14,669 nucleotides of DNA. It comes from a virus. The stretch lies in UHGV virus genome UHGV-0214741; one strand, written 5' to 3'. The notes under the pieces are model-generated. The model did no database searches, was not told the DNA's origin, and was given only the letters and a program-made list of their open reading frames with translations. A program made the position numbers and the translations under genes. Shown piece after piece: positions 1 through 14,669 of this stretch. Numbering within the stretch: the first letter of the stretch is position 1; the number at the start of each line of letters is the position of its first letter.

Positions 1-16
1 CAGTACCCTTTTCCAT
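1..16 (-). CDS. cspD: 5' end of cold-shock-like protein CspD (partial, continues beyond window start)
   Basis: Reverse complement of 1-16 reads ATG GAA AAG GGT ACT G = M-E-K-G-T-(V), the CspD N-terminus as I recall it. The opposite flank carries clpS, the divergent neighbour of cspD in E. coli-type genomes. Only 5 codons are visible. Confidence 0.6.
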
Positions 17-236
17 GCTTCGACATCCTTCGCAAATCTTATACAAGTAAGATGGAATAAACCGGGGTCAGAGAGGGGGCTGTTCAAAACCTCGCCAACT
101 CTAGAAATACAATTTAGAGAATTAGGGCGAGCCGTCAAGCATTTGACAGGGGACAAGGGGCAGGTATGAATCAAAAATTTGAAGCAGTTAACGCTATTGA
201 CAGGAATGTGACAGATGTCGCTGATGCCAACGATAG

Positions 237-253
237 ATGATAGTTATTTATCA
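237..253. repeat. Candidate attL core (ATGATAGTTATTTATCA)
   Basis: Matches 14530-14546 at 16 of 17 positions; also an imperfect dyad (TGATAG-TTAT-YTATCA). Both copies are preceded by GCCAA a few bases upstream. Confidence 0.45.
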
Positions 254-257
254 GTTA

Positions 258-400
258 GTGTTCGCGGGTGTTCGTCGTGGTGTATCTATCTCATTTATTG
301 CTATGATTATAAAGGAAAATTTCGTTTTTCTTGTTCGCCCTTGTTCGTCGCTGTTTGCCCTTGTACGATGCACGGTGTAGTCAATGGTGTAGTTAATTTT
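258..400. repeat. Left arm repeat block: TTGTTCG-type 10 bp repeats (258-280 and a tandem array 331-370) followed by tandem 12 bp GGTGTAGTYAAT x2 (374-397)
   Basis: Seen directly: GTGTTCGCGG, GTGTTCGTCGTGG, then TTGTTCGCCC / TTGTTCGTCG / CTGTTTGCCC / TTGTACGATG as four consecutive 10 bp units, then ACGGTGTAGTCAATGGTGTAGTTAATTTT. The same architecture recurs at 14401-14461. Position next to int and att suggests arm-type recombinase or excisionase binding sites. Confidence 0.6.
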
Positions 401-411
401 GATGACCGGAA

Positions 412-1659
412 ATGCGAAACATGAGCAGGGCAATTCATAGACTTAGCGACACTCTTTTACGAAAATTAAGCGGATCACCAACCACAAAAAACACCTTTTT
501 TAATGATGGTGGCAACCTTAGCGTAAGGCATTCAACCAATGGCCTGTTAACCTGGTATTTCACTTACAGGGCCGGAACTGGCAGGCAGGTATCACCGGAA
601 CGCCTGAGACTGGGCAACTATCCCGATCTGAGCCTGAAAGCAGCCAGAGAAAAAGCGGCACAGTGTCGCGCCTGGCTGGCGGAGGGGAAAAATCCACGCC
701 ATGAGCTTAATCACACAGTGCAGGAAGCGTTAGCACCTGTAACGGTTAAGGACGCGATCACTTACTGGCTTGAGTCATACGCGAAGGAAAAGCGCACTGA
801 CCACGAATCACTGAAAAGCCGGATCAATAAGCACATAATCAGCCAGATTGGTGCTATGCCGCTGGATAAATGCGAGTTACGCCACTGGCTGGCCTGTTTT
901 GACCAGCTTGCTAAGCGTAATCCGGTATCAGCCGGCTTTTTGTTGCAGGTATGCAAGCAGGCGCTTAAGTACTGCCGTAAACGTCGCTACGCCGTCAGTA
1001 ACGTTCTTGATGATATGGTCGTAGGTGATGTGGGAAAAAAAGCAGAAATAAGCGAGCGAGTGCTAACAAACAAGGAGCTTGGCGAGCTACTCCGCGCACT
1101 GGATGAAAAAATTTTCCCGCCGTACTACAGCGCCTTAATTCGCCTTCTGATTGTCTTTGGATGCCGTACCACTGAGCTAAGACGCTCCGAGGTTCAGGAA
1201 TGGGATTTTAAAGAAATGCTCTGGACTGTGCCGAAAGAACACAGCAAAACGAAGGTAGCAATATTCAGGCCAATACCGGAAGCGATCTTGCCGTTTGTCA
1301 TGAAGCTGGTGGAGAAGAACAGGCACACGGGCTTATTGCTTGGAGAACTGAAAGGGCAATCATCCGTAGCAGAGTACGGAAGAACGGCACACAGACGCAT
1401 TAATCAAGCCCCCTGGTCGTTGCATGACATCCGGCACACATTTACAACCATGCTGAACGATTTAGGCGTGGATCCGCATATTGTCGAGCAGCTTACCGCC
1501 CACCAGATGCCGGGGATGCAACGAGTCTATAACCACTCCCGTTATCTTGATGCAAAACGTGATGCTCTTAATCTATGGGTAGACCGTCTCGAGCTTCTCC
1601 AGAACAATGATGAAAAAATCGTTGTTATGACCCCGCGAATTTACCCCCAAAATTCTTGA
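412..1659 (+). CDS. int: Tyrosine site-specific integrase, P4-type (N-terminal DUF4102-like arm-binding domain plus C-terminal catalytic domain)
   Basis: 415 aa ORF. The N-terminus (LSDTLLRKL...FFNDGGNLSV...GLLTWYFTYR...LRLGNYPDLSLKAAREKA) fits the P4-integrase arm-binding pattern. The C-terminus has HDIRHTF (HxxR box) and RVYNHSRY with the catalytic Tyr. Stop TGA at 1657-1659. Confidence 0.9.
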   Translation: MRNMSRAIHRLSDTLLRKLSGSPTTKNTFFNDGGNLSVRHSTNGLLTWYFTYRAGTGRQVSPERLRLGNYPDLSLKAAREKAAQCRAWLAEGKNPRHELNHTVQEALAPVTVKDAITYWLESYAKEKRTDHESLKSRINKHIISQIGAMPLDKCELRHWLACFDQLAKRNPVSAGFLLQVCKQALKYCRKRRYAVSNVLDDMVVGDVGKKAEISERVLTNKELGELLRALDEKIFPPYYSALIRLLIVFGCRTTELRRSEVQEWDFKEMLWTVPKEHSKTKVAIFRPIPEAILPFVMKLVEKNRHTGLLLGELKGQSSVAEYGRTAHRRINQAPWSLHDIRHTFTTMLNDLGVDPHIVEQLTAHQMPGMQRVYNHSRYLDAKRDALNLWVDRLELLQNNDEKIVVMTPRIYPQNS

Positions 1660-2078
1660 CAAATTACGGCTGTTTTTTCTTTAAGAGATTACAGCCGTGA
1701 ATAAATCGTAGAATATCGGAAAATATCTGCAAATATCTTCGCTTTATATATGTCAACCATCAAAAAATTGGAATGTCTTCTTCTGAACTTTTATTCTCTG
1801 TTTCTTGATTGTTCCAACACTTGATGGTTTATCTATTTGTTTTTAATGAGATAATTCAAGCGTAATGCCAAGTAACGACATTTTTTGTTGCATCGCTTAA
1901 AAACTCGTGACACGATTTTAAACACTAACGAGCTTCTACGAACCTTAGCGAACAAAGCCTTTAGCAAGGTTGTGTTTTTAATTTAAGAGGTGAAAAAAGA
2001 ATCTAAGTAATATCCGATCTCATATATCTACAGCTAAGAGAAAAGTTTATATACGTAATTTTTTATGTAGGTTTCTGT

Positions 2079-2288
2079 ATGCGTGAAATAAATGAAGATC
2101 GCGTAATCCGTGAGGATGAATGTCGTAAGTTAACTGGAGTGTGTCGCACTACACGCTATGAACTGGAGAAAAAAGGGAATTTCCCGTCACGCCGTAATCT
2201 GGGCGGTCGTTCTGTAGGTTGGCTGCTGTCCGAGGTTATGGAATGGGTTAAAAGCCGGGATCGCATTAATTCAGGCAAGGCAGCGTAA
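2079..2288 (+). CDS. alpA: AlpA-family phage transcriptional regulator / excisionase-like DNA-binding protein
   Basis: 69 aa; the segment CRKLTGVCRTTRYELEKKGNFPSRRNLGGRSVGWLLSEVMEWVKSR matches the AlpA (Phage_AlpA) helix-turn-helix pattern. It lies immediately downstream of int, as in P4-like elements and PICIs. Preceded by a roughly 420 bp AT-rich non-coding region. Confidence 0.8.
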   Translation: MREINEDRVIREDECRKLTGVCRTTRYELEKKGNFPSRRNLGGRSVGWLLSEVMEWVKSRDRINSGKAA

Positions 2289-2305
2289 AGGGGAGCATAT
2301 GACAT

Positions 2306-2335
2306 ATAAAACAAAGGCGACCGGGGGCGGTCGCC
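2306..2335 (-). terminator. Candidate rho-independent terminator for the minus-strand small-gene unit
   Basis: Perfect 8 bp stem GGCGACCG / CGGTCGCC with a 4 nt loop at 2316-2335. On the minus strand it is followed by TTTGTTTTAT (complement of 2306-2315). Confidence 0.45.
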
Positions 2336-2402
2336 AATGGATACACACTAAACTTGAACGCATCACCAACAATGCCACATTTGCGGCTGGTGGGCAATGT
2401 GA

Positions 2403-2591
2403 TCAGTCAGATTTGGTTCGTTCCAAGGTTTGCAACGAGAGCTTTTTCCTGTGCTCTTTAAGGAATTTCTCAAGAGCAAAAGCACATGGCGCGAATCTTT
2501 CTGATTCATGCTCTATCTTTCTGCGCCGTCTTTTCCGTGCCGGTGATAATGTTTTGGTCAATTCTTTATCGGTCATTGTGTTGTCCTGCAT
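2403..2591 (-). CDS. Hypothetical small basic protein (about 57-62 aa)
   Basis: ORF downstream of the RHH gene on the minus strand; highly charged (ARKRRRRKIEHESERF). No convincing SD before the first ATG; the second ATG (codon 6, MTDKEL) has AGGA 7 nt upstream. Could be spurious. Confidence 0.3.
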   Translation of the reverse strand: MQDNTMTDKELTKTLSPARKRRRRKIEHESERFAPCAFALEKFLKEHRKKLSLQTLERTKSD

Positions 2592-2633
2592 AGCAATGCG
2601 CCGTAGTTACTCACACCACGGCGCTGGTGATGG

Positions 2634-2813
2634 TTACTCCTGCTCTTTGGCCTTGCGGCGCTGGCGGCGTTTGATCTCGCCTTTAACGGCAGTAACTATA
2701 AATTGCGCCTTGCTTTCACCTTCATCTAAATTTTTTTCTAAGTCTGCAACAACATCATGCGGGAATCTGGCATTTAACTGTTGCGACTTATTATTTGTTG
2801 AACCTGTTGCCAT
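2634..2813 (-). CDS. Ribbon-helix-helix (Arc/MetJ-like) DNA-binding protein, candidate repressor of the replication operon
   Basis: 59 aa starting from the internal ATG at 2813-2811, which has GAGAGGA 8 nt upstream. MATGSTNNKSQQLNARFPHDVVADLEKNLDEGESKAQFIVTAVKGEIKRR fits the RHH beta-strand / helix / helix pattern (compare Arc FNLRWPREVLDLVRKVAEENGRSVNSEIYQRV). Transcribed divergently from the 3004 operon. Confidence 0.55.
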   Translation of the reverse strand: MATGSTNNKSQQLNARFPHDVVADLEKNLDEGESKAQFIVTAVKGEIKRRQRRKAKEQE

Positions 2814-2833
2814 TACTGAATCCTCTCTAAGTT

Positions 2834-2926
2834 GGTGCGATTCAGTATACACAAAAAAAATTTCAGAGAAAGGCTTGAAGTGCGATTCACTTGCTGATAG
2901 GTTAAAAACGAATGGTGCGATGCACC
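2834..2926. promoter_or_regulatory. Divergent promoter/operator region with three GTGCGAT(T/G)CA repeats
   Basis: GGTGCGATTCAG at 2834-2845, AGTGCGATTCAC at 2879-2890, GGTGCGATGCACC at 2914-2926 (the last is a perfect dyad GGTGC-GAT-GCACC). A TATACT -10-like hexamer on the minus strand overlaps the first site. Confidence 0.4.
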
Positions 2927-3003
2927 AAGCAACAACGCCCCGCAGTGGTGGCACACATGCAGGGCGTCTAACCACCAACGATAGCAACAGTATCGAGGCA
3001 GCT

Positions 3004-3207
3004 ATGAGAAATTATACCAGACACCCGCAAGGGCGGGACTCGTACAACCTGAATAAATACATCTGGCGTTTTATCGCCCTGAGCACGGCACAACCGCGCG
3101 TGATTACCATTGAGGCCACCAGCGAACAGGAAGCACGCCAGCAATCCCCGGCTGGCTACGTGATGGTATTCGCCGCCCGTATTCGTCAGGGGGTGTGCCA
3201 TGCCTGA
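3004..3207 (+). CDS. Hypothetical protein, first gene of the replication operon (67 aa)
   Basis: Internal ATG of the 2299-3207 ORF with GAGG 5 nt upstream; the C-terminal 67 aa have normal composition while the upstream 235 codons do not. The stop overlaps the next ATG (ATGCCTGA). Confidence 0.5.
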   Translation: MRNYTRHPQGRDSYNLNKYIWRFIALSTAQPRVITIEATSEQEARQQSPAGYVMVFAARIRQGVCHA

Positions 3208-3520
3208 TATGTCAAATTACCAGTACCTGATTAATCCGCATTTTAACTGTGAGCATGATATTGCTAAAAAGGTTTATTCCGCTGCTGATGGGGCTACTGA
3301 CAATATATCAATGGCTGTTGCGTCAATTGGTAGCCTGATGTGGCATGCGTCAGAAAATGAGGACTATGACGAAAAGGCCATGCGCATTGATATGGGTAAT
3401 ATCGGTTTGTTACTGGCAATGCTTGGGCAGTTTGATATTTCGTTACGGTGCACCATTGAAAATGCCACAGATGCATTAAATGCCATAAAGAAAGCGAATA
3501 CTGATTCAAATCGGGGATAA
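3200..3520 (+). CDS. Hypothetical protein (106 aa)
   Basis: ORF with GGGGG 6 nt upstream of the ATG, translationally coupled to the previous gene. Hand count of one 60-nt line gives about 40 percent G+C, lower than the downstream replication gene. Confidence 0.6.
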   Translation: MPDMSNYQYLINPHFNCEHDIAKKVYSAADGATDNISMAVASIGSLMWHASENEDYDEKAMRIDMGNIGLLLAMLGQFDISLRCTIENATDALNAIKKANTDSNRG

Positions 3521-3526
3521 ATAATC

Positions 3527-3826
3527 ATGAGAACATATTTATCTGGCTTGACTGCCAGCGGTTATGCACACCCCAAAATTATCCCCGGCGCTATTTATCT
3601 GGATAAGAACGGTAACAGAGTAACGGTAAAAGAACTGATGTTTGACCGTGTGTATTTTATTCGTGATGGCTATTCATTTCATAGTTCGCTGAACGTGGAG
3701 ATCTTTATTAGCAGATTCCGGCGGGAAATCCCGACTTCCAGAAATAACCATGTGTCACGTGTGGATGTGGATAAAAAACTGCAGGAACTGAAAAACATGA
3801 TTGCCGCGTGGAGAGAGCCGAAATGA
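3527..3826 (+). CDS. Hypothetical protein (99 aa)
   Basis: ORF with GGGGA 9 nt upstream of the ATG. Its stop TGA (3824-3826) overlaps the replication-protein ATG (3823-3825) as ATGA. Hand-counted lines give about 37-42 percent G+C. Confidence 0.6.
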   Translation: MRTYLSGLTASGYAHPKIIPGAIYLDKNGNRVTVKELMFDRVYFIRDGYSFHSSLNVEIFISRFRREIPTSRNNHVSRVDVDKKLQELKNMIAAWREPK

Positions 3827-5640
3827 AAAAAGCGCCAAATTTAAAACACCAGCCGCGTGACAAAATGACGGAAGTCATCATTTTTGCGGGTAGTGATGCG
3901 TGGGCACATGCGAAGCAGTGGCAGGAACAGGACGGGCGACTGGCTGGCGATAACGTGCCACCTGTCTGGCTTGGAGAGCAACAACTTGCCGAACTGGACA
4001 ACCTGCAAATCGTACCGGACGGACGCTATCGCGTGCGTCTCTACCAGGCGGGGTTATTGCGTCCGGGGCTTGTTAATACCATCGGGCAGAAACTGGCAGC
4101 GGCAGGTGTCAGGGATGCTGATTATTACCCTGAAGGAATGCACAGCCAGAAACGGGAGAACTGGCGCGAATATCTGGAACGTGAACGGGCAGAGCAGGCG
4201 GAAAAGAAAAAGGTAGTTGAACTGCCTGTAAAGAAAAAAGAGCGGGTAAAAGACGATAACGCTTCATCACTGGCGCTTAACCAGATGGGAGCAAGTCAAC
4301 GCGGCGAAGTTCTCCTGGCACATTATGGCGGTGAACTGGCGATTCATGCTGACTCTGACACTGTTCACCATTACAACGGCGTTGTATGGGAGCCAGTACA
4401 GGATAAAGAATTACAGCGAGCTATGGCACAGATTTTCATTGATGCGGAGATCAGCTATTCGCAGAACGCCATTAAATCGGCGGTCGATACCATGAAGTTA
4501 AGTTTGCCTGTTATGGGGAATACAGCCCGTAACCTGATTGGATTCAGTAACGGGGTATTTGATACCAGAACAGGTAATTTTCGGGAGCATAACAAAAACG
4601 ACTGGTTGTTAATTGCCAGTGAATTACCTTTCAGCCCACCAGCAGAGGGGGAAACGCTGGCAACACATGCGCCGAATTTCTGGAAGTGGTTACGCCGTTC
4701 GGTGGCTGAGAATGACCGCAAGGCGGATCGCGTACTGGCTGCATTATTCATGGTGCTGGCGAACCGGTACGACTGGCAGTTATTCATTGAGGTAACAGGT
4801 CCAGGGGGAAGTGGTAAAAGCGTGATGGCGGAGATTTGCACCATGCTGGCGGGTAAGGCCAACACAGTATCGGCAAGCATGAAGGCGCTGGAAGATGCAA
4901 GGGAACGCGCGTTAGTGGTTGGCTTTTCGCTGATTATCATGCCGGATATGACCCGCTACGCTGGTGATGGGGCAGGAATTAAGGCCATTACAGGCGGTGA
5001 CAAGGTGGCAATTGACCCGAAACACAAAGCCCCCTACTCAACGCGTATTCCGGCAGTAGTGCTGGCGGTTAACAATAACGCCATGTCATTCAGTGACCGC
5101 AGCGGGGGGATCTCACGTCGTCGGGTGATATTCAATTTTTCGGAAGTTGTACCGGAGAACGAACGCGATCCAATGCTGGCGGAAAAAATAGAAGGTGAGC
5201 TGGCGGTAGTGATTCGCCATCTGCTTACACGGTTTGCTGACCAGGACGAAGCCAGACGCCTGTTATATGAGCAGCAGAAATCTGAAGAAGCACTGGCGAT
5301 AAAGCGAGAGGGGGATTCGCTGGTGGACTTCTGCGGCTATCTCATGGCGTCGGTAATGTGTGATGGCCTGTTAGTGGGTAATGCTGAAATTGTGCCATTC
5401 AGCCCACGCAGGTATCTCTATCATGCCTATCTGGCTTATATGAGGGCACATGGGTTTGGTAAACCTGTAACACTGACGCGCTTCGGTAAAGATATGCCGG
5501 GGGCAATGGCGGAATATGGCAGGGAGTATATGAAACGGAAAACGAAGCACGGTTTGCGTTCAAACGTGACACTGACGGAGGAATCAGAAGACTGGATGCC
5601 ATCATGTGTATCGGTCACTAATGACGATAGCAAAAATTAA
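3823..5640 (+). CDS. Replication protein, phage/plasmid primase P4-family C-terminal domain with SF3-type NTPase (Walker A GPGGSGKS)
   Basis: The ORF track starts at GTG 3808, but ATG 3823 has GGAGAG upstream and an ATGA overlap with the preceding gene. Walker A VTGPGGSGKSV and a Walker-B-like hhhhPD (LIIMPD) are present. It lies immediately upstream of a TGTTCACC iteron array, as for P4 alpha and its ori. Confidence 0.85.
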   Translation: MKKAPNLKHQPRDKMTEVIIFAGSDAWAHAKQWQEQDGRLAGDNVPPVWLGEQQLAELDNLQIVPDGRYRVRLYQAGLLRPGLVNTIGQKLAAAGVRDADYYPEGMHSQKRENWREYLERERAEQAEKKKVVELPVKKKERVKDDNASSLALNQMGASQRGEVLLAHYGGELAIHADSDTVHHYNGVVWEPVQDKELQRAMAQIFIDAEISYSQNAIKSAVDTMKLSLPVMGNTARNLIGFSNGVFDTRTGNFREHNKNDWLLIASELPFSPPAEGETLATHAPNFWKWLRRSVAENDRKADRVLAALFMVLANRYDWQLFIEVTGPGGSGKSVMAEICTMLAGKANTVSASMKALEDARERALVVGFSLIIMPDMTRYAGDGAGIKAITGGDKVAIDPKHKAPYSTRIPAVVLAVNNNAMSFSDRSGGISRRRVIFNFSEVVPENERDPMLAEKIEGELAVVIRHLLTRFADQDEARRLLYEQQKSEEALAIKREGDSLVDFCGYLMASVMCDGLLVGNAEIVPFSPRRYLYHAYLAYMRAHGFGKPVTLTRFGKDMPGAMAEYGREYMKRKTKHGLRSNVTLTEESEDWMPSCVSVTNDDSKN

Positions 5641-5654
5641 ACTTATGGAATAAC

Positions 5655-5883
5655 TGTTCACCACTGTTCACCCTGTCATAAATATCTTTTGTATCAGTAT
5701 GTTATAGGGTGAACAGTTATTTATGAACTGTTCACCAAACTATTCACTGTTCACCTTTTTGATTGTTTATTGAGCTTCAAGGGTGAACAGTGGTGAACAG
5801 TTGGTGAATAGTTTTTGTGAAACTGTTCACCCCTTAACATTATGAATTAAAAGATAAAATATCAAAAGGTGAACAGGTGAAGG
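5655..5883. promoter_or_regulatory. Replication origin: array of TGTTCACC iterons in both orientations with AT-rich spacers
   Basis: Forward TGTTCACC at 5655, 5665, 5729, 5748, 5824. Reverse GGTGAACA at 5708, 5782, 5792, 5868. Degenerate copies at 5803 (GGTGAATA) and 5876 (GGTGAAGG). Several are at 10 bp phasing. TGTTCACC is the P4 ori/crr type I iteron as I recall it. Confidence 0.7.
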
Positions 5884-5927
5884 GTTAAAACGCAAAAATT
5901 TTAATTTACTGCTGTGAGATAAAGCCT

Positions 5928-6173
5928 ATGACAGCGAAGCACACAAAAAAATCACAATCGCACGCCCTTGATTTGACGGAACACTGGTTAAGGGTGTCGA
6001 TAAAAATCATCGACCGCAACGCCGGGGAAGGATATGCGAAAGCACATCCCGAACTGATTAGCTCATTCATGACAACGGCAGCTGCAAACTTTGCCACGCT
6101 GACAGAACGGGAGATTGCCGAAGCGGAACAGGTGACAACCATCAACGTTAAAACCGGAGAGCAGACAGCATGA
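5928..6173 (+). CDS. Hypothetical protein (81 aa)
   Basis: ORF directly after the ori; its stop overlaps the next ATG (ATGA at 6170-6173). No recognisable motif. Confidence 0.5.
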   Translation: MTAKHTKKSQSHALDLTEHWLRVSIKIIDRNAGEGYAKAHPELISSFMTTAAANFATLTEREIAEAEQVTTINVKTGEQTA

Positions 6174-6595
6174 CAGCACAGATAGCGGCTTACGGGCGGC
6201 TGGTGGCTGACCCGCAGTTAAAGACCACCAGCAAGGGTACACAAATGACGATGGCTAGTATGGCGGTCCCCCTTCCGTGCAGCCAGGCAGATGACGGAAC
6301 GGCGATGATGTGGTTATCCGTCCTGGCGTTTGGCAGACAGGCCGACGCACTGGCAAAACACCACAAAGGCGAACTGGTGAGCGTGGCGGGTAACATGCAG
6401 GTAAGCCAGTGGACAGGCCAGAACGGCGAAACGCGGCAGGGCTGGCAGGTTATCGCAGACAGCGTGATCAGTGCGCGAACAGCGCGACCGGGCGGCAAAA
6501 AAGGCCAGCAGGGGCAGGCCACTGACGCACTGAACAGGGCAAAACAGCAGACGGGTCAGCACGATGATCCGTACGGGGACAACATACCGTTTTAG
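6170..6595 (+). CDS. Single-stranded DNA-binding protein (SSB-like, OB fold, acidic DIPF-type C-terminal tip)
   Basis: 141 aa. GRLVADPQL ... WLSVLAFGRQADALAKHHKGELVSVAGNMQVSQWTGQNGETRQGWQVIAD parallels the E. coli SSB OB-fold pattern. It has a Gly/Gln-rich linker and the C-terminus DDPYGDNIPF (compare the SSB tail DDDIPF). Confidence 0.75.
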   Translation: MTAQIAAYGRLVADPQLKTTSKGTQMTMASMAVPLPCSQADDGTAMMWLSVLAFGRQADALAKHHKGELVSVAGNMQVSQWTGQNGETRQGWQVIADSVISARTARPGGKKGQQGQATDALNRAKQQTGQHDDPYGDNIPF

Positions 6596-6860
6596 CGACA
6601 ACAGAGGGGACATTCCAGTGACATTTGAAGAAGTCCAGCAACATAAAAAGTTTCATGATTTTGATGATCTGGAAACCATGACAGCAAAAAAATATCGCCG
6701 TCTGCTTTCTTCCGATGCGTTGTTTGTTGTGGATCATCATGATTTTCTGCGTAGCTCACTGACCGGGGAAATTTTGGCAACCAACCGTGAGCAGGTGGAA
6801 GCGATGATCGAATATCTGTGGAAAATAAGGCGCAGAATGCGAGATCCCGTGAAACGGTAA
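6564..6860 (+). CDS. Hypothetical protein; true start probably GTG 6618 (about 80 aa)
   Basis: The ORF-track ATG at 6564 overlaps the SSB 3' end. An in-frame GTG at 6618 has AGAGGGGA 8 nt upstream. It ends at TAA 6858-6860, immediately before a terminator. Confidence 0.5.
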   Translation: MIRTGTTYRFSDNRGDIPVTFEEVQQHKKFHDFDDLETMTAKKYRRLLSSDALFVVDHHDFLRSSLTGEILATNREQVEAMIEYLWKIRRRMRDPVKR

Positions 6861-6869
6861 AATAATAAA

Positions 6870-6897
6870 GGCCTGGTAAAATCCAGGCCATTTTTTT
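6870..6897. terminator. Bidirectional rho-independent terminator between convergent genes
   Basis: Stem GGCCTGG (6870-6876), loop TAAAAT, stem CCAGGCC (6883-6889), then TTTTTTT (6891-6897) on the plus strand. The minus strand reads the same hairpin followed by TTTATTATT. Confidence 0.7.
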
Positions 6898-7402
6898 ACA
6901 GTAAGCCTATTAGGGCACTTGCGCCAGCCCCAACAATGCTGGCAACGGTACTGTTTTCCAGTAACTGCTTTAATACTGATTTGGCTTGTACATCCCCCGA
7001 TTTAGCGACTTTTTCAACCAGTTCAGTGATGCTGATGTTTACCAGCATATGGTTATGCTCACCTATCTGCACTTGATCACCACTAATTGAACCAATGTTA
7101 AATGTATTACTTTTAGTTGGCGTCATATGTTCATTTCCCGTGATATTTTCAATATAGAGAGTCAACATATTTGGATGATTGGTTCCCTGTCTGCGGGTTC
7201 CATTGGGAAGCAACTTCATATCTATAATTTTTAGATTTATCTCGTTTTTACCGACACGCTGGATAATGTGTTGACCAATAGTTACTTCCGGTTCATTTGT
7301 ATATGGAATTAATACCTTGTTTTCTTTTGCGTTTCTTTTACCTCTGAATGATTCGCCATTAATTATGAAAGTATCAGGATATACCATTGCGCTTAAATTC
7401 AT
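6896..7402 (-). CDS. Accessory (cargo) gene: 168 aa hypothetical protein with a C-terminal hydrophobic Gly/Ala-rich tail, candidate membrane-anchored effector
   Basis: Only sizeable gene on the opposite strand. It has its own SD (AAGGA 6 nt before the ATG at 7402-7400) and its own terminator. Hand-counted G+C is roughly 32-43 percent over most of the gene versus about 58 percent in the adjacent capsid gene. C-terminus is STVASIVGAGASALIGLL. No motif I recognise in the N-terminal 145 aa. Confidence 0.65.
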   Translation of the reverse strand: MNLSAMVYPDTFIINGESFRGKRNAKENKVLIPYTNEPEVTIGQHIIQRVGKNEINLKIIDMKLLPNGTRRQGTNHPNMLTLYIENITGNEHMTPTKSNTFNIGSISGDQVQIGEHNHMLVNISITELVEKVAKSGDVQAKSVLKQLLENSTVASIVGAGASALIGLL

Positions 7403-7467
7403 GATGCGTCCTTTGTTGTAGTCAGAGACAGCAATAATAGGCCATGGTTTACTTCTTTTGTAAATTA

Positions 7468-7498
7468 TTTGTTCGTGTTCTTTCGTGGTTGTTCGGTC
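7468..7498. repeat. Internal third copy of the TTGTTCG repeat array, in the divergent promoter region between the cargo gene and the capsid operon
   Basis: TTTGTTCGTG (7468-7477), TTCTTTCGTGG (7478-7488), TTGTTCGGTC (7489-7498) at about 10 bp phasing; compare 14401-14431 and 331-370. Candidate minus-strand -35 TTTACA (7464-7459) and -10 TATTAT (7439-7434) lie immediately beside it. Confidence 0.5.
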
Positions 7499-7688
7499 TG
7501 ACTGACAGGTGTTTACATACTGATTTTTATGTATATGTTGGAGCGTGGCACTCAGACGTGAGCCGCCACAATGCCGCCTGACCCCCTGCGCGATGCCGGG
7601 TTGATCTGCGAGATGCCGAGAGTGTCGGGCGGCGCTCCCCCCGTGTTGGTTTCACGTCCTGAATCTTAACCAATACGAGAAAACCTTC

Positions 7689-8858
7689 ATGAAGAAATTA
7701 ATCGAACTCCGCCAGCAAAAAAACGCCCTGAAAAACCAGATGCGATCCCTGCTGGAAAAAGCCGACAGTGAAAACCGTAGTCTGAACGCTGAAGAAGGCA
7801 AACAGTTTGATGAACTGCGTGCAAAAGCTGATGCCCTCGACACAGAAATTTCCCGCCTCGAGTCTGTGGCTGATGAAGAACGCAGCAAGCCAGGAACGGG
7901 CATCCAGAAATTATCATCTGATGAATTGCGTAACTACATCGTAACCGGAGATGTGCGATCACTGTCCACCAGCACTGACAGCGGCAGGGATGGCGGATAT
8001 ACCGTAATTCCTGAGCTTGATCGCGAAGTCATGCGCCAGCTACAGGATGACAGTGTTATGCGCGTGATCGCGACCGTGAAGACCGCAAAATCAAATGAGT
8101 TTCAGAAACTGGTTTCCACTGGCGGCGCAACTGTAGGACGAGGCACAGAAGGCAGCGCACGCAGTGAAACCAACACCCCGAAAATTGAACGCGTAACCAT
8201 CAAGTTGAATCCGATCTACGCCTACCCGAAAACCACGCAGGAAATCCTGGATTTTTCAGAGGTGGATATTCTGGGCTGGTTATCCTCCGAAATTGCCGAC
8301 ACGTTCGCCAGCACCGAAGAGGATGATTTTGTTAATGGCGACGGTAACGGCAAGCCGAAAGGCTTCATGGCTTACACCCGTGCGGCGACCAGTGACAAAA
8401 CCCGCGCTTTTGGCACCATTGAAAAAATAGTAGCGGCAAGTGGAACCGCCATTACAGCGGACGAACTGATCGACATTCTCTACAAGCTGAAAGCGAAATA
8501 CCGCAAAAATGCCGTCTGGGTGATGAACTCGGGCACGGCAGGGACACTACAGAAGCTGAAAAATGAGAACGGCGATTATATCTGGCGCGACAGCCTTAAA
8601 GAAGGTGCGCCGGATATGTTGCTTGGTCGTCCTGTTTACTGCCTGGAGTCCATGCCGGACATCGGCGCAGGAAAAGCACCGCTAGCGGTTGGCGATTTCA
8701 GTCGTGGTTATTTCATCGTTGATCATGTAACAGGGATTCGCACCCGACCGGACAACATTACTGAACCCGGATTCTACAAGGTCCACACGGATAAATATCT
8801 GGGCGGTGGTGTGGTGGATTCAAACGCCATCAAAATTCTGGAAATGAAAGCTGGCTAG
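7689..8858 (+). CDS. Major capsid protein, HK97-type, with an N-terminal coiled-coil (scaffold-like delta) region
   Basis: 389 aa. The N-terminal roughly 70 aa are strongly helical and charged (LIELRQQKNALKNQMRSLLEKADSENRSLNAEEGKQFDELRAKADALDTEISRLE), followed by a body typical of HK97-family capsid proteins. Followed by a prohead protease and portal. Confidence 0.85.
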   Translation: MKKLIELRQQKNALKNQMRSLLEKADSENRSLNAEEGKQFDELRAKADALDTEISRLESVADEERSKPGTGIQKLSSDELRNYIVTGDVRSLSTSTDSGRDGGYTVIPELDREVMRQLQDDSVMRVIATVKTAKSNEFQKLVSTGGATVGRGTEGSARSETNTPKIERVTIKLNPIYAYPKTTQEILDFSEVDILGWLSSEIADTFASTEEDDFVNGDGNGKPKGFMAYTRAATSDKTRAFGTIEKIVAASGTAITADELIDILYKLKAKYRKNAVWVMNSGTAGTLQKLKNENGDYIWRDSLKEGAPDMLLGRPVYCLESMPDIGAGKAPLAVGDFSRGYFIVDHVTGIRTRPDNITEPGFYKVHTDKYLGGGVVDSNAIKILEMKAG

Positions 8859-8870
8859 TCATGAGTAAGG

Positions 8871-8892
8871 AGGAGGCTGCGGCCTCCTTTTT
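8871..8892 (+). terminator. Intra-operon rho-independent terminator/attenuator after the capsid gene
   Basis: AGGAGGC / GCCTCCT stem (8871-8877 / 8882-8888) with TGCG loop, followed by a T-run through 8892. It sits 13 nt after the capsid stop and before the protease SD (GGAG 8902-8905). Confidence 0.6.
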
Positions 8893-8912
8893 CAGCTTTA
8901 TGGAGTACACCG

Positions 8913-9473
8913 ATGAAAAACACCGATTTTGAAATCCGCACATCTGAACTGACCGCCAGCAATAAAAAGCTGGTGGGGTATGCCGTTCGCTGGAACAGCC
9001 TTTCAGAAATTATCTGGGACGAATTCCGCGAACAGTTCACGCCGGGGGCTTTTGCTGACTATCTGGCGACGGGTAATGATGTGCGCTGCCTGTATGAGCA
9101 TGACTATACCCAACTGCTGGGGCGCACCAAATCCGGCACTCTGGTACTGACTGAGGATAACACCGGGTTACGTTTTGAACTGACACCGCCGGATACCCAG
9201 CTTGGAAAAGATGTGCTTACGCTGGTGGAGCGTGGCGACATTACAGGAATGAGCTTTGGTTTTCGCGCATTATGCGAGGAGTGGAGTATCGCGCAAAAAC
9301 CGTATCTGCGTACCGTAACCGCCGCTGAACTCCGTGAAATCACAATAACGTCGATGCCTGCTTATCCAGAATCTGGCGTGGAGATTGCCCACCGTTCGTT
9401 GTTTGCACAGCACCCTGAATTACGTCCGACAGGAAATAATCGTCATCGCTGGTCTGAGCTGGCGGGGTTGTGA
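8913..9473 (+). CDS. Prohead maturation protease, HK97 family
   Basis: 186 aa; GYAVRWNS ... GAFADYL ... VRCLYEHD ... GLRFEL ... GDITGMSFGF matches the HK97 prohead protease pattern as I recall it. Confidence 0.85.
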   Translation: MKNTDFEIRTSELTASNKKLVGYAVRWNSLSEIIWDEFREQFTPGAFADYLATGNDVRCLYEHDYTQLLGRTKSGTLVLTEDNTGLRFELTPPDTQLGKDVLTLVERGDITGMSFGFRALCEEWSIAQKPYLRTVTAAELREITITSMPAYPESGVEIAHRSLFAQHPELRPTGNNRHRWSELAGL

Positions 9474-9474
9474 T

Positions 9475-10689
9475 ATGTGGTGGCCTTTTAGTCGTAAAAA
9501 AAGCGAGCAGCGTAACCTGTCCATTGATGATTTTCTGGCGCTGTCCGGCGTACCGAATACCGGATCCGGAGAATATGTTTCTGCCGGGACGGCTGAATCA
9601 TTGCCTGCAGTGATGAATGCGGTTTCTGTCATCGCTGAGGCGGTGGCCACGATGCCGTGTTATCTGTATCTGGTACGTAATGACAAGGGCAGGGAGGCGC
9701 GGGAATGGCTGGACAGTCACCCAGTAGATATTCTGCTGAATGAGCAGCCTAATTCGTGCCAGACACCTTACCAGTTTAAACGCACAATGATGCGTCACTG
9801 CCTGCTAAACGGTAACGCCTATGCGGTTATTGAGTGGGGGCAGGACGGGCAGCCAAAATCACTTCATCCTTATGCGCCGGGGTGTGTTGTACCGGAACGC
9901 ACAGGCGCACACAAATACCGCTATACCATCACCGAACCCTGTACAGGAACGGTGCGCACGTATTTACAGGAAGAAGTTTTGCATCTCCGCTATGCCTCGG
10001 ATGATGGCTTTCTGGGGCGTTCCCCCGTCACGATTTGCCGTGAGGCGCTGGGGCTTGGCCTTGCTCAACAGCGTCACGGAGCCAGCATTATGAAAGATGG
10101 CATGATGGCGGCAGGGATTATCACGTCAGGCGAATGGCTGGACGGCGTGAAAGGTAAACAGGCATTGGATGCTCTGGAACGCTACAAGGGGGCGAAAAAT
10201 GCCGGAAAAACGCCAATCCTTGAAGGGGGCATGGATTACAGGCAACTGGGAATGAGTAACCAGGATGCGGAATGGCTGGCCTCCCGTCGCTTCTCCATTG
10301 AAGACATCGCCCGCATGTTCAACGTATCGCCTATTTTTCTGCAGGAATACAGCAACAGCACCTACAGCAATTTCAGCGAGGCAAGCCGCGCGTTTCTGAC
10401 CATGACAATGCGCCCGTGGCTGGCGAACTTCGAACAGCAAATCAAGGCCGCTTTGCTGGTGGCTTCTCCCGTACCTGGTACCCGTTATCTGGTTGAGTTT
10501 GATTCAGCCGATTTATTACGCGCCACACCCACCGAACGTTATGCCACGTATGAGAAAGGGATTAAGAACGGGATCATGAATCCGAACGAAGCCCGTGAGC
10601 GTGAGGGTATGCCGCCGCGTGAAGGTGGTGATGAGTTCAGCCAGGCATGGAAACAGACTGTGGAAATTAAAGGGAGAAAAGATGAGTGA
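9475..10689 (+). CDS. Portal protein, HK97 family
   Basis: The ORF track starts at 9385 inside the protease gene. ATG 9475 (MWWPFSRKK...) begins 1 nt after the protease stop and is the more likely start. About 404 aa, with length and position typical of HK97-type portals. Confidence 0.85.
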   Translation: MWWPFSRKKSEQRNLSIDDFLALSGVPNTGSGEYVSAGTAESLPAVMNAVSVIAEAVATMPCYLYLVRNDKGREAREWLDSHPVDILLNEQPNSCQTPYQFKRTMMRHCLLNGNAYAVIEWGQDGQPKSLHPYAPGCVVPERTGAHKYRYTITEPCTGTVRTYLQEEVLHLRYASDDGFLGRSPVTICREALGLGLAQQRHGASIMKDGMMAAGIITSGEWLDGVKGKQALDALERYKGAKNAGKTPILEGGMDYRQLGMSNQDAEWLASRRFSIEDIARMFNVSPIFLQEYSNSTYSNFSEASRAFLTMTMRPWLANFEQQIKAALLVASPVPGTRYLVEFDSADLLRATPTERYATYEKGIKNGIMNPNEAREREGMPPREGGDEFSQAWKQTVEIKGRKDE

Positions 10690-10984
10690 AGCCAGAATTA
10701 CACCTGATGAAGTCAGGGCACATCTTCGACTTGATGATGATTTATCCGGTGAAGGCGAACTTCTGAAAATGTATACCGATGCGGCGCTGGAAGCCTGCCA
10801 GAAGCATATCGGGAAACGTTTTGAAGACGGGCTGGAATTTACCCCGGCAATGCGTGTTGGTTGCCTGATGTACATCGCTTTCCTGTACGAGAACCGGGAA
10901 GCGGTTTCACCAGTGGAGCACTCGGAACTGCCTATGGCTATTTCTGCGCTCTGGTCAGTTTATCGTGACGTAGGGGTGTACTGA
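10682..10984 (+). CDS. Head-tail connector (gp6-like head-tail adaptor) protein
   Basis: The ORF track begins at 10595, but ATG 10682 has GGGAG 5 nt upstream and overlaps the portal stop. MSEARITPDEVRAHLRLDDD...GELLKMYTDAALEACQKHIGKR fits the gp6-like connector pattern. About 100 aa. Confidence 0.7.
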   Translation: MSEARITPDEVRAHLRLDDDLSGEGELLKMYTDAALEACQKHIGKRFEDGLEFTPAMRVGCLMYIAFLYENREAVSPVEHSELPMAISALWSVYRDVGVY

Positions 10985-11424
10985 TGCCGTGGCAACCATT
11001 AAGGCGATGCACTGAGCCTGGCTGTAATAAGCGCGTGAAGTCCGGCAAGTGTGAAGAGCACAGGCGGGCTGCATGGCGTGCAGAGGATGCCAGACGGGGA
11101 CACCGCCGCGCGCGCGGGTATTCCCGACAGTGGGACAAATACCGCGCCCTGTACCTGAGCAAAAACCCGTTATGCGTGCGTTGTCTGGCTAAGGGGATTT
11201 ATACGCCAGCTCTTGTGGTGGATCACATCATTCCCATCAATGGCGGCGGTGATGTTCTCTTCTGGCCTGAGTGGAATCACCAGGCATTGTGCCAGACGTG
11301 CCACAACCGTAAGACGACACGAGAAGATCCAGCCACGAAAGCAAACCGTAAAGCGGGCATGTATCGCGAGCAGGAAGAACGGGCGGCACACCGTAACGAC
11401 TGGATGTATGGCGATGATGACTGA
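10984..11424 (+). CDS. HNH endonuclease (packaging-associated, terminase partner)
   Basis: 146 aa; Cys-rich N-terminus (CTEPGCNKRVKSGKCEEH) and HNH core VVDHIIPINGGGD ... WNHQALCQTCHNRKT. Its ATG overlaps the connector stop (TGATG). Position immediately upstream of terS is the usual one for HNH-dependent cos packaging. Confidence 0.85.
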   Translation: MPWQPLRRCTEPGCNKRVKSGKCEEHRRAAWRAEDARRGHRRARGYSRQWDKYRALYLSKNPLCVRCLAKGIYTPALVVDHIIPINGGGDVLFWPEWNHQALCQTCHNRKTTREDPATKANRKAGMYREQEERAAHRNDWMYGDDD

Positions 11425-11600
11425 ACAGGAGCAAACCAGGCTGATACGTGGACTGATAAGGCAGCGTGACACATGGAAGACACAGGAGACAGAGCACAAA
11501 GCCAACAGGACAGGGCGCACAAAACGCACCACAGCGAAGCGATTAACCGACCGTGACCGCGAGGTCATGGAATGTTTTCGCAATCGCTGGTGAGGCCGTC

Positions 11601-11700
11601 AGAGGGGGTGGGGGTGGTTTTCAGGACGAAACCGTCCCTGCCGGACACCGACCGCCCCCTCAAATTTTTGTGCACGGTAATTTTTTTGAAAATAATTGGG
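11601..11700. other. Candidate cos / terminase recognition region: GC-rich dyad element followed by an AT-rich tract, directly upstream of terS
   Basis: GAGGGGGTGG (11602-11611) pairs with CCGCCCCCTC (11652-11661) with one mismatch; nested GGACG-AAAC-CGTCC hairpin (11624-11637); then AAATTTTTG...TTTTTTTGAAAATAATT. Functional assignment is by position only. Confidence 0.3.
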
Positions 11701-11712
11701 CGAAAAAAGAAC

Positions 11713-12069
11713 ATGGCAAGACCACCAAAAGCCCCCGCTTACCTGGATGAAATCGCGGTCAGGCAGTGGAAGGAAAAATCGCGCCAGCTTTCCGGGCGGG
11801 AAGACCTTACCCCCGCCGACTGGAGCAATCTGGAACTGTATTGCGTTAACTACTCTATATACCGCAAAGCCGTCGAAGACCTTGCGACGCGCGGGTTCAG
11901 CATTGTTAACAGTCAGGGCAGCGAGAGCAGAAACCCCGCACTGAGCGCAAAGGCTGACGCAGAAAGAATAATGATCAAAATGGCTTCTTTGCTGGGTTTT
12001 GACCCGGTAAGCCGTCGCAGAAATCCACCGGAAACAGAGGAAGAGGACGAACTTGACCGCCTGGCATGA
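11713..12069 (+). CDS. terS: Terminase small subunit, P27-family-like
   Basis: The ORF track starts at 11572, but the recognisable protein begins at ATG 11713 (MARPPKAPAYLDEIAVRQWKEK...), a typical P27-type TerS N-terminus. About 118 aa. Confidence 0.8.
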   Translation: MARPPKAPAYLDEIAVRQWKEKSRQLSGREDLTPADWSNLELYCVNYSIYRKAVEDLATRGFSIVNSQGSESRNPALSAKADAERIMIKMASLLGFDPVSRRRNPPETEEEDELDRLA

Positions 12070-13714
12070 GTACGCAGAAGGCGTAAAAAACGGCAAAATT
12101 ACGGCCTGTAAACGACTGAAACAGGCTGTTAAACGGTATTTTTCTGACCTTGAAAACTCCCTTTACACGTTCGATCCGGAGGTCGTGGAGCGGTTTATTG
12201 CCTTTTCCCGGGTGTGCCCGCACGTAAAAGGCGCAATGCGCGGTAGCCCCATTGAACTTGAGCCGTGGCAGCAGTTCGCCTTTGCCTGCATCCTGGGATT
12301 TAAGGTTAAGGCCACCGGACGGCGCAAATACACCAGCGCATTCATTGAAGTACCGCGAAAAAATGCCAAATCCACGGTCGCCGCTATCCTGGCTAACTGG
12401 TTTCTGGTTATGGAAAACGGGCAGCAGGATATTTACACCGCCGCCGTGAGTCGTGATCAGGCGCGGATCGTGTTTGATGATGCGCGTCAGATGTGCCTTT
12501 TATCCCGACCGTTACGAAAGCGGGTAAATATTCAGGCGCACAAGGTGATACACCCGAAAACCAACAGCCTGTTAAAGCCACTGGCAGCAAAAGCGGCAAC
12601 CATTGAGGGGACAAACCCGAGTCTTGCCATTGTGGATGAATATCACCTGCACCCAGACAACGGGGTTTATTCCGCACTTGAACTGGGGATGGGGGCGCGT
12701 CCGGAGGGGCTGTTATTTGCCATCACCACATCGGGGAGCAACGTTGTTTCAGCCTGTAAACAACACTACGACTATTGCTGCCAGATACTGGATGGTGAAG
12801 AGGTGAACGAATCCATGTTCGTACTGATTTACGAGCTGGATGATGAAAGCGAGGTTGACGATCCGGCGATGTGGATAAAGGCGAATCCCAATATCGATGT
12901 TTCCGTCGATCGTGAAAAACTGGCCTCAACCATCCAGAAAGCGCGGGGTATTCCGTCGCAGTGGGTGGAAATGCTCACCAAGCGATTCAATATCTGGTGT
13001 CAGGGGGCTACGCCGTGGATGGGTAACGGTGCATGGGCGGAGTGCGCCGGAACGTTCGCTGAGGCGGATTTATACGGGCAGGAGTGCTATGCGGGGCTGG
13101 ACTTATCATCAACCAGCGATATTTCCAGCGTGTGCTATGCCTTTCCGGTCGGTAAAAAGATTATGCTGGTTTCACGTCACTATCTACCGGAATTTCAGCT
13201 ACAGAACCCTGCCAATAAAAACCGCGCCATCTATCGCCAGTGGGCAAAGGCGGGCTGGATACGCACAACACCGGGTGACTGCATTGATTATGACCGTATC
13301 CGTGATGACATCATGGCGGATGCAGAGAATTTCAATATCAGGCTGGTGGGTTTCGATACATGGAACGCCACGCACCTGAGGACGCAGCTACAGGGAGCGG
13401 GATTTGAGGTGGAGCCGTTCCCGCAAACGTACCTTCGTTTTAGTCCGGCGGCGAAATCGTTCGAAGTTTTTGTTAACCGGAAGGTGATTGTTCATCGTGG
13501 TGATCCGGTGCTGGCCTGGTCAATGAGTAATGTTGTGATGCAGAGTGACGCGAACGCCAATATCAAGCCGAACAAGAAAAAATCATCCAATAAGATAGAC
13601 CCGAGCGTTGCGGCGCTGATGGCGTTTGGCACATTCCAGGCTGAGCATGAGGAATTTGCATTTGATATGAGCGACAGCCAGAAAGAGCGACTTGCGGCAT
13701 TTGATGGGGTATGA
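12053..13714 (+). CDS. terL: Terminase large subunit (Terminase_1-like ATPase/nuclease)
   Basis: 553 aa. The ORF opens with TTG at 12053, preceded by AGAGGA 5 nt upstream; there is no in-frame ATG nearby. It overlaps the terS 3' end. Size and position fit TerL; VPRKNAKST is a Walker-A-like motif. The exact start is uncertain. Confidence 0.85.
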   Translation: MTAWHEYAEGVKNGKITACKRLKQAVKRYFSDLENSLYTFDPEVVERFIAFSRVCPHVKGAMRGSPIELEPWQQFAFACILGFKVKATGRRKYTSAFIEVPRKNAKSTVAAILANWFLVMENGQQDIYTAAVSRDQARIVFDDARQMCLLSRPLRKRVNIQAHKVIHPKTNSLLKPLAAKAATIEGTNPSLAIVDEYHLHPDNGVYSALELGMGARPEGLLFAITTSGSNVVSACKQHYDYCCQILDGEEVNESMFVLIYELDDESEVDDPAMWIKANPNIDVSVDREKLASTIQKARGIPSQWVEMLTKRFNIWCQGATPWMGNGAWAECAGTFAEADLYGQECYAGLDLSSTSDISSVCYAFPVGKKIMLVSRHYLPEFQLQNPANKNRAIYRQWAKAGWIRTTPGDCIDYDRIRDDIMADAENFNIRLVGFDTWNATHLRTQLQGAGFEVEPFPQTYLRFSPAAKSFEVFVNRKVIVHRGDPVLAWSMSNVVMQSDANANIKPNKKKSSNKIDPSVAALMAFGTFQAEHEEFAFDMSDSQKERLAAFDGV

Positions 13715-14001
13715 CGAGAATGACTGAAACTGATCTACTAAAAATAATTCGCCGCATTACCGGAATCAGTCAGCAGCCTGACGAACAGGCTACACAGCCG
13801 GACAGCGTGATAGCCGAAAATTACGCGCGTGTGGTGGCTGAGGTAATGCGCCGTGACGGTATTGAGCTTAACGGCGTGGATATGCGCAACATACGAACCA
13901 GAGTTCTTGAGTTGCTGGCATACCGTCGCCGTTCTCAACAACGGAGGGAGAGCGCGAAAAATACTTACCAGTGGAGGAAGCCGGAGCACTTACGGCGGTA
14001 A
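13711..14001 (+). CDS. Hypothetical protein (96 aa), translationally coupled to terL
   Basis: Its ATG overlaps the terL stop (ATGA at 13711-13714). Arg-rich C-terminus. Last gene of the packaging operon; function unknown. Confidence 0.5.
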   Translation: MTRMTETDLLKIIRRITGISQQPDEQATQPDSVIAENYARVVAEVMRRDGIELNGVDMRNIRTRVLELLAYRRRSQQRRESAKNTYQWRKPEHLRR

Positions 14002-14020
14002 CTGGTTGATATTACCGAAA

Positions 14021-14226
14021 GTGCAAAAATGCACTTAGCAACTGGTGGCGAGTTGCAGATCTGCAACTCGACTATGAAACTACCCGTAGTTTGGGTAGTA
14101 AGAGTAACACCCAGATTTTGGGGCTTACTCGCGATACCCAAATAAAGGGTATCGGTGTAAGAAATATCGTTTCTCATATGTGAGCACCGAGGGCGGAATT
14201 CCGCCTTCGGTTACTTATTGTGCTCA
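14021..14226. repeat. Non-coding cluster of perfect and near-perfect palindromes / stem-loops
   Basis: GTGCA-AAAA-TGCAC (14021-14034); perfect 18 bp palindrome AGTTGCAGATCTGCAACT (14051-14068); ACTACCC-N7-GGGTAGT (14079-14099); GATACCC-N7-GGGTATC (14133-14153); perfect 14 bp GGCGGAATTCCGCC (14192-14205) inside a 24 bp near-palindrome (14187-14210), itself flanked by TGAGCAC (14181-14187) and GTGCTCA (14220-14226). Confidence 0.5.
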
Positions 14227-14400
14227 TGCACAGGGAGGGGCGGGTCAAATCTCTGTACCCTGACGTCTTCCGGACTGCCAGCCCCATCGATTTTTTATAC
14301 CCGCGAAAAATGAAAAACGCTTCACGCTGGTGGGCCTGATGCCGATAACTGGTTTCATGACTGATAGCCGGAAAATGATAACGATTAAAGCGTGTTGATC

Positions 14401-14461
14401 TTTGTTCGTGGTTGTTCGATATTGTTCGTGGAACGGTGTAGTTAATGGTGTAGTTAATTTT
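14401..14461. repeat. Right arm repeat block: TTGTTCG repeats x3 followed by tandem GGTGTAGTTAAT x2
   Basis: TTTGTTCGTGG (14401-14411), TTGTTCGAT (14412-14420), ATTGTTCGTGG (14421-14431), then ACGGTGTAGTTAATGGTGTAGTTAATTTT (14433-14461). This 29-mer matches 372-400 with one mismatch. Confidence 0.6.
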
Positions 14462-14529
14462 ACTGTTTTTGACGAGCTTATTGTTTGCAACTCAATGAAA
14501 AATAAAGGCTAATAAGCCAAATGCTATAA

Positions 14530-14546
14530 ATGATAGTTATCTATCA
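14530..14546. repeat. Candidate attR core (ATGATAGTTATCTATCA)
   Basis: Direct repeat of 237-253 with one mismatch; a perfect dyad TGATAG-TTAT-CTATCA. Confidence 0.45.
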
Positions 14547-14631
14547 TGTGGAGTAGATTGGTCAGGCAAATAAGCTCTTGTCAGCGGCAGGGCGTTCTGC
14601 CGATAACCGTAACCGAAGATGATAACTGACA

Positions 14632-14669
14632 ATGGGTAAAACGAACGACTGGCTGGACTTTGATCAACT
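14632..14669 (+). CDS. clpS: 5' end of ClpS, the ClpAP adaptor protein (partial, runs off window end)
   Basis: ATG GGT AAA ACG AAC GAC TGG CTG GAC TTT GAT CAA = MGKTNDWLDFDQ, which matches the E. coli ClpS N-terminus as I recall it. Confidence 0.8.
   Translation, partial: MGKTNDWLDFDQ

What the first reader, a model, noticed from the sequence alone, without database searches (positions are those of the whole stretch)
11425..11712. Candidate cos site between HNH and terS
An HNH endonuclease directly upstream of terS-terL is the arrangement of HNH-dependent cos packaging (HK97-like), where cos sits in the HNH-terS spacer. That spacer here contains a GC-rich dyad (GAGGGGGTGG ... CCGCCCCCTC with a nested GGACG/CGTCC hairpin) followed by an AT-rich tract that could bend DNA. 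If it is the element's own cos, it explains how the satellite's terminase selects satellite DNA.
Basis: inference. Interest (0 to 1): 0.4.

Follow-up and report, generated by a model that had tools for sequence, protein, structure and literature searches.

The report
Packaging (cos) site of a phage satellite
The short non-coding stretch just before the small-terminase gene of this capsid-forming phage satellite is very probably its DNA-packaging cut site, an ordinary relative of the sites mapped in phages HK97, phiP27, SfI and D3; the same island also carries a second, helper-phage-type cut site near its right end.

Summary
The window is a capsid-forming PICI (cf-PICI) related to EcCIEDL933. 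Its core (11604-11695) is under strong purifying selection. In relatives found only through TerS, its blocks show 0.71-0.85 mean pairwise identity, against 0.46 at terS third codon positions. It aligns without gaps to the cos sites of HK97, HK022, D3, phiP27, SfV/SfI and EPP-1. Mapped or annotated phage ends fall in one register: SfI TGCCCGCCCC, phiP27 CGCCCGCCCC, HK97 -1|+1 and the D3 record end. By homology, the predicted cohesive end here is CGACCGCCCC (11649-11658), with the top-strand nick at 11658|11659. The predicted TerS site is the GC-core plus T7 tract at about 11673-11686. An induced-prophage assembly of a Klebsiella cf-PICI breaks exactly here. The "dyad" is only the G-block and the cohesive-end block: it is not above chance, shows no covariation, and the nested hairpin is not conserved. 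Verdict: cos interpretation supported; a new member of a known kind. Separately, 14233-14315 is a second cos, 92-95% identical to SfV/SfII/ST64B-type phage cos sites. It is also found in at least one terminase-less island.

The parts
10984..11424 (+). HNH endonuclease, the accessory nuclease of HK97-type cos cleavage
   Evidence: Pfam HNH 8.8e-10; 36% identity to HK97 gp74, E 6e-17
11414..11593 (+). Conserved small ORF (59 aa) between HNH and cos. Not part of the cos core. Absent in the Citrobacter-type and Pasteurellaceae relatives
   Evidence: ORF. RefSeq 'hypothetical protein' in EDL933. C-terminal RDRExxECFRNR conserved while the middle varies. No Pfam hit
11594..11712 (+). Non-coding gap that holds the whole cos1 site
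   Evidence: unannotated in all 534 E. coli genomes that carry it
11604..11621 (+). G-block (GGGGGTGGGGGTGGTTTT). A conserved upstream element of the cos family whose role is unknown (cosQ-like termination signal is an inference).
   Evidence: 11610-11614 invariant in 140 variants. Block 11605-11630 has 0.71 mean pairwise identity in the TerS-ascertained set. Present at the same distance in HK97, D3, phiP27, SfV, EPP-1 and AbIPP1
11631..11643 (+). Variable linker of fixed length; holds the 3' half of the non-conserved nested hairpin
   Evidence: mean pairwise identity 0.37, below terS third codon positions at 0.46; hairpin paired in 30.7% of cells
11647..11658 (+). Cohesive-end block ACCGACCGCCCC. 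ACC (11647-11649) is invariant. The predicted top-strand nick lies between 11658 and 11659
   Evidence: Same register as HK97 ACCGCCGCCAAA|, D3 ACCGCGCCCCCA|, EPP-1 ACTGCCCGCCTC|, SfI ACTGCCCGCCCC| and phiP27 ACCGCCCGCCCC. The pattern ACYGNCNGCCCC hits the window only here and at cos2, 0.07 expected
11649..11658 (+). Predicted 10-nt 3' cohesive end, CGACCGCCCC (by homology; not measured)
   Evidence: Aligns to the phiP27 annotated cos-site CGCCCGCCCC, the SfI run-off-sequenced gap TGCCCGCCCC (PMC3636060) and the HK97 10-nt 3' overhang ending at -1 (PMC9410871, PMC11331095)
11660..11669 (+). TCAAATTTTT block immediately right of the predicted nick
   Evidence: 11664-11668 invariant; identical TCAAATTTTT in phiP27
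11670..11695 (+). GTGCACGGTA-ATTTTTTT-GAAAATAA. Predicted TerS recognition site; the HK97 +15..+29 equivalent is about 11673-11686
   Evidence: T-tract 11681-11685 invariant; block 11681-11695 has 0.845 mean pairwise identity. HK97 TerS binds CTAACCCGATTTTTT, a C:G pair plus A-tract with a 34-degree bend (PMC11331095). Register
11713..12069 (+). terS, P27 family small terminase
   Evidence: Pfam Terminase_4 1.6e-23
12053..13714 (+). terL, HK97-type large terminase
   Evidence: Pfam TerL_ATPase and TerL_nuclease; 28% identity to HK97 gp2, E 1e-48
14233..14315 (+). Second cos site (cos2), same orientation, of the SfV/SfII/ST64B/phiP27 phage type. Its cohesive-block equivalent is TGCCAGCCCC at 14276-14285
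   Evidence: Second profile hit. 92-95% identity to phage cos regions over these 83 bp only. Lies between HNH and terS in prophages. Alignment

Best explanation
The 119-nt non-coding gap 11594-11712 (core 11604-11695) is the cos site that the island's own TerS-TerL-HNH machinery uses. It belongs to the HK97/phiP27/SfV/D3 family of HNH-linked cos sites.

Proposed mechanism:
1. On concatemeric island DNA, the P27-family TerS binds the GC-core plus T7 tract at about 11673-11686 (inferred from HK97).
2. TerS positions TerL, helped by HNH, over the C-rich block about 15-25 bp upstream.
3. Staggered nicks are made after 11658 on the top strand and after 11648 on the bottom strand. This leaves a 10-nt 3' cohesive end, CGACCGCCCC (inferred from register identity with SfI, phiP27, HK97 and D3).
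4. DNA is packaged rightwards (terS, terL, att, int ... HNH) into the island's own small capsids until the next cos1.
5. The G-block, which enters last, may act in termination (speculative).

Specificity for satellite DNA would lie in the TerS-site block. That block differs between cos1 and the helper-type sites, whereas the cleavage block is shared.

Shown: conservation, homology, register, gene context. Inferred: the cut positions, the overhang, TerS binding and the packaging direction.
For: (a) Context. The element is a cf-PICI: int, D5-type primase, capsid, protease, portal, connector, HNH, terS, terL. It is about 85% identical to EcCIEDL933 over HNH-terS. TerL and HNH are homologous to HK97 gp2 and gp74.

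(b) Selection. Of 39 loci found only through TerS homology in GTDB species genomes, 38 keep the element upstream of terS. The exception, L100, is a deletion derivative. These loci span Enterobacterales, Aeromonas and Pasteurellaceae. Block identities are 0.71-0.85, against 0.46 at terS third codon positions and 0.37 in the linker.

(c) Homology. The profile's top hit is the cos junction in HK97 (E 0.004, next 1.4), EPP-1 (3e-5) and AbIPP1 (1e-4). On the D3 junction it ends exactly at the record end. The multiple alignment from G-block to A-tract is almost free of internal gaps.

(d) Register. The SfI 10-nt end was sequenced from virion DNA (PMC3636060). The phiP27 record annotates a 10-nt cos-site. 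HK97 has its mapped -1|+1 (PMC11331095). The D3 and EPP-1 record ends all map to one column. The cf-PICI consensus 12-mer ACCGCCCGCCCC is identical to that of phiP27.

(e) Physical hint. The induced-prophage record LR881103 (vB_KppS-Ant) is identical to the K. pneumoniae ATCC 13883 chromosomal copy on both sides. It lacks 69 nt centred on the predicted nick, 31 nt to the left and 38 nt to the right.

(f) Literature. Packaged cf-PICI DNA is reported to form concatemers through the cohesive ends of cos sites (10.1101/2025.02.11.637232).
Against: - No termini were mapped for this element or any cf-PICI in the papers I could read.
- The profile hits on phages are weak (9-19 bits). In HK022 a chance hit inside a gene outscored the cos junction (E 0.0009 versus 0.003).
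- The island's TerS shows no BLASTP similarity to HK97 gp1, and gp1 has no Terminase_4 hit. Transfer of the TerS binding site from HK97 is therefore by DNA architecture only.
- How the Ant record ends were produced is unknown; they could reflect trimming.
- The SfV record starts 16 nt left of the common register, so record ends are not always physical ends.
- A second cos-like site exists at 14233-14315.
Confidence: 0.86

Rival explanations
1. The island's terminase actually uses cos2 (14233-14315). The HNH-terS element would then be a vestige or serve another role.
For: cos2 has the full family architecture and matches phage cos sites at 92-95%. Those phages encode P27-family TerS proteins like the island's.
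Against: cos2 is absent from EcCIEDL933, from vB_KppS-Ant and from the Pasteurella elements, which are or resemble functional cf-PICIs. cos1 is retained in 38 of 39 TerS-ascertained loci and is under strong constraint. The Ant assembly breaks at cos1. cos2 also occurs in a PICI without terminase genes, so it fits a helper-served site. The predicted TerS-site block differs between cos1 and cos2.
Confidence: 0.05
2. The GC-rich dyad followed by a T-run is an intrinsic transcription terminator or attenuator separating the head genes from terS-terL.
For: G-rich and C-rich arms followed by AAATTTTT. The consensus scan lists two weak terminator-like sites nearby, at 11551-11570 and 11596-11611.
Against: The dyad has a 40-nt loop and was not called as a terminator. 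There is no covariation and the consensus folding energy is negligible. The fold is not better than shuffles at a convincing level. The same blocks form mapped cos sites in HK97, SfI and phiP27. Conservation extends 35 nt past the T-run.
Confidence: 0.03
3. The element packages by a headful (pac) mechanism, and this conserved block is a pac or TerS-loading site without defined ends.
For: TerS-recognised sites upstream of or within terS are also typical of pac phages. No ends have been measured for this element.
Against: HNH next to an HK97-type TerL is the signature of 3'-overhang cos phages (PMC9410871; PMC3592412 abstract). The block homologous to mapped cohesive ends is among the most conserved parts. 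A cf-PICI paper reports cohesive ends (10.1101/2025.02.11.637232). A defined break occurs in the Ant assembly.
Confidence: 0.03

Closest known systems
cos site of phage phiP27 (NC_003356, annotated cos-site 21806-21815) and of Shigella phages SfI/SfV
   Same: Lies between HNH and a P27-family terS. Same G-block, same spacing, same cohesive block: the cf-PICI consensus ACCGCCCGCCCC is identical to phiP27, and the window has one change. TCAAATTTTT follows immediately. A 10-nt cohesive end was mapped in SfI (PMC3636060).
   Different: The region 12-37 nt right of the nick differs: ACGCACGGTGATTTTTTTGAAAATAA in cf-PICIs against ACACCCGCGAAATTAAAAATTT or ATACCCGCGAAAAATGAAA in the phages. The cf-PICI TerS is shorter (118 aa versus about 155-165 aa) and at most about 40% identical to phage TerS proteins. 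The host element is a satellite, not a phage.
cos site of phage HK97, the best-studied HNH-dependent cos system
   Same: HNH-(small ORF)-cos-terS-terL order. G-run about 45-55 nt upstream of the cut. An ACCGCC... block ending at the cut. A GC core plus 7-9 bp A-tract 15-30 bp downstream, which is the mapped TerS site (PMC11331095). 10-nt 3' overhang, with cleavage stimulated by the HNH protein (PMC9410871).
   Different: HK97 TerS (gp1) shows no detectable sequence similarity to the island's TerS. The DNA similarity is weak (12 bits). The spacing between the cut and the A-tract differs by 1 nt.
cos sites of classical E. coli PICIs (EcCICFT073 cos1/cos2, Rpp system)
   Same: A satellite carrying its own variant cos, and more than one cos copy in one island (PMC6739421).
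   Different: Those are lambda-type sites (cosQ-cosN-cosB) served by the helper's terminase, redirected by Rpp. Here no lambda cosN is present, and the island encodes its own TerS, TerL and HNH.
cos-carrying SaPIs (SaPIbov5 type) and P4
   Same: cos2 of this window resembles their strategy: a satellite carrying a copy of a helper-type cos site.
   Different: Those satellites have no terminase of their own. This island has both its own packaging module with cos1 and the helper-type cos2.

Membership tests
HK97/phiP27/SfV/D3-type cos site (HNH-linked, 3' cohesive ends) | Located between an HNH endonuclease gene and terS-terL, same strand | tested here: met
   HNH 10984-11424, terS 11713-12069, terL 12053-13714. 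Same order in HK97, D3, phiP27, SfV, AbIPP1 and an E. coli prophage.
HK97/phiP27/SfV/D3-type cos site (HNH-linked, 3' cohesive ends) | Terminase large subunit and HNH homologous to those of HK97 | tested here: met
   TerL 28% identity, E 1e-48; HNH 36% identity, E 6e-17.
HK97/phiP27/SfV/D3-type cos site (HNH-linked, 3' cohesive ends) | Shared DNA architecture at fixed spacing: G-block, linker, AC(C/T)G..CCCC cohesive block, A/T run, GC core plus A-tract | tested here: met
   Almost gap-free alignment of cos1 with seven phage cos junctions. The profile's top hit is the cos junction in HK97, EPP-1 and AbIPP1. Caveat: scores are weak, and a chance hit outranked the junction in HK022.
HK97/phiP27/SfV/D3-type cos site (HNH-linked, 3' cohesive ends) | Packaged DNA has unique ends with a 9-10 nt 3' overhang at this site | not testable with these tools
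   Only indirect evidence. The induced-prophage assembly LR881103 lacks 69 nt centred on the predicted nick. Cohesive ends are reported for another cf-PICI (10.1101/2025.02.11.637232).
HK97/phiP27/SfV/D3-type cos site (HNH-linked, 3' cohesive ends) | TerS binds specifically just downstream of the cut | not testable with these tools
   Inferred from HK97 +15..+29 (PMC11331095) and from the invariant T-tract 11681-11685.
Capsid-forming PICI (cf-PICI) | 10-18 kb island with integrase, replication module, capsid, protease, portal, connectors, HNH, TerS and TerL, and no tail or lysis genes | tested here: met
   Pfam calls on window ORFs. About 85% identity to the HNH-terS region of EcCIEDL933, which has the same gene order. 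Direct repeats near 378-404 and 14436-14462 bound about 14 kb. Definition from 10.1101/2025.02.11.637232.
Intrinsic transcription terminator | Stable GC-rich stem with a short loop immediately followed by a U-run, maintained by compensatory changes | tested here: not met
   40-nt loop, and not called by the scan. Covariation term zero. Nested hairpin 30.7% paired.
Lambda-type cos (cosQ-cosN-cosB, 12-nt 5' ends) | cosN sequence GGGCGGCGACCT | tested here: not met
   Only one 2-mismatch match, inside the capsid gene, at chance level.

The most novel reading that the evidence does not exclude
This cf-PICI lineage has two packaging addresses. cos1 is read by its own terminase for packaging into self-made small capsids. 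cos2 (14233-14315) is a near-exact copy of the cos site of SfV/SfII/ST64B/phiP27-type phages. cos2 would let a co-resident phage of that type package the island, as multimers or into its own heads, or would titrate that phage's terminase. The island would then combine the autonomous and the cos-piracy strategies of satellites.
Probability: 0.3. Interest if true: 0.65.

Novelty: new member of a known kind. Interest (0 to 1): 0.38.

Why it matters
cf-PICIs are a recently described and widespread class of satellites that package only their own DNA into capsids they build themselves. The cis-acting site that makes this possible was not mapped in any of the papers I could read.

Placing it to within a few bases gives a directly testable target for end mapping, EMSA and cos-plasmid transduction. 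The predictions are a cohesive end CGACCGCCCC at 11649-11658 and a TerS site at about 11673-11686.

It also shows that cf-PICI cos sites share the cleavage block with HK97/phiP27-type phages but differ in the presumed TerS-binding block. That is the simplest explanation for mutually exclusive packaging of satellite and helper.

The finding itself is what a specialist would expect at this position. The less expected item is the second, helper-type cos site in the same island.

Tried and rejected
- **Hairpin or dyad as the functional unit:** rejected. It is at chance level in shuffles, shows no covariation, and the nested stem is not conserved. G-run and C-run lengths do not covary across 140 variants.
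- **Terminator:** rejected.
- **blastn of the spacer against phages:** found only two close cf-PICI-derived records and no phage cos. A profile was needed.
- **IMG/VR pattern scan for contigs ending at the site**: uninformative. Its loci were used only as extra variants. Conservation statistics were recomputed on the TerS-ascertained set to avoid that ascertainment bias.
- **AbIPP1 and SfI records:** these were re-linearised by their authors, so their starts are not physical ends. The SfI end is taken from the paper's run-off sequencing.
- **Pasteurella Pmp7/Pmp8 records:** these are prophage-style extractions and carry no end information.
- **Lambda-type cosN:** absent.
- **Orphan copies of cos1 elsewhere in E. 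coli genomes:** none evident. cos1 is in 534 genomes, against 515 with the HNH-terS module at the stricter search setting.
- **Not used:** structure prediction of TerS and large protein searches, because they would not locate the cut.

Full report
**What the window is.** Pfam scans identify:
- a tyrosine integrase (412-1659)
- a D5-type primase (3808-5640)
- SSB (6170-6595)
- an HK97-fold capsid (7689-8858)
- a prohead protease (8913-9473)
- a portal (9385-10689)
- a head-tail connector (10595-10984)
- an HNH endonuclease (10984-11424)
- a P27-family small terminase (11713-12069)
- a large terminase (12053-13714)

There are no tail or lysis genes. The HNH-terS region is 100% identical to a chromosomal locus of E. 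coli ST648. It is about 85% identical to the EDL933 island, EcCIEDL933, the prototype capsid-forming PICI. The region occurs in 515 of 5426 complete E. coli genomes. The window is therefore a cf-PICI.

**Checking the observation.** However, 11414-11593 is a 59-aa ORF that overlaps the HNH stop codon. RefSeq annotates it in EDL933. Its C-terminus (RDRExxECFRNR) is conserved across Enterobacterales while the middle diverges, which points to a real small protein. The non-coding gap is thus only 11594-11712.

The dyad is a 9-of-10 match with a 40-nt loop.
- Repeats of that quality occur about 7 per kb in this window and in 7% of shuffles of the spacer.
- The DNA fold is not clearly better than shuffles (z -1.84).
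- Across 28 relatives, the outer arms pair in 74% of cells only because both are G-run and C-run blocks. The measure that counts pairs changed on both sides did not exceed the shuffle control (8 observed against a shuffled mean of 7.6, reached in 272 of 500 shuffles). The covariation score was borderline (17 of 500).
- The nested GGACG/CGTCC stem pairs in 31% of cells.
- RNAalifold returns -2.09 kcal/mol with zero covariation.

So the dyad is real as a string, but it is not the signal.

**The real signal is sequence conservation.** I collected relatives through TerS protein homology only: 39 loci from one-genome-per-species GTDB contigs, covering Enterobacterales, Aeromonas and Pasteurellaceae. 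Thirty-eight keep the same non-coding element upstream of terS. The exception, a Shigella locus, is a deletion that removes the right half of the element and the start of terS.

| Region | Mean pairwise identity |
|---|---|
| terS codon position 1 | 0.79 |
| terS codon position 2 | 0.84 |
| terS codon position 3 | 0.46 |
| G-block region 11605-11630 | 0.71 |
| Linker 11631-11643 | 0.37 |
| C-rich block plus T5, 11644-11669 | 0.80 |
| T7..AATAA block 11681-11695 | 0.845 |

Non-coding blocks as constrained as first and second codon positions indicate a sequence-specific cis-acting site. With 140 distinct variants, 11610-11614, ACC 11647-11649, 11664-11668 and 11681-11685 are invariant. Part of that larger set was found by motif, so I rely on the TerS-ascertained figures.

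**Homology to mapped cos sites.** The HK97 GenBank record ends ...GGGCAGGGGGGGGGATCAAATC...GACCGCCGCCAAA. It starts GTTTGAATTTAACGCTAACCCGATTTTTTTAG..., 49 nt before terS. Position +1 of the HK97 papers equals record base 1: T16, the C:G pair at 21 and the A:T run at 24-29 all match (PMC11331095).

I built a profile HMM from the TerS-ascertained cf-PICI elements and searched each genome at full sensitivity.
- **HK97 (circularised):** the cos junction is the top hit on the correct strand (E 0.004; next hit 1.4).
- **Edwardsiella phage EPP-1:** the junction is the top hit (E 3e-5).
- **Acinetobacter phage AbIPP1:** the HNH-terS gap is the top hit (E 1e-4).
- **D3 junction:** the alignment ends exactly at the record end.
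- **HK022:** a chance hit inside a gene scored slightly higher than the junction. These scores alone are therefore marginal.

The decisive evidence is the multiple alignment. From the G-block to the A-tract, cos1 of the window, EDL933, Klebsiella and Pasteurella cf-PICIs, HK97, phiP27, SfV, EPP-1 and AbIPP1 align without internal gaps. D3 needs one gap.

**Register of the cut.** Independent end determinations fall in one column.
- SfI: run-off sequencing of virion DNA showed a 10-nt gap, TGCCCGCCCC (PMC3636060). These are the last 10 bases of its record.
- phiP27: the record annotates a 10-nt cos-site, CGCCCGCCCC.
- HK97: cleaved between -1 and +1, with a 10-nt 3' overhang (PMC11331095, PMC9410871).
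- D3 and EPP-1: the records end after ACCGCGCCCCCA and ACTGCCCGCCTC.

In all of them the cut follows a 12-mer that begins AC(C/T)G. The cf-PICI consensus 12-mer, ACCGCCCGCCCC, is identical to that of phiP27. The window has ACCGACCGCCCC at 11647-11658.

By homology:
- the top-strand nick is at 11658|11659
- the bottom-strand nick is at 11648|11649
- the cohesive end is CGACCGCCCC
- the HK97 TerS minimal site (+15..+29, a C:G pair plus A-tract, with the DNA bent 34 degrees) maps to about 11673-11686, inside the invariant T-tract block

**A physical hint.** The record LR881103 (vB_KppS-Ant, 'induced prophage', 16.5 kb) is a Klebsiella cf-PICI. Its two ends are identical to the chromosomal copy in K. 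pneumoniae ATCC 13883, but it lacks 69 nt between them. Of these, 31 nt lie left and 38 nt right of the predicted nick. This is what an assembly of linear virion DNA with poorly covered ends would give. How the record was made is unknown, so I treat this as supportive only. A cf-PICI paper also reports concatemerisation of packaged DNA through the cohesive ends of cos sites (10.1101/2025.02.11.637232). Neither that paper nor the original cf-PICI description (10.1101/2022.09.08.507074) gives the position or sequence of the site.

**Mechanism and specificity.** The cleavage block is shared between cf-PICIs and the phages. The block 12-37 nt to its right is group-specific:

| Group | Sequence 12-37 nt right of the cut |
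|---|---|
| cf-PICI | ACGCACGGTGATTTTTTTGAAAATAA |
| SfV type | ATACCCGCGAAAAATGAAA |
| phiP27 | ACACCCGCGAAATTAAAAATTT |
| HK97 | AACGCTAACCCGATTTTTTTAG |

TerL and HNH are homologous across these systems. TerS proteins are divergent or unrelated in sequence. The simplest reading is that TerL and HNH read the common cut site, while TerS reads the private block. That would explain exclusive packaging of satellite DNA. This step is inference.

The G-block sits at a fixed distance upstream in every member and is partly the reverse complement of the cohesive block: 8 nt exact in SfV and phiP27, and 5-7 nt in most cf-PICIs. Its role is unknown; a cosQ-like termination function is a guess.

**Rivals.** A terminator reading fails on loop size, the lack of covariation and the extent of conservation. 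Headful packaging is unlikely given the HNH plus HK97-type TerL module and the conserved cohesive block. The remaining rival is the second site described next.

**A second cos site.** The profile's second hit in the window (E 0.012) led to 14233-14315.
- This 83-bp stretch, and only it, is 92-95% identical to the cos regions of Shigella phages SfII, SfV, SfIV and SfI, Salmonella ST64B and several E. coli phages. It is 82% identical to the annotated cos region of phiP27.
- In prophages the same sequence lies between HNH and a P27-family terS.
- Its cohesive-block equivalent is TGCCAGCCCC (14276-14285), one change from the phage TGCCCGCCCC.
- The 12-mer pattern ACYGNCNGCCCC matches the window only at cos1 and cos2, both on the + strand (0.07 expected).
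- cos2 is absent from EcCIEDL933 and vB_KppS-Ant.
- cos2 with its island-specific flanks occurs in 346 E. coli genomes, but is joined to a cf-PICI terL in only 77.
- In the one other context I inspected, strain MS15052, it sits at the right end of a terminase-less island. That island has a primase and a protease-capsid fusion gene.

cos2 thus looks like a helper-served cos module of PICIs that this cf-PICI lineage also carries. Because cos1 is universal and constrained in cf-PICIs and cos2 is not, cos1 is the island's own site. Whether cos2 is functional here is open. Two lambda-type cos sites in one PICI have a precedent in EcCICFT073 (PMC6739421).

**Verdict.** The site is an ordinary, expected member of a known cos family, newly placed for cf-PICIs. 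The dyad or hairpin reading is not supported. Confidence is about 0.86 that 11594-11712 is the functional cos of the island, and about 0.6-0.7 that the ends are exactly as predicted. The most interesting by-product is the helper-type cos2.

Noticed in passing
window 14233-14315 (+): Second complete cos site of the SfV/SfII/ST64B/phiP27 phage type. It is 92-95% identical to phage cos regions over exactly these 83 bp, lies about 120 bp inside the right att repeat, and has the same orientation as cos1. Its cohesive-block equivalent is TGCCAGCCCC, against the phage TGCCCGCCCC. It is absent from the EDL933 and Ant cf-PICIs.
   Followed up: partly
window 11414-11593 (+): 59-aa ORF between HNH and cos with the conserved C-terminal motif RDRExxECFRNR. 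It comes in two N-terminal flavours (MTEQEQ..LI.GLI and MNEKDVVNLY..L) across Enterobacterales cf-PICIs and has no Pfam family. It is missing in the Citrobacter-type and Pasteurellaceae elements. HK97 also has an unannotated ORF in the equivalent position.
   Followed up: partly
L259 (E. coli MS15052, NZ_CP082097.1 3607146-3617262): A terminase-less PICI-like island carrying the same cos2 module next to tRNA-Ile. It has a DUF927 primase, an SSB remnant and a ClpP-like protease/major capsid fusion protein. This suggests cos2 plus the preceding 93-96-aa ORF is a mobile helper-cos cassette shared between PICI types.
   Followed up: partly
window 378-404 and 14436-14462: Direct repeats GGTGTAGT(C/T)AATGGTGTAGTTAATTTT, preceded by GTTCG-rich repeats. 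These are likely the attL/attR cores with integrase arm-type sites, bounding an island of about 14 kb.
   Followed up: no
L100 (Shigella flexneri CP182556.1), about 1171-1230 of the locus: A decayed cf-PICI. A deletion joins the linker of cos1 directly to codon 8 of terS, removing the cohesive block, the TerS site and the terS start.
   Followed up: no
L108-L115, L124 (Pasteurellaceae bacterium Macca, LVZB01): One genome holds at least nine terS loci of this family. In several, about 150-200 nt of palindrome-rich sequence is inserted between the cos element and terS. Similar insertions occur in Rodentibacter, Haemophilus and Bisgaard taxon 46. The cos-to-terS distance is therefore not constrained.
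   Followed up: no
L004 (Klebsiella phage P12620-1, PQ569648.1, about 90.6 kb): A 106-kb 'phage' record contains a cf-PICI-like terS whose homology begins abruptly at the start codon, with unrelated sequence upstream and no cos element. This is possibly a chimeric assembly.
   Followed up: no
L255/L256 (SfV NC_003444 record ends): The SfV record starts 16 nt to the left of the register shared by SfI, phiP27, HK97, D3 and EPP-1 (TCCGGACTGCCCGCCCC...). Its deposited ends probably do not mark the physical termini.
   Followed up: no

What the first reader, a model, noticed from the sequence alone, without database searches (positions are those of the whole stretch)
14021..14226. Unexplained palindrome-dense non-coding block at the right end of the element
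Within about 200 bp after the last packaging gene there are at least six strong dyads, including a perfect 18 bp palindrome (AGTTGCAGATCTGCAACT), a perfect 14 bp palindrome (GGCGGAATTCCGCC) nested inside a 24 bp near-palindrome that is itself bracketed by a 7 bp inverted repeat, and two look-alike hairpins of the form xxTACCC-N7-GGGTAxx. No ORF of plausible composition covers it and there are no terminator T-tracts. That density is unlikely by chance. It could be a structured small RNA, a set of protein-binding sites (for example for the RHH or AlpA protein), or a packaging or transfer signal.
Basis: seen in the sequence. Interest (0 to 1): 0.55.

Follow-up and report, generated by a model that had tools for sequence, protein, structure and literature searches.

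The report
Hairpin array beside a borrowed cos site
The palindrome-rich stretch is real and far beyond chance: it is the non-coding tail of a phage satellite's packaging operon, built from portable hairpin modules, and it ends about 20 bp before a packaging (cos) site nearly identical to that of SfV/P27-type phages; what the hairpins do is still unproven.

Summary
Observation confirmed. Six of the 13 perfect hairpins (stem >=7) in the 14.7-kb window lie in 14019-14205, and folding z is about -8 to -11 on both strands. The window is an E. coli capsid-forming PICI between cspD/yljB and clpS. The block fills the gap between the last ORF (93 aa, unknown function, stop at 14001) and window 14233-14315. 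That stretch is 92-95% identical to the cos of phages SfV, SfII and ST64B, and about 82% to phiP27. So the packaging signal lies next to the block, not inside it.

The block is a mosaic:
- M1: an IHF-consensus site on the stop codon plus a hairpin.
- M2-M5: a portable four-hairpin cassette.
- M6-M7: always linked to this cos. M7 is the only terminator-like hairpin.

Related satellites carry the same or analogous modules, shuffled and duplicated. Real phages and plasmids do not. There is no Rfam match, no promoter, no strand bias and no coding signal. Close homologues show almost no compensatory change.

Best reading (about 0.4): a cis-acting 3' trailer and insulator of the late operon in front of cos-attP-int. 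Rivals: cos accessory, processed RNA, recombination scars. A second, diverged cos-like site sits at about 11.6 kb.

The parts
13720..14001 (+). Last ORF of the late operon ('orf96', 93 aa as annotated in RefSeq; an upstream ATG at 13711 would give 96 aa). Function unknown. It is the conserved last gene of many different E. coli satellites.
   Evidence: hypothetical protein WP_001353111. phrog_1561, unknown function. No Pfam, NCBIfam or PDB hit. Three-helix model, pLDDT 77.6, with no fold match. Same last-gene position in L005-L010 and L091.
13999..14011 (-). IHF-consensus site. It reads TAACTGGTTGATA on the + strand, which is WATCAANNNNTTR on the - strand. Its TAA is the stop codon of orf96. 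This is the conserved head of module M1.
   Evidence: Only such match in this orientation in the window. The same motif occurs 44 times (strict) or 69 times (loose), always in this orientation, in 40 distinct related arrays, against about 1 expected. The invariant columns of the unit alignment are exactly the specified consensus positions. IHF binding itself is inferred, not shown.
14019..14036 (.). M1 hairpin, AAGTGCA-AAAA-TGCACTT.
   Evidence: Paralogous units in related satellites keep a hairpin here with at least 12 different stem sequences.
14041..14048 (+). 7/8 Chi-like octamer, ACTGGTGG. It is a perfect GCTGGTGG at this M1-M2 junction in most relatives.
14049..14070 (.). M2: perfect 22-bp palindrome with a central GATC. 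First hairpin of the portable M2-M5 cassette.
   Evidence: Cassette behaviour. The central C->T variant (AGATTT) shows the GATC is dispensable.
14077..14099 (.). M3: ACTACCC-GTAGTTT-GGGTAGT, with an overlapping alternative hairpin AAACTAC-CC-GTAGTTT. Most relatives carry a 9-nt duplication here.
14102..14130 (.). M4: two-tier hairpin, GAGTAA..CCCA-GATTT-TGGG..TTACTC.
   Evidence: The outer stem takes uncompensated changes in relatives.
14132..14154 (.). M5: CGATACCC-AAATAAA-GGGTATCG. The loop varies freely in relatives. This hairpin holds the one clean compensatory pair (CG->TA).
14155..14179 (.). M6: hairpin around AAGAAA-TAT-CGTTTCT. Always found together with M7 and the SfV-type cos.
14180..14227 (+). 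M7: outer stem (GAGCAC/GTGCTC) around the strong inner stem ACCGAGGGCGG-AATT-CCGCCTTCGGT (14186-14211), followed by TACTTATTGT. Terminator-like on the + strand only.
   Evidence: only terminator-like hit in 13600-14669, 11 pairs of which 8 are G-C..
14233..14315 (+). Phage-type (HNH/P27-TerS class) cos site. The G-rich box is at 14233-14246. The cohesive-end equivalent TGCCAGCCCC is at 14276-14285. The T/A-tract with ATACCCGCGAAAAA (about 14296-14314) is the counterpart of the HK97 TerS-binding position.
   Evidence: 92-95% identity to SfII, SfV, SfI, SfIV, ST64B and related phages, and about 82% to phiP27. phiP27 annotates 'cos-site' CGCCCGCCCC at the aligned position. The SfI record ends, and the SfV/SfIV records start, inside this stretch. 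The HK97 TerS site lies +15..+29 from the cut (PMC11331095). Function here is inferred by homology.
14326..14333 (+). Perfect Chi (GCTGGTGG) between cos and att.
14393..14546 (+). Right attachment region. It holds TGTTCG repeats, GGTGTAGTTAAT repeats and ATGATAGTTAT, all repeated at 233-400 on the left end.
   Evidence: D1, D2, D9. The circular record L091 closes across these repeats.
11596..11690 (+). Second, diverged cos-like site in the canonical HK97 position (after HNH and a small ORF, before terS). Probably the element's own cos.
   Evidence: Colinear alignment with the phiP27, SfV and right-end cos sites (A2). The element's TerS, TerL and HNH are only 30-37% identical to SfV's.

Best explanation
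The block is the non-coding 3' trailer of the satellite's late (capsid/packaging) operon. It is not a gene. It is assembled from three kinds of portable cis modules:
- M1: an IHF-consensus site on the last stop codon plus a hairpin.
- M2-M5: a four-hairpin cassette.
- M6-M7: a pair that always travels with an acquired SfV/P27-type cos site.

Proposed mechanism. Rightward late transcription runs out of orf96 into the hairpins. The stable stems protect the 3' end of the message. The last and strongest stem, M7 (14186-14211, followed by a T-rich tail), stops transcription about 20 bp before the cos homology. This keeps late transcription out of cos and attP. In the excised circle it also keeps it out of the co-oriented int gene. 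In the integrated state it keeps it out of the co-oriented host gene clpS.

Helper phages of this class have no such block. Their late transcript must cross cos to reach terS and terL. The presumed IHF site adds a DNA bend at the operon end.

What is shown: the anatomy, the position, the modularity, the adjacency to cos, the terminator-like shape of M7, and the restriction to satellites.
What is inferred: termination, RNA protection, IHF binding and any effect on packaging.
For: Position and orientation:
- The block starts at the stop codon of the last ORF and ends 6 bp before the phage-homologous cos.
- int lies downstream in the same orientation in the circular form (L091). clpS lies about 400 bp downstream in the same orientation in the integrated form.

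Termination:
- M7 is the only terminator-like site in 13600-14669, and only on the + strand.
- An unrelated canonical terminator (GACGTGGCCAACGTC + T6) sits about 70 bp before the variant cos of L010. So 'terminator before cos' recurs with a different sequence.
- Other arrays also contain classical stem + T-run terminators, for example L064, L065 and L035.

Contrast with read-through positions:
- Phages have no hairpins between the HNH stop codon and cos.
- The window's internal cos-like site, which must be read through to express terS/terL, also has none.

Family-wide pattern:
- Hairpin density at the right end holds across the family, mean z about -4 over 39 arrays.
- Stems covary among paralogous units. 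The best Watson-Crick stem averages 4.74 against 3.09 +/- 0.12 in shuffles, with at least 12 stem sequence classes.

Negative evidence for other readings:
- No promoter, no Rfam family and no coding signal.
Against: - Six or seven strong hairpins are far more than termination needs, and only M7 has a T-rich tail.
- M2-M5 is 97-100% identical, loops included, between satellites whose neighbouring orf96 differs by 15-20%. This suggests either sequence-specific recognition or recent lateral spread, not a generic stem-loop role.
- Among 19 close variants, substitutions hit paired and unpaired positions equally (16/124 against 8/58). There is 1 compensatory, 5 wobble and 9 disrupting changes.
- The fold signal and the mismatch spectrum are strand-symmetric. 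This fits DNA palindromes as well as RNA.
- An IHF site is a DNA-level feature that an RNA-level role does not explain.
- No transcript data were available.
Confidence: 0.4

Rival explanations
1. DNA-level packaging accessory. The block is a satellite-specific left flank of the hijacked cos that helps a helper terminase (TerS/TerL/HNH of SfV/P27-type phages) find or cut the satellite DNA. Two features could do this: an IHF-induced bend, and repeated copies of the (T/C)ACCC motif that also lies at the predicted TerS-binding position of cos. Satellite DNA would then compete better with phage DNA.
For: - M6-M7 is found only with this cos, in every satellite that has it.
- L091, a satellite without TerL or portal, has this block plus this cos as its only HNH-type cos.
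- TACCC/GGGTA occurs 6 times in 14071-14320 against 0.47 expected (post hoc P about 1e-5).
- M3 and M5 (TACCC) and M4 (CACCC) mirror the SfV (ATACCCGCG) and phiP27 (ACACCCGCG) versions of the site, which lines up with the HK97 TerS-binding position.
- IHF sites are a known component of lambda cosB (PMC9026076).
Against: - In HK97 the TerS site is on the other side of the cut (+15..+29), and that sequence is already inside the conserved cos core.
- The helper phages themselves have nothing like the block.
- M2-M5 also occurs in satellites with no recognisable cos nearby, such as L007, L023, L028 and L039.
- In Rpp-type PICIs the analogous arrays are separated from the lambda-type cos sites by orf96.
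- The motif enrichment was noticed after the fact.
Confidence: 0.2
2. Recombination scars or selfish palindromic modules. The array is a by-product of frequent exchange between satellites at their right ends. It would consist of duplicated 'stop codon + IHF site + hairpin' ends and short palindromic cassettes bounded by Chi-like GGTGG motifs, kept because they are harmless filler in a size-constrained genome.
For: - Modules are shuffled, duplicated and truncated between elements.
- Paralogous units begin with (C)GGTAAC, like the orf96 stop context.
- Chi is about 8-fold enriched in the arrays, 38 in 20.8 kb, and flanks M2-M5.
- Stems are no better conserved than loops among close variants.
Against: - Hairpin potential is maintained through many different stem sequences in the unit family.
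- The IHF-consensus positions are invariant in 52 units.
- M2-M5 is better conserved than the flanking gene.
- All of these point to selection.
Confidence: 0.15
3. Processed structured RNA. The 3' UTR is cut out of the late mRNA and acts in trans, as a 3'-UTR-derived sRNA, a sponge or a protein decoy. This would be analogous to satellite-encoded regulatory RNAs.
For: - Very stable consecutive hairpins end in a terminator-like stem, the usual anatomy of 3'-UTR-derived sRNAs.
- Conservation of M2-M5 is near-perfect, including the loops.
- Some outer stems of related units pair only through G.U on the + strand.
Against: - No Rfam family.
- No strand bias in z-scores (18 of 39 arrays favour +) or in G.T against A.C mismatches (7 against 12).
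- Almost no compensatory change.
- No own promoter.
Confidence: 0.12
4. Operator or decoy sites. Each palindrome would be the binding site of a dimeric regulator, from the element (RHH, AlpA) or from helper phages.
For: Perfect 22-bp and 14-bp palindromes and two TACCC-N7-GGGTA sites look like operators.
Against: - None of the half-sites recurs near any promoter of the element.
- Stems at the equivalent position differ completely between related units while pairing is kept.
- There are no matches in helper phage genomes.
Confidence: 0.05
5. A small protein is encoded across the block. Candidates are the 42-codon ORF from ATG 14029, the in-frame continuation of orf96 after its TAA, or the 70-aa minus-strand ORF.
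For: - The orf96 frame stays open for 52 codons after the stop.
- Rare stop-loss variants exist (P0001 of 144 aa, P0004 of 123 aa).
- A 9-nt indel in M3 preserves the frame.
Against: - Synonymous/non-synonymous counts and codon-position counts do not single out any of the six frames.
- A 1-nt deletion variant exists (L219).
- The start context differs between copies, and the stop position varies.
- No family hits.
Confidence: 0.03

Closest known systems
cos sites of HK97-like, HNH-dependent phages with P27-family TerS (phiP27, SfV, SfII, ST64B, HK97)
   Same: Window 14233-14315, directly abutting the block, is 92-95% identical to the cos region of SfV/SfII/ST64B, and about 82% to phiP27. It shares the G-rich box, the 10-nt cohesive-end sequence and the downstream A/T tract.
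   Different: The palindrome block has no counterpart in these phages. There, the HNH gene runs up to about 25 bp from cos. Here this cos lies after terL/orf96, not between HNH and terS. The element's own terminase and HNH proteins are only 30-37% identical to SfV's.
BIME / RIP (RIB) elements of E. coli: extragenic REP palindromes combined with an IHF site
   Same: Extragenic position at the 3' end of an operon. Short imperfect palindromes packed back to back. A consensus IHF site is part of the unit. Mosaic arrangement. Proposed roles include mRNA 3'-end protection, termination and DNA architecture (established knowledge; PMC3333891, PMC2817692).
   Different: No REP consensus. Units are all in one orientation rather than alternating. 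There are only 1-3 copies per genome, restricted to satellites. No RAYT transposase is present in the window.
Rho-independent terminators and 3'-UTR stabiliser stem-loops
   Same: M7 has an 11-pair G+C-rich stem followed by a T-rich tail, at the end of the operon.
   Different: The other five or six hairpins lack T tails. The array is much longer and much better conserved than a terminator needs to be.
Dual cos sites (cos1/cos2) of the Rpp-type E. coli PICI EcCICFT073
   Same: A satellite carrying two cos sites, with packaging specificity set by sequences next to the cut site (PMC6739421). The lambda-type pair is seen in the related loci here.
   Different: Those are lambda-type cosN sites flanking rpp. 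Here the two sites are of the HNH/P27 class, one diverged (own) and one phage-like. The hairpin array is not described in those papers.

Membership tests
HNH/P27-type phage cos site (applies to 14233-14315, not to the block) | Sequence homology to a cos region that is annotated in a phage or forms the ends of phage records | tested here: met
   92-95% identity over 83 bp to SfII, SfV, ST64B and related phages, and about 82% to phiP27. The phiP27 misc_feature 'cos-site' aligns to 14276-14285. The SfI record ends, and the SfV/SfIV records start, inside the match.
HNH/P27-type phage cos site | Location between the HNH gene and terS | tested here: not met
   The right-end site follows terL and orf96. 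The internal cos-like site at 11596-11690 does meet this feature.
HNH/P27-type phage cos site | Cleavage to 10-nt 3' cohesive ends in packaged DNA | not testable with these tools
   Needs end-sequencing of DNA from particles.
HNH/P27-type phage cos site | The palindrome block 14021-14226 is part of the conserved cos | tested here: not met
   Phage homology starts at 14233. There are no phage matches to 14040-14232 except a chance 39-nt hit in Yersinia phages.
Known RNA family (Rfam 15) | Covariance-model match at the gathering or a permissive threshold | tested here: not met
   0 matches at gathering threshold over the whole window. Only two E>7 chance hits in 13900-14500.
Conserved structured RNA (generic) | Compensatory base changes, and stems better conserved than loops | tested here: inconclusive
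   Close variants show 1 compensatory, 5 wobble and 9 disrupting changes, with equal variability in stems and loops. Paralogous M1-type units show strong stem covariation. There is no strand preference.
REP/BIME (RIP) elements | High-copy dispersal in extragenic regions of the chromosome | tested here: not met
   1-3 places per genome, in 228 of 5426 genomes for one unit type, all in satellite right ends. The block is in 671 genomes with a median of 1 place.
REP/BIME (RIP) elements | IHF-consensus site associated with the palindromic units | tested here: met
   YAANNNNTTGATW at 13999-14011. 44 strict and 69 loose matches in 40 arrays against about 1 expected. This is a consensus match only.
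REP/BIME (RIP) elements | REP consensus sequence, alternating orientation and an associated RAYT transposase | tested here: not met
   No similarity to chromosomal repeats outside satellites. All units are in one orientation. No transposase is annotated in the near-identical element in L001.
Intrinsic terminator | G+C-rich stem followed by a T tract | tested here: met
   Met by M7 only (14186-14211 plus TACTTATTGT). The other hairpins do not meet it.
lambda-type cosB (R-site array with IHF site) | Repeated TerS-binding elements on the packaging-start side of the cut, next to the terS gene | tested here: not met
   The block lies on the opposite (last-packaged) side of the cut, and no terS gene follows.
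Plasmid oriT or oriT mimic | Sequence similarity to the nic/inverted-repeat region of a known transfer origin | tested here: not met
   No plasmid matches except one excised satellite recorded as a plasmid, one chromosome-sized record (4.9 Mb, H96) and a 58% match in a 32.6-kb record (H97) that was not examined.

The most novel reading that the evidence does not exclude
The M2-M7 array is a portable, satellite-only 'cos adaptor'. In this reading it is a cis-acting cassette that travels with a stolen helper-phage cos site. Through IHF bending and repeated (T/C)ACCC TerS-site mimics, it would recruit the helper's terminase/HNH machinery to satellite DNA. A capsid-forming PICI that already has its own cos at about 11.6 kb and its own terminase would thereby gain a second, independent packaging route through SfV/P27-type helpers.
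Probability: 0.15. Interest if true: 0.7.

Novelty: new variant of a known kind. Interest (0 to 1): 0.45.

Why it matters
Capsid-forming PICIs are reported to package themselves exclusively with their own terminase (bioRxiv 10.1101/2022.09.08.507074). The location of their cos site is not given in the texts I could read.

This element has two cos-like sites. One is a diverged copy in the canonical position. The other is a near-perfect copy of a helper-type phage cos at the right end, preceded by a hairpin array found only in satellites.

If the right-end module works, such satellites have two packaging routes. The hairpin array would then be a candidate determinant of how a satellite uses, or insulates, a borrowed packaging signal.

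The wider pattern is also an undescribed and easily testable feature of a very common class of E. coli mobile elements: IHF-consensus sites with covarying hairpins after the conserved last gene of hundreds of satellites.

If the array is only a terminator and filler, the finding is ordinary.

Tried and rejected
- Rfam at gathering and permissive thresholds: nothing.
- tRNA/tmRNA scan: nothing.
- Promoter scan: nothing in or beside the block.
- Literature search for the exact sequences: no paper. The cf-PICI, Rpp-PICI and Feiss papers do not describe the array or map the cf-PICI cos. The EHEC prophage sRNA papers gave no link.
- Coding hypothesis: rejected by six-frame substitution analysis and a frameshift variant.
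- Strand-specific RNA hypothesis: G.T against A.C counts and two-strand z-scores on 39 arrays show no asymmetry.
- Operator hypothesis: half-sites are absent from the element's promoter regions.
- oriT mimic: no plasmid similarity.
- Integron attC, Xer/dif-like site, LexA box, lambda boxB/nut and RfaH ops: compared by eye with remembered consensus sequences only. None fits. These were not formal tests.
- 'Every right-end array hides another phage cos': candidate segments from L012 and L007 have no match in 50,697 phage records. Dropped.
- DNA-end hypotheses (first-injected end, RecBCD protection): weakened. In Rpp-type PICIs the analogous arrays are not at a DNA end.
- orf96 as the binder of the array: homologues are all close. 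The AlphaFold model is a plain three-helix protein with no significant fold match. Dead end.
- A genome-contig scan with the degenerate M3 pattern returned only chance hairpins from unrelated taxa. The protein-based genome-contig scan found nothing.

Full report
**1. What the window is.**
The window matches E. coli chromosomes at 100% identity. In NZ_OZ001728 the region is annotated as follows: integrase, AlpA-like HTH regulator, Icd-like protein, P4-type primase, SSB, major capsid protein, HK97 prohead protease, portal, head-tail connector, HNH endonuclease, P27-family TerS, TerL and a final 93-aa hypothetical protein. It is inserted between cspD/yljB and clpS. This gene set is that of a capsid-forming PICI as described in bioRxiv 10.1101/2022.09.08.507074. 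The right and left ends share imperfect direct repeats at 233-400 and 14393-14546. clpS starts at 14634.

**2.
The central one is a perfect 22-bp palindrome at 14049-14070.
- The whole window contains 13 distinct perfect hairpins with stems of at least 7 bp. Six of them lie in 14019-14205.
- Folding 14000-14260 gives -111.9 kcal/mol against -71.5 +/- 5.2 for dinucleotide shuffles (z -7.7). The minus strand gives z -7.9.
- The predicted structure is a row of seven independent hairpins. They sit back to back, one every 23-32 bp centre to centre.

**3. What lies next to it.**
- A search of 50,697 phage records with 14000-14400 returned 21 records, and every hit lies within window 14229-14319 (query 229-319); most span 14233-14315 or part of it.
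- These are cos regions. phiP27 annotates a 10-nt 'cos-site', CGCCCGCCCC, which aligns with window TGCCAGCCCC at 14276-14285.
- The SfI record ends at the equivalent of 14285. The SfV and SfIV records begin at the equivalent of 14269.
- In HK97, the archetype of this packaging class, TerS binds 15-29 bp downstream of the cut, on an A-tract (PMC11331095). The corresponding window sequence, ATACCCGCGAAAAATGAA, lies inside the conserved core.

It begins 7 bp to the right of the block. In the phages, the sequence on that side is the end of the HNH gene, with no hairpins. The block itself has no phage match.

**4. A second cos-like site.**
The gap between the small ORF after HNH and terS (about 11596-11690) aligns colinearly with the phiP27, SfV and right-end cos sites. 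It has a G-rich box, CCGGAC, CCGCCCC and a T run, but it is diverged in sequence. The element's TerS, TerL and HNH are only 36%, 30% and 37% identical to those of SfV.

My inference is that the internal site is the element's own cos, and that the right-end site is a recently acquired helper-type cos. This is inference; no end-sequence data exist.

**5. Anatomy of the block.**
I compared the region downstream of orf96 homologues in 40 distinct related right ends. These came from six E. coli loci, 80 IMG/VR loci and a circular 10.79-kb satellite recorded as a plasmid. The comparison resolves the block into modules.
- **M1 (13998-14045)** belongs to orf96.
- **M2-M5 (14046-14154)** moves as one cassette. 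It occurs with or without the phage-type cos. It occurs twice in some elements, and once truncated by an insertion.
- **M6-M7 (14155-14227)** occurs only together with the SfV-type cos.

**6. orf96 and the unit family.**
orf96 is the last gene of very different satellites. These include cf-PICIs with TerL, elements with a ClpP-capsid fusion, and classical Rpp-type PICIs. In the Rpp type, two inverted lambda-type cosN sites flank rpp just upstream of orf96.

Downstream of orf96, nearly all of these elements carry hairpin-dense DNA. The mean z is about -4 on either strand over 39 arrays, and the window is the extreme case.

A recurrent unit of about 45 nt begins with YAANNNNTTGATW, the IHF consensus read on the other strand.
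- There are 44 strict and 69 loose matches in 20.8 kb, all in one orientation, against about 1 expected.
- In an alignment of 52 units, the invariant columns are exactly the specified consensus positions.
- Each motif is followed by a two-tier hairpin whose stems differ between copies but stay complementary. The mean best Watson-Crick stem is 4.74 against 3.09 +/- 0.12 in shuffles, with at least 12 stem sequence classes.
- The window has one such unit. Its TAA is the stop codon of orf96.
- These units number 1-3 per genome and are confined to satellites.

**7. Tests of the RNA, coding and operator readings.**

*RNA:*
- There is no Rfam match and no promoter-like site.
- The fold signal is strand-symmetric: 18 of 39 arrays favour the + strand.
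- Isolated stem mismatches are 7 G.T against 12 A.C.
- Across 19 distinct close variants of M2-M7, 16 of 124 paired and 8 of 58 unpaired positions vary. These give one compensatory pair (14132-14154), five wobble changes and nine disruptions.

*Coding:*
- No reading frame shows a coding pattern, and a 1-nt deletion variant exists.

*Operators:*
- The palindrome half-sites do not recur elsewhere in the element.

So the structure-specific evidence comes from the paralogous unit family. It does not come from orthologues of this block, which are simply very well conserved, loops included.

**8. Interpretation.**
The features that hold across the family are:
- the position at the 3' end of the rightward late operon, before att;
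- a fixed orientation;
- hairpin potential;
- an IHF-consensus site;
- at least one terminator in the array.

In the window the only terminator-like hairpin is M7, 20 bp before cos. L010 has an unrelated classical terminator before its variant cos. By contrast, no hairpin precedes cos in the phages or at the window's internal cos-like site. At both of those positions transcription must continue into terS.

I therefore favour a cis-acting 3' trailer and insulator, at confidence about 0.4. It would end and protect the late transcript, and keep transcription out of cos, attP, int (circular form) and clpS.

This does not explain the near-perfect conservation of M2-M5, nor why so many hairpins are needed. 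The rivals are:
- a cos accessory for a helper terminase, supported by the M6-M7/cos linkage and by six (T/C)ACCC-type motifs resembling the predicted TerS site;
- a processed 3'-UTR RNA;
- recombination scars. Chi sites are about 8-fold enriched in these arrays and flank M2-M5.

**9. Comparison with known systems.**
- The adjoining 14233-14315 is a member of the HNH/P27-type cos family by homology. The block is not part of it.
- The nearest analogue for the block and its relatives is the BIME/RIP class of E. coli, which combines extragenic palindromes with an IHF site (PMC3333891, PMC2817692). It fails the defining tests of copy number, REP consensus and alternating orientation.
- It resembles the dual-cos arrangement of EcCICFT073 (PMC6739421) only in having two cos sites.
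- I found no description of the array in the papers read or by sequence search of the literature.

**10. Verdict.**
The feature is real and statistically exceptional, and is now placed in context. It is a satellite-specific modular hairpin array forming the left flank of a borrowed phage cos at the end of the late operon. Its function is unproven. The most likely role is ordinary: termination, insulation and architecture. Interest is moderate. It comes mainly from the two-cos arrangement and from the family-wide 'IHF site plus covarying hairpin' units, both directly testable.

Noticed in passing
window 11596-11690: A second cos-like site lies in the canonical HNH-to-terS position. It has the same architecture as the phiP27/SfV cos (G-rich box, CCGGAC, CCGCCCC, T run) but a diverged sequence. 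The element therefore has two cos-like sites 2.6 kb apart, and the right-end one is the phage-like copy.
   Followed up: partly
window, whole; Chi at 1305, 2386, 5319, 6199, 8969, 9221, 10455, 13342, 14326 (+) and 3116, 4636, 6225, 7966 (-): There are 13 Chi octamers in 14.7 kb, which I estimate from memory (not measured here) at about 4 times the E. coli average. Orientation is biased 9:4 towards the + strand. Related right-end arrays have 38 Chi sites in 20.8 kb.
   Followed up: partly
window 332-357, 7470-7495, 14393-14428: TGTTCG repeat clusters occur at both att regions and once upstream of the capsid operon (D1). They may be integrase arm-type sites. The copy at 7470 is unexplained.
   Followed up: no
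window 233-253 and 14526-14546; L091 ends: A further direct repeat, ATGATAGTTAT(C/T)TATCA, lies outside the 69-nt att repeat. The circular 10.79-kb record L091 closes across this outer repeat. The true element boundary may therefore be about 14546, 88 bp before the clpS ATG.
   Followed up: partly
window 4359-4372, 5643-5831: P4-type (C)TGTTCACC iterons, including two 29-bp inverted pairs, lie directly after the primase gene. This is the probable replication origin.
   Followed up: no
window 13720-14001 and loci L005-L091: The 93-aa orf96 is the conserved last gene of cf-PICIs, ClpP-capsid-fusion satellites and Rpp-type PICIs alike. It has 922 close homologues, a three-helix model with a basic C-terminal helix, and no known fold or family. 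Its frame stays open for 52 codons after the TAA. Two singleton stop-loss variants exist (P0001, P0004).
   Followed up: partly
L012 about 200-490 nt and L018 about 500-790 nt after the orf96 stop codon: Between two copies of the M2-M5 cassette lies a roughly 300-bp insert. It has 3x TTGCGGGTTA, an A+T-rich centre with an IHF-consensus site, and 3x inverted TAACCCGC. A cos-like G-box/CCCGCC/T-run segment follows. It looks like an origin or packaging-type site. No phage match was found.
   Followed up: partly
L008-L085 (Rpp-type PICIs), about 940 and 76 bp upstream of orf96: Two inverted lambda-type cosN sequences (GGGCGGCGACCT) flank the rpp-like 'terminase small subunit' gene. This agrees with the published cos1/cos2 of EcCICFT073.
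   Followed up: yes
window 8867-8889 and 6870-6889: Strong hairpins lie right after the major capsid gene (AAGGAGG..CCTCCTT) and between the convergent ORFs ending at 6860 and 6896. They are probably an attenuator and a bidirectional terminator.
   Followed up: no
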